From contig NZ_JBBINI010000014.1 of NCBI RefSeq assembly GCF_037443965.1, forward strand, positions 6,431 through 70,430: a stretch of DNA of 64,000 bases, read 5' to 3'. The translations under genes were made by a program, and so were the position numbers. This document shows, piece by piece, positions 1 to 64,000 of the stretch (positions are counted from its first letter, which is position 1; each line of letters starts with the position of its first letter). The DNA is from Meiothermus sp. GTDB taxonomy: Bacteria > Deinococcota > Deinococci > Deinococcales > Thermaceae. The notes below the pieces were generated by a model that made no database searches, was not told the DNA's origin, and saw only the letters and a list, made by a program, of their open reading frames with translations.

Positions 1-211
1 CGCCTTGTTGCAATTGCTGGGGGGATAGCGAGAGCAGCTTGTTCAGGGCCCCCCGCACCTTGAAGCTTCCGGTGGGCTGAAGGTTTTCCAGCTTCAAGTG
101 CACCTCGGCCCCAGTGATGTGCGAGAGGGCCGGCGAAAGCTCCAGCGGCGTCTCGCGCAGGTAGGGCCGCAGGCGGGCGTGGGCCTGCCGGATGGCCAGG
201 GGCCAGTTCAT
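1..211 (-). CDS. Threonine/serine dehydratase family PLP enzyme (5' part; runs off the window)
   Basis: Own translation from ATG at 211: MNWPLAIRQAHARLRPYLRETPLE...HLKLENLQPTGSFKVRGALNK, the fold-type II PLP motif SFK.RGA. Not in the ORF track. Confidence 0.8.
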   Translation of the reverse strand, partial: MNWPLAIRQAHARLRPYLRETPLELSPALSHITGAEVHLKLENLQPTGSFKVRGALNKLLSLSPQQLQQG

Positions 212-218
212 GCTGGGC

Positions 219-1571
219 TCAGGCCCCCACCGCCAGGGTCTGGTAGGTCTCGCGGATGGCCCCGGCCACCACCCCCAGGGCCTCGCGCAGCATGGCCTCG
301 GGGATGTCGAGGGCGGGCAGGAAGCGGATGCAGTTGGTGTAGAGCCCGGCCCGGATCAGAATCACCCCGCGGCGGGAGGCCAGTTGGATGGTTTGCATGG
401 CGAACTCCTGCCAGGGTTCTTTGGTTGTGGGGTCTTTGACGAACTCGAGCGCCATCATGGCCCCCAGCCCGCGCACGTCGCCCAGCACCGGGATTTCTTT
501 TTGCAGGGGTGCGAAGCTCTCGCGGATGATCCGCTCGATGTGTTGGGCCTGCTCGAGGAAGCCCGGCGATGTCAGGATTCGCAGGGCCTCGAGGGCCGCC
601 GCGCAGGCCAGCGGGTTGCCGCCGTAGGTGCTGCCTACCCCGCCCAGATGGGGGCTGTCCAGAATCTCAGCCCGGCCAGTGACGGCGCTGATGGGCAGGC
701 CGGCCCCCAGACTCTTGGCGCTGATGAGCAGGTCGGGCACCACCCCGCTGTGCTCGATGGCCCAGAGCCTTCCGGTGCGGCCCGAGCCCGACTGAATCTC
801 GTCGGCGATCATCACCGCCCCGGTCTGGTCGCAGACCTCTCGAATCTTGCGCAAAAACTTGTGCGGCACCGGGATAAAGCCTCCCTCGCCGATCACCGGC
901 TCTATCACGATGGCCGCCAGGGCCGAGGGGTCAATGTGCGCGGTAAGGGCGTTTTCCAGGTTCCAGCAGGCCCAGTCTACGTACGCCTCGGGGGTCATGC
1001 CCGGCGGGGTGCGGTAGAGGTTGGGCACCGGCAGCCGGTAGACCTCGGGGGCAAAGGGGCCAAAGCCCTTCTTGAACAGGCCCCATTTGCTGGTCATGGC
1101 CATGGTCAGGTTGGTGCGCCCGTGGTAGGCCCCCTCGAAGACGATAATCCCAGGGCGTCCGGTGTAGCGGCGGGCAAACTTCACGGCGTTTTCCACCGCC
1201 TCGGCCCCGCCGTTGGCCAGAAGGGTCTTTTTGGGGAAGTCGCCAGGGGTGATGCGGTTCAGGGCCTCACAGACCGCCACATAAGGCTCGTAGTTGGCCA
1301 CGATGCTGCACATGTGCAAGAGCTCGTTTGCCTGGGCTTTGAGGGCCTCCACCACGCTTTGGGGGGTGTGCCCTACGGCCAGTGCCCCAATGCCGCCGGC
1401 CAGGTCGATGAGGGTGTTGCCGTCCACGTCTTCCACCAGCGCGCCGTGGGCTTTCTTAACCGCGATGGGGTTGGCCTGGGCCAGCGCGCTCGAGACGGCG
1501 GCGGCCCGGCGGGCCTGGAGTTCCTGGCTTCTGGGGCCAGGGATGGGGGTTTTGAGCTGGATATAGGCCAT
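219..1571 (-). CDS. gabT: Class III aminotransferase, 4-aminobutyrate aminotransferase-like
   Basis: 450 aa; DLAGGIG, EAVENAVKFAR, YHGRT, IADEIQSG, SAKSLGAGLP (PLP Lys), GSTYGGNP. Confidence 0.85.
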   Translation of the reverse strand: MAYIQLKTPIPGPRSQELQARRAAAVSSALAQANPIAVKKAHGALVEDVDGNTLIDLAGGIGALAVGHTPQSVVEALKAQANELLHMCSIVANYEPYVAVCEALNRITPGDFPKKTLLANGGAEAVENAVKFARRYTGRPGIIVFEGAYHGRTNLTMAMTSKWGLFKKGFGPFAPEVYRLPVPNLYRTPPGMTPEAYVDWACWNLENALTAHIDPSALAAIVIEPVIGEGGFIPVPHKFLRKIREVCDQTGAVMIADEIQSGSGRTGRLWAIEHSGVVPDLLISAKSLGAGLPISAVTGRAEILDSPHLGGVGSTYGGNPLACAAALEALRILTSPGFLEQAQHIERIIRESFAPLQKEIPVLGDVRGLGAMMALEFVKDPTTKEPWQEFAMQTIQLASRRGVILIRAGLYTNCIRFLPALDIPEAMLREALGVVAGAIRETYQTLAVGA

Positions 1572-1722
1572 AGATTCCTCTAATAGTTGCTAGTCGCTGG
1601 GCCGACCCCCGGCAATGCTCGAAGGGGTCGAAACAGGGCTGGTCAAAGGGTCGAAGCAGGCAGACCAGGGCTTACCAGGCCAGTGGGGGCGGGATGCACG
1701 CCTTTTGCACATCCATTTGCCT

Positions 1723-2994
1723 TTAGCTTAGCAGACCGTACAGCGCGCTTAAAACCTGCTCTTCCCAGCGGGTGTAGGCCGAGTAGAGGCCCCTATGCTG
1801 GGCGGGGTCACAGCCCTGGCCCCCCAGGATGTACACCAGCGCGTGAGCGGCCTCGAGGTCGAACAGCAGGCCGCTCAGAAGGCCATAGGCATCGCCTAAG
1901 TGGCCGAACCAGGGCCGGGGGTGGCCCTGCACCGGGCAGTCCTGGCCCGGCTGGTTGGTAAAACGCCAGACCCCCAGCCCCCAGCTTAGGGCCTGGCCGT
2001 TCATCGAATCGCCGTTGGAGCCTTCGAAGATCCATTGGGCTTCCATCATCTTTTGCAAAGTTGCCGCCTTCAAGAACGGGGTCGGCCCCACCCGGCCTTG
2101 GTGCAAAAAAAGCTGGGCTATCCGGGCCAGCTCGAGGGCCGAGGCCCGCAAGCCCCCTTGCGGCGAGAAGAAGGTAGAATTGGTTCCAGGCCGGTAGGTA
2201 TTTAGATCAACGGTAATAAAGCCATTGTCGGGCCGGTCAGGGTTTGGTGTGACGGGGCCCGCAGGAACCACCCCGCGGTGGTCGTCCACCTGCGCCACCC
2301 AGGGGCCAGCCGGGTTCCATACCCCGCCGGTTTGCTTGCGGTAGAGCACCGCTAAGTTGCCCAGGGCTTCCGGGGAAAGGCGGCTAGGGTTGAAGCCACC
2401 CCCCAGGCCCAGGGGGCGCAGCACCTCGTTCTCCATGAACAGGTCGAAGCGTTGGCCCGACGCGCACTCCAGCAGGGTGCCCAGCACGCCGGTATTAAGG
2501 TTGGCATAGCAGGCGTAGCCGCCGGGCGGGTGGGCCGGGTCGAAGTGAGCGCCCCCCTCAAAAAAACGCCCCTCTGGATGAAAAAAGTCCTGCAAGGTGT
2601 AAGGGCTGGGAATGGAGTAGCGCGAGCCGTCGCGCAACGAGGAGGTATGCGAGAGCAGGTGCCGAACCCGGATGGTCGCCTGTGGAAACGCCGGGTTGCG
2701 CAGGGGAAAGCCCAGGTACTGGCTGACATCGGCCTCGAGGTCGAGCTTTCCCTGCTCCACCAGCCGCATGGCCCCCAGCGCCACTACCAGCTTGGAGATC
2801 GAGGCCACCCGGAAGCGGGTCTGATGGTTCACGGGCAGACTTTGGCTGGGGTCGGGGTCAATGTGGCGATACCCAAACGACTGGGCATAGACGACTTCCC
2901 CGCTCCGAACCACCGCTACCTGTAGGCTGGGAACGGCACAAAAGGAGTTGCCGAGCAGCGGTAGTAGGCTTTGGCTAACCTTTTCAGGCCCCAT
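1723..2994 (-). CDS. Serine hydrolase, beta-lactamase/class C-like family
   Basis: 423 aa; SxxK (ASISK), LLSHTSSL, YAN, GHLGD.YG motifs. Confidence 0.85.
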   Translation of the reverse strand: MGPEKVSQSLLPLLGNSFCAVPSLQVAVVRSGEVVYAQSFGYRHIDPDPSQSLPVNHQTRFRVASISKLVVALGAMRLVEQGKLDLEADVSQYLGFPLRNPAFPQATIRVRHLLSHTSSLRDGSRYSIPSPYTLQDFFHPEGRFFEGGAHFDPAHPPGGYACYANLNTGVLGTLLECASGQRFDLFMENEVLRPLGLGGGFNPSRLSPEALGNLAVLYRKQTGGVWNPAGPWVAQVDDHRGVVPAGPVTPNPDRPDNGFITVDLNTYRPGTNSTFFSPQGGLRASALELARIAQLFLHQGRVGPTPFLKAATLQKMMEAQWIFEGSNGDSMNGQALSWGLGVWRFTNQPGQDCPVQGHPRPWFGHLGDAYGLLSGLLFDLEAAHALVYILGGQGCDPAQHRGLYSAYTRWEEQVLSALYGLLS

Positions 2995-3069
2995 TAGCCC
3001 AGATTGTATCGGGTGCGTGCAGAGGGCTTTTCACAAAAATGTACCAAGTATATACGGTGCCCACCCAAC

Positions 3070-3098
3070 TTGACTATAACCTCCAACCCTGCCATACT
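3070..3098 (+). promoter_or_regulatory. Sigma70-type promoter of the lipoprotein cassette
   Basis: TTGACT (3070-3075), 17 nt, CATACT (3093-3098); then an 8-bp inverted repeat (3102-3109/3120-3127), GGAGGT RBS (3133-3138) and ATG at 3149. Confidence 0.65.
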
Positions 3099-3148
3099 GA
3101 ATCAGGCTATCTCGAAATGTAGCCTGAACTATGGAGGTGTATTCAGCC

Positions 3149-4902
3149 ATGCGTGTTTCTGTCGTTGGTCGTTGGTCGTTGGTCGTTGGTCGTTGGTCGT
3201 TGGTCTAGTCCTGTTGCTGGCGGCGTGCGGGACGCAGCAGGTCAAAACTGCATATGATGCACAGCCATGGGATGGTGAACCGGTGCCGCTGGCCCTGGCC
3301 CAAGCCCTGACCCTGGGGATGAAGGTTTCTGCGGGTGGTGTGAGCCTGCAGGAAGCGAAGGGCTACAAATTTGCCCGCGAAACCGTTTATGACCTCTCCC
3401 TCAAACCTTTGCATCACCTGTTGTTGGTGGGTCCAGAAACCGCCGATTTTTGGAGCACCATCGCCAACCCCAAAGACAAAAACTACGCGCTGTACGCGAT
3501 TGGTGCAACAGATAAACGTAGCTTCTTTTCGTTCATCCTGCCTGCCGCCAGCTTCAAGAGCCTGACCGAAACACGAGCCAGGGCAGGATCGTTCAAGCGC
3601 TTCTTGAGTCCAGCGGCAGGGGTGCTGTACCTGGAAGACAACACAGGACGGGTTTGGGATGTGAATACCGCTACAGAAGTGAGCGCCGAGCAGATGCAGG
3701 TGTGGCGCCAAGCCCAGCGGGTGCTGTTCGAGCAGCGGCAGAAGGATGGGATTCTGGACAAAATTAAGGAAGACTGGGACAGACTTCGCGCTGAAGCCAG
3801 CCAGAAGGGACTGGCCCAAAGCGGGGGGCTCCCCACCCTGGACGAGGTTACCCTGCCCAACGGCCACCTCGACGTGCCCAAACTGCTAAACGCACTGGAA
3901 GCCCAGAAAGCCGCCAGGGGGGTTAGCGCCAACTACACCAACGAACGGGCCTGGTGCATGGGCTGGTTCTGTGCGGGTATGGGTTATGCCAGTGTGGTGC
4001 GCAAGAACCGCTACAATGGTGACCTGGCGAATAACAACCTCTACAACCCGGATAACCCCGAAGACTGCACCACAGCCAACAAGTGCCGGATTACAAGCGA
4101 CATTCGTAACGCGGACTTGGGCAACTGGCAATATATACCTAATTTCCGCACCGTTCCAGATGGCGGTTACTGGGGTGCTTGGGATTTTGGCCTTTCTGGG
4201 TTGCCACCGCTGGAGTATGTTGGTTGTGGGCCTATGTCCATCGTGCGCGTTTTTGCATGGTATGCCACTCAGCGGAGTGCATTTGGCAGTGGTGCGAACG
4301 TGAATTTCGTAAATGCGAACGCTACGCCCCCCAGTTCAGCACGGGATGTTGCCCACCAGATGTTTGAACCGGTTCACCTAGGTGGAAATGCGTATCAACC
4401 ACGCATAGCCCGCTACACCGATACCTGGTTCTTCATGGGAGGTGGCATGACCCGCGATACCAACATAATTCCCGGTGCCAACAACTGGATTCGAGATAAT
4501 GCCAGCATAGAGGGCAAAAACTGGGAGATGCGCGGCAGCCACAAAGCTTTTGTTAACTTTGTATATGCCGGAGCTACCCTGACCATCGTTGGGCTTCCCA
4601 TCGCCTGGATAGACTTCAGTCAACATACCTGGCGCGTGCGCGATATAGCGCGTGGCAAGATTGGTCGGGACAATGAACCGGTGATTGCGCTGTATCCCAC
4701 CGGAGGAGGTGGGGGCCTCGAGGGTCACTATGCCATGTCCCAGGCTTACATTGTGCATGAGGGCTGGTTCTCTGCAAATGTGTTGCTATGGATTACCAAT
4801 ATTCAAGAAGATTGGAAGAAAGATGCTCGGGCAGGAAGTTTTGTTAACGTGACCGATATGGCCGCTTACTACAGTGGTGCGTACGGCATGTACCGGAGGT
4901 AA
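3149..4902 (+). pseudogene. Large lipoprotein with putative papain-like Cys/His peptidase domain; frameshifted in the signal peptide (possible phase-OFF state)
   Basis: RBS-ATG 3149 hits TAG at 3206; the lipobox LLLAAC and the rest of the protein are in the frame of ORF 3004..4902. Motifs YVGCGPMS and LEGHYA. Confidence 0.65.
3161..3205 (+). repeat. Heptanucleotide tandem repeat (GTCGTTG)6 plus GTC
   Basis: Six perfect copies counted directly at 3161-3202. Confidence 0.95.
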
Positions 4903-4907
4903 CCTCA

Positions 4908-5357
4908 ATGTACAAGTGGCTTCTAACTGTGCTTGCTTTGCTATTGACAGCATGTCCTGTTTTTTCCTTCCATAATGCGCCTGCCATCCCAATTGAATAC
5001 AGAGCAGCGGGGGTGTGCCAGGGGGTGGAACTAACCAATAACAATGCTGATGGCCAATGGAGCATTCATTACATGCGGCGACCTGAACCTCATAACACCA
5101 ATCTTCCATCAGGACAGGCTGTTCGTATCCCCGATCCCAACCCCTCACCTGAGTTGACCTTATATGTGATATCGAGGGAATTAATGAGGACCGGTTCTGA
5201 GTTTGAGGTCGATCTCAGCTGGCGGTGTTTGCCGGATAAGCAGCCCGAACGGGTTCGGTTTACCTACCGCTGGTCTCGTGAGGGATTGGTAATCACAGAG
5301 GATGCCAGCCTGGCTTCTGGGCTTAGGATTGTTCAAGAGAGCCGAAACGCTTGGTGA
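4908..5357 (+). CDS. Small lipoprotein A (putative inhibitor/immunity partner)
   Basis: 149 aa; lipobox LLTAC; RBS GGAGGT overlaps the upstream stop; paralog of 5754..6200. Confidence 0.8.
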   Translation: MYKWLLTVLALLLTACPVFSFHNAPAIPIEYRAAGVCQGVELTNNNADGQWSIHYMRRPEPHNTNLPSGQAVRIPDPNPSPELTLYVISRELMRTGSEFEVDLSWRCLPDKQPERVRFTYRWSREGLVITEDASLASGLRIVQESRNAW

Positions 5358-5744
5358 GTGCGGCAACAGATACCCCCAAGCCTTGGCCCGATATTCCGCA
5401 CCCTCCTCACTCCAGGTGGCAATATGCCCGCAAGATATGGATTACCGCAGCGCTGCACATTGATAGACTTCAGTCAACACACTTGGCGGGAACGCGGCAT
5501 TGTGTGTGGAAAAATTGGTCGGGACAATGAACCGGTGATTGCGATGTATGGGCTGGGCACTTTGGGCCACTTTGCTATGTCCCAGGCCTACATTGTGCAC
5601 GAGGGCTGGTTCTCGGCGAATGTGTTTCTGTGGATCAGGAGAGAAGCAGACTACAGGAGGCAAGATATGTTGCAAGGTAGTTTTGTCAACGTTACCGACA
5701 TGGGCAGTTACTATAGCGGGGCATATGGAATGTACAGGAGGTAG
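5358..5744 (+). pseudogene. Orphan copy of the C-terminal ~95 aa of the large lipoprotein
   Basis: 5462-5744 is homologous to 4608-4902 (IDFSQHTWR, KIGRDNEPVIA, AMSQAYIVHEGWFSANV, YYSGAYGMYRR); no signal peptide or catalytic Cys. Confidence 0.8.
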
Positions 5745-5753
5745 GTGGTTGCG

Positions 5754-6200
5754 ATGAAGTTTTACTGGCTGTTTCCCCTCCTGGCCGTTGCCTTAGCAGG
5801 ATGCGTGTGTTGTTACACTGTACCTAGCACCGAAGCAGAATACACATCAAAAGGGGTATGTTCGGGGGTTGAGCTGACGACCAACAACCAAAAAATAACG
5901 GGTATTCGCTACATGTACAGTACAGAGGGTAGAACAGACTCGGTACTTCTGACACCAGGCCAGCCTGTGCGCATTCCAGACCCGAACCCTGAGCCCAGGC
6001 CAACCTACTATGGTCTTGGTTTTGATGGCCCTGTGCGCAACTCAGCGGAGGTAGACCTTACCTGGAGGTGTTTGCCGGATAAATCGCCCTTAAGGGTACA
6101 GTTTATCTATTATGTCGGCCAGTTCCCGAAAAAAGAGCTGCGGATTACGGAAAACCCGGCCTCGCCCCACGGATTTGACATCGAAGTGGTGAATCTCTAG
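5754..6200 (+). CDS. Small lipoprotein B (paralog of A)
   Basis: Lipobox LAGC; shares GVC.GVELT.NN, GQ.VRIPDPNP and EVDL.WRCLPDK with 4908..5357. Confidence 0.8.
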   Translation: MKFYWLFPLLAVALAGCVCCYTVPSTEAEYTSKGVCSGVELTTNNQKITGIRYMYSTEGRTDSVLLTPGQPVRIPDPNPEPRPTYYGLGFDGPVRNSAEVDLTWRCLPDKSPLRVQFIYYVGQFPKKELRITENPASPHGFDIEVVNL

Positions 6201-6249
6201 TGTGCGAGCACCTCAGATCAAGGACACTGCAAGGAGGGGTCAGCAGGTT

Positions 6250-7278
6250 TTACCGGCTCTTGACGGCCGTCCAGACCTCGTCGTAGAGGCGGGTGTCTTT
6301 GCCCAGATCGAGCACAAACTCGAGCTTCTGCATGGTCGTGGTATCGGGATAGATGGCCGGGTTCTTGCGGTCTTCGGCGTTGATGAAAGGCAGCGCGGCC
6401 TTGTTGGGGGTGGCGTAGCGGTTGAAGTTGGAGAGCTGGGCCCCAATTTTGGCGTCCAGAATAAAGTTGATGAACTGGTGGGCGGCCTCGGGGTTGGGGG
6501 CTTTGGCCGGAATGGCCATGTTGTCCAGGAATAGGGCAGCTCCTTCCTTGGGTACCACAAAGTTCACGTTGGGGTTCTCGGCAGCGGCCTTGAGGGCATC
6601 GCCGTTGTAGACCACCGCGTAGGTGGCTGTGCCGGCGACCAGGCGGTTCTTGGCCCCCACGCCGCCTTCAAAGCCCAGGAAGCGGGGGTTTTTCTTGGCA
6701 TTCAGAAGCACCTGGCCGGCGGCCCGCACCTCGGCGGGGTTCCGGGTGTTGATGGACTTGCCCTGGAAGCGCAGCGCCGCCCCCAGCATCTCGCGGATGG
6801 AGTCCATCAGCACGAAGGGCTTATCGGCCCCGGGCCCCAGAATCACGCTCCAACTGGTGGGGGTGGGGACGCGGTCTTTGCGGTACATGATGCCCGACAT
6901 GCCCCACTGGTAGGCCGCGCTGTAGCGGTTGCCGGGGTCGAAGGGCGGGTTGGCAAACTTGGGGTCGAGGTTTTTCAGGTTGGGGATTTTGCTTTTGTTA
7001 AGGGGCTGGATTAGCTTGAGCTGGATCAGGGTGGGGATGATGTAGTCGCCCGGTACGATGACGTCGTACTGCGAGACCCCCCCGGCCTGGAGCTTGGCCA
7101 GCATGTCCTCATTGGATTCGTAGAGGTCAATGCGTACCCGCAGGTTGAACTTTTGCTCGAAGGCTTTGATGATGGCCGGGTCCATGTACTCCGACCAGAT
7201 AAAAAGCCGCATTTCGCGTGGCTGAGCAAACGCCAGTGACAAAGCCAGCAGGGTCAATAGGGCCACAAAACCTTTCAT
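6250..7278 (-). CDS. potD: Spermidine/putrescine ABC transporter substrate-binding protein
   Basis: Signal peptide; WSEY, YESNEDM, YDVIVPGDY, YQWG, PKEG..LFLDNMAIP. Confidence 0.9.
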   Translation of the reverse strand: MKGFVALLTLLALSLAFAQPREMRLFIWSEYMDPAIIKAFEQKFNLRVRIDLYESNEDMLAKLQAGGVSQYDVIVPGDYIIPTLIQLKLIQPLNKSKIPNLKNLDPKFANPPFDPGNRYSAAYQWGMSGIMYRKDRVPTPTSWSVILGPGADKPFVLMDSIREMLGAALRFQGKSINTRNPAEVRAAGQVLLNAKKNPRFLGFEGGVGAKNRLVAGTATYAVVYNGDALKAAAENPNVNFVVPKEGAALFLDNMAIPAKAPNPEAAHQFINFILDAKIGAQLSNFNRYATPNKAALPFINAEDRKNPAIYPDTTTMQKLEFVLDLGKDTRLYDEVWTAVKSR

Positions 7279-7300
7279 CAGGGGTTCCTCCTTATACCAA

Positions 7301-7342
7301 CTCTACGCGTGAGTGACGCATATGGCATCACTCACTTGCCGC
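7301..7342. repeat. 42-bp REP-like hairpin repeat, copy 1
   Basis: 36/42 identical to 45123-45164; GTGAGTG..GC stem. Confidence 0.75.
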
Positions 7343-7588
7343 TTAGGTTCCGGCTGTGCTAGTGCTTCGCACCAGGATCGCGTAAGCGACTTTGCCTGGG
7401 CGCATCCGAGGGTCTCTTCCATAGCTTTTCGGGTCAGTCATGCGCAGAACCTGTGCTACATTTTACTGCAGTCTATCGGTGTGGGTTGAAGTAATTATTA
7501 GCGAACACTACCGATTGGCCGCGTCCTGGCAGGCCCTGTGTGGGATGGTTCCCTCAGGTGGAGCAAGCTCGCAGATCAAAAAAAGCCA

Positions 7589-8374
7589 TCAGCGACGGGT
7601 CAAACGTTCGGAGGTCAGTACCAGCAAAACGGTCGCCAGAAAGATCAGGGTCGAGAGGGCGTGAATTTCCGGCGTGACCCCCCGCCGCACCGAGGCGTAG
7701 ATGAGCAAGGGCAGGGTTTGGGAGGTAGGGCCAGCGGTGAAAAAGCTAATCACGAAGTCGTCCAGCGAAAGCGTGAAGGCCAGCATGGCCCCGGCCACAA
7801 TACCTGGGGTCAACAGGGGCAGCAGTACCCGGCGTACATAGTAGCCATAGCTGGCATAGAGGTCGCGGGCAGCCTCGTCAAGGTCGTGCCCCAGGCTCTT
7901 GAGGCGGCTTCGCACCGTGAGGGCCACAAAGGCCACCTGGAAGGTGACGTGTCCCAGAACCATGGTGGTCATGCCCAGCTCGAAAATGCTCGAGAGGGTT
8001 CGCAAGGCTCCAAAGGCGACCACCAGCGCCACAGCCAGGATGATGTCGGGCGTAACCACCGGAAGATAGAGAATATTCTCCAGAAAACCCGAGCTGCGGC
8101 GAGGCCAGGGATAGCGCTCCAGTGCAATGGCCAATAGGGTGCCCAATACGGTGGCAATGAGGGTGGAGACCACCGCCAAGAACAAGGTGTTGCGGGCGGC
8201 CTCGAGGATATCGGGGTTGTTCAGGAGCCGCACATACCAATCCCAGGTGAAGCCGCTCCACTGCATCCCGTAGCGGGTTTTGTTGAAGGACAGAACGGCC
8301 ACTGCCAACATGGGCAGATACAAGAATGCCAGGGTAGCCAGAGCAGTGAGGCTGATCCAGGGGTTCAGGCGCAC
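7589..8374 (-). CDS. potC: Polyamine ABC transporter permease PotC
   Basis: VLSFN, LGHVTF, EAARDL, FTLSLDDF; start moved to GTG 8374, which has a GGAGG RBS. Confidence 0.88.
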   Translation of the reverse strand: MRLNPWISLTALATLAFLYLPMLAVAVLSFNKTRYGMQWSGFTWDWYVRLLNNPDILEAARNTLFLAVVSTLIATVLGTLLAIALERYPWPRRSSGFLENILYLPVVTPDIILAVALVVAFGALRTLSSIFELGMTTMVLGHVTFQVAFVALTVRSRLKSLGHDLDEAARDLYASYGYYVRRVLLPLLTPGIVAGAMLAFTLSLDDFVISFFTAGPTSQTLPLLIYASVRRGVTPEIHALSTLIFLATVLLVLTSERLTRR

Positions 8375-8550
8375 GGGCCGCCTCCGATTGTGTTCAGAGT
8401 CGAGGGTCTTGGCTGTGCTGCGGCAAGGTTGACAGACGGGTGGAGAAGCGACCTTGAACCAAGCCCACCCCCGGCACCGTACTCGAGCGGCTTCTGGCCT
8501 ATGCATCGTGCAGGCATATCGTGAAACCACTGAGCGTCGAGTGCTGGCCT

Positions 8551-8585
8551 GACCCTCGACCCTTGACCCGTGGCTCTCGACCTTC
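8551..8585. repeat. Degenerate heptamer tandem (GACCCTC-like x5)
   Basis: gaccctc gaccctt gacccgt ggctctc gaccttc, just downstream of the potB stop. Confidence 0.5.
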
Positions 8586-8588
8586 GCC

Positions 8589-9494
8589 TCATACCAAATC
8601 CACATCCTTGCCCCGGCGGCGATAGATAGCCAGCCCGATCAGGGTCATGAGCATCAGGCCCAGGCTGATCGCGGCCCCATAGGGCCAGTCGCGGCTGGCG
8701 TAGAACTGCTGCTGGATCAGGTTGCCCACCAGCAGGTACTTGGCCCCGCCCAGCAGGTCGGGAATCACGAACATGCCCATGGCCGGGATAAAGGTCAGGA
8801 TGATGCCCACCGTGAGGCCCGGCAGGGTCTGGGGCCAGATGGCCTGGAAGAAGGTGCGGATGCGGCTGGCGTAGAGGTCCTGGGCGGCCTCCACCAGGCT
8901 CCAGTCCAGCCGCTCCACGCTGGAGAAGAGCGGCATCACCACAAAGGGTAGAAAAGCCGTAATCATGCCAATATAAACCGCCAGCGGGCTGGGGTAGAGG
9001 CCGGAATCGGGGGCCAGCAGGCCCAGGGCCTGGGCCAGTTTGGCGAAGGGAAGGTCGGGGGCCAGGAGCATCTGCCAGGCGTAGGCGCGGATGACCAGGT
9101 TGGTCCAGAAGGGAATAATCACCAGGGCCAGCCAGAGGTAGCGGGTGCGGGGGGGGCGGCTGGCGATGAAGAAGGCCAAGGGATAGGCCAGCACGATGCA
9201 GATGAGGGTGGTCACGAAGGCCACCCAGAGGCTTCGCAGCAGAATCAGGATGGTGTCGGGGCTCCAGCCGAAGATGCCGTAGCCCAAAAGGCGGCGGTAG
9301 TTTTCCAGGCTGAAGTTCCAGACCACCTCGCCGTACGGTCCCCGCTCGGCAAAGGAGAGGGCCACCAGCGAAAGACCGGGGATCACCAGCAGGCCCAGAA
9401 TCCAGATGGCGGCGGGCAGCAGGAACCACAGCCCCCGGCGGTAGAGCTGGGCCGGGGTGGTCAGCTCGCCGAACCAGACCACGCGCCTATTCAT
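8589..9494 (-). CDS. potB: Polyamine ABC transporter permease PotB
   Basis: IIPFWTNLVIRAYAW, EAAQDL, FIPAMGMF, DWPYGAA. Confidence 0.9.
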   Translation of the reverse strand: MNRRVVWFGELTTPAQLYRRGLWFLLPAAIWILGLLVIPGLSLVALSFAERGPYGEVVWNFSLENYRRLLGYGIFGWSPDTILILLRSLWVAFVTTLICIVLAYPLAFFIASRPPRTRYLWLALVIIPFWTNLVIRAYAWQMLLAPDLPFAKLAQALGLLAPDSGLYPSPLAVYIGMITAFLPFVVMPLFSSVERLDWSLVEAAQDLYASRIRTFFQAIWPQTLPGLTVGIILTFIPAMGMFVIPDLLGGAKYLLVGNLIQQQFYASRDWPYGAAISLGLMLMTLIGLAIYRRRGKDVDLV

Positions 9495-10593
9495 CCAGCA
9501 CCACCAAGGAATCTACAGGTAGCTCGGCCCAGAGTTCCTGCCCGGCCTGCAGGGTGGGGTGGGGGGTGGTGCGCACCCGGAGTTCGCAGGGCTCGAGCCA
9601 GACCTCCTGATAAGCCCCGCGATAGACCGCCTCGCGCACCCGCACCCGGAGGGCGTTCTGCCGGGGTTCTACCTCGGATAGGCGCACCCGCTCGGGCCGA
9701 ATGGCCACATAGCCCTCGTCCCAGGGGGGGGTCTGGCTCAGGGCCAGCTTGCCGTAGGGGGTGTCGAGGCCCAGGGGCAGCCTTTGGCCCCGAATCAGGT
9801 TGGCCGCACCCAAAAACTCGGCGGCGTAGCGGGTGCGGGGCCGCTCGTAGACCTCGTCCGGGGTACCGACCTGCTCGAGGTGGCCCATCCGCATCAGGGC
9901 GATGCGATCCGAGACCGCCATGGCCTCGTCCTGGTCGTGGGTGACCAGGATAAAGGTCAGGCCCAACTGCTGCTGGAGCCGCCGGAGCTGTACCTGTACC
10001 TCGGCCCTGAGCTTGGCGTCGAGGGCGCTCATGGGCTCGTCCAGCAAGAGCACCTGGGGCTCGTTGACCAGGGCCCGGGCCAGGGCCACCCGTTGCTTCT
10101 GGCCGCCCGAAAGCTGGTGGGGCAGCCGCTCGGCAAAGCGCTCGAGCTGCAACATCTCCAGGCCGTACCTCACCCGTCGCTCCACCTCGGCCTGGTTCAT
10201 GCGGCGGCTTTTGAGGCCAAAGGCGATGTTTTCCCGCACCGTAAGGTGTGGAAACAGGGCGTAGCTCTGAAACACCGTATTGACCGGGCGGCGGTTGGCA
10301 GGGAGGGGTGTAAGGTCTTGGCCCATCAGCACCACCCGGCCCTCGCTGGGCACCTCGAGGCCGGCAATAATCCGCAGCAGGGTGGTTTTGCCGCAGCCCG
10401 AGGGCCCCAAAAGGGTGAAGAACTGGCCCGCAGGCACCTCGAGGCTCACCCCGCCCAACGCGGTAAAATCGCCGAATTTTTTGACCACGTTCTGTATGGA
10501 GAGGGACTCCCCTGTGGCCGGAGGCCGTATGGCGGCGGTCATGGTTGGCGAACAGATTACCAGAGGGGGCCGGGGGTTGACCAGGGTGGCCAT
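9487..10593 (-). CDS. potA: Polyamine ABC transporter ATP-binding protein (start may be 10542)
   Basis: GPSGCGKT, LSGGQKQRVALARAL, LLLDEP, C-terminal TOBE-like region. Confidence 0.88.
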   Translation of the reverse strand: MATLVNPRPPLVICSPTMTAAIRPPATGESLSIQNVVKKFGDFTALGGVSLEVPAGQFFTLLGPSGCGKTTLLRIIAGLEVPSEGRVVLMGQDLTPLPANRRPVNTVFQSYALFPHLTVRENIAFGLKSRRMNQAEVERRVRYGLEMLQLERFAERLPHQLSGGQKQRVALARALVNEPQVLLLDEPMSALDAKLRAEVQVQLRRLQQQLGLTFILVTHDQDEAMAVSDRIALMRMGHLEQVGTPDEVYERPRTRYAAEFLGAANLIRGQRLPLGLDTPYGKLALSQTPPWDEGYVAIRPERVRLSEVEPRQNALRVRVREAVYRGAYQEVWLEPCELRVRTTPHPTLQAGQELWAELPVDSLVVLDE

Positions 10594-10595
10594 CG

Positions 10596-10625
10596 AAAAA
10601 ACCCGCCCCCTACAGGAGGCGGGCC
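10596..10625 (-). terminator. Rho-independent terminator after the second gabT
   Basis: Minus strand GGCCCGCCTCCTGTAGGGGGCGGGTTTTTT: GC stem plus U-tract. Confidence 0.75.
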
Positions 10626-10638
10626 TTGCACACCGGGG

Positions 10639-11943
10639 CTATTTGGCTTCGTTCAGGGCTTGCTCGAGGCTGGCCTCCAGAATCTCCAGTCCCTTGCGGG
10701 CCTCGGCCTCGCTCACCACCAGCGGCACCAAGCAGCGGATCACGTTGGCGTGCATTCCTGCCTTGAACAGCAGTAAGCCCTTCTCGCGGGCAACCTCGAG
10801 CAGCCGGTTGGTGAGCTGCGGGTCGGGGCTCTTGGAGCTGGGATCTTTGACCAGCTCCATGGCGATCATGGGCCCCAGGCCGCGCACATCCCCCACGCTT
10901 TGGGGGAAGCGGGCCTGAATTTTGCGGAAGCCCTCGTGCAATAGCTCGCCCAGCCTCTGGGCTTTTTCCAGCAGGTTTTCCTGCTCGAACACCTCCAGCA
11001 CGGCCAGCGCGGCGGCACAGGCCAGGGGGTTGCCGCCAAAGGTGCTGCCCAGCCCGCCCACCGCAGGTGCGTCCATAATCTCGGCCTTGCCCAGCACCCC
11101 CCCGATGGGCAGCCCGCCGCCGATGCTCTTGGCGAAGCAGATCAGGTCGGGCTCCACCTCGGCGTGCTCGATGGCCCAGAATTTGCCGGTACGGCCAATG
11201 CCGGTCTGTACTTCGTCGTCAATGAAGACGATGCCGTGCTTCTGGGTGAGGCTTCGCAGGGCCTTGAGGAAGGGCTTGGGGGCCGGTACAAAGCCACCCT
11301 CACCCAGTTGCGGCTCGATGATGATGGCGGCCACCCGCTCGGGCTGAATCTGGGTATCGAAGACCTCGTGCAGCCCGTCCAGGGCCTTGCGCGTGTCTAT
11401 CCCGTGGTACTCGCTGGGGTAGGGGGCGTGGTAGACCTCGGGGGCAAAGGGGCCGAAGTTCTGGCGGTAGGGGTTGGACTTGCCGGTCAGGGTCATGCCC
11501 ATCAGGGTGCGCCCGTGGAAACTGCCGCGGAAGGCGATCACGCCGGGCCGGTTGGTGAAGGAGCGGGCGATCTTGATGGCGTTCTCGGTAGCCTCCACGC
11601 CGGTATTCAGAAAGAATGCTTTCTTGTCGCCGGAGATGGGCGCGGTGGCCGAAAGCCGCTCGGCCAGCTCGATGTAGGGTTCGTAGGCCACCCCAGGAAA
11701 GCAGGTGTGCAGGTAGCGGTGCAGCTGCTTTTCCACCGCCTCCACCACCCTGGGGTGGTTGTGCCCTGCGTTCAGCACCCCAATGCCGCCAAACCAGTCC
11801 AGGTACTCGTTGCCGTCCACGTCCCAGATCTTGCCGCCCTCGGCGCGGGCGATCACGATGGGGTGTACCTGCGAGACACCGCGGGGGACAATTTTATGCC
11901 GCCGCTCGATGAGGGTTTGGTTTTTGGATGGGGTTTGGGTCAT
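10639..11943 (-). CDS. gabT: 4-aminobutyrate aminotransferase
   Basis: 434 aa; DWFGGIG, TGVEATENAIKIAR, FHGRT, DEVQTG, FAKSIGGG, GSTFGGNP. Confidence 0.88.
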   Translation of the reverse strand: MTQTPSKNQTLIERRHKIVPRGVSQVHPIVIARAEGGKIWDVDGNEYLDWFGGIGVLNAGHNHPRVVEAVEKQLHRYLHTCFPGVAYEPYIELAERLSATAPISGDKKAFFLNTGVEATENAIKIARSFTNRPGVIAFRGSFHGRTLMGMTLTGKSNPYRQNFGPFAPEVYHAPYPSEYHGIDTRKALDGLHEVFDTQIQPERVAAIIIEPQLGEGGFVPAPKPFLKALRSLTQKHGIVFIDDEVQTGIGRTGKFWAIEHAEVEPDLICFAKSIGGGLPIGGVLGKAEIMDAPAVGGLGSTFGGNPLACAAALAVLEVFEQENLLEKAQRLGELLHEGFRKIQARFPQSVGDVRGLGPMIAMELVKDPSSKSPDPQLTNRLLEVAREKGLLLFKAGMHANVIRCLVPLVVSEAEARKGLEILEASLEQALNEAK

Positions 11944-12014
11944 AGGTTTCCTCCAGCCGCTCCTAGAGTCTAAACCTCCGGGCAGGCCTTGTGTACCCCG
12001 TGTAGAATCACGCT

Positions 12015-12257
12015 ATGCTTACAAAAGCCCTGCAAACCCTGGGCCTGCTCTTTTGGACAGGTTTTCTGGTCTACTTTACGGCCTACCTCTTCTCGCTCGG
12101 CTACCGGGTGCAGAACCTGGCCCAGTGGGCCCTGATTGCCCTGATGCTCCTGGCCTGGATGGCGGTATGGGCCGGCCATGGCCGCTGGCTGGGGTTGCTG
12201 GTGGGGCTACAGCTTGGGCTGGTGGTGCTTTTGTACCTGCTGAGCCTGCGGCCTTAG
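12015..12257 (+). CDS. Small membrane protein, unknown function
   Basis: 80 aa with about three hydrophobic segments; TAGAAT 6 nt before the ATG. Confidence 0.65.
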   Translation: MLTKALQTLGLLFWTGFLVYFTAYLFSLGYRVQNLAQWALIALMLLAWMAVWAGHGRWLGLLVGLQLGLVVLLYLLSLRP

Positions 12258-12275
12258 ATTAGAGCGAGGTGCCTT

Positions 12276-12959
12276 ATGAACACATCCCCGGTGCAGTTGC
12301 TCTGGCCCACCCCCATCCTGGTTCGTAAGTTTGAAGATGCTGCAGTGGTGAACCCCGAGCTCGTCCGCCTCTTCTACCGCGAACTGGGTGAGCAGGGCTT
12401 GCAGGGAACCGTCTACAGCAGCTCGGATGACATCCTGGTGCGCTACCAGCACCCGGCCCTGCAGGCTTTGTTTAGCTTTATCTCCGACTCGGTTTTTGAA
12501 ATTGCCCGCGCCCTTAACGGGCCCATCTGGCAGCAGGCCGGGGTCAAAAACCTGCGCATGGAGGTGGTGGGGGCCTGGTTCCAGATTCAAAACCGCTTTG
12601 GCTTTCACGACATCCACAACCACGGCAACTGCTCGTGGTCGGGGGTTTACTACGTGCAGCTAGACCCCGTGCAAAAGCGCCAGCAGCACCCGGTGCTGGG
12701 AGCGCTCAACGGCATCACCCGCTTTTACGCCCAGCACCTCAATCTGTTGGGTGGGGCTCATATGGACATGGGCAACGCCTACCTCCAGCAGTCCACCTTC
12801 GACGTAACCCCCGAGGAAGGGGTGCTGGTGGTGTTTCCAAGCTGGTTGCTGCACAAGGCTATGCCCTACGACGGCGAGCGCGACCGGGTGATTGTCTCCT
12901 TCAACGCCCAGGTGCACGGCGAGCAGGGCAACAAGGCCTTCGAGTACGGCTTTCACTGA
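12276..12959 (+). CDS. Putative 2OG-Fe(II) oxygenase (TIGR02466-like)
   Basis: HNHGNCSWSGVYYV and VVFPSWLLH...RVIVSFN motifs. Confidence 0.75.
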   Translation: MNTSPVQLLWPTPILVRKFEDAAVVNPELVRLFYRELGEQGLQGTVYSSSDDILVRYQHPALQALFSFISDSVFEIARALNGPIWQQAGVKNLRMEVVGAWFQIQNRFGFHDIHNHGNCSWSGVYYVQLDPVQKRQQHPVLGALNGITRFYAQHLNLLGGAHMDMGNAYLQQSTFDVTPEEGVLVVFPSWLLHKAMPYDGERDRVIVSFNAQVHGEQGNKAFEYGFH

Positions 12960-13354
12960 AAAGTGATGGTAAAGGAGGTCGGTACACCGTAGCGGAAGGT
13001 GCAGCGATAGGGCTGCCGGATACTGGCCCCTCGGTTGTCAGTGGTATCTACAAAAGACTCGAGGCTTTGTATGCCGTTCTCAGACTTGAGTGCCCGTAGA
13101 TCGTGCCAGAAGCCAGGAAATAGAGTATTGACCGACGAACCCAGCTCCGTTTTCACCTGGGCATAACAGGTCTGGATGGCTTCGTAGCGGGGGAAGAGAA
13201 ATGCCAGAGCAACCCCCACGAACAGCACCAACACCACCCCAAACACCACCAGCGACTCGAGGCGGGCCTTTTCCCTGGCCCGCAGGCGTTCACGTTCGGC
13301 CCGGGCTTCTCGCTCGAGGCGGGCGCGCATTTCCATGGGGGTTTCTTCAGGCAC
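12953..13354 (-). CDS. Hypothetical single-pass membrane protein
   Basis: Charged N-terminus, one TM segment, two Cys in the C-terminal domain. Confidence 0.6.
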   Translation of the reverse strand: MPEETPMEMRARLEREARAERERLRAREKARLESLVVFGVVLVLFVGVALAFLFPRYEAIQTCYAQVKTELGSSVNTLFPGFWHDLRALKSENGIQSLESFVDTTDNRGASIRQPYRCTFRYGVPTSFTITFQ

Positions 13355-13503
13355 GGCTCTCTCCCAAAGTTGGGGCTGATCCGGGATTGGCAGTCTGGTT
13401 GAAAGATGCTTTATATGGGCTGATAGCTTGTCGGAGCATAATTCAGGCGTTGACCAGAGGACGTCCGGCAGCTACTTGATTATGAACTATGACCAAGATA
13501 ACG

Positions 13504-13524
13504 AAAATCCCCCCAGGCGGGGGG
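13504..13524 (-). terminator. Probable terminator after glyA
   Basis: Minus strand TCCCCC-CGCCT-GGGGGA-TTTT. Confidence 0.5.
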
Positions 13525-13545
13525 ACGGCCTTGTAACGCAGGCGT

Positions 13546-14778
<1,233 letters not shown>

Positions 14779-14830
14779 CCTTCAAGTATAGCAACATGAA
14801 ACAAGGCGCCAAATCCAGTAGACTGTAGAC

Positions 14831-15085
14831 ATGAGCGTTTTGGGGCGTATCTCCTTAATTCTAGGGCTTATCCTTCTGATCGTTGCGATTATCCTGGCCA
14901 CGTTGAATTTCATCATCATCCGCGACTACCTGGTAGCCCTCACGGCCCAGCGCAGCCGCGACTTTTACAATGTGAACCCCCGCCTCTGGATTACCTATCT
15001 GGTGATCTTCGGTTCGGGCTTGCTTCTGGGCTTGGGAATGGTCTGGAGTATGATGGCCCGCCGCCAGAGCCGGGCCACTGAGTAA
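14831..15085 (+). CDS. Small two-TM membrane protein
   Basis: 84 aa with two hydrophobic helices; TAGACT 6 nt before the ATG. Confidence 0.65.
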   Translation: MSVLGRISLILGLILLIVAIILATLNFIIIRDYLVALTAQRSRDFYNVNPRLWITYLVIFGSGLLLGLGMVWSMMARRQSRATE

Positions 15086-15089
15086 AACT

Positions 15090-15983
15090 TTGGCAGGCTA
15101 CCTCTATGTCTTGGCTGCCGCTTGCTTGTGGGGCCTGCTGGGGGTGGTGTCCAAGTGGGCTTTTGAGCAGGGGGTCAGCCCCCTCGAGGTGGCCTTCTGG
15201 CGGGCTGCTCTGGGGGCGGTGCTGTTTGGGGCGCAGGCGGCGCTGATGCAAAAAGTGCGCCTCGAGCGCGCCGATGGCTGGGCGGTGCTGGGTTTTGGGC
15301 TGGTGGGCATCTCGCTTTTTTACGGGGCCTACCAGCTTGCCATCGGGAGCGGCGGGGCGGCCCTGGCCGCGGTGCTGCTCTATACCGCCCCGGCCATCGT
15401 GGCCCTGCTCTCCTGGCTTTTTTTGCGCGAGCCCATGGACGCCCATAAGGTGGGGGCGGTGGGCCTGACCCTATTGGGCGTGGCCCTGGTCAGCCTGCAA
15501 GGGGGCGGGGTCAGGGTTACGCCGGCGGCGGTGTTCTGGGGCCTGCTCTCGGCCCTGACCTATGCCACCTACTACCTGTTTGGCAAGCTCTACCTGAACA
15601 AATACAGCACCCCCACGGTGTTTTTGTACGCGCTGCCGGTGGGGGCGCTGGGGCTGCTGCCGTTTGTGCATTTTGTGCCCAAAAACGCCGAAGCCTGGGC
15701 GGCCATCGCCTTCCTGACCGTAGCCTCCACCTTTTTCGCGGTCACGCTCTATTTTGCCGGCCTCCGGCGCCTGGAGGCCACCCGGGCCTCGGTGGTGGCC
15801 ACCATCGAGCCGGTGGTGGCGGCCTTGGTGGCCTGGCTGTGGTGGGGCGAGCGCTTTAGCCTGCTGGGCTACCTGGGGGCCGGGCTGGTGCTGGCGGGGG
15901 TGGTGTGGATGGTGCTCAGGCCGCAGACTGGCGCTACGCCTCTTCGTCCGACTGCAAAGCCTGAACGTCCTCGAGGTCTTTAG
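15090..15983 (+). CDS. EamA/DMT family transporter
   Basis: About 10 TM segments; LWG, YTAP, ATIEPVVA motifs. Confidence 0.88.
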   Translation: MAGYLYVLAAACLWGLLGVVSKWAFEQGVSPLEVAFWRAALGAVLFGAQAALMQKVRLERADGWAVLGFGLVGISLFYGAYQLAIGSGGAALAAVLLYTAPAIVALLSWLFLREPMDAHKVGAVGLTLLGVALVSLQGGGVRVTPAAVFWGLLSALTYATYYLFGKLYLNKYSTPTVFLYALPVGALGLLPFVHFVPKNAEAWAAIAFLTVASTFFAVTLYFAGLRRLEATRASVVATIEPVVAALVAWLWWGERFSLLGYLGAGLVLAGVVWMVLRPQTGATPLRPTAKPERPRGL

Positions 15984-16392
15984 GTCGCCCGGCAGCAATT
16001 TTAGAAGCGACCAGATCGTCGAGCGATACCACGTAAAAAATTTGGCCTTGATAGGTCATGGTGGTTTTGCGCTCCCAGGCGGTATCGAAGTGCAGGCCCG
16101 GTGTGTGGGTCTGCACGTCAATGCGGATGCGGTCTTTGAAAACGGTGATGTCGTTGCTCAGTATTTCTTCCGGGGAGACCAGGGCAGCGGAAGCAATCCC
16201 AGCCTCATATAGGGCATCCAGCAGTTTTGCTGCATTTTCCGGCGTTGCCTCTATCAGTAGGTCGAGGTCGAAAGTGGCCCTGGGAACGCCGTACAAAACC
16301 GCGGCGATTCCACCAATGACCACATACCCTATCGCGGCCTTCGCTATTTTTGCCGCTGCTCCCAGCGGCAAAAAACAAGCGCTAAAAAGCAC
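15934..16392 (-). CDS. Nucleotidyltransferase (DUF6036-like); N-terminus probably disrupted
   Basis: YVVIGGIAAVLYGVPRATFDLD and SKIAAGRPKDLED; 5' part is atypical hairpin-rich DNA. Confidence 0.7.
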   Translation of the reverse strand: MLFSACFLPLGAAAKIAKAAIGYVVIGGIAAVLYGVPRATFDLDLLIEATPENAAKLLDALYEAGIASAALVSPEEILSNDITVFKDRIRIDVQTHTPGLHFDTAWERKTTMTYQGQIFYVVSLDDLVASKIAAGRPKDLEDVQALQSDEEA

Positions 16393-16432
16393 ATATGACG
16401 AATGGAATTGTGCGGTTTTTTCTGAAGGCCGC
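16334..16432. other. ~100-bp element with 9-bp outer inverted repeats and an internal terminator-like hairpin
   Basis: GCGGCCTTC (16334)/GAAGGCCGC (16424); TTTTTGCCGCTG-CTCC-CAGCGGCAAAAA (16347-16374). Confidence 0.55.
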
Positions 16433-16439
16433 TCTTACG

Positions 16440-16649
16440 TCATGGGCGTTCAACGGCGCGAATACGTTTTTGAGGAGACGCAGCATCGTCCTTGGCCGCC
16501 TTCGCAAGCGCGCTGGGATTATTTTGCAGAATGAGATCGGTCATCATCACCAGGTAATCCATCCGCTCCTCGAGCGTCAGGGAACGGAACCAGCGGGCCT
16601 TGGCCTGCAGGGTTTCCTCTGCGCGGTCATGGGAAACGCTCACCCTCAC
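16440..16649 (-). CDS. Small hypothetical partner of the nucleotidyltransferase (TA-like pair)
   Basis: 69 aa, SHDRAEETLQAKARWFRSLTLEERM; directly upstream of the NTase. Confidence 0.65.
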   Translation of the reverse strand: MRVSVSHDRAEETLQAKARWFRSLTLEERMDYLVMMTDLILQNNPSALAKAAKDDAASPQKRIRAVERP

Positions 16650-16731
16650 ATTCTAGATTGTATCAAGAAGCCCTCGAGCCCAGAAACGTCTTGTAGGCTG
16701 GAGTGACGAGGGACTGGTTTGGAGGTAGACG

Positions 16732-18882
16732 ATGCAAGGACGTAAGCTCTGGGCTTTACTGTGGCTGCTGCTTCTGGGCTTCTCCTGGGCCCAGCAGCAA
16801 ATTGCCGTTACCTTCACCTACGACCCCCCCTACGGCCTCGAGGTGCGCTCGGTGAGCCTGCGCGGTAGCTTCAACAACTGGGCTGAGCTGCCCATGCAGA
16901 AAACCGAGGACGGGGTCTGGCAGGTCACGGTGGAGCTGCCGCCGGGCCCCATCCAGTACAAGTTCTTTATCAACGGGCAGTGGCCCAAAGACATGTGCGA
17001 GGACGAGACCTTCGGCACCCCGCAGGTGGACGCCGAGGCCGAGGGCTGCGCCGAGGATGGTCAGGGGGGCCAGAATGCCGTGCGGACAATCGGGCGAGCG
17101 GCAGAAAATCCTACCGATAGCAGCGGGCTGGCCTTCGAGCACGACCCCAGCCAGCCGCGCTTCATCTCGCAGGCGGCAGGCCGCCTGTCGGTGCGCTTCC
17201 AGGTGCCGGTGGATAGCATCCGCTCGGCGGAGCTGCGGGCCGACCGCGACTACCCCTTTGCCCTGCAACTGAGCACGCCTGATGGAGAAACCTGGCGGGT
17301 GGCCCTGCCGCCCGCGCTCCGGCAGTACCGCATTGTGTTGGTGGATAAAAATGACCAGGAGCACACCTTTGGCCCCTTCGAGGTGCCGGCCCAGGCCTTC
17401 CGGGCGGTGGACTGGGTGGCGGGGCGGGTGGGGTATCAGATCTTCCCCGAGCGCTTCTGGAACGGCGACCCCCGCAACGACCGCCGGGCCCTGGAGGCCA
17501 CCCAGGCCCGCTTCGACCAGACCTGGAGCGGCCAGCCCCCCTACCTCTCGCGCTGGAGCGACCCGCCCGGCGACTACCACTGCTGCCAGCAGTACTTTGG
17601 CGGCGACCTGGCCGGGGTGCTGGAGCGCCTGCCGCACCTGCGCGCGCTGGGGGTGAACCTGATCTACTTCAACCCCCTTTTCGAGGCCGGCTCGGTCCAC
17701 GGCTACGATACCCACGACTACGTGCGGGTCTCGCCCAAGTTCGGCGACAACGCCCTGCTCAAGCGCCTGCTGAACGAGGCCCGGCGCCAGGGCATCCGGG
17801 TTATCTTCGACTTCGTGCCCAACCATACCGGCCTGGGCCACTGGGCCTTTCAGGATGTGGTGAAGAAGGGGCGTGAATCGCGCTACTGGAACTGGTACTT
17901 CATCCGCCGGTGGCCCTTCACCCCCGGCGACGGCCGCGCGTATGTGGGCTGGGCCGACCTGGGCAGCCTGCCCAAGCTCAACACCGCCCACCCCGAGGTA
18001 CAAGACTACCTGATCCGGGTCTCCAAGTTCTGGCTCAACTTCGGCTTCGATGGCATCCGGGTGGATGTGGCCAACGAAATCTCCACCGAGTTTGTGCGCA
18101 AATGGCGGGCCGAACTCAAGGCCCTGAAGCCCGAGGTGTATCTGGTGGGGGAGGTCTGGGATCTGCGCCCGCAGTATGTGCAGGGCGACCAGTTCGACTC
18201 GCTGATGAACTACACCCTGGGGCGCGGGGGCTCGCCCCCGGCCCTGGGGGGTATCCTGGGGTTTGCCAAGGGGGGCCCTTTGCAGAGTGGGCGGCGCGTG
18301 CTGGGCGAGCTGGCCCGGGTCTACGCCACCTACCCCGAGGCGGTGGCCGCCATGGGCTTCAATCTGATCGGCTCCCACGACACCCCCCGCGTCCTGACCG
18401 ACCTGGGCGGGGGTGGTTTGCGCGACACCCCCGGCCCGGAAGCCCTGGCCCGGCTGCGGCTGGCCTCGGCCATGCTCTATGCCCTGCCGGGGGCCTCGGT
18501 GATCTTCCAGGGTGAGGAGTGCGGTTTTACCGGCGAGCGCGGGGTGTGGCCCATCAACGAGCTGTACCGCTACCCGTTGCAGTGGGACCAGTGCCGTGCC
18601 GACGTCCTCGAGCACTACCGCTCGCTGGGCCGCTTCAAGGGCCAGCTCAAAGCCTTCCAGAGCCCGCTTTTCCGCACCTACCTGGGCGAGGGCACGCGCC
18701 TGGCTTTTTTGCGGGGGGAGCCGGGGCCGGGCGAGGTGCTGGCGGCCTTCAACAGTGGCCTCGAGGCCGCTCCGCTGCCCCTGCCCCCCGGCCGGTGGCG
18801 CGACGTGGTGGAGGGGCGGATCTACCAGGGACAGGTGCTTTTAGCCGGGCTGGGGTGGCGCTACCTCGAGCACACCCCGTAA
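16732..18882 (+). CDS. Secreted GH13 alpha-amylase/neopullulanase-like enzyme with N-terminal CBM48-like domain
   Basis: Signal peptide; GSFNNW..LPM and YKFFINGQW; HGYDT; catalytic DGIRVDVANE, VGEVW, SHDT. Confidence 0.9.
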   Translation: MQGRKLWALLWLLLLGFSWAQQQIAVTFTYDPPYGLEVRSVSLRGSFNNWAELPMQKTEDGVWQVTVELPPGPIQYKFFINGQWPKDMCEDETFGTPQVDAEAEGCAEDGQGGQNAVRTIGRAAENPTDSSGLAFEHDPSQPRFISQAAGRLSVRFQVPVDSIRSAELRADRDYPFALQLSTPDGETWRVALPPALRQYRIVLVDKNDQEHTFGPFEVPAQAFRAVDWVAGRVGYQIFPERFWNGDPRNDRRALEATQARFDQTWSGQPPYLSRWSDPPGDYHCCQQYFGGDLAGVLERLPHLRALGVNLIYFNPLFEAGSVHGYDTHDYVRVSPKFGDNALLKRLLNEARRQGIRVIFDFVPNHTGLGHWAFQDVVKKGRESRYWNWYFIRRWPFTPGDGRAYVGWADLGSLPKLNTAHPEVQDYLIRVSKFWLNFGFDGIRVDVANEISTEFVRKWRAELKALKPEVYLVGEVWDLRPQYVQGDQFDSLMNYTLGRGGSPPALGGILGFAKGGPLQSGRRVLGELARVYATYPEAVAAMGFNLIGSHDTPRVLTDLGGGGLRDTPGPEALARLRLASAMLYALPGASVIFQGEECGFTGERGVWPINELYRYPLQWDQCRADVLEHYRSLGRFKGQLKAFQSPLFRTYLGEGTRLAFLRGEPGPGEVLAAFNSGLEAAPLPLPPGRWRDVVEGRIYQGQVLLAGLGWRYLEHTP

Positions 18883-19824
18883 CTACCAGGAGCCCTGGAC
18901 GCTCAGATTGAGCAACAGCCGCCAGGCTTGCGCACCGAACTGGGCTACCAGGCGGATGTCCAGGTCTTGCTCGGCCAGGCTGTGGAGGTAGCCGGCGCTG
19001 AGCTGAATCTGCCAGGGGCTGGAAAGCAGAAGGTCAGCGGCCAGGTTCCAGCTAGCCTCTTCTTGGGGAAGAAGCCACTGCCCGGCTAGAAAAAAGCCCG
19101 CAGGCTGGAGTGGCGGAAGGCCTGCGTAGCCGCCCTCGAGGGTCCACACCCCCTGGCCCAGGCGGCCGCTCAGGCCCAGGGCGTAGCGGGCCTCGAGGGG
19201 CTCGAGCAAAAGCCAGCCCTCCCCGTAGATCACCAGCTCCGCCACGGTGCCGCTGCCGCCCAGGCCCAGCACCCAGCGGGCGGGGTAGAGGGCGTGGGCC
19301 TCGAGCTCGAAGTGGCCGAACTCCCGCCGCAGGCTGAGCACCGGCAGCCACCGGCCCGCCTCTTCCAGCACCGCCAGGCGCAGCCGGCTGGCCTCGGGGT
19401 TCCAGCTCACCCGGGCCCCCCAGCGGCCCTGGCGGTTGCCCAGCGGGCTGAGGGGCTCGAGGCTAAAGGGCAGGCGCAGGCGGGCGACCTCGAGGGGCAG
19501 GCGCTCGAGGCCCGCGCTCAGATCCAGTTCGCCCTCACGGTAGAGCGCGTACAGCTCGGTGAGGCCGGCCTCGGCGGTCACCGCACGGGAAAAGTTCACC
19601 CCCGGATCGAGCACCAGTTGAAAGCGCAATGGGTTCAGGTCGTAACGGGCCTCGAGGTGGGCCCCCAGGCCCCAGCTTGCCTCCAGCGGCAGGTGGCTGA
19701 AGACCAGAGCGCTGCTGAAGCGGAGCTCGAGCCGGGTCTCCAGGTTCTGGGCCAGCCCGGGCTGGCAGCCGCAGGCCAGCCACAACCCCAGCAACCACGC
19801 ATGGCTAGGCCGCAATCTGCCCAT
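18883..19824 (-). CDS. Hypothetical exported/outer-membrane beta-rich protein
   Basis: Signal-like N-terminus, alternating hydrophobic strands, C-terminal Trp; last gene of the exporter operon. Confidence 0.6.
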   Translation of the reverse strand: MGRLRPSHAWLLGLWLACGCQPGLAQNLETRLELRFSSALVFSHLPLEASWGLGAHLEARYDLNPLRFQLVLDPGVNFSRAVTAEAGLTELYALYREGELDLSAGLERLPLEVARLRLPFSLEPLSPLGNRQGRWGARVSWNPEASRLRLAVLEEAGRWLPVLSLRREFGHFELEAHALYPARWVLGLGGSGTVAELVIYGEGWLLLEPLEARYALGLSGRLGQGVWTLEGGYAGLPPLQPAGFFLAGQWLLPQEEASWNLAADLLLSSPWQIQLSAGYLHSLAEQDLDIRLVAQFGAQAWRLLLNLSVQGSW

Positions 19825-20479
19825 CCTCGAGCCGCACAATCCGGTCTACCCGCTCCAGCAAGCGGGGATCGTGGGTACTGAACAGGAATGTGATCCCCTG
19901 TTGGTGGTTGAGTTGGCGCATGTGTTCGATCAGGGCCAGGCCGGTCTTGGAGTCGAGGTTGGCGGTGGGCTCGTCGGCCAGGATGATTTTGGGCTGGGCG
20001 GCCAGGGCCCGGGCCACCGCCACGCGCTGCTGCTGCCCCCCGGAAAGCTGGTTGGGCCGGCGATGGGCAAAGTCTTTCATGCCCAGGGTCTCGAGCGCTT
20101 GGAGGGCTTTCCCCTCGCGGGCTTCCTTAGCTTCGCCGCGCAGCTCGAGCACAAAGGCCGCGTTCTCCAGCGCCGTCAGTACTGGAATCAGGTTGTAGGC
20201 CTGAAACACAAAGCCCACGTTCCACAACCGCAGATCGGACAGTTGGGTTTTGGAAAGGCCATCAATGCGCCGGCCCCCCAACCAGACCTCGCCCGAACTG
20301 GGCTTGTCGAGACCGCCCATCAGGTGCAAGAGGGTGCTCTTCCCACTGCCCGATGGCCCAGCCAGCGCGGTAAATTCACCCGGATGAACCTCTAGGCTGA
20401 CGCCGCGCAGCGCGGGGGTTTCGATGGCATCCACCTTGTAGACTTTGGTCAGATCCTTAACCTGCAAAACGGGTTTCAT
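19805..20479 (-). CDS. LolD/MacB-type ABC ATP-binding protein
   Basis: GPSGSGKST, LSGGQQQRVAVARAL, ADEPTANLD, STHD. Confidence 0.92.
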   Translation of the reverse strand: MKPVLQVKDLTKVYKVDAIETPALRGVSLEVHPGEFTALAGPSGSGKSTLLHLMGGLDKPSSGEVWLGGRRIDGLSKTQLSDLRLWNVGFVFQAYNLIPVLTALENAAFVLELRGEAKEAREGKALQALETLGMKDFAHRRPNQLSGGQQQRVAVARALAAQPKIILADEPTANLDSKTGLALIEHMRQLNHQQGITFLFSTHDPRLLERVDRIVRLEDGQIAA

Positions 20480-20490
20480 TCGCTACCTTT

Positions 20491-21726
20491 CTACGCGGTA
20501 AAACGCATGGCTTCTACCGGTTCTAGGCTGGCCGCGACCCTAGCGGGCCACCAGGCGGCCAGCAGGCCAGTGGCCAGGACAAAGCCCAGGGTGATGGAGA
20601 TGTCCCAGGCCCGCAGGCTCAGATAGACCATCGAGGGCAGGCCAAATTCACCGCCAACTTCTCCATATAGCGCCTCGAGCGAGAATCCCCCCGAGAGGGC
20701 CGCAATGGTGAGCAATCCCAGGACCCCACCTACCAAAGCCCCGCTCAAACATAGGAGCAGGCTTTCCAGTACCACCATCCGGGTTACTTTGCTTGGGCCT
20801 GCACCCAGCGCCACGATCACGCCGAACTCGCGGGTGCGTTCCAGCAAGCCCAGGTAAATGGTGTTGACCACCAGCAGCCCAGCCAGCCCGAAAAAAATCG
20901 CGGCAAAAATTAGCACCAGCGGCTCGAGCAGGTTGAAGATTTGTGCGATGGCCGGACTGGCCTGCCGCCAGCTTTCTAGGCTCAGGCCTGGCTCCAGGCT
21001 GGCGGCGAGTTGGGGCTGGAGGGTGGCCAGCCTGGCATCCTGGCTAAAGCGGGTGAAGGGAAAATGCAACTCGATGCGGGTGGCGCTGCCCGGTGCGGCT
21101 AGCTCCTGCGCGGCGGCCAGCGAGATGAATGCACTGCGGGTTTCGCTGGCGGCATCGGGAAAGCGTAGCAGCCCTACCAGCTTGTAAGCCCCAGCGCCCC
21201 GTCCCAAGGTGCCAGGGGCATAGACATAGACCGGATCGCCCAGCCCTACCTTGAGCGCTCTTGCCAGCGATGCGCCCAGGGCAATGCCGAGGGGATCGCC
21301 TGTTGCCGGCAGTTGCCCCTCGGCCAGGTACTGTTTTACAAAGCGTTCGCGTAGTTCGGGGGGCTGCTCGTCGCCAATCAGCAAGACCCCCCTCGAGCGG
21401 GTCTCGCCGGCGATGAGGGCGGGAATCTCGAGGGCCACCACCCGCTGCGCCTGGGTCTGGGTTGCCAGCCGGGCCTCCACCTGTGCCACGTTGGGAATGA
21501 GCAGGTCGCGGAACTCGCGCTTTTCACGGTAATCGGATACCCGCACTTGCAGATGCCCTACCGAGGCAGTGAGGTTATTGTAAATACCGTTTTCCATTGC
21601 ACCCAAAAAGCTCAGGTAGACCAGGGTGAAGAACACCGCGAGGCCTACCGCCCCCGCTGTCATCAGGCTGCGTCCCTTATGCCGCCAGATATTGCGCCAA
21701 GAAAGGCTGAACAGGTTGAACATCAT
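20491..21726 (-). CDS. FtsX/LolE-like ABC permease
   Basis: SWRNIWRHKGRS, large periplasmic loop, ERTREFG. Confidence 0.88.
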   Translation of the reverse strand: MMFNLFSLSWRNIWRHKGRSLMTAGAVGLAVFFTLVYLSFLGAMENGIYNNLTASVGHLQVRVSDYREKREFRDLLIPNVAQVEARLATQTQAQRVVALEIPALIAGETRSRGVLLIGDEQPPELRERFVKQYLAEGQLPATGDPLGIALGASLARALKVGLGDPVYVYAPGTLGRGAGAYKLVGLLRFPDAASETRSAFISLAAAQELAAPGSATRIELHFPFTRFSQDARLATLQPQLAASLEPGLSLESWRQASPAIAQIFNLLEPLVLIFAAIFFGLAGLLVVNTIYLGLLERTREFGVIVALGAGPSKVTRMVVLESLLLCLSGALVGGVLGLLTIAALSGGFSLEALYGEVGGEFGLPSMVYLSLRAWDISITLGFVLATGLLAAWWPARVAASLEPVEAMRFTA

Positions 21727-21772
21727 GACCTCGTTTCTGCTCTTTATCGCGGTATTCTTTCTGAAAACCGCT

Positions 21773-22504
21773 CTAGCAGCCGGCCTCGAGCGCCCGCACC
21801 GTAAAGCAGCTTTCGGGGATGTTCACCCCAAATTGGTAGTCGCTATAGACCACACTGGTGCGGTGGCCTGGACGTAGCAAATCTTCCACCGTGGTTTGCA
21901 CCGGGAAACTGCGCCCGCTTACCTCCACATACTGGGCAAAGCTAATTTTGCGTACGGCCTGGCCTCGCTGGTCGAAGAACAGCACTTCGCGCGGCACAAA
22001 ACCAGGTTTGCGGGCCTGCAAGACCACCTTGCCATAAGGGGTAGGGGCCTGGGGCCGGGGCGTGAGCTCGAGGGTGATGCTATCGGCGGTTTCGGCACTG
22101 ATCCGAGCGGTGAAGTCCTGCTCGAGGTCGCGCCCCGCCAGGTCGCTGTAGGAGAGGTCGGAACCCAGGAAGCTATCGCTGCGCCCGCTGGGGGGCAGCC
22201 GCAACACCCGTTTGAGGGTGGGGTTGTAAATCTGGATGTTGTCCCCCACCCGCAAGAAGGCTTGCCCGGCCTCGCGGGCTGGGGCTTTGACCCAGGTGAT
22301 GGCCCGCTGATTGCCGTCCGAGACCACCTCGAGCACGTACTGGGTTTGTCGGTCAGGGCGGGTTACGCTCAGGGTCAGGGTGGCCCGCACGCTCCCCCCA
22401 CGCTGGTTGTCCACAATGGCTTTCAAGACCGCCTGTGGGTCGGTGGCTGCACTGCCCAGGCTGCACAAGCCCAAGATCAAAAGCAACCAGAGTCGTACCT
22501 TCAT
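21773..22504 (-). CDS. LolA-like outer-membrane lipoprotein-sorting protein
   Basis: Signal peptide; APAREAG, FLGSDLSYSD. Confidence 0.8.
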   Translation of the reverse strand: MKVRLWLLLILGLCSLGSAATDPQAVLKAIVDNQRGGSVRATLTLSVTRPDRQTQYVLEVVSDGNQRAITWVKAPAREAGQAFLRVGDNIQIYNPTLKRVLRLPPSGRSDSFLGSDLSYSDLAGRDLEQDFTARISAETADSITLELTPRPQAPTPYGKVVLQARKPGFVPREVLFFDQRGQAVRKISFAQYVEVSGRSFPVQTTVEDLLRPGHRTSVVYSDYQFGVNIPESCFTVRALEAGC

Positions 22505-22551
22505 AGAGTTCCTCCCCTAAAAGTTGAGGGTGATGGTGCGGCGTTGGTGGC

Positions 22552-23787
22552 CTACTCTGTGCGCATGGCCTCCGCTGGATTGAGCCGCTGCACCCGCCGG
22601 GCTGGGATCAGAATCGAGAAGAACGCAGCCAGCACGATGGTGAGGGCGGCATAGAGGGCATAGACCGGGCTTTGGGCGGTGTAGATTTCGCTGCCGGTGC
22701 CCAGGATTTCAAAAGCGCCGCCATAGCTGGCAAAAACCGGGCCCAGCACGTTTTGGGTCGCCATCCAGAAGTTGAGTGCGTAGCCCAAAATCAGCCCCAC
22801 CACCCAGCCGATGCTGGTGGCAAACACCGTCTCGAGTGTGATCATCTGCGCTAGGCGATGGGGATTCATGCCGATGGCCCCCATCATGCCAAACTCGCGG
22901 GTGCGTTCAAGCACGCTCACCAGCACCGTGCTGGTCACGGCAAGTGCCGCGAACAGGGAAAAAATCATCCCGATAAAGAAGGTAGAACTCTGCTTGGTGC
23001 CAATCGCCGAGGAGAGTCCGCCCAGCAACTGGGTCAGGTCGTAGGCCCGCAGGTTTTGCGGCAGCACCGGTTGTAGAGCCTCGGCAATGCGGGCTTCCTG
23101 ACCACGGGTCACATCGAGCGCCACCCCGGTCGCGGTTTGCAGGCCGGTGAGTACCCGAGCATCCTGAATATGCACCAACACCGTCCCCCGGTCTACCGGG
23201 GCAATGCCCGATTTCACCAGCCCCACCACCTGCAACCCCAGGGCTTGCGGCCCGGCCAGCGCCGAGGTATCTAGCACTACCCGTTCACCTAGCCGCGCAT
23301 CCAGCCGCTCGGCTAGGTGCTGCCCCAACACCACTTCACCAGATTTTTCCAGCATGCGCCCCTGGGCAATGGCGGTGGGGATGTTGCTCACCTTGGCCTC
23401 GAGCGCGGGGTCTACCCCCCGGGCTCGGGCCGCGTCGGCGGTGTAGGCCGAGCGGATCAGGGTGGGGAACTCAAGCCGGGGCGCAGCGGCATTCACGCCG
23501 GGCTGCGTTTGTACCTGGGCTAGAAAGTCCAGGCTGGGCAAGCCTTGTTCGGGGTCGGGGTCTTCGAAATATTGTGGGGTGGTGATGAGGGCTGGAGCAC
23601 TCAAAAAGCGGGCATTGCCAATCTGCACCGACTGGGTAAAGCCATCCTGTACTCCCCAGAACAACACAGTGGTGATGGTGGCATAGGCCACCACCAGTAC
23701 CAGCAGCAAGGTGCGCCGCCGATGCCGCCAGAGGTTGCGCCAGGCCAGCCGGGGTAGGGCCATCAGGCTTGCACTGGGTTGGTTCAT
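22552..23787 (-). CDS. FtsX/LolE-like ABC permease
   Basis: AWRNLWRHRRRT, ERTREFGMMGAIG. Confidence 0.88.
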   Translation of the reverse strand: MNQPSASLMALPRLAWRNLWRHRRRTLLLVLVVAYATITTVLFWGVQDGFTQSVQIGNARFLSAPALITTPQYFEDPDPEQGLPSLDFLAQVQTQPGVNAAAPRLEFPTLIRSAYTADAARARGVDPALEAKVSNIPTAIAQGRMLEKSGEVVLGQHLAERLDARLGERVVLDTSALAGPQALGLQVVGLVKSGIAPVDRGTVLVHIQDARVLTGLQTATGVALDVTRGQEARIAEALQPVLPQNLRAYDLTQLLGGLSSAIGTKQSSTFFIGMIFSLFAALAVTSTVLVSVLERTREFGMMGAIGMNPHRLAQMITLETVFATSIGWVVGLILGYALNFWMATQNVLGPVFASYGGAFEILGTGSEIYTAQSPVYALYAALTIVLAAFFSILIPARRVQRLNPAEAMRTE

Positions 23788-23850
23788 CTCTACCTCCTAT
23801 AAAACTTCAAGCAGCAATTGGGCCTGGGTTGGGTTAAGCCGCCGGGCGGC

Positions 23851-24339
23851 CTATATTGATGCTCCAACCTTCGTCTTGGTTTTGGACGGCTGTTTTCGCT
23901 CCAAACGTTCGACCACCCCACGCAATTCCAACTCGAAGAATCTGAATAGATCACGCATCTCCTCGAGGCGTACGCGCTGTTCGGGCGGGGCGGTTTTCAT
24001 CAGCATAAGGCCCTTCTCGGCCAGTTGGGTATAGATCGAAAGAGCGGATAATCGCTTTATGGTTAAGTCTGTCCAGGCTCCGGGGCGAATGCGGTAGAAG
24101 TCTTGCCGACTGCCCCGCTTGGGCACCCGCTCAATCAACATGCCCTGAGCTAGAACCCGGGTCATGGTGCTGATGGAAGCCTTGCTAGCCCCAAGTGCCT
24201 GCGCCAGCTGGGTTGCGCTCTGTTCAGGTGGGTCGCAAACCATCAACCAACCTAAAATGCGCCCGGCGATGCGTGGCGTGCCAGTTGACTCGAAAACCAA
24301 CGCAAACTCTTCTACAAAATCGTGCAAGGCGTCGGACAT
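23851..24339 (-). CDS. GbsR/MarR family transcriptional regulator
   Basis: PRIAGRILGWLMV, LAQALGASKASIST, R.DFYR; start placed at ATG 24339. Confidence 0.85.
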   Translation of the reverse strand: MSDALHDFVEEFALVFESTGTPRIAGRILGWLMVCDPPEQSATQLAQALGASKASISTMTRVLAQGMLIERVPKRGSRQDFYRIRPGAWTDLTIKRLSALSIYTQLAEKGLMLMKTAPPEQRVRLEEMRDLFRFFELELRGVVERLERKQPSKTKTKVGASI

Positions 24340-24346
24340 ACCCCCG

Positions 24347-24381
24347 AGTTTAGCTAGTTTTGTAAGTTTAGTCAATACTGA
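24347..24381 (-). promoter_or_regulatory. Leaderless sigma70 promoter with overlapping near-palindrome (possible GbsR operator)
   Basis: TTGACT (24375-24370), 17 nt, TAAACT (24352-24347), 7 nt, ATG; TTCAGT-ATTG-ACTAAA overlaps the -35. Confidence 0.6.
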
Positions 24382-24429
24382 ACAAAGCTAACGACAGGCT
24401 TTGTGAATGCCGATTCGACGAAGCATGTA

Positions 24430-24461
24430 GAAACGGGGCGAAATCAAGCTCACCCCGTTTC
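24430..24461. terminator. Hairpin ending the USP-hsp20-DUF4383 unit
   Basis: GAAACGGGG-N14-CCCCGTTTC. Confidence 0.4.
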
Positions 24462-24479
24462 GGACGATGGGTTTGCAGG

Positions 24480-24836
24480 TCAGGTAGCCGTTCTGGGGGT
24501 TCCCAGCCAGTCGTAGATCAGCACCACCGCAGCAATCAGGTTGACCACGATGTTCCAGCCGCCGGTGGGCAGGCCCAAAAAGCTGCTGCTGAAGAATCCG
24601 ATGAGGGCCAGGGCGGCATAGACCAGACCAATCACTGCGGCCATCATGTGGGCCAGCCGATCACCGGTAAAGTAGCCATACAGCAGGGCTACGGCGGTAA
24701 TCAGGTAGACGATGGCCAGGCTGGTGTTGCTGGGAATAAATCCCAGGATCAGGCCGTTGGGTGCGAAAAACAGACCCAGGGCGGCCAGCAGAGCAAACAC
24801 CAGTCCCATGAAAAGGTCAATTCTTTGCGCCGTCAT
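24480..24836 (-). CDS. DUF4383-like membrane protein
   Basis: 118 aa with four TM segments. Confidence 0.6.
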   Translation of the reverse strand: MTAQRIDLFMGLVFALLAALGLFFAPNGLILGFIPSNTSLAIVYLITAVALLYGYFTGDRLAHMMAAVIGLVYAALALIGFFSSSFLGLPTGGWNIVVNLIAAVVLIYDWLGTPRTAT

Positions 24837-24845
24837 ATGTCCTCC

Positions 24846-25295
24846 TTACACCTTGGCAGGGGTCTTGATGGGGATGGGTTTGGCCTTGGCCACCTCACTC
24901 TTGGGCAGGGTGAGGGTGAGTACCCCATCCTCGAACACCGCCTCGGCTTGATCGGTCAGCACCTCGCTGGGCAGGGTTACCGAGCGCTCAAAGCGGGTGT
25001 AGCGGTGCTCGCGCAGGTGGTAGTTGCGTTCTTTCTTTTCTTCCTCCTTCTTGGCCTCACCGTAGATCCGCAGCACGTCGCCGCGTACTTCAATCTTGAT
25101 GTGCTCGGGTTTGAGGCCGGGAATCGAGGCTTTCACCACGATGTTGTTTCCTTCTTCGTAGATGTCGAGCGGCATGGCCGCCACCTCTTTGTCGAGGAAC
25201 GGAAACTCACGACGGAACAGGCTTTCGTCAAACAAGCGCTCGATTTCCCTCCGCATGTTATCCATTTCGCGCCAAGGGTCGAAACGAGCCAACAT
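24846..25295 (-). CDS. Hsp20/alpha-crystallin small heat-shock protein
   Basis: DIYEE, ASIPG, FERSVTLP, A.FEDGVLTLTLPK; RBS spacing favours ATG 25295. Confidence 0.93.
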   Translation of the reverse strand: MLARFDPWREMDNMRREIERLFDESLFRREFPFLDKEVAAMPLDIYEEGNNIVVKASIPGLKPEHIKIEVRGDVLRIYGEAKKEEEKKERNYHLREHRYTRFERSVTLPSEVLTDQAEAVFEDGVLTLTLPKSEVAKAKPIPIKTPAKV

Positions 25296-25404
25296 ACACA
25301 TGCCTCCTTTGGTCTTTTTGGCGTGGGTGGCTGCACGCCAGATTGGGACTTGGGCCTACCCTCTGGTGTTCCGAGCTGCCACCTAACCCGAAACCCAGAG
25401 GTAT

Positions 25405-26352
25405 TTACCGTCCAGCATGGGCTTCTTCAGCCACAGCCTGATCCACATTGGGCGCTGCCGGAACGGGACGAACCAGCAGCACCGGCACCGGGGCGTGATG
25501 TGACACCCCCTCGGCTACACTGCCCAGGAGCAGGCGTTCCAGCCCGGTGCGCCCGTGGGTGCCCATCACGATCAGATCGCTCTGGTTATCACGGGCAAAG
25601 TCTACAATCACCTCGGCTTCCCGCCGGGTCTGGGCCTTGAGCAGGGCCATTTTGACCTTCGGGGTTCTGGCCAGTTTGCGGGCGTTCTCCACAAGGGCCA
25701 CCCCCTCCTCCTCCATTGCCCGCAGGGTGTTTTCCCAGTTGAAGGCGTTCATGCTGGTACCGTAGGGGCCTACAACCGGAGCGGGCAGTGGGGGAATCAC
25801 GTGCAAGATTTGTAGTTCTGCCTCGAGCTCTTCTGCCAGTCGGTCGGCTAGCTCAAAGGCTGGGCGGCCTGCTTCGCTGCCGTCTATGGGGGCCAGGATA
25901 CGCTGGAACAGGCCGGTGCTGGGTTCTACCTGCCCATCTCCCCGCACCAACATTACCGGTATTTTGGCCAGCCGGCTGACCCGCTCGGCCACGCTGCCCA
26001 AAAGCATCCGACTGACCCCTTCGCGCCCATGGGTTCCCATCACAATCAGATCGCACTGGCTGCGGTTGGCCAGATAGACGATGCCCTCGGCAATGTCGTC
26101 GTCGTGCATGGGTTCGGTGCGCAGGTCGAGCTGCATCTGCCGGCCCAGCTCCTCCCAGGGTTCCAGAATTGCCCGAGCATGCCGCTGCATGGTTTCGGAT
26201 GGAGCGGACAGCCCCCAGTAGGCTGGTGGAACCTTCAAGACATGCGTAACCACCGCTGTGGCCCCCAGCTTCTTGGCAAAAGCCAGACCTACCCGTCCGG
26301 CCCGCTCGCTGCAGGATGAACCATCCACCGCAATTAGGATTTTGCGGAACAT
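25405..26352 (-). CDS. Universal stress protein (tandem USP domains)
   Basis: ILIAVDGS and two copies of DLIVMGTHGR.G..R.LLGSVAE. Confidence 0.93.
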   Translation of the reverse strand: MFRKILIAVDGSSCSERAGRVGLAFAKKLGATAVVTHVLKVPPAYWGLSAPSETMQRHARAILEPWEELGRQMQLDLRTEPMHDDDIAEGIVYLANRSQCDLIVMGTHGREGVSRMLLGSVAERVSRLAKIPVMLVRGDGQVEPSTGLFQRILAPIDGSEAGRPAFELADRLAEELEAELQILHVIPPLPAPVVGPYGTSMNAFNWENTLRAMEEEGVALVENARKLARTPKVKMALLKAQTRREAEVIVDFARDNQSDLIVMGTHGRTGLERLLLGSVAEGVSHHAPVPVLLVRPVPAAPNVDQAVAEEAHAGR

Positions 26353-26386
26353 GGCACCCTCCTTTCTCTATCTATAGCCAGCCCCC

Positions 26387-26403
26387 GTTACCAAACCATT
26401 ACC
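26387..26403 (-). promoter_or_regulatory. GGTAAY-N5-GGTAAY box 1
   Basis: GGTAAT GGTTT GGTAAC upstream of USP 26352; the first half overlaps the upstream Trp-stop codons. Confidence 0.6.
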
Positions 26404-27535
26404 AGCGGGGCAGCCCGCCCAGACCGCCAAAGGCCTTGAGCAGACGGGCCTCGGCAGGCCCCTGCACAAACTCGAGCCGGGTTCCATAGGCAGCGGCCAG
26501 CTCGGGAAGTACCTGCTTGAGGTCAATATCCTCGATGCGCCCGGCCCCGTGGGCCACCGCGCCCTCCATGCTGCCTCCCACCCAGCCATCCGGGGCGCGG
26601 TAGACCTTGTCCTCGGGGTTCCAGGGGGCCACCAGCAGATACAGGCGGCCCTGCTGCAAGAGCTCAAGGGTCTGATCCAGCCCGGCCACCCCCCGTTCGG
26701 CCAGCTCGTCCAGGAGCTTGTTTTCCCGTTCGCGCTCGAGGGGCTCCAGCACCTCCTGCACCCGCTTCAGCACCTCACCGGCCTGGGCGCTGGGGGTAGG
26801 CAGGGAGGGGAGGGTGGCAATGACCCGCTCACGCAGCCGGCGGGGAAGCAGTTCTTTGAATACCTGCACATCGGCTTTAGGGCCCATCAGCACCAGCCGT
26901 TGAACGTTGCGCTCGTTTAAGGTCTGCTCGAGCAGCCCGGCTAGGCGTTTGTAGAAGCGGTGGGTCCAGGCCTCGAGCCGGCGTTCGAAGCGGTCGGTGT
27001 TGGCGGCGGCCCGGTGGATGCCGCCCTGGCCGTAGCGCCGACCCTGGCTGTCTTCGGTGAGCTGCTTCCACTCTTGAGCCCCTACAGCCCTGAAGGCGCC
27101 CGGCAACTCCTCAATCTCGCCCAAGTACACCTCGAACATGCGCCACTTCTCGCTATCGAGGAAAATCACTCCAATCCGCTCGTACTCATCCAGTAGGTAC
27201 AGAATTGGGGTCAAGTAGGGCTCACCCCAACGGGCTTCTACCCCTTGCACCAACGGCAAATCCACCTGCAGGTCGTAGATTTCTATCCAGCCACTAGCAG
27301 CAAAGATAACCCGGCTGCGGGCTTGGGGTGCGTCGTGCTCGAGCGCCTCCAGCACCTTCTTACTTACCTCCGATGGAGTTCGTATAGCCTCGAGCACAGC
27401 CCTGGTTCTTAGCACATAGGCTTTACCCTGGTTGTCGGGGTTGGCCGGGTTCACGTCCAGATACAACGACAATACCGGAGCCACCCTCGGAGCCACAAAC
27501 TCGCGGATGTAGCGAGTACCTTCTTGGGTCAACAT
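26399..27535 (-). CDS. aeRF1-like (baeRF/VLRF1) protein, Balon/Rv2629-like, copy 1
   Basis: LSLYLDVNPANPDN, WGEPYLTP, RLVLMGP, L7Ae-like C-terminus; no GGQ. Confidence 0.75.
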   Translation of the reverse strand: MLTQEGTRYIREFVAPRVAPVLSLYLDVNPANPDNQGKAYVLRTRAVLEAIRTPSEVSKKVLEALEHDAPQARSRVIFAASGWIEIYDLQVDLPLVQGVEARWGEPYLTPILYLLDEYERIGVIFLDSEKWRMFEVYLGEIEELPGAFRAVGAQEWKQLTEDSQGRRYGQGGIHRAAANTDRFERRLEAWTHRFYKRLAGLLEQTLNERNVQRLVLMGPKADVQVFKELLPRRLRERVIATLPSLPTPSAQAGEVLKRVQEVLEPLERERENKLLDELAERGVAGLDQTLELLQQGRLYLLVAPWNPEDKVYRAPDGWVGGSMEGAVAHGAGRIEDIDLKQVLPELAAAYGTRLEFVQGPAEARLLKAFGGLGGLPRW

Positions 27536-27618
27536 GATAACCTCCTTGCTTTGTCGTAGTCGTTACCTATATCGAAGAGATACTTATACCCTCCCCAAGC
27601 TGATTGAACTCCAGACCA

Positions 27619-27635
27619 ATTACCCATCCATTACC
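27619..27635 (-). promoter_or_regulatory. GGTAAY-N5-GGTAAY box 2
   Basis: GGTAAT GGATG GGTAAT upstream of 27535. Confidence 0.7.
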
Positions 27636-27732
27636 GAACTAGGTTCGGCTTACGCTGTGGCTCGAGGTCGTATGCGTTGCCCACAACCGTCAAATTTGAA
27701 TGTTTCTAGCCTGCCCAACGTACCTTGATGCA

Positions 27733-28551
27733 TCAAGCCTGTGGGCTTTTAGCGCTTAGGCCACGCGCCTCGTGATAAGGGAGGATGGGACTGCCCTGTT
27801 TGATGTGTTCGGCCAGCTCGTGGGTTTCGGGCATGGGTGTGTCGCCTAATTCTTCGTGTAGAAATTTTACAAAGCGGCGATAATGCTCGATGGCTTTGTA
27901 GCGATCTCCTAAGGCAGCTAGGCACCACATCAGACGCTGGTGATAGTTCTCCCCAATATAGGGATCAGCTTTCAAGGCCCGCTCGAGATAATCGCTGGTG
28001 GCTCGCCAGTCTTCCTGGTCGTAATAAATCAGGGCAACCTCCAGCAGCGCTTGTACGTAGGCCGTTTTGTGCTCTTCGCGGGCTTGTGAAACCCAGTTGG
28101 TTGCGAAACCCGGCAGATAATCGCCCCGGTAGAGCGAGATGGCCTTGTTGTAGGCTTTCAGGCGGGCTGTTTCACAGGCGGTGTGGTGTCCTTCGCTGAG
28201 GGCCTGGTAGAAACCAAACAGATCGGTGCTCTGCAAAACGGCTTCAGCTAGGCGATAGCGCCCGTGCTCTTCCAGGATGGCCTCGGGGTTACCCAGCGCA
28301 GTACGAATGCGAAAAATGGTTACCCGAAAGCGGTTGTTGGCCACCGGGTCGGGGTCGAGGCCCCATAGGGTCTCGAGGATTTCCCCCTTGCTGCGGCCTT
28401 CGGGATAAGAGAGTAGATAGAAGAAGAGTTCCTCGGCGGTCTGGGCATGCCACTGCGCGGGATGCCCCGCCACCAGCACCTCCACCTGGCCCAGGGTGCG
28501 TACCCGGAGCGCAGGCACTGCCTGTTCTGAACGGGACTGCAACCTTTTCAT
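27733..28551 (-). CDS. SARP-family regulator (OmpR-type wHTH plus BTAD), no sensor domain
   Basis: LRVRTLG, LFFYLL, LETLW, RIRTALG, LYRGDYLPG, DPYIGE.YHQRLM. Confidence 0.88.
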   Translation of the reverse strand: MKRLQSRSEQAVPALRVRTLGQVEVLVAGHPAQWHAQTAEELFFYLLSYPEGRSKGEILETLWGLDPDPVANNRFRVTIFRIRTALGNPEAILEEHGRYRLAEAVLQSTDLFGFYQALSEGHHTACETARLKAYNKAISLYRGDYLPGFATNWVSQAREEHKTAYVQALLEVALIYYDQEDWRATSDYLERALKADPYIGENYHQRLMWCLAALGDRYKAIEHYRRFVKFLHEELGDTPMPETHELAEHIKQGSPILPYHEARGLSAKSPQA

Positions 28552-28562
28552 GGCTTAAGTCT

Positions 28563-28579
28563 GTTACAAATCCATTACC
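28563..28579 (-). promoter_or_regulatory. GGTAAY-N5-GGTAAY box 3 (autoregulatory position)
   Basis: GGTAAT GGATT TGTAAC, 11 nt before the SARP ATG. Confidence 0.6.
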
Positions 28580-28759
28580 GCTTCATCCGCCAAAGGGAGT
28601 AGAAGTGTCTGAGGCAATGTTTGGAAGGCTATCAAAAGAGGTGAAATTTTGTTCGTAAAAGGTTCGGATGGCAAGTGTCTCCTGCTGTGGGTTTGCCCCC
28701 TTGTGGTGTCCTTGAAGAGAAGGTTGCCATAACCCCCAACACCCAGCCCTGCAACCAGC

Positions 28760-28776
28760 GGTAACACCTTGGTAAT
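28760..28776 (+). promoter_or_regulatory. GGTAAY-N5-GGTAAY box 4
   Basis: GGTAAC ACCTT GGTAAT, 10 nt, CATTTT; upstream of USP 28829. Confidence 0.7.
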
Positions 28777-28828
28777 GCCCTGGATGCATTTTGGACTCAG
28801 GTAGGTATTGAACCAACAGGAGGTGCTT

Positions 28829-29266
28829 GTGTTTCGTCACATCTTGGTACCTGTGGGTCTGGGAGCGGGCAGCCAGGCTGCCGTTCAACACGCTCTCAAT
28901 CTTTCCCGTTGGCTGGGCTGCAAGGTGACGCTGCTGCATGTGCTCGAGAACGCCGATGATTCGGTTTCCGAGACCTTCGCTAAGATGGCCCAGGGGGCGC
29001 GTCGAAAGCCTACCGTGTTGCTGGTGGAGCCCCAGAGCCAGAGCATTGGCGAGGTGGTAGCCCAGACAGCCCAGCAGACCCATGCCGACCTGATCGTTAT
29101 TGGCTGCCATGACACACCCCGGCAGACTTCGGAGGTGCTGGGGGCAGCGGCCCAGAGTATTGTGGCAGGCTCTAGAGTACCGGTTCAGGTGGTTCCCGGT
29201 GCAGAGTTGCTACAGGGCAAAACCTGGCCACAACGCTTTGCAGTCGGTGAAGTGCATGAGATATAG
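28829..29266 (+). CDS. Universal stress protein (single, degenerate domain)
   Basis: FRHILVPV, ADLIVIG; GTG start with AGGAGG RBS. Confidence 0.8.
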   Translation: MFRHILVPVGLGAGSQAAVQHALNLSRWLGCKVTLLHVLENADDSVSETFAKMAQGARRKPTVLLVEPQSQSIGEVVAQTAQQTHADLIVIGCHDTPRQTSEVLGAAAQSIVAGSRVPVQVVPGAELLQGKTWPQRFAVGEVHEI

Positions 29267-29510
29267 CTCACAGAGCGGTCTTGCAGCGCTACCTAGTTTT
29301 ATCCGGTGCAGGAGGACGCTGAACCCGTTAAGCCGACCCCCTCCAGTGTGCCTGTTATTTCCGATGACGCCCATCAGAGCGGTTCCCACGAATGCCCAGT
29401 ACAACGGTTTTTTGCATAACCACATCTTTTTTGAATTCGGTAGTAAATTACCCTGCGTCGCGTAGGGAAGTGGTTGTGGTAAACGCGAAGAGTGGCACTT
29501 TATGCATCCC

Positions 29511-29969
29511 TCACGCTCCATACCCCTGCTGCATCACCTTCAGCAGGTCGAAGCGGGAGATGATGCCCACCACCCTGCCCCGCCGTACCACCGGGATGCG
29601 GTTGATGTCGTGTTTGAGCATCAGGGCCAGCACCCGCTCCAGCGAAGCCTCGGGCGAGACCGTGACCACCGGACTGTGCATGATGTCCTGGGCCCGCAGG
29701 TTACGTGCCGCCTTGTAGACCTTCTCGACCTGGTCGGGGTAGAGCCAGTTGCTGAGCACATTGGGGCTCTCGAAAAGGGAGAAAGGAACCATTCGCCCTG
29801 GGTGACGGCAAAAATCACCCTGGGTGATAATGCCAGCTAGCCGGCCTTTCTCATCCACCACTACCACGGAGCCGACGCGGTGCTCGAGCATCTTCTGGGC
29901 TACCTCGGTGAGTGGGGTCTGTGACGAGACGGTGACAATCGGCTTGACCAGGATATCTTTGGCTTTCAT
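29511..29969 (-). CDS. CBS-domain protein (Hrp1/Rv2626c-like)
   Basis: Two CBS repeats: KAKDIL..V, LAGIIT, RAQDIM, VVGIISRFD. Confidence 0.88.
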   Translation of the reverse strand: MKAKDILVKPIVTVSSQTPLTEVAQKMLEHRVGSVVVVDEKGRLAGIITQGDFCRHPGRMVPFSLFESPNVLSNWLYPDQVEKVYKAARNLRAQDIMHSPVVTVSPEASLERVLALMLKHDINRIPVVRRGRVVGIISRFDLLKVMQQGYGA

Positions 29970-29979
29970 AGCCAACCCT

Positions 29980-30429
29980 TTAAGGGTGGTGTGGTTCGCG
30001 CATGCGCACCACCAACACCGGCTTGGGGCTCCGCTGCAAAACTTTTTGTGTCACCGAGCCCAGCAAGAGCCGATCCAGCCCGCTGCGCCCGTGGGTGCCC
30101 ATCACCACCAGGTCGTGCTCGGCAGCCTCCTCCACAATCACCTGGGCGGCATTGCCCTGCTTGAGTTCGGCCTTGGCCGGAACCTCCAGGTACTGGGCGA
30201 AGCCCTCGGCCCGCTCGAGGGCCTGCTTGCCAGCTATCTCGAGGTCACGGGTGAGGTCGGGGTAGTAAGGGATGGTCTCGGGGCCAATCAGGATGCGCGG
30301 TATCACCGGCTCCACCACATACAGCAAGGTGGCCTCGGCCCCCAGGCTTTTGGCCAGCTCGAGGCCTGCCTTAACAGCGGTTTCGCTAGGGGCACTGCCA
30401 TCGGTCGGAATCAGAATTTGTTTGTACAT
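29980..30429 (-). CDS. Universal stress protein
   Basis: YKQILIPTDGS, DLVVMGTHGRSG, LLGSV. Confidence 0.93.
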   Translation of the reverse strand: MYKQILIPTDGSAPSETAVKAGLELAKSLGAEATLLYVVEPVIPRILIGPETIPYYPDLTRDLEIAGKQALERAEGFAQYLEVPAKAELKQGNAAQVIVEEAAEHDLVVMGTHGRSGLDRLLLGSVTQKVLQRSPKPVLVVRMREPHHP

Positions 30430-30443
30430 GGTTCCTCCTTGCT

Positions 30444-31421
30444 TTAGCGCTCCCCAGGCGGGGGGAGGTGTCGTTCTTCGGGGTGGGTCAGGGCGGCAGG
30501 GTTGCGTACCAGCAAAATGGGCTGGCGGGCCTCCTGGGCTACATCCTCGGCCACGCTACCCAGCAAGAATTTACGCAGGCCGGTACGCCCTTGGGTGCCC
30601 ATCACGATCAGGTCGGCTTTTTCCTCGTTGGCCACTTCGCAGATGCGCTCCCCAATCAGGCTCCGTCCGGCCTCCCGCAGTATGGTGTGCACTTGCGTGC
30701 AGTGTTCGCAGCGCTTTGTGGCTTCTTTCAAGATGAACTCGCCTTGCTCGCGCAGGCGGGCTTGCTCCTGGGATAGTTGGGCCTGTAGTTGGGCCTGGTC
30801 GGCAAACATCCAAGCCCGCCCTGCACTCAGGTATAGCTGGGTCAGATCGGGTACCACGTACACCACCGAGAGCTTGGCCTTCAGGGCCCCGGCCAGTGCA
30901 TCGGCGTGTTGCAGGGCCAGCTCGCTATAGACGCTGCCGTCAAAGGCTACCAAGATGCGCTTGAACAAGGTGGGCTTGGTATCGTCCCCACGCACCAGCA
31001 AGAGCGGTGTGGGGGCCAGGCGGGCCATGCGTTCGGCCACGCTGCCCAGCAGCACCCTGGGCAGGCCGGTGCGCCCGTGGGTGCCCATTACCACCAGGTC
31101 GCAGCCATGGGCAACCCCAGCATCCACCAGAGCTTCTGCAACGCCTGGGCGGCTTTCCGGCTGGGTACTGGTGAGCTGGGTGGCGCAGGCAACCTTGAGA
31201 TACTGGGCTTTGCGCTCCCACTGCTCCAACAAGGCCCGCCCCACCGTGCGGGCTCGCTCGAGCGCTTCCTGGTAGTCGTGTAGCTCGCGGTAGCGCTGCG
31301 GCTCAATGACGTGCACAAACACCACCGAAGCCCCCAGCCGCTTGGCAAGGGCCAGGCCCACGGCTGCGGCATACTCACTTGGAGGTGAGCCATCAATCGG
31401 AAGGAGAAAGCGTTTGTACAT
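30444..31421 (-). CDS. Universal stress protein (tandem)
   Basis: YKRFLLPIDGS; two MGT.GR.G..LLGSVAE motifs. Confidence 0.93.
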   Translation of the reverse strand: MYKRFLLPIDGSPPSEYAAAVGLALAKRLGASVVFVHVIEPQRYRELHDYQEALERARTVGRALLEQWERKAQYLKVACATQLTSTQPESRPGVAEALVDAGVAHGCDLVVMGTHGRTGLPRVLLGSVAERMARLAPTPLLLVRGDDTKPTLFKRILVAFDGSVYSELALQHADALAGALKAKLSVVYVVPDLTQLYLSAGRAWMFADQAQLQAQLSQEQARLREQGEFILKEATKRCEHCTQVHTILREAGRSLIGERICEVANEEKADLIVMGTQGRTGLRKFLLGSVAEDVAQEARQPILLVRNPAALTHPEERHLPPPGER

Positions 31422-31700
31422 TCCTGCCTCCAAAGATCGCCTGCAAAACCCTGCTTCTGAGCCTAGAGTACGGTAGGCAGCCCACTACTGCATCTTTACC
31501 TTAGCCTGCAGAGCGGTGTGTGCCAAGGGTTATCAGTCCTCGGGGTGACAAGGGGTGCCAGCTTGGTTCTGTGTTGGCATCGGGCCATTTTACAAAACGT
31601 TCTGCCCTGCACCTATCACGGTGATTCCTATTTTTCGCCGGTTCTGGCAACATAAAACGCGTTCAGCACGTTTTTTGGGCTTTTGAGGATTGCTGGCGTA

Positions 31701-33428
31701 TTACCCCCGCACCTCCCGAAGCCAGTCCAGGAGGGCCGCCAGCGGGTGGGTGTTGAGAACCTGGGCCGGCCCCAGCCAGGCCCGCTGGGCGGTGCCCACG
31801 GCCAGCTCCATAAAGCGCAGGTGGTCGAGCTGGTGAGCATCGGTGGAGAGGGCAAAGCGCACGCCCATCCCCCCGGCCTGCCGGGCCAGGGTGTCGGGCA
31901 GGTCCATGCGGTCGTAGTAGCCGTTGATCTCGAGGGCCTTTCCCAGGGCTTTGGCCCGGTGAAAAATCTTCTCCCAGTCGGCCTCCAGGCCCTTGCGTAC
32001 CCCCAGCATCCGGGCGGTGGGGTGGGCCAGGATGTGCACACAGGGGTGCTCCAACGCCCGCAGGAGGCGCCGGGTCTGCTGGGCACGGCTCAGGTTGAAA
32101 TGGGAGTGAACCGCCACCAGCACCACCTCGAGCTCCCGCAGCACCGGCTCCGGGTAGTCCAGGGTGCCATCGGCGGCCACCTCCACCTCGGCCCCGGCCA
32201 ACAGGTAGGGCTTGCCGCCGGTTTTTTCGTTTACCTTGCGAATTTCCCTCAGGCGGGCCTGCACCTTCTCCAGCGGCACCCCGTGGGCCACCTTGAGGCT
32301 CTGGGAATGGTCGGTGATGGCCAGGTAGGCATAGCCCAGCTTCTGGGCGGCCTGGGCCAGCTCGAGCAGGGTGGCTTTGCCATCCGACCAGCGCGAATGC
32401 ACCTGAAGGTCGCCCCGAACCTCCTCGAGCTGCACCAGCCGGGGTAGCTGTCCGGCCTGGGCGGCTTCAATTTCGCCGCTGTCCTCCCGCAGAGGGGGCG
32501 GAATCCAGGGCAGGCCCATCGCCCGGTAGACCCCGGCCTCGTCCTCACCTGCCAGGCGCGCCTCCCCCCGCCAGACCCCATACTCGTTGAGCTTAAGGCC
32601 CTGCTTCTGGGCGAGGGTGCGCAGCTTGATGCTGTGGGCTTTGGAGCCAGTCAGGTACTGCAGGCCGCTGCCCCACGCCGCAGGGGGCACGGTCTTGAAG
32701 TCCACCTGCAGGCCCCCCTGCAAAAAGACCGTGGCCCGGTTCTCGCCCACTGCTTCCACGTCGGCAATGCCCGGCAGCCGCACCAGGGCCTCGAGCACCT
32801 GGGCTGGGGTCAGGGTGGCAATCAGGAAGTCCAGGTCGCCCACCGTCTCGCGGTAGCGGCGGAATGAGCCGCAGATCTCGGCTTGCTGCACCCCCGGCTG
32901 GGCGCGCACCTGCTCGAGCAGGGCTCGAGCCTGTCCAAGCACCGCCCCCAGGGGTCTTCGCTGGGTGGCCGTCTCGGCCAGGGCCAGGTTTTCCAGCAAA
33001 TGCTGGCGCTTCTTCTCGCCGAAGCCCGGCAGGCCCAGCACCTGCTTGGAGGCCAGCGCGGCCTGGAGTTTTGCCAGCGAGTCTACCCCCAGCCGCTCCC
33101 ATAGGAGCCGGGCGGTTTTGGGCCCCACCCCCGGCACCCGCAGCACCTCCAGTACCCCCGCAGGCACCTGCTGGGCCAGCTTGCTGTGGGCCTGAAGGGT
33201 GCCCGTGCGCAGATACTCCTGAATCTTGGCGGCCAGGTCGGGGCCGATGGAGGGAAGGGCCTGCAGGGCTTCTTCTCCCTGGGCGGCAATGGCCTCGATG
33301 GGGGTCTCGAGGTCGGCCAGGGTGCGGGCAGCCTGGGTGTAGGCCCGCACCCGGAAGGGGTTCTCGCCTAGGAAGGCCAGCATCTCGGCCATCTCCTGAA
33401 ACCGTTGGGCAATCTCGGCGTTTTTCAT
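31701..33428 (-). CDS. polX: DNA polymerase X with C-terminal PHP domain
   Basis: ENPFRVRAY, GSFRR..ETVGDLD, YLTGSKAH, DLQVHS.WSDG, TDHS, STDAH. Confidence 0.95.
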   Translation of the reverse strand: MKNAEIAQRFQEMAEMLAFLGENPFRVRAYTQAARTLADLETPIEAIAAQGEEALQALPSIGPDLAAKIQEYLRTGTLQAHSKLAQQVPAGVLEVLRVPGVGPKTARLLWERLGVDSLAKLQAALASKQVLGLPGFGEKKRQHLLENLALAETATQRRPLGAVLGQARALLEQVRAQPGVQQAEICGSFRRYRETVGDLDFLIATLTPAQVLEALVRLPGIADVEAVGENRATVFLQGGLQVDFKTVPPAAWGSGLQYLTGSKAHSIKLRTLAQKQGLKLNEYGVWRGEARLAGEDEAGVYRAMGLPWIPPPLREDSGEIEAAQAGQLPRLVQLEEVRGDLQVHSRWSDGKATLLELAQAAQKLGYAYLAITDHSQSLKVAHGVPLEKVQARLREIRKVNEKTGGKPYLLAGAEVEVAADGTLDYPEPVLRELEVVLVAVHSHFNLSRAQQTRRLLRALEHPCVHILAHPTARMLGVRKGLEADWEKIFHRAKALGKALEINGYYDRMDLPDTLARQAGGMGVRFALSTDAHQLDHLRFMELAVGTAQRAWLGPAQVLNTHPLAALLDWLREVRG

Positions 33429-34231
33429 CGCACCACCAGCAGCGGCGCCGGCAGGCGGGCCAGCAGGCGTTCCAGCCCCTCCCCGGCCAGCAGGGGCAGG
33501 CTGGCCCCTACCACCAGCCCATCGCAGCCGGTGCGGGTAAAGACCTGGAGCAGTTGTTCCAGGTCAACCTCCCGCAGGTGCACGGGCTGAACCAGGGCAC
33601 CCCGCTGGACCTGCCAGGCCTGCAGTGTGGAGGCCAGGCTGTTTTCACCCAGCATCACCACCGTCAGGGGTTGGGAGGGGTTTTCCATGAAGGCCCAGGC
33701 CGCCTCCAGTAGGGCTTCGGGGTTGTGGGCCTGGGAGTGCAGTACCACCATCGGATGCCGAAACGGCGCCCCCCGCGGCTGCAACAAGACCCAGCGCGCC
33801 CCCTGGGGCAGCACCAGCCGCAGCGCGGCGGGGGTCGGTACGGCCAGGCCCATCACCTGGCCTGCCGTACCAATCACCCACAAATCCTCCTGGGCTGCCC
33901 ACTCATTCAGGGCCCGCTCGAGCTCCCCCCGCAACACCTGGGCCTGCCAGGCCACCCCCAGCCGCCGGGCGGCCTGCTCGAGCTCGGCCTGGGCCTGGGC
34001 CGCGAGGGCTTGGAGCTGGGCTTCCAACCGCGCCAGGTCTACCCCGCTGCCCCAGGGGCTTACCTGGCGGGCCACCGGCAGGCGGGCCCAGCGCAGCAGG
34101 CGGGGGTCTTCCAGGAACAGCCCCTGCACCTCGGCCCCCAGCCGGGCGGCCAGTTCCACCGCCGCCGCGATGCTCTGGGCGTCACGGGCCGCCACATCCA
34201 GGGCCAGGATGACCCGGCGAATCCGGTTCAT
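33425..34231 (-). CDS. USP-like protein
   Basis: Start at ATG 34231 (MNRIRRVILALD) overlapping the Lon stop; degenerate tandem USP fold. Confidence 0.65.
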   Translation of the reverse strand: MNRIRRVILALDVAARDAQSIAAAVELAARLGAEVQGLFLEDPRLLRWARLPVARQVSPWGSGVDLARLEAQLQALAAQAQAELEQAARRLGVAWQAQVLRGELERALNEWAAQEDLWVIGTAGQVMGLAVPTPAALRLVLPQGARWVLLQPRGAPFRHPMVVLHSQAHNPEALLEAAWAFMENPSQPLTVVMLGENSLASTLQAWQVQRGALVQPVHLREVDLEQLLQVFTRTGCDGLVVGASLPLLAGEGLERLLARLPAPLLVVR

Positions 34232-36663
34232 GTGCTCCCTCCCGTCGTGGGTGCAGCAAAAGCCCGTATCTGCTCGGCAAAGGCCATCAGTTGCGCCTCT
34301 ATCCGGGCATTCAGGCTGCCCTCGGGGAAGCGCCCGTCTTCCCCCCGTTCCCCGGCCTCGAGGCCGGTCAGAATTTCCAGGGCTGCATCTACCGTGTCCA
34401 CCGCCCAGACTTTGAACTGCCCCTGCGCCACGGCCTCCACCACCTCGGGGTTGAGCATCAGGTGCTGGACGTTGGCCCTGGGGATAATCACCCCTTGCTC
34501 GCCGGTCAGGCCCGCCTCGCGGCAAACCTCGAAGAAGCCCTCGATTTTCTCGTTGACCCCCCCGATGGGCTGGGCCTGGCCGTGCTGGTTGACCGAGCCG
34601 GTAATGGCAATCCCCTGGCGGATGGGTACCTGGGCCAGGGCCGACAGAATCGCGCACAGCTCGGCCATGGAGGCGCTGTCGCCCTCCACCCCACTGTACG
34701 ACTGCTCGAAGACCAGGCTGGCCGAGAGCGAGAGGGGCCGCTCGCGGGCGTAGCGCTCGCCCAAAAACCCGGCCAGTATCAGCACCCCCTTGGAGTGCAG
34801 GGGGCCACCCAAGGCCACCTCGCGCTCGATATCCACCACCTCGCCCTTGCCCAGCCGCACCCGTGCGGTGATGCGGGTGGGGTGCCCAAAGCTATAACCC
34901 CCCAGGTTAAGCACGCTCAGCCCGTTAATCTGCCCCACCCTGGCCCCGCGGGTGTCCACCAGCAGGATGCCGCGCCGCACCGACTCCTGCAGGCGTTCCT
35001 TGAGGCGGCTGGCCCGGTAGACCTGCTGGTCTATGGCTTGCTGCACATCCTGGGCCGCAATGACCGGGCGTCCGGCCTGGGCGGCCCAGTAGTCGGCCTC
35101 GCGCAGCAGGTCGAGGAGGGCCTCGAGCGCGGTCGAGAGCTTGTGGGCATCGGAAGCCAGGCGTGAACCGTGCTCGATCACCCGCGCCACCGCCTCTCTT
35201 TCCAGGGGCCGCAACTGCTCGCGCTGGGCCAGCGAAGCAATCAGCCGCGCATAGGCCTCCTCCCCCTGGGGGGTGCGGTCCTGGGCATCCTCGAAGTCGG
35301 CGGCCACCTTGAACAGCTCGAGGAAGTCGGGGTCGTAGGCCGAGAGCAGGTAATACAGCAGCCGATCCCCCACCAGAATCACCTTGACCTGCAGGGGAAT
35401 GGGGGCCGGTTGCAGGGTAACGGTGCTGGTCAGGCCCAGTACATCGCTCACCGAGCGAATCTGGATTTCTTTGGCCCGCAGGGCCCGCTTGAGCTCCTCC
35501 CAGGCATACGGCTGCAACAGCACCCGCCGGGCATCCAGAATCAGATAGCCCCCGTTGGCGCGGTGCAGGGCCCCCGGACGAATCAGGGTAAAGTCGGTGA
35601 CCAGGTTGCCGAACTGGGCGCGGTACTCGATGCGCCCCAGCAGGTTGGCCAGCGAGGGGTAGTCCTCCTCCACCACCGGGGCCCCCCGGCTGCCGGCGTT
35701 GTCCACCAGCAGGTTCACCCGGTAGCGGTCGAAGCTGCGGCTGTCGGCGAGCATCTTGCCCAGGGCGGCCTCGAGGGGGTTCTCCGAGTCGCTGGGGTTC
35801 GCCAGGAACTGCCCGGCGTTCTCGATCAGGTCTTGCTCGACCACTTCCAGATACCCCAGCACCTCGGGCAGGTCGAGGTAGGAGGCCCGCACCCCGCCCA
35901 GTAGATGGGCGATGGCATGACGGGTCACCTCGCGGTTGAGTTCACGGATTTTGGCCCGCCGCTCGCTCTCCCACTGCGGGGCTTGTTGCAGGATGGCCTC
36001 GAGCTTCTGGTGCAGGGTCTCCATAGCAGCCTGGATGCGCCTTTGTTCCTCCTCGGGCAGCTTCTCGAACTCCTCGGGGGTGATGATTTCGCGGTCGCGC
36101 ACCGGGGCCAGCCCCATGCCCATAGGGGTGCGGATGATGGCGATGCCCTGCTGGTTGGCCTCGGCCTGGAGGGCATCGAAGCTAGCCTGTTGTTTTTGCT
36201 TGAGCTCCTCTTCGATAATCTGCCGCCGGGTGCGGTAGTCCTCACTCTCGAAAGCCGCCGGGATGGTCACCCGTAGCTCGTCTACCAGGCGCTCCATGCT
36301 TGCTTTGAGATGGGCCCCTCGTCCGGCGGGAAGGCGCAGGGTTTGGGGTTTGTGGGACTCTAGGAAATTATGCACGTAGACCCAGTCCTGGGCGGGGGGC
36401 TCTTGCTGAGCCTGGGCCTGGGTAAAGTGCCGCACCAGACTGAGCTTGCCAATTCCCACTGGCCCCAGCGCGTACAGGTTGTAGCCCTCGTGTGGAACCT
36501 TTAGACCAAACTGGATGGCCTGGGCAGCCCGCTGCTGACCCGTTAACTGCGCAAGAGGCTCGAGTTCGGCGGTGGTACGAAAGTTGAGATGGCGTACGTC
36601 GCAACGGTTTCGTAGCAGCTCCACCGGTAGCAAGTTTGCCTGCAAGACCCCTGGTTCAGGCAT
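34228..36663 (-). CDS. Lon-like protease (LonC/AAA_32 type, S16 domain)
   Basis: GQQRA, GPVGIGK, PGALHRANGGYL, FEQSY..EGDSAS (Ser), EKIEGFF (Lys). Confidence 0.92.
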   Translation of the reverse strand: MPEPGVLQANLLPVELLRNRCDVRHLNFRTTAELEPLAQLTGQQRAAQAIQFGLKVPHEGYNLYALGPVGIGKLSLVRHFTQAQAQQEPPAQDWVYVHNFLESHKPQTLRLPAGRGAHLKASMERLVDELRVTIPAAFESEDYRTRRQIIEEELKQKQQASFDALQAEANQQGIAIIRTPMGMGLAPVRDREIITPEEFEKLPEEEQRRIQAAMETLHQKLEAILQQAPQWESERRAKIRELNREVTRHAIAHLLGGVRASYLDLPEVLGYLEVVEQDLIENAGQFLANPSDSENPLEAALGKMLADSRSFDRYRVNLLVDNAGSRGAPVVEEDYPSLANLLGRIEYRAQFGNLVTDFTLIRPGALHRANGGYLILDARRVLLQPYAWEELKRALRAKEIQIRSVSDVLGLTSTVTLQPAPIPLQVKVILVGDRLLYYLLSAYDPDFLELFKVAADFEDAQDRTPQGEEAYARLIASLAQREQLRPLEREAVARVIEHGSRLASDAHKLSTALEALLDLLREADYWAAQAGRPVIAAQDVQQAIDQQVYRASRLKERLQESVRRGILLVDTRGARVGQINGLSVLNLGGYSFGHPTRITARVRLGKGEVVDIEREVALGGPLHSKGVLILAGFLGERYARERPLSLSASLVFEQSYSGVEGDSASMAELCAILSALAQVPIRQGIAITGSVNQHGQAQPIGGVNEKIEGFFEVCREAGLTGEQGVIIPRANVQHLMLNPEVVEAVAQGQFKVWAVDTVDAALEILTGLEAGERGEDGRFPEGSLNARIEAQLMAFAEQIRAFAAPTTGGST

Positions 36664-37348
36664 ACCTCTCACCCCTTGCGGTGTTATTCAGGTGATGGGA
36701 AAACCAGTCACAAGCCAGTCGGGCCACTTCCTCGAGCTTCCCCGGCTCCTCAAAGAGGTGGGTGGCCCCCGGTACGACCACCAGTTTTTTCTCACAGGTG
36801 AGATGCGCGAAGGCCTGTTGGTTGAGCCCGAGTACCTCCCCATCCCACCCACCCACAATGAGCAGCGTAGGGGCCTTGACCCTTTCCAGAGCATCCCCCG
36901 CCAGGTCGGGCCGCCCCCCACGGGAAACCACCGCCCGAATCCGGTCGGGAAGCCGCGCTGCCGCCACCAGGGCCGCCGCCGCCCCGGTGCTGGCTCCAAA
37001 ATAGGCTTGCTTGAGGTGCTGGGTTGAGGGATTCAGGGCCAGCCAGTCCGTCGCGGCTACCAGCCGCTCGGCCAACAAGCCAATGTCGAAGCGGTACTGC
37101 CGAGTGCAATCGTCTAGTTGTTCTTCTTCATAAGTTAGCAAATCGAATAATAAGGTCGCCAGCCCTGCTTGCTGTAATTCCTCAGCGATGTAGCGGTTGC
37201 GCGGGCTATGCCGACTGCTACCGCTACCGTGTGCAAAAATTACCATCCCGCCTGCCCTTGCGGGAATACCCAGATTGCCTTGAAGCACGGCTTCGGAATC
37301 GAGTGGGATCAGGATGGGTTCGGACTGAATCTGTTGGGTTCTACGCAT
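36656..37348 (-). CDS. Dienelactone hydrolase-like alpha/beta hydrolase
   Basis: FAHGSGSSRHSPRN, YFGASTG, SRGGRPD, GATHLFEE. Confidence 0.88.
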   Translation of the reverse strand: MRRTQQIQSEPILIPLDSEAVLQGNLGIPARAGGMVIFAHGSGSSRHSPRNRYIAEELQQAGLATLLFDLLTYEEEQLDDCTRQYRFDIGLLAERLVAATDWLALNPSTQHLKQAYFGASTGAAAALVAAARLPDRIRAVVSRGGRPDLAGDALERVKAPTLLIVGGWDGEVLGLNQQAFAHLTCEKKLVVVPGATHLFEEPGKLEEVARLACDWFSHHLNNTARGERYA

Positions 37349-37410
37349 AACTCACCTCATCTCCATAAAACTGCGCCCCTCCAACCCTGAAGCCAGTCTG
37401 GAGCGGGGGA

Positions 37411-37427
37411 ATTACCAAGGCGTTACC
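37411..37427 (-). promoter_or_regulatory. GGTAAY-N5-GGTAAY box 5
   Basis: GGTAAC GCCTT GGTAAT, 10 nt, CAGACT; heads the hydrolase-Lon-USP-polX operon. Confidence 0.75.
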
Positions 37428-37533
37428 AGGCTTTTGTCGAATATCTCAAACACCACTTGTGAGATGGCATCACGCCAGGTTCTATACTTGGATTGGGGCT
37501 CGTACAGGACAAGCCTATAAAGCGTGGAAATCT

Positions 37534-38343
37534 ATGGCAGGCCGATCTGAAATCAAAAACATGGCGCTCTTTTGCGATTTCGAGAATATTGCGTTGGGAG
37601 TACGGGAAGCCAAGTATCCCCAGTTCGACATTCAGAAAATCCTCGAGCGGCTTTTGCTCAAGGGCAATATTGTGGTTCGCAAGGCCTATTGCGACTGGGA
37701 ACGCTATAAGGAATTCAAAGCTGACATGCACGAGGCCGGTTTTGAACTGATCGAGATTCCCCACACCCGCCTCTCGGGCAAAAACTCCGCCGATATAAGG
37801 CTGGTGGTAGACGCCCTCGACCTCTGTTATACCAAGTCCCACGTAGACACTTTTGTGGTGATTAGCGGCGACTCCGATTTCTCCCCGTTGGTTTCCAAGC
37901 TGCGGGAAAACAACCGGCTGGTGATCGGGGTAGGGGTCAAGAAGTCAACCTCGGACTTGCTGACCGCGGCCTGCGACGAGTTCATCTTCTACGACGACCT
38001 GGTGCAAGAAGAGGCTGCCAAAAAGCGAGTTGCTCGGCCTAGTAAGCAAGAGCCCAAGGTCAAAGCAGCCGATCAGAAACTCGAGCGCGACAAGCAACAA
38101 CAAGCCATCGAACTAGTGCTCGAGACCCTCCTAGCCCTGCAAGCCGAGCGTGGCGAGGAGGAACGGATACTCAGTTCGTTGGTCAAACAAACCCTCAAGC
38201 GCCGCAAACCGGGCTTTAACGAGGCCTCTTACGGCTTCCGCTCGTTTAGTGCCCTGTTGGAGGAAGCCCAGCGCCGGGGGCTGCTACGCCTGGAGCGCGA
38301 CGAGCGCTCCGGGGGCTACATCGTGCATCCTCGAGGCGAGTAG
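37534..38343 (+). CDS. NYN-domain protein with C-terminal OST-HTH/LOTUS
   Basis: LFCDFEN, GKNSADIRL.VDA, SGDSDF, ACDEFIFY, YGFRSFSALL. Confidence 0.88.
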   Translation: MAGRSEIKNMALFCDFENIALGVREAKYPQFDIQKILERLLLKGNIVVRKAYCDWERYKEFKADMHEAGFELIEIPHTRLSGKNSADIRLVVDALDLCYTKSHVDTFVVISGDSDFSPLVSKLRENNRLVIGVGVKKSTSDLLTAACDEFIFYDDLVQEEAAKKRVARPSKQEPKVKAADQKLERDKQQQAIELVLETLLALQAERGEEERILSSLVKQTLKRRKPGFNEASYGFRSFSALLEEAQRRGLLRLERDERSGGYIVHPRGE

Positions 38344-38369
38344 TAAGTGTCTCCATAGTTGAAATGCGA
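38343..38369 (+). repeat. 21-bp exact (27-bp near-exact) direct repeat, copy 1
   Basis: GTAAGTGTCTCCATAGTTGAA, also at 42266-42286. Confidence 0.85.
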
Positions 38370-38473
38370 GATCCGATCCCCAAAGATCAGTGGAGAATTG
38401 CGTCAGGTACGCCTTGCCGATTCCACTGTTTTGCCAATCTACCCTGGCGCAACCTATTCCTCTACAGATCTAC

Positions 38474-38780
38474 TCAGGGGTTGCGTGCGCCGTTGATGCC
38501 CCACTTGGCCTGGAAAGCAGTCCAGTTCATGGCAAAGTAGTCACGATTTTTTTCAATGTAACCTCGCCACTGAGCCGGTACATCCTGCTCAATAAAAATT
38601 GCCGCAACAGGGCACGCAGGAACACAGGCGCCGCAGTCTATGCACTCGTCGGGGTGGATAAAAAGCATCACCTCGCCTTTGTCTTCTTCGAGGGTAGGAT
38701 GAATACACTCTACCGGGCAGACCGCTATGCAGTCGCGGTGTTTGGCACCCACAGAGGGTTCACAGATTACATGGGGCATG
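38474..38780 (-). CDS. 7Fe-type (FdxA-like) ferredoxin with one Cys-to-Ser change
   Basis: MPHVICEPS...DCIAVCPVECI, CIDCGACVPACP; RBS AAGGAGG. Confidence 0.88.
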
Positions 38781-38790
38781 TGTACCTCCT

Positions 38791-38821
38791 TTGCGATCAA
38801 GCCTGTAAATTGATCGCAAAA
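38791..38821. promoter_or_regulatory. Perfect 11-bp inverted repeat touching the ferredoxin RBS
   Basis: TTTGCGATCAA-GCCTGTAAA-TTGATCGCAAA. Confidence 0.55.
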
Positions 38822-38856
38822 ACTCTCTGTTTAGGTATAAATACCTCTTGAAATGC

Positions 38857-39141
38857 TCACTTTGAGCGCCTCCGGCTGCCCGCAAAGACCCCGCCCGAGA
38901 ATCCGCTGATGCCCAGCATGAAGCCGAAGTCATACCACAGACCGGCGTTGGGGTAGGCGTAGATCCGCAGGTCGTTGGGGAAGAGACTGATGATGAAGGT
39001 GATGGGGGCGATGAAGCCGTGCCACAGCCCTAGCCAGAATCCGGGGCCACCCGGCTGCGGGGGCGTGGACTGGGTGGCGGTGCAGGCGACCAACAGCAAC
39101 ACTATCAGCCCGTACAACAAGATTTGTCGGGTTTTATGCAT
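38857..39141 (-). CDS. Small lipoprotein/membrane protein
   Basis: Lipobox LLVAC, GFW.GLWHG, WYDFGF. Confidence 0.75.
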   Translation of the reverse strand: MHKTRQILLYGLIVLLLVACTATQSTPPQPGGPGFWLGLWHGFIAPITFIISLFPNDLRIYAYPNAGLWYDFGFMLGISGFSGGVFAGSRRRSK

Positions 39142-39253
39142 ATTTCCCTCCTTTGCTACTCGAGCGCAATCACGATCCGCTCGTTCTTAGCGTGCTCCTC
39201 AATCTCGACCAGAGTGCCCTGCATGTCAGGCCGCTCGGCTCCATTTGCACCCC

Positions 39254-40429
39254 CTATGGCTGGGTTTCTTCGATATCGTCGGTCTGGGGCGCTGGTTGCT
39301 TGCTGGTGTGGGCCACTCGAGCGAAGATGCTCCCCACCTCCCACTCGGCACTGGCGGCTTCGTTGAGCCAGGCGGCGACCTGGTTGGCCTCGGCCTGCGA
39401 ACGAAGGCCTTTCTGAATGGTTTTCTGTACCGAGCGGTACAGTTGAGCGGCCCGCTCGAGCAGGTTCGCCGCTTGCAAAATCCCCTCTTCTTCGGCGAAG
39501 TGTACTCGCAGGAAATCGGCATTATCGCGGCGGGTGTAAGCTGCCGAATCAAGGAATAAGCACATCTCCTGGGGGTTGATGCTGCGCCAGTGCTTCTGGA
39601 TTTGGGTGGCGGTCTGGGCGATGGCGTCGGCCCCCTGCTTGGGGCCGTATTTCTCGCCCCCCATCAAGAGCCGGGCGTTGCGCCGCCAGACCGGCTTGAG
39701 GTCGGACTGCGTGGGCCAAGGCTCGAAGAGCGCGAAGGCATAGCGCCAGGGCTGCTTGAAATGCCTGGACTGACTGAGGGCGGCCTCGAGCAGCTTCTCG
39801 TCCGAGACCCACAAGCCCTGTTCCCCTGGGGCACGGAAGCCGGGCTCGAGAGAACTTCCCTGCATCGCCACGGTTTCGTAGTAGTAGAAGCCGTTCTGAT
39901 CGTAGCCCACCAGCAAATTGCTATGCGGGATGAAACCTCTCACGCCATACAGCACAGCGTAGTCGAGCGGGACATGCAGCGGGTGACCTCTGGAGAGGTA
40001 GAAGCGCAGCGCCCGCAGATACAGCTTGGGGTCGCGGGTCACGTAGTAGTGGCGCACCAGCCCCAAGTAGGGCGCGGCTACCGCGTGGCCGGGCTCGGGG
40101 TCGGTAAAGGGCGAGAAACCGATTTTGGGTAGAGCGCTGGCCCCGTAGGTGAATCCCATCAGGAAATTGATCTCGTCCCTCGAAGCCGTTCTCCCTTGCT
40201 GATGCGTGATCATCTGTAAGGTGTTGGCTTGGCAGTAGGTCTCGCGGGTGGAGCACCAGGGTACATCTTGCAGATGGTGATCAGGAGGGAAATACCCCAG
40301 TTGAGATTCGCTGAGCTGGATAGGTGCGTAGTTCTTGGTGAAATACTGCCGAACAAACGAGCGTAGCAGCAGCCTCCAGCCGACCCACAGGCTCAAAACA
40401 GCCAAGAGCACAACCCATACCCACACCAT
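39254..40429 (-). CDS. BtrH N-terminal/DUF4872-like papain-fold protein with N-terminal TM anchor
   Basis: TYCQAN (Cys) and PHSNLLVGYD (His-x-LxGYD). Confidence 0.6.
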   Translation of the reverse strand: MVWVWVVLLAVLSLWVGWRLLLRSFVRQYFTKNYAPIQLSESQLGYFPPDHHLQDVPWCSTRETYCQANTLQMITHQQGRTASRDEINFLMGFTYGASALPKIGFSPFTDPEPGHAVAAPYLGLVRHYYVTRDPKLYLRALRFYLSRGHPLHVPLDYAVLYGVRGFIPHSNLLVGYDQNGFYYYETVAMQGSSLEPGFRAPGEQGLWVSDEKLLEAALSQSRHFKQPWRYAFALFEPWPTQSDLKPVWRRNARLLMGGEKYGPKQGADAIAQTATQIQKHWRSINPQEMCLFLDSAAYTRRDNADFLRVHFAEEEGILQAANLLERAAQLYRSVQKTIQKGLRSQAEANQVAAWLNEAASAEWEVGSIFARVAHTSKQPAPQTDDIEETQP

Positions 40430-40474
40430 AACGACCTCCTTGGACGGTCACCGGTTCCAGGATGGTGCCGGGCG

Positions 40475-40491
40475 ATTACCAGGACATTACC
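40475..40491 (-). promoter_or_regulatory. GGTAAY-N5-GGTAAY box 6
   Basis: GGTAAT GTCCT GGTAAT, 10 nt, CATCCT; upstream of 40429. Confidence 0.75.
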
Positions 40492-40600
40492 AGTCCATGC
40501 AATACCAGGTTCTGAACAGGGGTTGACCTATCATGCAGGGGCCCTTCAGTGTAAGCGGGCCGGGTGGTATGGCCTCCCAGAATCGCCCCATAATAAAACC

Positions 40601-41233
40601 ATGCTCCGTGATCTTCGAAGCGACTATACCTACGGAACCCTCAGCGAGCAGGAGGCCGACCCCAACCCCTTCCGGCAGCTCGAGCGCTGGCTGGCCGAGG
40701 CCCTCGAGACCCACCTCTACGAGCCCCACGGTATGACCCTCTCCACGGTGGGCCTGAACGGGCGGCCCAGCAGCCGGATGGTCTTGCTGCGGGGGCTGGA
40801 TGAAAGGGGGTTGGTGTTTTTCAGCAACTACCAAAGCCGCAAGGGACGGGAGCTCGAGGCCAACCCCTGGGCCTGTGCCAACTTCTGGTGGCCGCCCCTG
40901 GAACGCCAGGTGCGCGTCGAAGGGCAGGTCGAGAAGGTCGAGCCCGAGCTTTCCGATGCCTATTTCGCCAGCCGCCCCTACGACAGCCAGATTGGGTCGG
41001 CGGCCAGCCCGCAAAGCGAGGTGATTGCCAGCCGGGAGGCGCTCGAGCAGCGCATCGCAGAGCTCAAGGCCCGCTACCCCGAGACCGTGCCTCGCCCGGC
41101 CCACTGGGGAGGATACCGCCTGAAGCCCGACACCTTCGAGTTCTGGCAGGGTCGCCCCAGCCGCCTGCACGACCGGCTGGTCTACCGCCTCCAGCTCGAT
41201 GGGAAGTGGAACATAGATCGGCTGGCCCCCTGA
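40601..41233 (+). CDS. pdxH: Pyridoxamine 5'-phosphate oxidase
   Basis: PSSRMVLL, FSNYQSRKG, RQVRVEG, SQIGSAAS.QS, EFWQGRPSRLHDR. Confidence 0.95.
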   Translation: MLRDLRSDYTYGTLSEQEADPNPFRQLERWLAEALETHLYEPHGMTLSTVGLNGRPSSRMVLLRGLDERGLVFFSNYQSRKGRELEANPWACANFWWPPLERQVRVEGQVEKVEPELSDAYFASRPYDSQIGSAASPQSEVIASREALEQRIAELKARYPETVPRPAHWGGYRLKPDTFEFWQGRPSRLHDRLVYRLQLDGKWNIDRLAP

Positions 41234-41250
41234 AAGCGGTGCTCACGAGC

Positions 41251-41284
41251 GCTTGCTCCAGAGCTTGCTCCAGAGCTTGCTCCA
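41251..41284 (+). repeat. 12-bp tandem repeat (GCTTGCTCCAGA), about 3 copies
   Basis: Read directly just after the pdxH stop. Confidence 0.8.
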
Positions 41285-41453
41285 AGTGCCCTGCTAACTG
41301 GCAAAGGGTGTATGAGAAGCGTGATGAGACGAAACATTAAGGGTTATGTTATGTAAAAACAATAATAACACACATACAAATAGCCATTTGATTAATTTTG
41401 CAAGCCCTCATCTCACCATTTGATTTGCGCGTTCTGGATAGGATAAAGCCCGG

Positions 41454-42269
41454 ATGCCAGACACAGAAAAAGCCACCCTGTACTACCAGAACAAAACCAT
41501 CCGCTATACCATCCGCCGCAGTGCCCGCCGCCGGACGGTGGGAATTACTATTGATACGCAGGGGGTACGGGTTGCTGCACCTAGGCGTATGCCCCTCGAG
41601 CAAGTGATCGCTTTGGTCAACACCAAAGCCCGTTGGATCGCCGACAAACACACCGAGTTTAAGAGCCGCCTGGAGCCGCGCAAGCGCTTTGTGAGCGGGG
41701 AGGAGTTTCTGTATCTGGGCCGCCGGGTTAGCCTTCAGGTACAGTCCGAGGATTCGCCCCCTCGCCACCGGCGGGGTCGCAGCAAGCCCAACTCCTCGAT
41801 TCAGCCCGAGTTATTTGATTTCAACTTTTTGCCTACCAAACCCCGACCCAAAGCGGCAGTGGCCCTTAAGGGTAACGTGTTGCATGTACAGGCCGATGTT
41901 TCCTCAATGCAAGGTACTAAAGAGGTGCGCAAAATTCTGGAGGACTGGTACAAAGCCCGTGCCGAAGAAGTAATTGCCCGCCGGGTGCAACACCATGCCG
42001 ATCAACTGGGATGGCGCATGCCCAAGGTGCTGATCCGCAACCAAAAAAAGCGTTGGGGGAGTTGCAACGCCAAGGGTGAGTTGCGCTTCAACTGGCGGTT
42101 GGTGATGCTGCCCCTGTCGGTACTGGACTATGTGGTGGTGCACGAGATGGCACACCTCAAGGTTCTCAACCACAGCCCCCGCTTCTGGGCCCTGGTCGAG
42201 CAGATCATGCCCGACTACAGGGCGCGTCACCAGGCCCTGCACGAGTTGGGAATGGGTCTGTACTGGTAA
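41454..42269 (+). CDS. M48/SprT-like zinc metalloprotein (YgjP/DUF45)
   Basis: IRRSARR.T, RWGSC, LRFNWRL, YVVVHEMAH, NHSPRFW. Confidence 0.88.
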   Translation: MPDTEKATLYYQNKTIRYTIRRSARRRTVGITIDTQGVRVAAPRRMPLEQVIALVNTKARWIADKHTEFKSRLEPRKRFVSGEEFLYLGRRVSLQVQSEDSPPRHRRGRSKPNSSIQPELFDFNFLPTKPRPKAAVALKGNVLHVQADVSSMQGTKEVRKILEDWYKARAEEVIARRVQHHADQLGWRMPKVLIRNQKKRWGSCNAKGELRFNWRLVMLPLSVLDYVVVHEMAHLKVLNHSPRFWALVEQIMPDYRARHQALHELGMGLYW

Positions 42270-42292
42270 GTGTCTCCATAGTTGAAGTGTGA
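42266..42292 (+). repeat. 21-bp direct repeat, copy 2
   Basis: Same sequence as 38343-38363; includes the TAA stop. Confidence 0.85.
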
Positions 42293-42429
42293 TACCGTTT
42301 CCGCTTGAATCCTTCACCTTTGAGTGAAATCAAGGGTGAGGTTCCGAGCCGACCGAAGGGAGTAGGAGTGTATTCCGGCAGTATCGTTTAGACTTCTAAA
42401 GGTGAACGATGCTGCCGGAATGCGTATGA
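42290..42429 (+). repeat. ~140-bp palindromic non-coding repeat (Deinococcales SRE/MITE-like)
   Basis: Ends ATACCG..TTCCG / CGGAA..CGTAT; two internal hairpins around CCGACCGAAGGGAG; related to 56191-56264 and 49008-49064. Confidence 0.75.
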
Positions 42430-44474
42430 GACCTTCATATCCCCCCGCCCCCACCGCAAAGGTGGTCGAGGAACTGCACGGGGTGCAGATTCCCGACCCC
42501 TACCGCCCCCTCGAGGACCCCCAGGCCCCCCAGACCCGGGCCTGGATCGAGGCCCAGAACCGCCTGACCTTTGGCTACCTCGAGCGAATCCCTTTGCGGG
42601 AAACCCTCAGGCGGCGGCTCGAGGAACTCTGGAACTACCCCCGCGTGCTCAGTTTCTTTAAGCGTGGGGGCCGCTACTTTAGCCTGCGCAACGACGGCCT
42701 GCAGAACCAGAACGTGCTGTATGTGCAGGAACACCTGGAGGCCACCCCCCGCGTTCTGCTCGACCCCAACACCCTCTCCGAGGACGGCACGGTGGCCCTC
42801 AGCAACTATGCTATCAGCCGGGATGGGCGCTACCTGGCCTACGCCCTGAGCAAAAGCGGCTCGGACTGGCTCACCTGGAAGGTGCGCGAGGTGGAAACGG
42901 CCCAGGACCTGCCCGACGAGATCCGCTGGAGCAAGTTCAGCGGCGCGGCCTGGCTGCCCGATGGCAGCGGGTTCTTCTACAGCCGCTACGAACAACCCGC
43001 CGAGGGCACCGACCACACCGGGGCCAACTACTTCCAGAAGGTCTATCTGCACCGCTTGGGCACCCCCCAGCAGCAGGACGTGCTGGTCTACGAGCGGCCC
43101 GACCAGAAGGAGTGGGGTTTTCAGGCCTTCGTGACCCACGATGGGCGCTACGAGTGCCTGCACGTGTGGCGGGGCACCCACCGCGAGAACCTGTTTTTCT
43201 ACCGGCCCCATGGCTCGGAGGAGCCCTTTGTTGAGCTGGTGGGCGAGTTTGTGGCCTCGTTCGAGTTCATCCGCAACCAGGGCTCCCGCTTCTACTTCAA
43301 AACCAACCTGGAGGCCCCCCGGGGCCGGGTGGTGGTGGTGGATGTGGCCCAGGGGGGGCTGGAGACCCTGGAGACCCTGGTGCCCGAGGGCGAGGACCCC
43401 CTGAGCTTTGCAGAGCCCGCGGGGGACGGGCTGGTGCTGGGCTACCTGCACCACGCCAGCCACCGGCTGGAGCTGGTGGACCTCGAGGGCCGTTCCCGGG
43501 GCCGCCTGCCCTTGCCCACGCTGGGCATGGTGCCGCTGGTGGCCGGCGAGGAGGACGAACCCGAGCTTTTTTACGGCTTCACCTCCTTTTTGTACCCCCT
43601 CACCCTCTACCACCACCACCTGACCACTGGCCAGACCCGTCCCCTGTTCACACCGCCCTTGCAGTTCGACCCCAGCCTGTACGAAACCCACCAGGTGTTT
43701 GTGCCCAGCCGGGACGGTACCCGGGTACCCCTGTTCCTGGTGCACAAAAAGGGGCTCCAGCTCGACGGACAGAACCCCACCTTGCTGTACGGCTACGGGG
43801 GCTTCAACATCCCCATGACCCCCGCCTTCAACCCAGGGCGGCTGGTCTGGCTCGAGCAGGGTGGGGTGTTTGCCCAGGCCTGCCTGCGCGGGGGCGGCGA
43901 GTACGGCGAAGACTGGTACCGGGCCGGCGCTTTGGAGTACAAGCAGAACGTCTTCGACGACTTTATCGCCTGTGCCGAGTGGCTCATCGCCCAGGGCTAT
44001 GCAAAGCCCCAGCGGCTGGCCATCCAGGGGGGCTCCAACGGGGGGCTTTTGGTAGGCGTGGCCCTCACCCAGCGCCCGGAGCTGTTTGGGGTGGCGCTGC
44101 CGGCAGTGGGGGTGCTGGACATGCTGCGTTTCCACAAGTTCACCATCGGCTGGGCCTGGGTCTCGGATTACGGCTCGCCCGACAACCCCGAGCACTTCCG
44201 CTACCTGCGGGCCTACTCACCCCTGCACAACCTAAAGCCCGGCACCCACTACCCGGCCACCCTGATCACCACCGCCGACCACGACGACCGGGTGGTGCCC
44301 GCGCACTCCTTCAAGTTTGCGGCGGCCCTGCAGGCGGCCCAGGGCGGCCCGGCCCCCATCCTCATTCGCATCCAGACCAAGGCCGGGCATGGGCTGGGCA
44401 AGCCCACCCGCATGCTGATCGAAGAACAGGCCGACATCTACGTCTTTACCCTGCATCAGATGGGCCTGGCCTAG
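42426..44474 (+). CDS. Prolyl oligopeptidase (S9A)
   Basis: DPYRPLED, LLDPN, GGSNGGLL (Ser), TADHDDRV (Asp), AGHG (His). Confidence 0.95.
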   Translation: MRPSYPPAPTAKVVEELHGVQIPDPYRPLEDPQAPQTRAWIEAQNRLTFGYLERIPLRETLRRRLEELWNYPRVLSFFKRGGRYFSLRNDGLQNQNVLYVQEHLEATPRVLLDPNTLSEDGTVALSNYAISRDGRYLAYALSKSGSDWLTWKVREVETAQDLPDEIRWSKFSGAAWLPDGSGFFYSRYEQPAEGTDHTGANYFQKVYLHRLGTPQQQDVLVYERPDQKEWGFQAFVTHDGRYECLHVWRGTHRENLFFYRPHGSEEPFVELVGEFVASFEFIRNQGSRFYFKTNLEAPRGRVVVVDVAQGGLETLETLVPEGEDPLSFAEPAGDGLVLGYLHHASHRLELVDLEGRSRGRLPLPTLGMVPLVAGEEDEPELFYGFTSFLYPLTLYHHHLTTGQTRPLFTPPLQFDPSLYETHQVFVPSRDGTRVPLFLVHKKGLQLDGQNPTLLYGYGGFNIPMTPAFNPGRLVWLEQGGVFAQACLRGGGEYGEDWYRAGALEYKQNVFDDFIACAEWLIAQGYAKPQRLAIQGGSNGGLLVGVALTQRPELFGVALPAVGVLDMLRFHKFTIGWAWVSDYGSPDNPEHFRYLRAYSPLHNLKPGTHYPATLITTADHDDRVVPAHSFKFAAALQAAQGGPAPILIRIQTKAGHGLGKPTRMLIEEQADIYVFTLHQMGLA

Positions 44475-45117
44475 CCGAGGCGGCCTGCAGCAGGGCCAGT
44501 ACCTCCTCATCCGAGGTCTGGGGAAAATGCTCGTACCACAGGCCAACCGCCTGAAAGAAAGCCGGGGTTTCCAGGCAGACCACCTCATCTACCAGGGCTT
44601 GCAATTCCGCCACCGTGTCGGGCGGGGCCACCGGCACCGCCACCACCAGCCGGGCGGGATTATGCTGTCGGGCTGCGGCAATGGCGGCCTTCATGGTGGC
44701 CCCGGTGGCCAGCCCATCGTCCACCAGCAGAACGGTTCTGCCCTTCAGGTCGGGGAAAGGCCGGTTGCCGCGGTACAACCGCTCACGGCGCTGTAGCTCG
44801 GCTCGCTGCTGTTGCTCGACGGCGGCCAGGGTGTCGGCCGAAACCTGCAAACTGTCCACAATCTCCTGGTTGAGCACCCGCCCCCCGCCCGAGGCGATGG
44901 CCCCCATGGCCAGCTCCTCGTGGCCGGGGGTGCCCAGCTTGCGCACCACCCAGACCTCCAGGGGTGCGCCAAGCCGCCGGGCTACCTGAAAGGCCACCGG
45001 CACACCCCCTCGAGGTAAACCAAACACCAGCAGGTTGGGCTGCCGGTCGTAGCCCAGCGCCACCAGCCGCTCGGCCAGCAGCGCACCGGCCTGGTTGCGG
45101 TCTTTGAAGGGTTTCAT
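44446..45117 (-). CDS. Phosphoribosyltransferase (Rv0571c/Rv2030c N-domain-like)
   Basis: FKDRNQAG, GLPRGGVPVA, VRKLG.PGHEELAMGA, LVDDGLATG. Confidence 0.9.
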   Translation of the reverse strand: MKPFKDRNQAGALLAERLVALGYDRQPNLLVFGLPRGGVPVAFQVARRLGAPLEVWVVRKLGTPGHEELAMGAIASGGGRVLNQEIVDSLQVSADTLAAVEQQQRAELQRRERLYRGNRPFPDLKGRTVLLVDDGLATGATMKAAIAAARQHNPARLVVAVPVAPPDTVAELQALVDEVVCLETPAFFQAVGLWYEHFPQTSDEEVLALLQAASARPGPSDAG

Positions 45118-45122
45118 ATCAC

Positions 45123-45164
45123 CTCTGCGCGTGAGTGGCGCATAAAGCGCCACTCACTTGCCGC
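45123..45164. repeat. 42-bp REP-like hairpin repeat, copy 2
   Basis: Perfect 11-bp stem GTGAGTGGCGC-ATAAA-GCGCCACTCAC. Confidence 0.75.
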
Positions 45165-45280
45165 GCCACGAGGCGCGTCCGGGGGGTCTCTTCAGTTGTT
45201 TTTTGGTCGGTTATAAGCAGAATCGGTCTCATTGCGGCCTCCTTGGGATACCCTGTTCATTCATAACCTTACACACGGAC

Positions 45281-45297
45281 GTTACCAGAGGATTACA
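45281..45297 (-). promoter_or_regulatory. GGTAAY-N5-GGTAAY box 7
   Basis: TGTAAT CCTCT GGTAAC, 9 nt, TAAGGT; upstream of the PRTase. Confidence 0.65.
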
Positions 45298-45337
45298 CCC
45301 CGGATTCGCACTGCCCTAACGGGCTATACTGCTTCAG

Positions 45338-46330
45338 GTGAGCCAGATTCGGGCCGAACACCTCTCCAAGTTCTATCCGGTGGCCCTCAAAGAGCCCGGT
45401 TTTGTGGGCACCCTCCGGCACTTCCTCAAGCGCAGATACCGACAGGTCGAAGCGGTCAAAGACATCTCTTTCCAGATCGAGCCGGGGGAGGTGGTGGGCT
45501 TTCTGGGGCCCAACGGGGCCGGCAAAACCACCACCCTCAAGCTTCTCTCGGGCCTGATTCACCCCAGCGCGGGGCGGCTCGAGGTTGCCGGGCACCAGCC
45601 CTTCAAGCGGGAGCACGCCTTCTTGCGCCAAATTACCCTGGTGATGGGCAACAAGCAGCAGCTTATCTGGGATCTGCCGGCAGCCGATAGCTTCCGGGTC
45701 AACGCCGCGGTGTACGAGATTCCCGAGGGCGAGTTTAAGAAGCGGGTGGCCGAACTGAGCGAGATGCTCGCGCTCGAGGGCAAGCTGAACCAGCCGGTGC
45801 GCAAGCTCAGCCTGGGCGAGCGCATGAAGGCCGAGCTGCTGGCCGCCCTGCTGCACCGGCCCCAGGTTTTATTTCTGGACGAGCCCACGCTGGGGCTGGA
45901 CGTGAACGCCCAGGTGGCGGTGCGGGAGTTTTTGCTCGAGTACAACCGGCGCTACCGGGCCACCATACTGCTCACCAGCCACTACATGGCCGATATCACC
46001 GCGCTGTGCGAGCGGGTGTTGATGATTCACCAGGGCCGGCTCATCTACGACGGGGGGCTGGAGGGCTTACTCGGGCGCTTCGCTCCCTACCGCGAGGTGC
46101 ACATTCAGCTTGGCAAGCCCATCGAAAAAGACCGCCTGGAACAGTTTGGCGAGGTGCGGGCCTGGGAGGGGCTCGAGGCCCGGCTGCTGGTGCGGCGGGA
46201 AGACCTGGTCACCCGCGTGAGCCGGCTGCTCAACGAACTGCCCGTAGACGACCTGGAGGTGCGGGAGCCGGCCATCGAGGAGGTGATCGGACGGGTTTTT
46301 GCCGATACCCGGCTGGTGAGCGATGGCTAG
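45338..46330 (+). CDS. ABC-2 type exporter ATP-binding protein (no adjacent permease)
   Basis: GPNGAGKTT, LSLGERMK, FLDEPTLGLD, TSHYM. Confidence 0.9.
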   Translation: MSQIRAEHLSKFYPVALKEPGFVGTLRHFLKRRYRQVEAVKDISFQIEPGEVVGFLGPNGAGKTTTLKLLSGLIHPSAGRLEVAGHQPFKREHAFLRQITLVMGNKQQLIWDLPAADSFRVNAAVYEIPEGEFKKRVAELSEMLALEGKLNQPVRKLSLGERMKAELLAALLHRPQVLFLDEPTLGLDVNAQVAVREFLLEYNRRYRATILLTSHYMADITALCERVLMIHQGRLIYDGGLEGLLGRFAPYREVHIQLGKPIEKDRLEQFGEVRAWEGLEARLLVRREDLVTRVSRLLNELPVDDLEVREPAIEEVIGRVFADTRLVSDG

Positions 46331-46391
46331 GAGGCTCACCCCCCTGGGGCGTTGGCCCAGCCTTCGGGGTCTGGGTTAGTCTGGTGGTGCT

Positions 46392-47990
46392 ATGGAGCGC
46401 ACCCAACTGCTGGAGAAACTCGCCTCGGAAACCTTCGACGTGCTGGTGATTGGGGGTGGGGCGACCGGGGCCGGGGTGGCCCTGGAAGCGGCCAGCCGGG
46501 GCCTCAAAACCGCCCTGGTCGAACGCTACGACTTTGCCGAGGGCACCTCGAGCCGAAGTACCAAGCTGATTCACGGGGGGGTGCGCTACCTGGAAATAGC
46601 GGTCAAAACCTTCGACCGGGTGCAGCTCAATCTGGTACGGGACGCATTGCATGAACGATCCATCATGCTACGAAATGCGCCCCACCTCTCGCGCCCGCTG
46701 TGGCTTTTGACCCCGCTGTACAAGTTCTGGGAAGCGCCCTACTACTACACCGGACTAAAGCTATACGACCTCCTGGCAGGCAATGCCCGCTTGCAACCCG
46801 CCCAGTACATCAGCGCCAAAGGAACCCTCGAGCGTTTCCCTTCCGTTAATCCCAAAGGCCTCAAGGGTGCGGTGGCCTATCAGGACGGACAGTTCGACGA
46901 TGCCCGCTTCAATGTGGAACTGGCCCTGACCGCAGCGCAGCAGGGTGCAGTGGTGCTCAACAACCTGGAAGTAACCGGGTTGCTCAAACGAAACGGCAGA
47001 CTATCGGGCGCAGCCGTCAAAGACCGCCTGTCCGGGAAGGAAATCGAAGTTTCGGCCCAAGTGATAGTTAATACCACCGGCCCTTTTTCAGACAATATCC
47101 GGCGTATGGACGACCCCGAGGCCCCGCCTTTGCTCAAGGCCAGCTCGGGTATTCATATTGTGCTGGACAAAAAATACAGCCCTCCCAATACCGGCTTGTT
47201 GATCCCTAAAACCGAGGATGGGCGGGTGGTGTTTGTGTTGCCCTGGCTGGGGGGCACCTTGGTGGGTACCACCGACGACCCGGCCCCGATTGTGGATCAT
47301 CCCAGGGTGACGGAAGAAGAAATTGCCTACGTGTTGCGACAGGTGAGGCCCTACCTGGGGGATATCCCACGGGGGGCGGTGCGCGCAAGCTGGTCGGGCC
47401 TGCGCCCCCTGGTTTCGCGTCCCGATGCCGACACGGCCAAGCTGGCCCGTGACCACCTGATCCAGCAGAGCGCCTCGGGCCTCCTGACCCTGACCGGCGG
47501 CAAGTGGACCACCTACCGCAAAATGGCGCTGGACCTGGTGAACTACGCGGTCAAGAAATTTGGTTTGACCGCAGGTGAGTCGCGCACTGAGCAGATCCCG
47601 CTCCTGGGAGGGCAAGGTTTCAGCGCTGACGGGGCGAAAGAGCTCGAGCAACAGGGCTTTTCCCTCGATGAAGCCGAGCGCCTGCACCATGCCTATGGCG
47701 CCCGTGCCGCCGCCGTGGCTCAGATTGCCGCCGAGGGCTATGGGAATCGGCTGGCAGTGGAGTGGCCTATCCTCGAGGCCGAAGTGGTCTACGCGGTGCG
47801 CCACGAGATGGCCTGTACTCCCCTGGACGTGCTGGCCCGTCGTACCCGGCTGGCCTTTCTGGACACGCTGGCAGCGCTGGGTGCTCTGCCCAGGGTAGCG
47901 GAGTTGATGGGTCGGGAGCTTGGCTGGAACAGCGAACGCATCGCACTGGAAGCAGAAAAAGCCAAGGTGCAAATTCTGAGTGCAATTTGA
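46392..47990 (+). CDS. glpD: FAD-dependent glycerol-3-phosphate dehydrogenase/oxidase
   Basis: DVLVIGGGATG, GTSSRSTKLIHGGVRYL, GGKWTTYRKMA. Confidence 0.93.
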   Translation: MERTQLLEKLASETFDVLVIGGGATGAGVALEAASRGLKTALVERYDFAEGTSSRSTKLIHGGVRYLEIAVKTFDRVQLNLVRDALHERSIMLRNAPHLSRPLWLLTPLYKFWEAPYYYTGLKLYDLLAGNARLQPAQYISAKGTLERFPSVNPKGLKGAVAYQDGQFDDARFNVELALTAAQQGAVVLNNLEVTGLLKRNGRLSGAAVKDRLSGKEIEVSAQVIVNTTGPFSDNIRRMDDPEAPPLLKASSGIHIVLDKKYSPPNTGLLIPKTEDGRVVFVLPWLGGTLVGTTDDPAPIVDHPRVTEEEIAYVLRQVRPYLGDIPRGAVRASWSGLRPLVSRPDADTAKLARDHLIQQSASGLLTLTGGKWTTYRKMALDLVNYAVKKFGLTAGESRTEQIPLLGGQGFSADGAKELEQQGFSLDEAERLHHAYGARAAAVAQIAAEGYGNRLAVEWPILEAEVVYAVRHEMACTPLDVLARRTRLAFLDTLAALGALPRVAELMGRELGWNSERIALEAEKAKVQILSAI

Positions 47991-48019
47991 ATGATGCCCA
48001 CCTTTACAACGTGTGTGCC

Positions 48020-48679
48020 CTAACCAGGGACTACCTGCGACCACACCGCCACGAAGTGAAAGCTGCTGCCCATCAGCACAAAAAGATGCCAGATGAAATG
48101 GGCATAGGGCAGGCGCTTATTCAGGAAAAAGTAGGTTCCCATCGTATAGGCCAGTCCCCCGGCCACCAACCAGAACAAGCCCCAGCCGGACATGGCTTGC
48201 ATCAAGGGCTGAATAGCCACCACAATCAGCCAGCCCATTGCCAAATACAGCAGGGTCGAGATCAGCTCGAAGCGCCCGGTAAAAAAAATTTTGAACCCAA
48301 TGCCCAGTACCGCCAGACCCCACACCACCCCAAACAGGCTCCAACCCCAAGGGCCGTGGATGGTCACAAGGGTAAAAGGGGTGTAGGTTCCGGCAATCAG
48401 CACGTAGATGGCACAGTGGTCGAGGATTTCCAGACGGGCCTTGGCTTTGGGGCTCAGGGCCCCGTGGTATACGGTGGAAGCCAGGTACATCAGAATCAGC
48501 GCCGCGCTAAAAACACAAGCCCCCACAACCTGCCATACATTGCCGTGCAGCGCAGTAAAGGTGATGAGCACCGCGCAGGCCGCCACGCTCGCTACCACCC
48601 CCAGGCCGTGGGTGAGGGTGTTGAGCCGCTCTTCTCTGCTGCGTATCAGACGATGGGTTGTCGGATCTACCTGGGCCAT
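48020..48679 (-). CDS. Hemolysin III/PAQR family membrane protein
   Basis: EERLNTLTHG, STVYH, LDHCAIY.LIAGTYTP, HFIWHLFVL.GS..H. Confidence 0.92.
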   Translation of the reverse strand: MAQVDPTTHRLIRSREERLNTLTHGLGVVASVAACAVLITFTALHGNVWQVVGACVFSAALILMYLASTVYHGALSPKAKARLEILDHCAIYVLIAGTYTPFTLVTIHGPWGWSLFGVVWGLAVLGIGFKIFFTGRFELISTLLYLAMGWLIVVAIQPLMQAMSGWGLFWLVAGGLAYTMGTYFFLNKRLPYAHFIWHLFVLMGSSFHFVAVWSQVVPG

Positions 48680-48786
48680 ATACCTACCCCTGGGCCAGCA
48701 TACGCGATAGAAGCCGAGGGTATGCAAGCAGCGAACTGCCTCGAGCCTTCCGCAGCCGCCGGATGTTGCTGAACTTGGGATTTTGG

Positions 48787-49064
48787 GTATCCGGTTTCAT
48801 AGAGATACTCATTAAATCTCAACGAGGCACATCTTTGTGAAGCTAAGCGGGCTTCCTTCCAAGGGGCGGTATCGCCCTCCGCTACGCGGATAACTTCCAA
48901 GGGGCGGTATCGCCCTCCGCTACGCGGATAACTTCCAAGGGGCGGTATCGCCCTCCGCTACGCGGATAACTTCCAAGGGGCGGTATCGCCCTCCGCTACG
49001 CGGATAACTTCGGTCGGGGTGAACCATCTTTGTTCATGAGACGGTTCACCCAAACTCGGTATGA
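48787..49064. repeat. Composite palindromic repeat of the 42290 family carrying a tandem expansion
   Basis: Left hairpin (ttcatagagat..atctttgtgaa), 4 x 38 bp, then TTCGGTCGG hinge, GGTGAACC..GGTTCACC hairpin and CGGTATGA end. Confidence 0.6.
48856..49007. repeat. Four perfect 38-bp tandem copies
   Basis: CTTCCAAGGGGCGGTATCGCCCTCCGCTACGCGGATAA at 48856, 48894, 48932, 48970; no spacers. Confidence 0.97.
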
Positions 49065-49130
49065 AAAGCCTAAAGACGTATGACCTCGACTCTCACCTGC
49101 CATGCGTTCGTGGAGTCGTAGGGTGGGAAC

Positions 49131-50537
49131 ATGAGGCTCCTAGCACTGGGTGTTGTTTCGCTGACCCTAGGATGGACAGGTTGCGACTCGGCGCAGGTGC
49201 AGCCGCCGGCGCCACCGGCCGGCGATATCTTTCAGCTCAACCGCGCGTTGGGCCGAGGGGTGAACTTTGGCAACGCCCTCGAGGCCCCCAAAGAAGGGGA
49301 GTGGGGCCTAACCCTGGAGGAAGGTTTTTTCGATCTGGTCAAGCAAGGCGGCTTCAAGACCATCCGCTTGCCCATCAGTTGGACCCATCACGCCAGCAAG
49401 GCCGCCCCTTACACCATCAACCCGGCTTTCTTCGAGCGCGTGGATTGGGCCATCGCGCAGGCCACCCGGCGCGGCCTCAACCTCATCGTCAACGTGCACC
49501 ACTACGACGAGCTCAACGCCAACCCCCAGGCCGAAGAAGCCCGCTACCTGACCATCTGGAAGCAGATCGCCGAGCGCTACCAAAACCAACCCCACAGCGT
49601 GTACTTCGAACTGCTCAACGAACCCCACGGCCGGTTCAACGACAACCCCGAACTGTGGAACGATCTACTGGCCAAAGCCCTGCGGGTGGTGCGGGAGAGC
49701 AACCCCAGCCGGGCCGTGATTGTGGGGCCGGTGGGTTGGAACGCGCTGTGGCGACTGCCTGAACTGCGCCTGCCTGCCGACCGCCATCTGATTGTGACCG
49801 TTCACTACTACGAGCCCTTCGCCTTCACCCACCAGGGGGCCGAATGGGTTAGCCCCTCGCCCCCAACCGGCGTAACCTGGACGCCAACCCAAGGTACGTT
49901 CGCTGCAGGCTGGCAAGACTGGTCGTGGGACAGCCAAATTGGTTTTGTGGGTCAGGCTTTGGAGGTCACCTACCAAAAAGGCTGGGCTGGGTTCTATTTG
50001 CATTCGGACTTTGGAGCGGACGGGTACGATAGCCTCGCCTTCAAGACCGGCGCACCGGTGAGCCTGCAGGTGTCGTGCCGCCGCGATACCCCCGCCAAAG
50101 CCGTCACGACCGCGGGTGACGGGGCGGAAACGCGGGTGCGTTTGACGGAGTGTGGCAACCCCAGCAAGCTTACAGATCTGATTCTGCAGAACAACACCCC
50201 CAACGCCCAGCCCACCTTTCGCTTGGAAGAATTGGAGTTGCGGGGCCCCGGACACGCCTTATCTTTGCTCTCCAACCAACAAAACGCCATCGCTCAAGCC
50301 CTGGAGTTTGCCCAGCGGTGGGCTTTGCAAAACCAGCGTCCCATCTTTGTGGGGGAGTTTGGGGCCTACGAAAAGGGCGACCTGGACTCGAGGGTGCGCT
50401 GGACAAGGGCGGTGCGTTCCGAAATCGAGAAGCGCGAGTTTAGCTGGGCCTACTGGGAGTTCGGCGCCGGTTTCGGCCTCTACGACCGCGCGGCGCACCA
50501 GTGGCGGGAACCCTTGCTGAAAGCGCTGCTGCCGTGA
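49131..50537 (+). CDS. GH5 endoglucanase (Cel5A-like) with inserted beta-rich module
   Basis: RGVNFGNALEAP, ELLNEP (acid/base), HYYEP, FVGEFG (nucleophile), WAYWEF; lipobox-like WTGC. Confidence 0.92.
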   Translation: MRLLALGVVSLTLGWTGCDSAQVQPPAPPAGDIFQLNRALGRGVNFGNALEAPKEGEWGLTLEEGFFDLVKQGGFKTIRLPISWTHHASKAAPYTINPAFFERVDWAIAQATRRGLNLIVNVHHYDELNANPQAEEARYLTIWKQIAERYQNQPHSVYFELLNEPHGRFNDNPELWNDLLAKALRVVRESNPSRAVIVGPVGWNALWRLPELRLPADRHLIVTVHYYEPFAFTHQGAEWVSPSPPTGVTWTPTQGTFAAGWQDWSWDSQIGFVGQALEVTYQKGWAGFYLHSDFGADGYDSLAFKTGAPVSLQVSCRRDTPAKAVTTAGDGAETRVRLTECGNPSKLTDLILQNNTPNAQPTFRLEELELRGPGHALSLLSNQQNAIAQALEFAQRWALQNQRPIFVGEFGAYEKGDLDSRVRWTRAVRSEIEKREFSWAYWEFGAGFGLYDRAAHQWREPLLKALLP

Positions 50538-50573
50538 AATGCCTGGCACCCATTCGACCGCCGATACCTGGTT

Positions 50574-51443
50574 TTAGCCTGTATCGGGTGTAATCTGCTC
50601 GGGGTGGGGCTTCTCGCTTTTGAGCTGGCTGATCAGGGTGGCGGCCACAATAAAACCCGCGCCCACCCAGCCCTGGAGGCCCAGGCGCTCGTCCAGCAAG
50701 AAGAAGGCGAAGGCCGTGGCATACACGGGCTCGAGGGTAAAAATGACCGCTGCCTGCGGCGCGGGAACCAGGCGCTGACCCAGGGCCTGCAACCAGACAC
50801 ACAGCGCCGAAGCCACCAAACCCAAGTACAGCAGGGAAAAGTAGGGAAAGTTGGCGGCATTCCAGGTAGGCTCCTCCCCGAGCATCCAGGCCAGCGAACC
50901 CAGCGCGACCGCCAGCATCTGGATACCCGTCAGGGGCAGGGCCGCAAAGCGCCGGGCAAAGCGCTCCAACCGCCAGATATAAACCGCATACGAAAGCGCG
51001 GTGCCCAGCGTCCACAAATCGCCCAGGTTGGGGGGCGAACCATCGTACGAGAGAAGCCCCACCCCCCCAATGGCCAGCCCAGCTGCCAACCAGATGGGCC
51101 AGCCCAGGCGGTGTCCTAGCATTCCCAGCAGCATCGGCAGGGCCACCACATACAGCGTGGTAATGAAGGCGCTGCGGCTGGCCGTGGTGTATTGCAGGCC
51201 CACGGTCTGGGTGAGGTAGGCCACAAAAAGCAGTGCGCCCAGCTCGAGGCCGGCCCGCCATAGCCTCGCGTCGCGCTGGAGCAAAAACGGTGCAAACAAC
51301 AGAGTGGCGATTGCAAAACGCACAAAATTGATCTGCCCTGGCTCCAGGGTTTGCAGGCTGTCCTTGACCAGCACAAAGGTGCTGCCCCAAAAAAGGGTGG
51401 CCAGGTTGAGATAGAGCAATCCTAGAAGCTGGCTCCGACGCAC
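50574..51443 (-). CDS. EamA/DMT family transporter
   Basis: FWGSTF, TTASRSAFIT, FTLEPVYA. Confidence 0.88.
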   Translation of the reverse strand: MRRSQLLGLLYLNLATLFWGSTFVLVKDSLQTLEPGQINFVRFAIATLLFAPFLLQRDARLWRAGLELGALLFVAYLTQTVGLQYTTASRSAFITTLYVVALPMLLGMLGHRLGWPIWLAAGLAIGGVGLLSYDGSPPNLGDLWTLGTALSYAVYIWRLERFARRFAALPLTGIQMLAVALGSLAWMLGEEPTWNAANFPYFSLLYLGLVASALCVWLQALGQRLVPAPQAAVIFTLEPVYATAFAFFLLDERLGLQGWVGAGFIVAATLISQLKSEKPHPEQITPDTG

Positions 51444-51679
51444 AAAGAAGAGTCTACGTACAAGGCAGCCGCAAATCCAGGCTGTTCAAAGCAAAGCCCC
51501 ATTGTGAATCTCGGACGCGTCCCTTGGTGTACGGGGATCGCCCCTAATAAATGCCGCCAGAATGCGATTTCTCATTGAATATGGGGCGATAAATAGCGGG
51601 GAAAGCAGTATAATTTCATGATGGCCCATCATCTATACGGTCTGCGCTGCTACAGCGTCGCAGGAGGTGAGCTATCCCC

Positions 51680-52843
51680 ATGTTGAGCAAAACGCAAATC
51701 CAGCAGCTACACCAAAACATCGCCCAACACCCAGCGCCGGTATTGTCGCTGTACCTGAGCGTAAACCCCGCCAACCCCGACAACAATGGTAAAGCCTATG
51801 TGCTGCGGGCCAAGGAAGCTTTGGAGCGCCTCGAGGTTCCGGCAGCCCTCCGCAAGAAGGTCTCGCAACAACTGCAACACTACATTCCCCAAGGCCGTAC
51901 CCGTGCTCTTTTTGTCGCAGAGAACCTGTTTGAAGACTATCACCTGCAAGTCGAACTGCCCTTGCTCGATCCGCGCGCGGGGGTGGAGGCGCACTGGGGT
52001 ACCCCCTACCTGACACCGCTGCTATTTGCCCTCGATGAGCACCAGCGCTACGGCGTGGTGCACATGGATCAGGAACGCCTGCGCCTGTTCGAGGTATTTC
52101 TGGGTGAGATCGAAGAAATAGCGGACGCCTTTCGCCTGCTGGACACCCACAACTGGCGCTACCTGGGCGAAGACCGCACCGGTACACCCGGTCGCAGTGC
52201 CTCGCCCGCAGTCGGCCCGGTGGGGGTGGCGGCTCGAGGAGGCTCGGGCAAAGATAAGTTCCAACGGCGGGTGGACGAGTGGAGCCAGCGCTTCTTCCGC
52301 GAGGCTGGAACCATCTTGCAGCATCAGATGCTCGAGCGCGGCATGGAGCGGCTCATTCTGTTGGGTGTACCCGAGGAAGCCAAACCCCTACTGCCGGGGC
52401 CGGTAGCCGAGAAAGTGGGGGCGATCTTGCCCGCCCTGCACACCCCGGTGCCCAGCGCTGCCGAGGTGCTCAAAGCCGTATCCGAGGTGATCGAGCGGGT
52501 CGAGCGCAGCGAGGAGGAAGCCCTGCTGGAGCAGGTGCGACAAAAAGGGGTGGGTGGCCTCGAGCAGGTGCTAAGCTTGCTGCAAGAAGGTCGCTTGCAG
52601 TATGTGCTGGTGCCCTGGCATCTTCAGGAGAAAGCCTGGCGCTGCGCTGATGGTTGGGTGGGTAGCAGCCCTCAGGCTGCGCAGGCCCACAGCCCCGGCC
52701 AGCCTGTGGAGGAGGTAGAGCTCAAGCAGGCGCTGCCTGAGCTGGCGGCCAGGTACGGCACCGAACTCGAGTTTGTACACGGTGCAGTAGAGGAGCGCCT
52801 GCGGCGTGAGCTGGGGGGTCTGGCCGGCATGGTGCGATGGTAA
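51680..52843 (+). CDS. aeRF1-like (baeRF/VLRF1) protein, Balon/Rv2629-like, copy 2
   Basis: Paralog of 26399..27535 (LSLYL.VNPANPDN.GKAYVLR, WG.PYLTP, GLAGMVRW); no GGQ. Confidence 0.75.
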   Translation: MLSKTQIQQLHQNIAQHPAPVLSLYLSVNPANPDNNGKAYVLRAKEALERLEVPAALRKKVSQQLQHYIPQGRTRALFVAENLFEDYHLQVELPLLDPRAGVEAHWGTPYLTPLLFALDEHQRYGVVHMDQERLRLFEVFLGEIEEIADAFRLLDTHNWRYLGEDRTGTPGRSASPAVGPVGVAARGGSGKDKFQRRVDEWSQRFFREAGTILQHQMLERGMERLILLGVPEEAKPLLPGPVAEKVGAILPALHTPVPSAAEVLKAVSEVIERVERSEEEALLEQVRQKGVGGLEQVLSLLQEGRLQYVLVPWHLQEKAWRCADGWVGSSPQAAQAHSPGQPVEEVELKQALPELAARYGTELEFVHGAVEERLRRELGGLAGMVRW

Positions 52844-53043
52844 TCCGTGGTGATGGCTGGAGGTTTTTTGGCTAGTGCCGACCTCGGCCAAACCGTGGCC
52901 TTTCCGGGTTGCATCCTGGTGTTGTACGAAGGGTAGATGCTGAATCAGTGGGTTGCTGGAGAGGCCACCGAAGGAAAACTGGGTTTGCTACTGGCCGGTG
53001 TGAAAGCCAGATACCGCCGGCCTGGGCGAGGTTGTGAATGATG

Positions 53044-53844
53044 TTATCCAAGAGCTACATCCAGGGCCATCATCACCACAAAACCCAGCATCAAAGCCAG
53101 GGTGGCCAGGTCGGCGTTGCCGCTGTGGAACATCTCCGGAACGACTTCCTCCACCACTACAAAAATCATGGCTCCAGCCGCAAAGCTCAGCGCGTAGGGC
53201 AGTAGGGGCTGAGCGATCAACACAAAGGCTGCTCCCAGCACCCCGGCTGGAACTTCAACGGTGGCCGATAGCTGGCCAAACCAAAAACTCTTCAAAGGGG
53301 ATAACCCCTCCCGTCGCAGCGGCATAGCCACCGCCAAGCCTTCGGGAAAATTCTGCAGCCCAATTCCAAGGGCCAGCGCGATGGCGCCTCCCAGGGTGGC
53401 CTCGGGGATGCCGTAGGCCATCGCCCCAAAGGCTACCCCCACAGCCAGACCTTCGGGGATGTTGTGCAGGGTGATGGCCAGTACCAGCAAAATGCTGCGT
53501 TGCCAATTGGTTTTGGGGCCTTCGGCGGACTCGAGGGGCTGTTTGAGGTGCAGGTGTGGCAGGATTTTGTCCGCGCTCCACACGAAAGCTCCACCCAGCA
53601 AAAAACCTGTTGCTACCGGAATCCACTGGCCTTGGGTCATTTCCAGGGCAGGCGCCAGCAGCGACCAGTAGCTAGCCGCCAGCATCACCCCTCCTGCGAA
53701 GCCCAGTAGGGCATCGAGCAGGCGGGGGTTGACCTCTCGGGTCGCCAAGACGGTGGCGGCTCCCAGCGCAGTGACACCCCAGGTGAAGCCAGTAGCCAGC
53801 AGGGTCTGGTAAAGGGGAGGTAGGGTTTCCAGCCAGTGCCACAT
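53044..53844 (-). CDS. ZIP family (GufA/ZupT-like) metal transporter
   Basis: [32 protein letters not shown]. Confidence 0.92.
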
Positions 53845-53852
53845 GTCATCCC

Positions 53853-54920
53853 TCAGCGTCTGGTACCCACCAGATACACTGCTCCCCAGGGTTTGTAGCG
53901 GCTCTCGAGCACGTCCTGCCGAACCTCCCCATTTTGCATCCGAACCGTGCGGTAAACCCGCACCAGCGCCCCCTCGGCGGCGAAGTCAATTTGTCGGCGG
54001 TATCCGGCGGGTAGGGAGGCATCGTAGATGTAGCGGGTGGGCAGGGGAGGGGTGCGCCACAGAACGACCGGCCCTTGCCAGGTGACGTCGCGGTCTTTGC
54101 GGCCGAAAAAGCGAAAAATCAGGTCGTTTCCCTGGATGGAGGTCTGGATGAGCAGGTGGCCGGGGGTATCGTTTTTGAAGCGCAGGTCCTTGGGAGGGGC
54201 GGTGGTGGCGTCCAGGCCGGTGGGTTTGTAGTAGCCCACCTGGTAGCTGTGGGGGTGGCGTTCGACAATAGGCAAGCCACTGAAATAAGCCGCACGAAAA
54301 AGTGTGGTACAGACTTGGCAGACCCCACCCCCTACATCCCACACGGTCTGATCGCCCCGAATGACCCAGGCCTTCTGGTAGCCGGCCGCCTCGGTGACCG
54401 GCCCCAGGGTGCGGTTGAAGGAAAATACCGTGCCGGGGGGTATCTGAACGCCATCAAACCTGGAGGAGGCCAGCCGGATGTTGTGAATCCGGCTGGGGGG
54501 TGAGCCAGCGAAGTTGGTGCGTCCTTCGCCCACCAGGCTCACAATGCCGCGCTGCCAGAGGTCGTGGACGCTTGGTTTGGGCAGCTCGAGGGTTACCGGC
54601 AGCACAAACTCGCGTTTACCGGCCTCGAGGGCCGCTCGATAAGCCGTTAGAACAGCCTTTGCATCAAAGCGATAACCCAGTTTCTGCACCGCAATCCAGC
54701 CCCGGCTCTGGTCGAAGACAAAATGCGCGGGGCGGGGGGCGCGGCTCTGTTGCTGAAGCAACTGCTGCAGCCCTTCTTCGTTCTGGATAGGGTAACGCTG
54801 GGTTCCGATGTACTCCACCACGTTCCCCTTCTCCAGCACTTGTTCACGAACCACCAAAACCGCATCGGGCCCTGCCAAGGCCATCGAGAGCAGGCTGAGT
54901 AGTGTGACCAGCGCACGCAT
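53853..54920 (-). CDS. VanW family protein
   Basis: [43 protein letters not shown]. Confidence 0.9.
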
Positions 54921-54971
54921 GACCCCCTCCAATCAACCCCACATTTCCCATATTCAAGCTAGGTTCCAAAG

Positions 54972-54988
54972 ATTACCAAGGCATTACC
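54972..54988 (-). promoter_or_regulatory. GGTAAY-N5-GGTAAY box 8
   Basis: GGTAAT GCCTT GGTAAT, 10 nt, TAGCTT; upstream of the VanW gene. Confidence 0.75.
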
Positions 54989-54999
54989 CACGACCAGGC

Positions 55000-55016
55000 G
55001 GTAATCGTCTGGTAAT
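55000..55016 (+). promoter_or_regulatory. GGTAAY-N5-GGTAAY box 9
   Basis: GGTAAT CGTCT GGTAAT, 10 nt, TAGGGT; upstream of the MalK-like gene. Confidence 0.75.
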
Positions 55017-55046
55017 GCCCAACGACTAGGGTGAAAGCTGAAAGGA

Positions 55047-56156
<1,110 letters not shown>

Positions 56157-56190
56157 GGTAGGGAAACGGGTGGTGTGTCTTGGGTTCTAG

Positions 56191-56264
56191 CTCCCTTTGG
56201 TCGGCTCGAACCCTTCACCTTTGATCACACCCACAGGTGAAGGGTTCAAGCGGAATCGGTATTA
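56191..56264 (-). repeat. Half copy of the 42290 palindromic repeat
   Basis: Reverse complement matches the first ~75 nt of 42290-42429. Confidence 0.8.
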
Positions 56265-56281
56265 GCCCCTGCCGGATGCTG

Positions 56282-56298
56282 GGTAATGCCCTGGTAAT
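56282..56298 (+). promoter_or_regulatory. GGTAAY-N5-GGTAAY box 10
   Basis: GGTAAT GCCCT GGTAAT, 10 nt, TACGTT; upstream of USP 56403. Confidence 0.75.
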
Positions 56299-56402
56299 AA
56301 CCTCGGTTTACGTTCGAATAAAGCGGTGCCGGGAATGCTCAATCTACCTGAGACCACCAGGCACCCCGGCTCGTAAAGGGCAGTTTGAAGGCAGGTGAGC
56401 TT

Positions 56403-57311
56403 ATGGAACCCTTCTTCAAGCACTTTCTGATTGCGACCGATGGCAGCGAGTCCAGCGATAAGGCGGTGCGGGTGGGCCTCGAGCTGGCGGCCCGCCTGGG
56501 GGCCGATGCCGAGATTCTCAACGTGCTCGAGTATGGCGAAGAACCTGCCGACCCCGGCTTGCGAACCCGCTTGACCATGTTGCGCGACATAGACCGGCAC
56601 CACGGCAAGCTGGCCCTCGAGCAGGCCGCGGAACTGGCCAGAAAGTTGGGGGTTGGGTGCAGAACCCTTCAGCCCACCGGCCTTCCTGAGCAGGTGATCG
56701 TGCAGAAAGCCCCGGACTTCGACCTGATTGTCCTGGGTACCCACGGGCGCAGTGGCGTGAAACGTTGGGTGATGGGCTCCGTGGCTGAAGCGGTGCTATC
56801 GCGCAGCCCCAAGCCCGTGCTGGTGGTACATGAGTCCTATACGCCCCCAATTTTGGAACCTGAGGCGGCGCCCTACCAGAACTTGCTAATTGCGACCGAT
56901 GGCAGTGATTGTAGCCAGCAAGCCACCGAGTACGGTCTGCGGCTGGCGAAAGCCCTGGGAGCCGAGGTCACTTTTTTGTCTGTAGTAAGTATGCTCACCC
57001 GTCCTCAAGGGGCAGGCCTGGCGCTGTCGCAGGCCCTGAGCTTGGTGGAGGAAGAGGCGCAAACCCAGGCCGAGGCCATGCTGGAACAAGCACGGGCCAA
57101 AGCGCAGCAAGCTGGTGTGAGCGCAAGGGTCAAGCTGATGCAGGGCCGACCCGTAGACGCCATCGTCAAGCAAGCTTTGCTGCACGACCTGCTGTTGATG
57201 GGCACCCACGGGCGCACCGGGCTGGACAAGCTGATGATGGGTTCGGTGGCGGAAGGGGTGGTGCGCCGCAGCCAGACGCCGGTGTTGGTGGTTCCCTGCC
57301 CTGAAGCCTAG
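56403..57311 (+). CDS. Universal stress protein (tandem)
   Basis: FLIATDGS and LLIATDGS; two GTHGR.G..MGSVAE motifs. Confidence 0.93.
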   Translation: MEPFFKHFLIATDGSESSDKAVRVGLELAARLGADAEILNVLEYGEEPADPGLRTRLTMLRDIDRHHGKLALEQAAELARKLGVGCRTLQPTGLPEQVIVQKAPDFDLIVLGTHGRSGVKRWVMGSVAEAVLSRSPKPVLVVHESYTPPILEPEAAPYQNLLIATDGSDCSQQATEYGLRLAKALGAEVTFLSVVSMLTRPQGAGLALSQALSLVEEEAQTQAEAMLEQARAKAQQAGVSARVKLMQGRPVDAIVKQALLHDLLLMGTHGRTGLDKLMMGSVAEGVVRRSQTPVLVVPCPEA

Positions 57312-57407
57312 TGCGGTTCTCGGAGAAAATCCAGCGATCCTCTGGGGCTAGCGGCAAAATAGAGGGAGCCGCGACAGAACAGTGCTTCCTAGCCCATTCG
57401 AAGGAGG

Positions 57408-57683
57408 TCAGTGTCTGAGCAGGCGCACGGCCTCTACGATGGCCTTGGTGTCCCCCTGGCCTTTGGCCAGGTCGGCCCGGCACTCTTCCAGGTAGGTTTC
57501 AAAGATGAGGTCGCCGGTGGCTTCCAGGGCGCTTCTGATGCCAGCCAGCAGCGTTAAGATCTCGCGGCAGTCGCGGTCTTCTTCCACCATCTTTTGCAGG
57601 CCCCGAACCTGTCCCTCCAGCCGCTTGAGCCGGTTTAGGACGCGGGTACGGGCCTCGAGGTCGTGTTTCTTGACAGTGCGCAT
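57408..57683 (-). CDS. CsoR/RcnR family repressor
   Basis: RLKRLEGQVRGLQKM, DC, LEEC; start at ATG 57683. Confidence 0.9.
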   Translation of the reverse strand: MRTVKKHDLEARTRVLNRLKRLEGQVRGLQKMVEEDRDCREILTLLAGIRSALEATGDLIFETYLEECRADLAKGQGDTKAIVEAVRLLRH

Positions 57684-57686
57684 AGC

Positions 57687-57704
57687 GTATCCCCAGGGGG
57701 TATC
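57687..57704. promoter_or_regulatory. CsoR-type C/G-tract operator 1
   Basis: GTATCCCCAGGGGGTATC immediately before the repressor ATG. Confidence 0.7.
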
Positions 57705-57750
57705 GTACCCCAAGGTGCCTGCTCCTTCCAACAGCGGAGCTCGAGCCACG

Positions 57751-58563
57751 CTATTCCAACTGCCGCAGAAGCTCTTCAAGCTGGGCCCGGTTCACCGGCC
57801 CTAAGTGGCGGGCCCGCACCTTGCCGTCGGGGCCGATGAGCAGGGTGGTGGGCAGCCCGCTTACCTGGAAGGCCTGTTGCAAGCCGGCGCTGTCCAGGAA
57901 AACCCGTGCCGAAAGCCCGGTCTGGGCTAAAAAGCCCTGGATGGCCCCTACGTCCTCGCCGGCGTTGAGCAGCACGATGGGGTAGCCCTTCTGCTGGTAC
58001 TCCACCAAAAGGGGCATCTCGGCCCGGCAGGGGGGGCACCAGGTGGCCCAGAAGTTGAGCAGCATGGGTTTGGGGAGTTCGGCAAAGCGCACTTCCAGAG
58101 GGCGGGTTTGGGCGGGCTCGAGGTACTGCAGAACGCGGCTGGCATACTCGGGCGGGGTGGAGGGCTGGGCAGGCCGGGTCAGGCTAAACTGCACCCCCAG
58201 GGGCAGCAAGGCCAGCGCCAGCGCCGCGCCGCCCGGTAACAGGAGCCTGGGGCTTTCCCGGCGCACGATGAGCGCCGCCGCCAAGGCCCCCACCGGAACC
58301 CCTACCCACCAGTTCCAGCCGCCGCTGCGGATGTCCACAAGGCCCAGAAGGGCGGCCCCCAGGCTGGGCCAGGTGGAGAGGTGGGCCACCACATAGCCCA
58401 TCCGGGCGGCCAGGAGCGTAGCCAGCAGTACCCACCAGGCTTTGCTTTCCAGGCCTTGCCGGGCAGCCAGCCAGGTAAAGGCCAGAATGCCCACCAGCAG
58501 GGCCAGGTTGGGCCAGCTCAGGGCCAGGGGGCCCAGCAAAAGGGCGTCCGGGGTGAGTTTCAT
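57751..58563 (-). CDS. TlpA-like thiol-disulfide oxidoreductase with N-terminal membrane (Lgt-like) domain
   Basis: LLAARMGYV; NFWATWCPPCRAEMP; GLPTT. Confidence 0.88.
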   Translation of the reverse strand: MKLTPDALLLGPLALSWPNLALLVGILAFTWLAARQGLESKAWWVLLATLLAARMGYVVAHLSTWPSLGAALLGLVDIRSGGWNWWVGVPVGALAAALIVRRESPRLLLPGGAALALALLPLGVQFSLTRPAQPSTPPEYASRVLQYLEPAQTRPLEVRFAELPKPMLLNFWATWCPPCRAEMPLLVEYQQKGYPIVLLNAGEDVGAIQGFLAQTGLSARVFLDSAGLQQAFQVSGLPTTLLIGPDGKVRARHLGPVNRAQLEELLRQLE

Positions 58564-58694
58564 CGGCTATACACCACCCATCCCAGCGCCAGCAGCGCGA
58601 TCCAGGGGGCTACCCGGCATAATGAAAACCCACGTAAACGGCAGGCCAGCCCGCTGCGCAGGCGCTCCACCCCAACTTTTATAAACCGCGTCAT
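58560..58694 (-). CDS. Unlisted 44-aa small membrane protein coupled to TlpA
   Basis: MTRFIKVGVERLRSGLACRLRGFSLCRVAPWIALLALGWVVYSR; its TGA overlaps the TlpA ATG (ATGA). Confidence 0.45.
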   Translation of the reverse strand: MTRFIKVGVERLRSGLACRLRGFSLCRVAPWIALLALGWVVYSR

Positions 58695-58705
58695 ATCCAG
58701 GGTCA

Positions 58706-58726
58706 TTATACCCCAGGGGGATATAA
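58706..58726. promoter_or_regulatory. CsoR-type operator 2 overlapping TATAAT
   Basis: TTATACCCCAGGGGGATATAA. Confidence 0.7.
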
Positions 58727-58785
58727 TCTGCAAAAGTTAGGGAAATTCCCATGCACAACACACAGGAATAGCGCATACGTTGGGA

Positions 58786-59214
58786 TTACTGTGCTTTGAC
58801 GGGGGCTTCCACCAGCAGGGTGCTGCCCCCCTCGAGCCGCAGGGTGATCCGAACGATCTTGCCTTCCTGCAGGGGTTCCTTAAGCATCATCAGCATGATG
58901 TGATACCCCCCTGGTTTGAGCTCGACCTTGCCCTTGGCCGGGATTTCCAGAAACTGAATGGGGCGCATCTGCATAACGTCTGTGCCCCCTGCACCCTTAA
59001 CGATGGTGGTTTGGTGGATTTCTACCTTACCAGCGATGGGGCTTTCGGCGGCAATCACCCGAATGGCCCTGTCGCTGGGGTTGGAAAGGGTCATGAAGGC
59101 CCCGCTCACCGGGCCAGGTACCAGGCGAACCCAGGGATTTTCGGCTTTCAGAGAGGTTTGGGCAAAGGCCATCAGGCCTGCCATGCCCAACAAAACCAAC
59201 AGTGTGCGTCTCAT
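58786..59214 (-). CDS. Copper chaperone PCu(A)C
   Basis: Signal peptide; W.R..PG..SGAFM; EIH...MQM...LKPGGYHIML. Confidence 0.9.
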   Translation of the reverse strand: MRRTLLVLLGMAGLMAFAQTSLKAENPWVRLVPGPVSGAFMTLSNPSDRAIRVIAAESPIAGKVEIHQTTIVKGAGGTDVMQMRPIQFLEIPAKGKVELKPGGYHIMLMMLKEPLQEGKIVRITLRLEGGSTLLVEAPVKAQ

Positions 59215-59325
59215 ACGTTGCTCCAGCTCGAGGCCGCTATGGCCTCCAAAGAAAGACAGCTCAGGGTCGTGGATGTTTATATCCATCCTTGAAGGTTTTT
59301 GTGTACGTTAACAGGTACTACCTGC

Positions 59326-59709
59326 TCAAGCCCACAACGGCGGCCCTCGATAAGGGGTGTGTTCCCAGAAGCTATATCGGATGTACACCGGTTCCGGTGG
59401 TGTGGCTTGTAGCAGCCCTATCTGTATATAGGGCCGCACCTCTGTCGCAAACGCGGTTAATGCTATGGCAAACGCAGAGTTCACGCAGAGGGGGCAGTGG
59501 GGTTGGTGGGTATGGGTGGGGGAGGGGGTGGGCTGGGTGTGGGAAGTCCCTGTAGAAAAGGTACAGACGTCGGCACCCGCCAAAAAACTCACTGGCAGCA
59601 CTTGGCTGCGCGGGTCGCGAAGCGCGTACTGGCTCGAGACCAAGAGCACCAGCCCCGCCAGGAAGAAAACCCAGAGGGCGCGGTGGACTCGAGTCGGAGC
59701 CGCCGACAT
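59326..59709 (-). CDS. DUF2946-like membrane peptide with CxxC and C-terminal RGPP (CruR-like)
   Basis: N-terminal TM, His-rich linker, HCPLC, ends YRGPPLWA. Confidence 0.7.
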   Translation of the reverse strand: MSAAPTRVHRALWVFFLAGLVLLVSSQYALRDPRSQVLPVSFLAGADVCTFSTGTSHTQPTPSPTHTHQPHCPLCVNSAFAIALTAFATEVRPYIQIGLLQATPPEPVYIRYSFWEHTPYRGPPLWA

Positions 59710-59761
59710 ACTTAAAAACCATTATAGCCAGGCCCCCCCTAGGGGCAAACGTCCCACGACA

Positions 59762-59780
59762 CATATCCCCCAGGGGTATG
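59762..59780. promoter_or_regulatory. CsoR-type operator 3 between DUF2946 and trxB
   Basis: CATATCCCCCAGGGGTATG, next to TATACT. Confidence 0.7.
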
Positions 59781-59832
59781 TTATACTGGCCCATGAAGGG
59801 CCGGCATTATGCTGGTCTTAGGAGACTTTACC

Positions 59833-60771
59833 ATGAGCCAACTCTACGACGTGGTGATTATCGGGGGCGGCCCCGCCGGGCTGACCGCAGGCATCTACAC
59901 CGGACGGGCCAGCCTCAAAACCCTCATCCTGGAAAAAGGCCTGCCGGGGGGCCAGATCGCCCAAACCGAGGAGGTGGAGAACTACCCCGGCTTCCCCGAG
60001 CCCATCAGCGGGGCCGAGCTGTCCGAGCGCATGGTGCAGCAGGCCAAGCGCTTTGGGGCCGAGATCGTGATGGACGAGGCCCAGGCCGTGGAAAAAACCC
60101 CGGAGGGCTTTGTGGTGCGGGGCTACGAGCAGGACTACCGCGCCCGCACGGTAATTCTGGCCACCGGGGCCAACCCCAAGAAGCTGGGCGTGCCCGGCGA
60201 AGAGAAGTTTTATGGCCGGGGTGTGAGCACCTGTGCCACCTGCGACGGCTTCTTTTACCGGGGCAAGCAAGTGGTGGTGGTGGGCGGGGGTGACGCCGCA
60301 GTGGAGGAGGGCCTGTTCCTGACCAAGTTTGTCTCCAAGGTGACCCTGGTGCACCGCCGCGACACCCTGCGGGCCAACAAGACCGCCCAGGCCCGGGCCT
60401 TGGCCCACCCCAAGATGCAGTTCATCTGGGATACGGTGGTGGAGGAGGTGCTGGGCGAGGAGACTGTGACCGGGGTGCGTCTCAGGAACCTCAAGACCGG
60501 CGAGGTCTACGACCACCCTACCGATGGGGTCTTTGTTTTCATCGGGCATGAGCCCAATACCGGCTTTTTAGGGGGAGTGGTGGAGCTCCGGCCGGACGGC
60601 TACGTGGCGGTGCGGGACGAGATCTTCACCTCGGTGCCGGGGCTGTTTGCCGCGGGGGATGTGGCCGACCCCATCTACCGCCAGCTTTCCACCAGCGTGG
60701 GGGCCGGCACCCGGGCGGCCATGATGGCCGAGCGCTACCTGGCCGAGCAGGAACACGCCGCCGTGCACTAG
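59833..60771 (+). CDS. trxB: Thioredoxin-disulfide reductase
   Basis: [38 protein letters not shown]. Confidence 0.96.
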
Positions 60772-60780
60772 GGGGTTCTT

Positions 60781-61848
60781 GTGGAAGCGGCTGTTCCAGC
60801 AGCACCCAGCGTGCGCTACCTGAACCCGGCCTGGTTTGCGGCAGTGATGGGTACGGGGGTGCTGGCCCTGGCCCTGGCCCAGTTCGGCCTGGTGGGGCTG
60901 GCCCTGCCGGTCTATGGGCTGGCCCTGGTGTTTATGGCGGTGTTGCTGGGGCTTTATCTGGCCAAGCTCCTGCGCTACCCTCAGGCCGCCCTGGCCGATT
61001 TACAGCATCCTTTGCTGTCCCAGATGCTCCCCACGCTACCTATTGCCCTTCTGGTGTTGAGCCTGGCGACCCGGGTACTGCCCTTGGGGCCCTGGGCAGT
61101 TCCGCTGGGACAGGGGCTTTTTTTGCTGGGGATGTTGCTTATTTTTGGGGTAGGCCTGTTGGTGGTGTACACGGTACACACCCGGCTCAGGCTGCCCATC
61201 GAGGCCGCCAGTGGGGCCTGGTTTATCCCGCCGGTCTCGGCCCTGCTGGTGCCCATGGCCGGGGGGCTCTGGCTTTCCAGTTTTCCCAAAGTCTGGCAAA
61301 AGGAGCTTTGGGTGGTGAGCGGCCTGTTCCTGGGGATTGGGCTTTTCCTGTTCTTGTTCGTGCTGCCGGTGTTTTTGCAGCGGTTGTATGGGTATGGCCG
61401 CCTCGAGCCCCACTTCCTGCCCTCGGTCTTCATCGGGCTGGCCCCGGTGGGTCTGCTGGTGCTGGCCCCCTGGCGCTGGCTCGAGGGCGGGGTGTTGGCC
61501 GGGCTCGTCCCGGAGGGCCTGGTGGCGGCCTGGCCGGTGATCGGGCTGGCGGTCTGGGGGCTGGGCCTGTGGTGGCTGGCCTATAGCCTGCTGCTGCTGC
61601 TGGATACCCTGCTGGTGGAGTGCCGCCGAATGCAGTTCCGCTTTGCCCCGGGCTGGTGGGGGTTTGTGTTTCCCTTGGGGGCTTTTACCCTGGCCACGCT
61701 GGCGCTGGCTCGGGCCCTGGACTCGGCCTTCCTGGGCGGGCTGGCCTGGGGGCTGCTCGGGCTGTTGGGGGTGTTCTGGCTCTGGGTGATGTTCTACTCC
61801 TTTAGGGCCTGGGCCAGCCTGGGGGCCTTGCGGCCGCCCAAGGGCTAG
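60781..61848 (+). CDS. TDT/SLAC1 family anion transporter
   Basis: PAWFAAVMGTG, WFIPPV, WWGFVFPLG. Confidence 0.88.
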   Translation: MEAAVPAAPSVRYLNPAWFAAVMGTGVLALALAQFGLVGLALPVYGLALVFMAVLLGLYLAKLLRYPQAALADLQHPLLSQMLPTLPIALLVLSLATRVLPLGPWAVPLGQGLFLLGMLLIFGVGLLVVYTVHTRLRLPIEAASGAWFIPPVSALLVPMAGGLWLSSFPKVWQKELWVVSGLFLGIGLFLFLFVLPVFLQRLYGYGRLEPHFLPSVFIGLAPVGLLVLAPWRWLEGGVLAGLVPEGLVAAWPVIGLAVWGLGLWWLAYSLLLLLDTLLVECRRMQFRFAPGWWGFVFPLGAFTLATLALARALDSAFLGGLAWGLLGLLGVFWLWVMFYSFRAWASLGALRPPKG

Positions 61849-62078
61849 TGGGCGATTGGGGCGCAATCGGAACAAAGCTCTGGTAAACCATCGGCCTATG
61901 CGCCGTTGACGCGCCAAATTCCTGGGCTTGTCCTCGACTCTGGGTGGAGGATGGCCCCTTATCGGTTGCGGCTCGAGGTTCAATAAGAATTATTTATCAA
62001 AAAAACCAAAACTATGCTTGATGGTTTTAGTTTGCTGTGTCTAAACTACCGTTAAGGCCACCTTGTGAAAGGAGACAC

Positions 62079-64000
62079 ATGGCAAGCACCCTCAGCGCAA
62101 TCGAGACCCAGGCCATCACGGCCATCCGGATGCTGGCAGCCGACGCGGTAGAGCAGGCCAAAAGCGGGCATCCGGGCATGCCCCTGGGCATGGCACCGGC
62201 GGCCTATGTACTTTGGAGCGACTTCCTCAAGCACAACCCCACCCACCCCCACTGGCCCGATCGCGACCGGTTCGTGCTGTCGGCGGGGCACGGCTCCATG
62301 CTTCTGTATGCCCTGCTGCACCTTACTGGCTACGACCTTCCACTCGATGAACTCCGGCGTTTTCGCCAGTGGGGCTCCAAGACCCCCGGCCACCCCGAGT
62401 ACGGCCACACCCCAGGGGTGGAGGTGACCACCGGGCCTCTGGGCCAGGGCATCAGCACCGCGGTGGGGCTGGCCCTGGCCGAGCGCAAGCTGGCCGCCGA
62501 GTTCAACCGTGAGGGGCACACCCTCATAGACCACTACACCTATGTGCTGGCTTCGGACGGCGACCTGATGGAGGGGGTTTCGGGCGAGGCCAGCAGCCTG
62601 GCCGGGCACTGGGGGCTGGGGAAGCTGATTGTGCTGTGGGACGACAACCACATCTCCATTGACGGCGACACGGCGCTCTCCTTCGGCGAGGACGTGCTCG
62701 AGCGCTACCGGGCCTATGGCTGGCACATCCAGCGGGTGGATGGGGAAGACCTGGCCCTCCTACGCCAGGCCATCCGGGCTGCCCAGGTAGACGCCCGCCC
62801 CTCGCTGATTGCGGTACGTACGGTGATTGGGGCCGGCTCGCCCAAGGCCGGTAGCCACAAGGTACACGGTGAGCCCCTGGGCCCGGAGGCCCTCGAGGCC
62901 ACCCGTCACAACCTTAACTGGCCCCACCCACCCTTCGAGATTCCCCGCGAGATCTACGAGCACTTCCGGGCCGCCGTAGCCCGGGGACAGCGGCTCGAGG
63001 CCGACTGGAACGCCCGCCTCCAGCGGTACGCCGAGGCCTACCCCGAAGCGGCAAGGGAACTACTGCGCCGCCTCAAAGGGGAGCTACCCCCGCTGGACTG
63101 GGAGGCCCTTCTCCCTAGCTTCAGCGGCAAGCTGGCTACGCGGGCCGCCAGCGGCAAGGTGCTGGACGCGCTGGCCCCCCATCTCCCCGAACTGCTGGGC
63201 GGTAGCGCCGACCTGACCCCCTCCAACAACACCCAGGCCGCCGGGATGCAGCCCTTCTCCCGCGAGAACCCCCGCGGGCGCTACCTGCACTACGGGGTGC
63301 GGGAACACGCCATGGGGGCCATCCTGAACGGCCTCAACCTGCACGGGGGCTACCGCGCCTATGGGGGGACCTTCTTCGTTTTCTCCGACTACATGCGCCC
63401 GGCCATCCGCCTGGCCGCCCTGATGGGCACGCCCAGCATCTTCGTGCTGACCCACGACTCCATCGCCATCGGCGAGGATGGCCCCACCCACCAGCCCATC
63501 GAGCACCTGGCCAGCCTGCGGGCCATGCCCAACCTCTATGTGGTGCGGCCGGCCGATGCCCTCGAGACCGCCTACGCCTGGCGCCTGGCCCTGGAGCGCC
63601 GCCAGGGGCCCACCGCCCTGGTGCTCACCCGGCAGGCCCTGCCGGTGCTGGAGCGCGAGGCCCTGGCAGGCGCCGAAGGTACCCTGAAGGGCGGCTATGT
63701 GATCGCCGAGCGGCCCCATGCCAAAGCGGCCATCGTGGCCACGGGTAGCGAGGTGGCCCTGGCCCTGGAAGCCCAGAAGCAGCTCGAGGCCGAGGGAATT
63801 CCGGTGCGGGTGGTAAGCCTGCCCTGCTGGGAGGCCTTCGAGGCCCAGCCTGAAGCGTACCGCGAGGCCGTGCTGCCCAGGGGGCTGCCCACCCTGGCGG
63901 TGGAAGCCGGGGCCAGCCTGGGCTGGGAGCGCTACGCCGATGCGGTGCTGGGCCTCGATCACTTTGGCGCGAGCGCCCCTTACCCCGCCGTCTACGAGAA
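62079..64000 (+). CDS. tkt: Transketolase (3'-truncated by the window end)
   Basis: Own translation: [61 protein letters not shown]. Not in the ORF track. Confidence 0.97.

Follow-up and report, generated by a model that had tools for sequence, protein, structure and literature searches.

The Bordetella pertussis protein CruR (Bp2923), a member of DUF2946, is encoded by the leader ORF that heads bp2923-bfrG-bp2921 (PMC9426467). The following hallmarks have been outlined for CruR/DUF2946 proteins: an export signal; a semi-conserved upstream cysteine; a CxxC motif; after a further 45 residues, an R-A/G-P-P motif that ends three residues short of the C-terminus; a place at the head of a copper operon; and a long intergenic region (PMC9426467). 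By the published family criteria, the CxxC and the arrest motif are about 45 residues (+/- 1-2) apart and an export signal is present in >95% of members, and the family motif is RAPP, of which RGPP is a documented equivalent variant. PCuAC has been found in DUF2946 operons, and the copper-starvation-inducible pcuABCDE operon of Bradyrhizobium japonicum is headed by a cruR homologue (Roy et al., PMC9426467). In Rhodobacter capsulatus, the DUF2946 protein CutF is the leader of cutFOG, and the family has been reported to use both polarities (PMC9973294; bioRxiv 10.1101/2025.02.05.636593). Furthermore, studies of arrest peptides have documented that RGPP is a strong arrest motif giving the most stable arrest, which EF-P does not relieve, that RGPP and RAPP are strongly depleted in bacterial proteomes and enriched at the C-termini of leader ORFs, that PCu(A)C is enriched downstream of such ORFs and that CruR itself arrests in in vitro toeprinting (PMC12992588). 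In S. lividans, SLIV_16130 and SLIV_18480 are RAPP/RGPP arrest peptides encoded upstream of metal genes (Fujiwara et al. 2025, PMC12992588; Morici et al. 2024, PMC10951233).

In this study, a leader ORF of this kind was characterized in Meiothermus sp. (Deinococcota; assembly GCF_037443965.1, contig NZ_JBBINI010000014.1). The whole stretch of DNA that was analysed, referred to here as the window, comprises 64,000 nt (positions 6,431-70,430 of the forward strand). An initial sequence-only reading had proposed a CruR-like arrest peptide upstream of a PCuAC gene in a Deinococcota thermophile; the host is indeed a Meiothermus, and all sequence-level hallmarks of Roy et al. 2022 were present in the ORF. 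Of the precedents invoked, the use of CxxC and RAPP by Bordetella CruR for copper control matches Roy et al. 2022 (PMC9426467) and the literature confirms RAPP and RGPP as bacterial arrest motifs (PMC12992588). The ORF lies at 59326..59709 on the minus strand (127 aa, coordinates including the stop codon), the strand that also carries the leader, spacer, PCuAC, promoter and downstream gene features given below. Hydropathy, AlphaFold2 and conservation agreed on a predicted export signal or N-in transmembrane helix at residues 12-26 (59632..59676, LWVFFLAGLVLLVSS), in line with the N-terminal membrane segment proposed by the initial reading. This 15-residue hydrophobic core is preceded by a positive n-region (R7, H9 and R10), its Kyte-Doolittle mean reaches a maximum of 1.94 in a 19-residue window, and AlphaFold2 placed a helix at residues 5-29 (mean pLDDT 91 over residues 11-20). 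A nearly invariant SSQYALRDPRSQ.LP motif follows the helix directly, and outside the signal helix the leader is predicted to be disordered (AlphaFold2).

The linker that follows is rich in His, Thr and Pro; the His-rich character claimed for it was recovered as H57, H66, H68 and H71. It leads to CPLC (residues 72-75, in an HCPLC context) at exactly the coordinates first reported, 59485..59496; RGPP (residues 121-124; codons CGA GGG CCG CCG) likewise stands at its reported 59338..59349, where the predicted arrest motif is followed by LWA and then TGA and thus sits three residues before the stop. The copper-binding region probably comprises H66, H68, H71, C72 and C75, with Cys49 just upstream (codon 59563-59565, shortly before a C-rich tract). 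Between the two motifs lie 45 residues (59350..59484), a length of 44-45 in all related loci examined, with a clade-specific sequence; in the window this segment includes a moderately hydrophobic helix at residues 75-89 (a weak helix in AlphaFold2) and, according to the alignments, the clade-conserved tunnel segment FWEHTPY. In the six-frame segments of the window, 78,448 residues in all, this was the sole CxxC-(43..47)-R[A/G]PP arrangement, and only one other R[A/G]PP, which belongs to a shadow frame within a 575-aa gene, lay within five residues of a stop. A longer leader that starts further upstream (MGQYNIPLGDM..., the start called for P0001 and P0002) was rejected, being out of frame here and crossing the operator and the promoter.

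With regard to family membership, the DUF2946 assignment failed for the single sequence and held at the level of the family. The window leader alone reached 16.4 bits (E 0.016) against Pfam DUF2946 (PF11162), below the cut-off of 23.7; its match placed residues 52-124 on profile positions 45-117 of 117, ending on RGPP. DUF2946 matches were found in 25/33 members of the leader family (best E 5.9e-05), and orthologue P0014, 55% identical to the window leader, scored 24.2 bits and so passed the cut-off. Moreover, a profile of the leader family retrieved P0037-P0040, which are DUF2946-positive at 24.5-46.5 bits, and hhalign of the family against Pfam-positive DUF2946 proteins gave a probability of 98.2% (E 2.9e-14), with Cys49, HCPLC and RGPP aligned. 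No NCBIfam model matched the leader. On this sequence evidence, the leader is a new, divergent member of CruR/DUF2946 and not a new kind of system, the homology being at the family level; it is placed in the described family because the CruR/DUF2946 hallmarks are present. That PCu(A)C occurs among the genes downstream of DUF2946 and RGPP/RAPP leader ORFs is already known, and in L027 and L028 the gene for a Pfam-positive DUF2946 protein (HCKLC-45-RAPP+3) immediately precedes a PCuAC homologue. The established view of the family is unchanged by the Meiothermus leader, which widens the family to a divergent Meiothermus/Calidithermus branch mostly missed by Pfam. Sources that name the proteins of this branch call most of them hypothetical.

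The leader is well conserved within its branch. We found 32 homologues, and every one with a source name came from Meiothermus or Calidithermus. Across 33 homologues R121, P123, P124 and C75 never vary, C72 and G122 show at least 90% conservation, and a single homologue carries RAPP in place of RGPP; among orthologues the RGPP codons change synonymously (CGA/CGG, CCG/CCT). In one natural lineage YPLC replaces CPLC (C72Y), so the copper site may be dispensable there. Pairwise dN/dS was 0.2-0.5 in most comparisons for both halves of the ORF, with one reaching 0.72, and these ratios show purifying selection on both halves. Conservation of the N-terminal 45 residues, SSQYALRDPRSQ.LP among them, goes far beyond the needs of a plain signal peptide. 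This conservation, the selection on both halves and a CsoR-type box close by would also suit a mature small exported or membrane-anchored copper-binding protein, for example one passing copper to PCuAC, in which RGPP would be non-regulatory and PCuAC would be controlled by its promoter only, for example through CsoR. Such a product is quite improbable in our judgement: RGPP and RAPP belong to leader-ORF C-termini and are depleted from proteomes, the motif and its 44-45 spacing are invariant though the intervening sequence has been replaced wholesale between clades, the leader is predicted to be disordered, and the CruR and CutF peptides, which work in cis, undergo rapid degradation.

The replacement of the intervening sequence was traced by blastn against M. 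cerbereus, which delimited a replaced cassette of 746 bp (58735..59480, minus strand) comprising the 3' half of the leader, the spacer and PCuAC. Both flanks are ~85% identical to M. cerbereus, and nucleotide similarity between the cassette and the syntenic 4.6-kb M. cerbereus segment was not detectable by blastn. Identity to the M. cerbereus copies is 45% for PCuAC, 88% for the TlpA-like protein and 95% for TrxB, and GC content is 55/49.5/58% in the cassette (leader 3' half/spacer/PCuAC) versus 65-68% in the flanks. In other Meiothermus the same leader heads nosD-nosF-nosL-nosL-nosY-PCuAC. This comparison indicates that the cassette took the place of a 4.6-kb nosD-F-L-L-Y-PCuAC block in the window's clade and that the direct adjacency of leader and PCuAC is the derived state produced by that replacement. 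The nosDFLLY-PCuAC order in other Meiothermus, the cassette swap in the window clade and the flanking CsoR-type boxes are new here. No close donor of the cassette was found, the nearest non-Meiothermus PCuAC proteins being at most about 46-52% identical; one of these nearest genes comes after a canonical DUF2946.

One cassette junction falls immediately after the CPLC codons, and a second mosaic, seen between L001 and L015, changes near the same point, which may suggest that module exchange happens repeatedly. A modular scheme may be drawn from these junctions, in which a sensor (promoter, export helix and His-rich linker up to HCPLC) and an output (tunnel segment with RGPP, spacer and cargo) would recombine at the CxxC-coding junction, a foreign or paralogous 746-bp cassette in the M. 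ruber-like clade would have kept the 45-residue register, release could combine copper with membrane force, and the nearby CsoR operators could make this a two-layer, possibly band-pass, control. Taken jointly, these propositions are doubtful. The hydrophobic helix of the window-clade arrest segment is absent from ancestral-type homologues, so that release of arrest in the new segment could combine copper binding with a membrane-partitioning force. At the moment of arrest this helix (75-89) would lie 33-47 residues from the peptidyl-transferase centre, which in force-profile studies is approximately the distance at which membrane partitioning exerts a pull on the nascent chain. A pure export monitor, in which arrest would be freed by membrane insertion or Sec pulling force and not by copper, as in SecM, ApdA and ApdP, could draw on that position and on the classical role of RAPP-type arrest peptides as Sec/YidC monitors. 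It is nevertheless very improbable: the downstream gene encodes a copper chaperone and nothing of the Sec or YidC machinery, the leader unit contained no sec or yidC gene in any related locus examined, HCPLC, Cys49 and the His cluster point to metal binding, and ancestral-type homologues do without the helix.

A promoter, P1, was predicted at 59721..59748 (-35 TTGCCC at 59743-59748, a 16-nt spacer and -10 TATAAT at 59721-59726), matching the consensus at 10/12 positions in the consensus scan. Its hexamers and their distance to the ATG are kept in most aligned Meiothermus loci; past the -35, L008 and L009 diverge. The leader mRNA is predicted to be leaderless or nearly so because only 11 nt, with no Shine-Dalgarno (SD) sequence, precede the ATG. 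The leader is the first gene behind its own predicted promoter, with a 111-nt spacer and a copper gene, PCuAC, next. A CsoR-type operator-like box (ATACCCCTGGGGGATAT, 59763..59779, minus strand) lies between the divergent trxB and leader promoters, abutting the trxB -10 (TATACT, 59782-59787, plus strand) and leaving 14 bp to the leader -35 downstream of it. Its sequence is similar to the Streptomyces type-2 CsoR consensus ATATACCCCTNAGGGGTATAT (PMC3902906). Three matches to the box fall inside 2.1 kb and none elsewhere in the 64 kb, where 0.26 were expected, and the box core is invariant across Meiothermus loci. The second box (58708-58724) lies inside the spacer of a predicted promoter, P2 (58705..58734), and the third is a sequence match at 57687-57703. 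P2 is predicted to drive a 44-aa ORF (58560-58694, backed by small-ORF conservation), a TM-redoxin/TlpA-like gene (57751-58563, Pfam Redoxin) and csoR (57408-57683, Pfam Trns_repr_metal). The locus suggests a split copper control, in which a leader-peptide unit would serve copper delivery and a CsoR unit would comprise trxB, the TlpA-like gene and csoR.

The gene, its motifs and their spacing, its family homology, the purifying selection, the operon position and the promoter are observed at the locus; we consider it rather likely that the 127-codon ORF is a cis-acting CruR/DUF2946 regulatory leader in which copper-modulated arrest sets PCuAC expression, the CruR polarity being preferred. Arrest and copper responsiveness are inferred from homology, and polarity and Rho involvement are inferred as well. 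In the preferred mechanism, the leader would be transcribed from P1 as a leaderless or nearly leaderless mRNA, and the nascent chain would bear an N-in export helix and the His-rich HCPLC copper site. The ribosome would arrest at RGPP, 45 residues past the CxxC, with Pro123 occupying the P site and Pro124 the A site by analogy with the CruR toeprint, at which moment the CxxC would be just out of the exit tunnel. Copper bound to the nascent chain would then alter the length of arrest, and this length would set expression of PCuAC beyond the 111-nt spacer. Under low copper, the arrested ribosome would shield transcript and polymerase from Rho and PCuAC would be made, as in Bordetella CruR; with copper present, arrest would be relieved, the ribosome would terminate, and transcription would be attenuated before PCuAC.

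A candidate Rho-utilisation site is provided by a C-rich, G-poor tract (59485..59562, minus strand; residues 50-75, the His/Thr/Pro linker plus HCPLC), which is the most C-over-G-skewed 78-nt stretch on both strands of the 64-kb window (C-G = 0.50, 4.7 sd). Its skew is mostly explained by Pro, Thr and His codons. Synonymous avoidance of G was modest (1/17 observed versus 4.6 expected, P = 0.025), and strong synonymous selection for a G-poor rut site was discarded as an explanation, since the pooled contrast of 15% versus 38% G3 shrank to nominal significance per codon family. The tract lies 140-215 nt upstream of the predicted arrest site and does not extend into the spacer, and no C>G bubble was found in those 111 nt. 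For Rho-type polarity speak this tract, with the strongest C>G skew in the window and placed within the ORF ahead of the arrest site, the long untranslated spacer without a conserved SD-sequestering hairpin, and the leader unit of the relatives, which is a copper-trafficking set (NosD, NosF, NosL, NosY and PCuAC) apart from the CsoR-controlled stress unit. Against it, the tract lies upstream of the arrest site without reaching into the spacer as it does in Bordetella; and the CsoR-type operator close to the promoter could point to induction by copper, which would fit the opposite polarity.

PCuAC itself is a periplasmic copper chaperone of 142 aa with a signal peptide (58786..59214; PF04314, E 3.9e-35) and carries MX21HXM (M83, H105, M107) plus H67. 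Its start is backed by an SD sequence (GGAG, 59221-59224, 6 nt before the ATG) and by gene calls at orthologous loci. An N-terminal extension from an in-frame ATG at 59286 (a 166-aa ORF) was rejected, with stop codons in L015 and L020 and substitutions without third-position bias. PCuAC follows the leader as first read; the spacer, then given as 112 nt, is 111 nt (59215..59325, 49.5% GC), with the ATG at 59214. The consensus scan gave no internal promoter in the spacer, and no Rfam family matched it. In a related population, one metatranscriptome contig spans the leader 3' half and the spacer; such contigs from related populations are fragmentary and of low depth, and in them these two parts are seen transcribed together.

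Three hairpins had been described in the spacer, and these are present: hairpin 1 (59312-59324), hairpin 2 (GGAUG/CAUCC, 59271-59288) and hairpin 3 (GAGGCC/GGCCUC, 59230-59246). The spacer has more perfect 5-bp stems than dinucleotide shuffles (5 versus 0.52 +/- 0.88 in 1000 shuffles, at least 5 in 0.4% of them), and its total folding energy is ordinary (MFE z = -1.4). A conserved regulatory role for the hairpins did not hold: hairpin 2 occurs in all aligned orthologues, hairpin 1 is missing in L001 and L015 and hairpin 3 in L015 and L033, and seven orthologous spacers yielded no compensatory pairs. A 10-bp hairpin of the coding region (GCGGCCCUAU/AUAGGGCUGC), with an alternative pairing to the RGPP codons, was likewise set aside, not being kept in orthologues.

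These RNA features bear on the opposite polarity, as in CutF, in which copper would prolong arrest of the exported chain, the spacer RNA would be remodelled and PCuAC would be induced, coherently with CsoR derepression. CutF is also a DUF2946 member and its stalling is copper-induced; the window leader has a predicted N-in export helix, three CsoR-type boxes surround the locus, and the good SD of PCuAC could be gated. Pairing is possible in the window between the RGPP codons and the 3' arm of hairpin 3, and in L012, L015 and L020 the Pro codons contain a CCUCC complementary to the SD. In addition, a conserved AACAAAACC-like element of the spacer (ACAAAAACC in the window, about 59293-59301) can form a long-range helix, AACAAAACC x GGUUUUGUU, that encloses SD and AUG in 6/7 aligned orthologues, with 2/9 pairs broken in the window. 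This polarity is nonetheless unlikely for the Meiothermus leader. The window has CxxC and not CxxxC, and RGPP and not a PPP run; the footprint of an arrested ribosome would end at about the stop codon, some 100 nt short of the SD; no conserved SD-sequestering helix was found in the seven orthologous spacers, and predicted SD accessibility at 60 C varies between orthologues (0.2-0.7); and compensatory changes and constant hairpins 1 and 3 are lacking, as noted above.

Under the preferred CruR-type reading, the swap of a module with its 45-residue register retained offers independent evolutionary support that the spacing and R-x-P-P matter, and not the intervening sequence. If the modular scheme is true, the leader and the nearby CsoR operators would amount to a two-layer, possibly band-pass, copper control in a thermophile. 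Meiothermus ribosomes are expected to be close relatives of the Thermus ribosomes long used structurally, and a thermophilic RGPP arrest peptide could suit structural work on Thermus-type ribosomes.

In comparison with known systems, the Meiothermus leader most resembles CruR in its architecture. Both have an export signal, a semi-conserved upstream Cys, CxxC, 45 residues and R-x-P-P three residues before the stop; both open a copper-related operon and are followed by a long untranslated spacer (111 nt in Meiothermus and 162 nt in CruR); and both have a C>G-skewed tract inside the ORF and are predicted to be largely unstructured. They differ in the motif (RGPP versus RAPP), in the next gene (PCuAC versus a TonB-dependent transporter) and in the place of the C-rich tract, which precedes CxxC in Meiothermus and lies between CxxC and the spacer in Bordetella; moreover, the Meiothermus leader has a leaderless-type start, a thermophilic Deinococcota host and a CsoR-type operator beside its promoter, and alone is too divergent for the Pfam cut-off. 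The RAPP/RGPP arrest peptides (ApdA, ApdP, ApcA, SecM-like) share with it the C-terminal RGPP core, a clade-specific adjacent segment (FWEHTPY or VFPLLN), small size and a localisation signal, with the regulated gene lying downstream (PMC12992588; PMC10951233), whereas classical members monitor Sec or YidC and the metal-linked Streptomyces examples have not been shown to be DUF2946 homologues. CutF is likewise a small exported leader that combines a copper motif of Cys residues, a Pro-containing stalling motif at the C-terminus and a copper-related next gene, a likeness that for the Meiothermus leader extends to its action only by analogy; CutF differs in having CxxxC and an EF-P-sensitive PPP run in place of CxxC and RGPP, and a short spacer with a stem-loop shielding the cutO SD in place of 111 nt in which no conserved SD-shielding hairpin was found. 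In pcuABCDE, a cruR-type leader stands over a unit that includes PcuC, which we take to be a chaperone of the PCuAC type; the ancestral Meiothermus order, cruR-nosDFLLY-PCuAC, is alike, and control there would be analogous; in the window, by contrast, PCuAC is the only gene of the leader unit and comes directly after the leader.

The minus strand at 59326-59709 encodes a 127-aa leader protein (MSAAPTRVHRALWVFFLAGLVLLVSSQYALRDPRSQVLPVSFLAGADVCTFSTGTSHTQPTPSPTHTHQPHCPLCVNSAFAIALTAFATEVRPYIQIGLLQATPPEPVYIRYSFWEHTPYRGPPLWA) in which a CPLC motif of the CxxC type (residues 72-75; 59485-59496, minus strand) is followed by RGPP (residues 121-124; 59338-59349, minus strand), the three residues LWA and a TGA stop codon. 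The coordinates that a sequence-only reading had given for both motifs, with RGPP three residues before the stop, were thus confirmed. The same reading had proposed an N-terminal transmembrane segment, which agreed with a hydrophobic core at residues 12-26, N-terminally flanked by R7, H9 and R10, and with an AlphaFold2-predicted helix at residues 5-29 (mean pLDDT 91 for the block of residues 11-20); the remainder of the protein was predicted to be essentially disordered (mean pLDDT 56). The combination CxxC-(43..47)-R[A/G]PP was found only in the leader among the 78,448 residues of six-frame segments from the whole window. The one other R[A/G]PP lying no more than five residues from a stop codon, at about 32099-32293 on the plus strand, was judged spurious; it is in a shadow frame of the gene at 31701-33428 (minus strand), whose 575-aa product resembles a family X DNA polymerase carrying a PHP domain.

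A database search recovered 32 leader homologues, and every one with a named source belonged to Meiothermus or Calidithermus. In these homologues, C49, C75, R121, P123 and P124 were invariant, C72 and G122 were at least 90% conserved, and the interval between CxxC and RGPP was variable in sequence. Moreover, the RGPP codons differed synonymously among close relatives (CGA/CGG and CCG/CCT), and dN/dS was 0.2-0.5 for both halves of the ORF in most pairwise comparisons, with one value reaching 0.72. Judged by the rarity of the motif, the invariant residues, the synonymous RGPP codons and the dN/dS values, the leader is a real gene that is translated in this frame. The leaders of loci L012-L014 (Meiothermus sp. 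KatS3mg070 and two metagenomes, three independent samples) carry YPLC (C72Y), unlike the near-identical L029-L031, which retain CPLC, and the L020 leader has CLLC as its copper motif. The C72Y lineage represents a natural variant bearing on the need for the first cysteine of CxxC.

The search against Pfam DUF2946 that had been suggested earlier left the window protein itself below the cut-off (16.4 bits, E 0.016, against 23.7), but DUF2946 was matched by 25 of 33 leader orthologues, including P0014, which clears the cut-off at 24.2 bits and is named a DUF2946 family protein at NCBI. The alignment of the window leader reaches the end of the profile, with RGPP as its final residues. Furthermore, an HMM built from the leader family retrieved four proteins above the DUF2946 cut-off (P0037-P0040), and profile-profile comparison with these Pfam-positive proteins gave a probability of 98.2% (E 2.9e-14), pairing the upstream Cys, HCPLC and R-x-P-P of the two families. 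Taken as a family, the leaders are solidly linked to DUF2946. The interval between CxxC and RGPP is 45 residues in the window leader, and that between CxxC and RxPP is 44 or 45 in all related loci. In two metagenome contigs, a canonical, Pfam-positive DUF2946 protein (HCKLC, 45 residues, RAPP plus three residues) is encoded directly 5' of a PCuAC homologue. In five other metagenomic loci (L038, L039, L041, L042 and L045), distant PCuAC homologues lie behind a different leader ORF, which ends in RAPP plus two residues and has a CPCAxxC-type motif in place of HCxxC, suggesting that some RAPP leaders of PCuAC arose independently or have diverged strongly.

The sequence-only reading had placed the copper chaperone gene PCuAC downstream of the leader; the gene is indeed there (58786-59214, minus strand; PF04314, E 3.9e-35), and the spacer from the leader stop to the start codon at 59214 measures 111 nt rather than 112. 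All three hairpins named in that reading are present in the window (hairpin 1, 59312-59324; hairpin 2, 59271-59288; hairpin 3, 59230-59246). The spacer contains five short perfect stems, compared with 0.52 in shuffled sequence, and folds with an unremarkable energy (z = -1.4). When seven distinct orthologous spacers were compared, hairpin 1 was absent in two lineages, hairpin 3 was precisely missing in two, hairpin 2 (GGAUG/CAUCC) was found in all seven, and none of the predicted pairs showed a compensatory change. A 9-bp long-range helix was predicted between the spacer element AACAAAACC and the PCuAC codons GGUUUUGUU; neither arm varies among six of these seven sequences, and the spacer arm of the window deviates, breaking two of the nine pairs. 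This helix says little, given that one of its arms lies in coding sequence and that none of the changes is compensated. No consistent sequestration of the PCuAC Shine-Dalgarno sequence was predicted at 37 or 60 C, and no Rfam family was matched by the spacer. Contigs from the sludge metatranscriptome runs X27 (window 59231-59477; leader 3' half, stop codon and most of the spacer) and X26 (window 59330-59471) are about 89% identical to the window at a depth of about 3, with DNA carry-over possible; they indicate co-transcription of the leader 3' half and the spacer in a related population, and nothing beyond it.

It is fairly probable that the leader is a cis-acting, copper-responsive RGPP arrest peptide controlling PCuAC. 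At the predicted arrest, CxxC would be 48-51 residues from the peptidyl-transferase centre and thus, by estimate, just outside the exit tunnel, which is consistent with the conserved spacing. In the polarity of the Bordetella pertussis leader CruR (Bp2923), ribosome arrest at RGPP under low copper would protect read-through into PCuAC, and copper would relieve the arrest, so that transcription would be attenuated. The opposite polarity, that of the Rhodobacter capsulatus DUF2946 leader CutF, is a serious rival that we regard as rather unlikely. CruR polarity is preferred because the controlled unit would be a copper-delivery set distinct from the CsoR-linked stress unit, a long untranslated spacer precedes PCuAC, there is no conserved structure shielding the Shine-Dalgarno sequence, and an extreme C>G tract lies 5' of the arrest site. 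This tract, the linker-coding segment 59485-59562 (minus strand), is the most C-over-G-skewed 78 nt of the window on either strand (C-G = 0.50, 4.7 sd); no C>G bubble was found in the spacer. Pro, Thr and His codons account for most, not all, of the skew, and the synonymous avoidance of G is nominal after per-codon-family correction (1/17 observed against 4.6 expected, P = 0.025). As in Bordetella, such a tract could be a rut site that a ribosome, translating or arrested, shields or blocks; the skew is compatible with this and falls short of proof.

M. cerbereus, M. taiwanensis, a further Meiothermus genome and two outgroup contigs share the gene order trxB (divergent), leader, nosD, ABC ATPase, two nosL genes, permease, PCuAC, small ORF, TlpA-like gene and csoR, whereas in the window and its clade (L001, L012-L020 and L029-L033) PCuAC directly follows the leader. 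At the nucleotide level, the window matches M. cerbereus with 85.7% identity over 61852-59481, a stretch that stops immediately after the CPLC codons, and with 85.3% identity over 58734-57418. Between these flanks, no nucleotide similarity was detectable between window 58735-59480 (746 bp) and the syntenic 4.6 kb of M. cerbereus (L023 8230-12824). The C-terminal half of the leader is almost unalignable across the junction between the window clade and the ancestral type, and protein identity to M. cerbereus is 45% for PCuAC, 88% for the TlpA-like protein and 95% for TrxB; the M. ruber PCuAC is 86% identical to that of the window. GC content is 55, 49.5 and 58% in the leader 3' half, spacer and PCuAC, compared with 65-68% in the flanks. 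From the similarity gap, the divergent leader half and PCuAC and the lower GC, our reading is that a foreign or paralogous cassette made up of a leader 3' half, a spacer and PCuAC replaced the arrest segment, spacer and cargo, with the 45-residue register kept. The residues before RGPP are clade-specific (FWEHTPY or VFPLLN), each conserved within its own clade, in agreement with published work in which RAPP-like cores function with diverse adjacent sequences. The L001 and L015 leaders, with nearly identical N-terminal halves (dS 0.02) and C-terminal halves at dS 0.54, are by these values a second mosaic that switches near the CxxC-coding region. In the ancestral-type loci L002, L004, L010, L011 and L024, the leader-nosD spacer is 84-131 nt and in most somewhat C-rich; the nosD-like gene mostly lacks a recognisable Shine-Dalgarno sequence, whereas the window PCuAC has one.

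Upstream of the leader, a promoter-like site (TTGCCC, 16 nt, TATAAT) ends at 59721, 11 nt from the ATG and without a Shine-Dalgarno sequence. Its hexamers and distance are kept in most aligned Meiothermus loci, with L008 and L009 diverging 3' of the -35; this mostly conserved arrangement points to a leaderless mRNA, or one with hardly any 5' untranslated region. The 17-bp G-tract pseudopalindrome ATACCCCWGGGGGATAT is present as box 1 at 59763-59779, 14 bp 5' of the leader -35 and abutting the -10 (59782-59787) of the divergent trxB, as box 2 at 58708-58724 inside the spacer of a second promoter, and with three mismatches as box 3 at 57687-57703. The three boxes lie within 2.1 kb, with no further match across the 64 kb (0.26 expected), and resemble the Streptomyces type-2 CsoR consensus (PMC3902906); a CsoR-family gene ends the locus. 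The position of box 1 against the trxB -10 suggests that in Meiothermus a copper-responsive CsoR regulon includes thioredoxin reductase. The predicted unit of the second promoter comprises a 44-aa ORF, a TM-redoxin gene and csoR. The ORF (MTRFIKVGVERLRSGLACRLRGFSLCRVAPWIALLALGWVVYSR; 58560-58694, minus strand) starts close 3' of this promoter and encodes a peptide with a hydrophobic segment at its C-terminus and two Cys that do not vary; protein-level conservation extends to a copy of 52% identity (L024), and no Pfam or NCBIfam family was matched. Its stop overlaps (ATGA) the start of the TlpA/ResA-like redoxin gene (57751-58563, minus strand; WCPPC), whose product carries at its N-terminus a membrane domain, roughly 150 aa long and weakly similar to prolipoprotein diacylglyceryl transferase (PF01790, E 1.2e-4, below cut-off), by sequence an unusual fusion.

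Homology and anatomy both support the interpretation first offered for this locus, a CruR-like arrest peptide before PCuAC. As hallmarks of CruR/DUF2946, Roy et al. [quoted passage not shown] According to Fujiwara et al. (2025, PMC12992588), the ribosome stalls on CruR in vitro when the third codon of the motif occupies the P site, and of the RAPP-like motifs RGPP gives the most stable arrest, which EF-P does not relieve. These motifs are depleted in proteomes and enriched towards the C-terminal ends of small exported proteins encoded 5' of other genes, PCu(A)C being explicitly one of the enriched downstream classes (PMC12992588). Given this published work, the leader joins a described kind as a divergent new member, and what is new here is confined to the cassette exchange and the CsoR layering.
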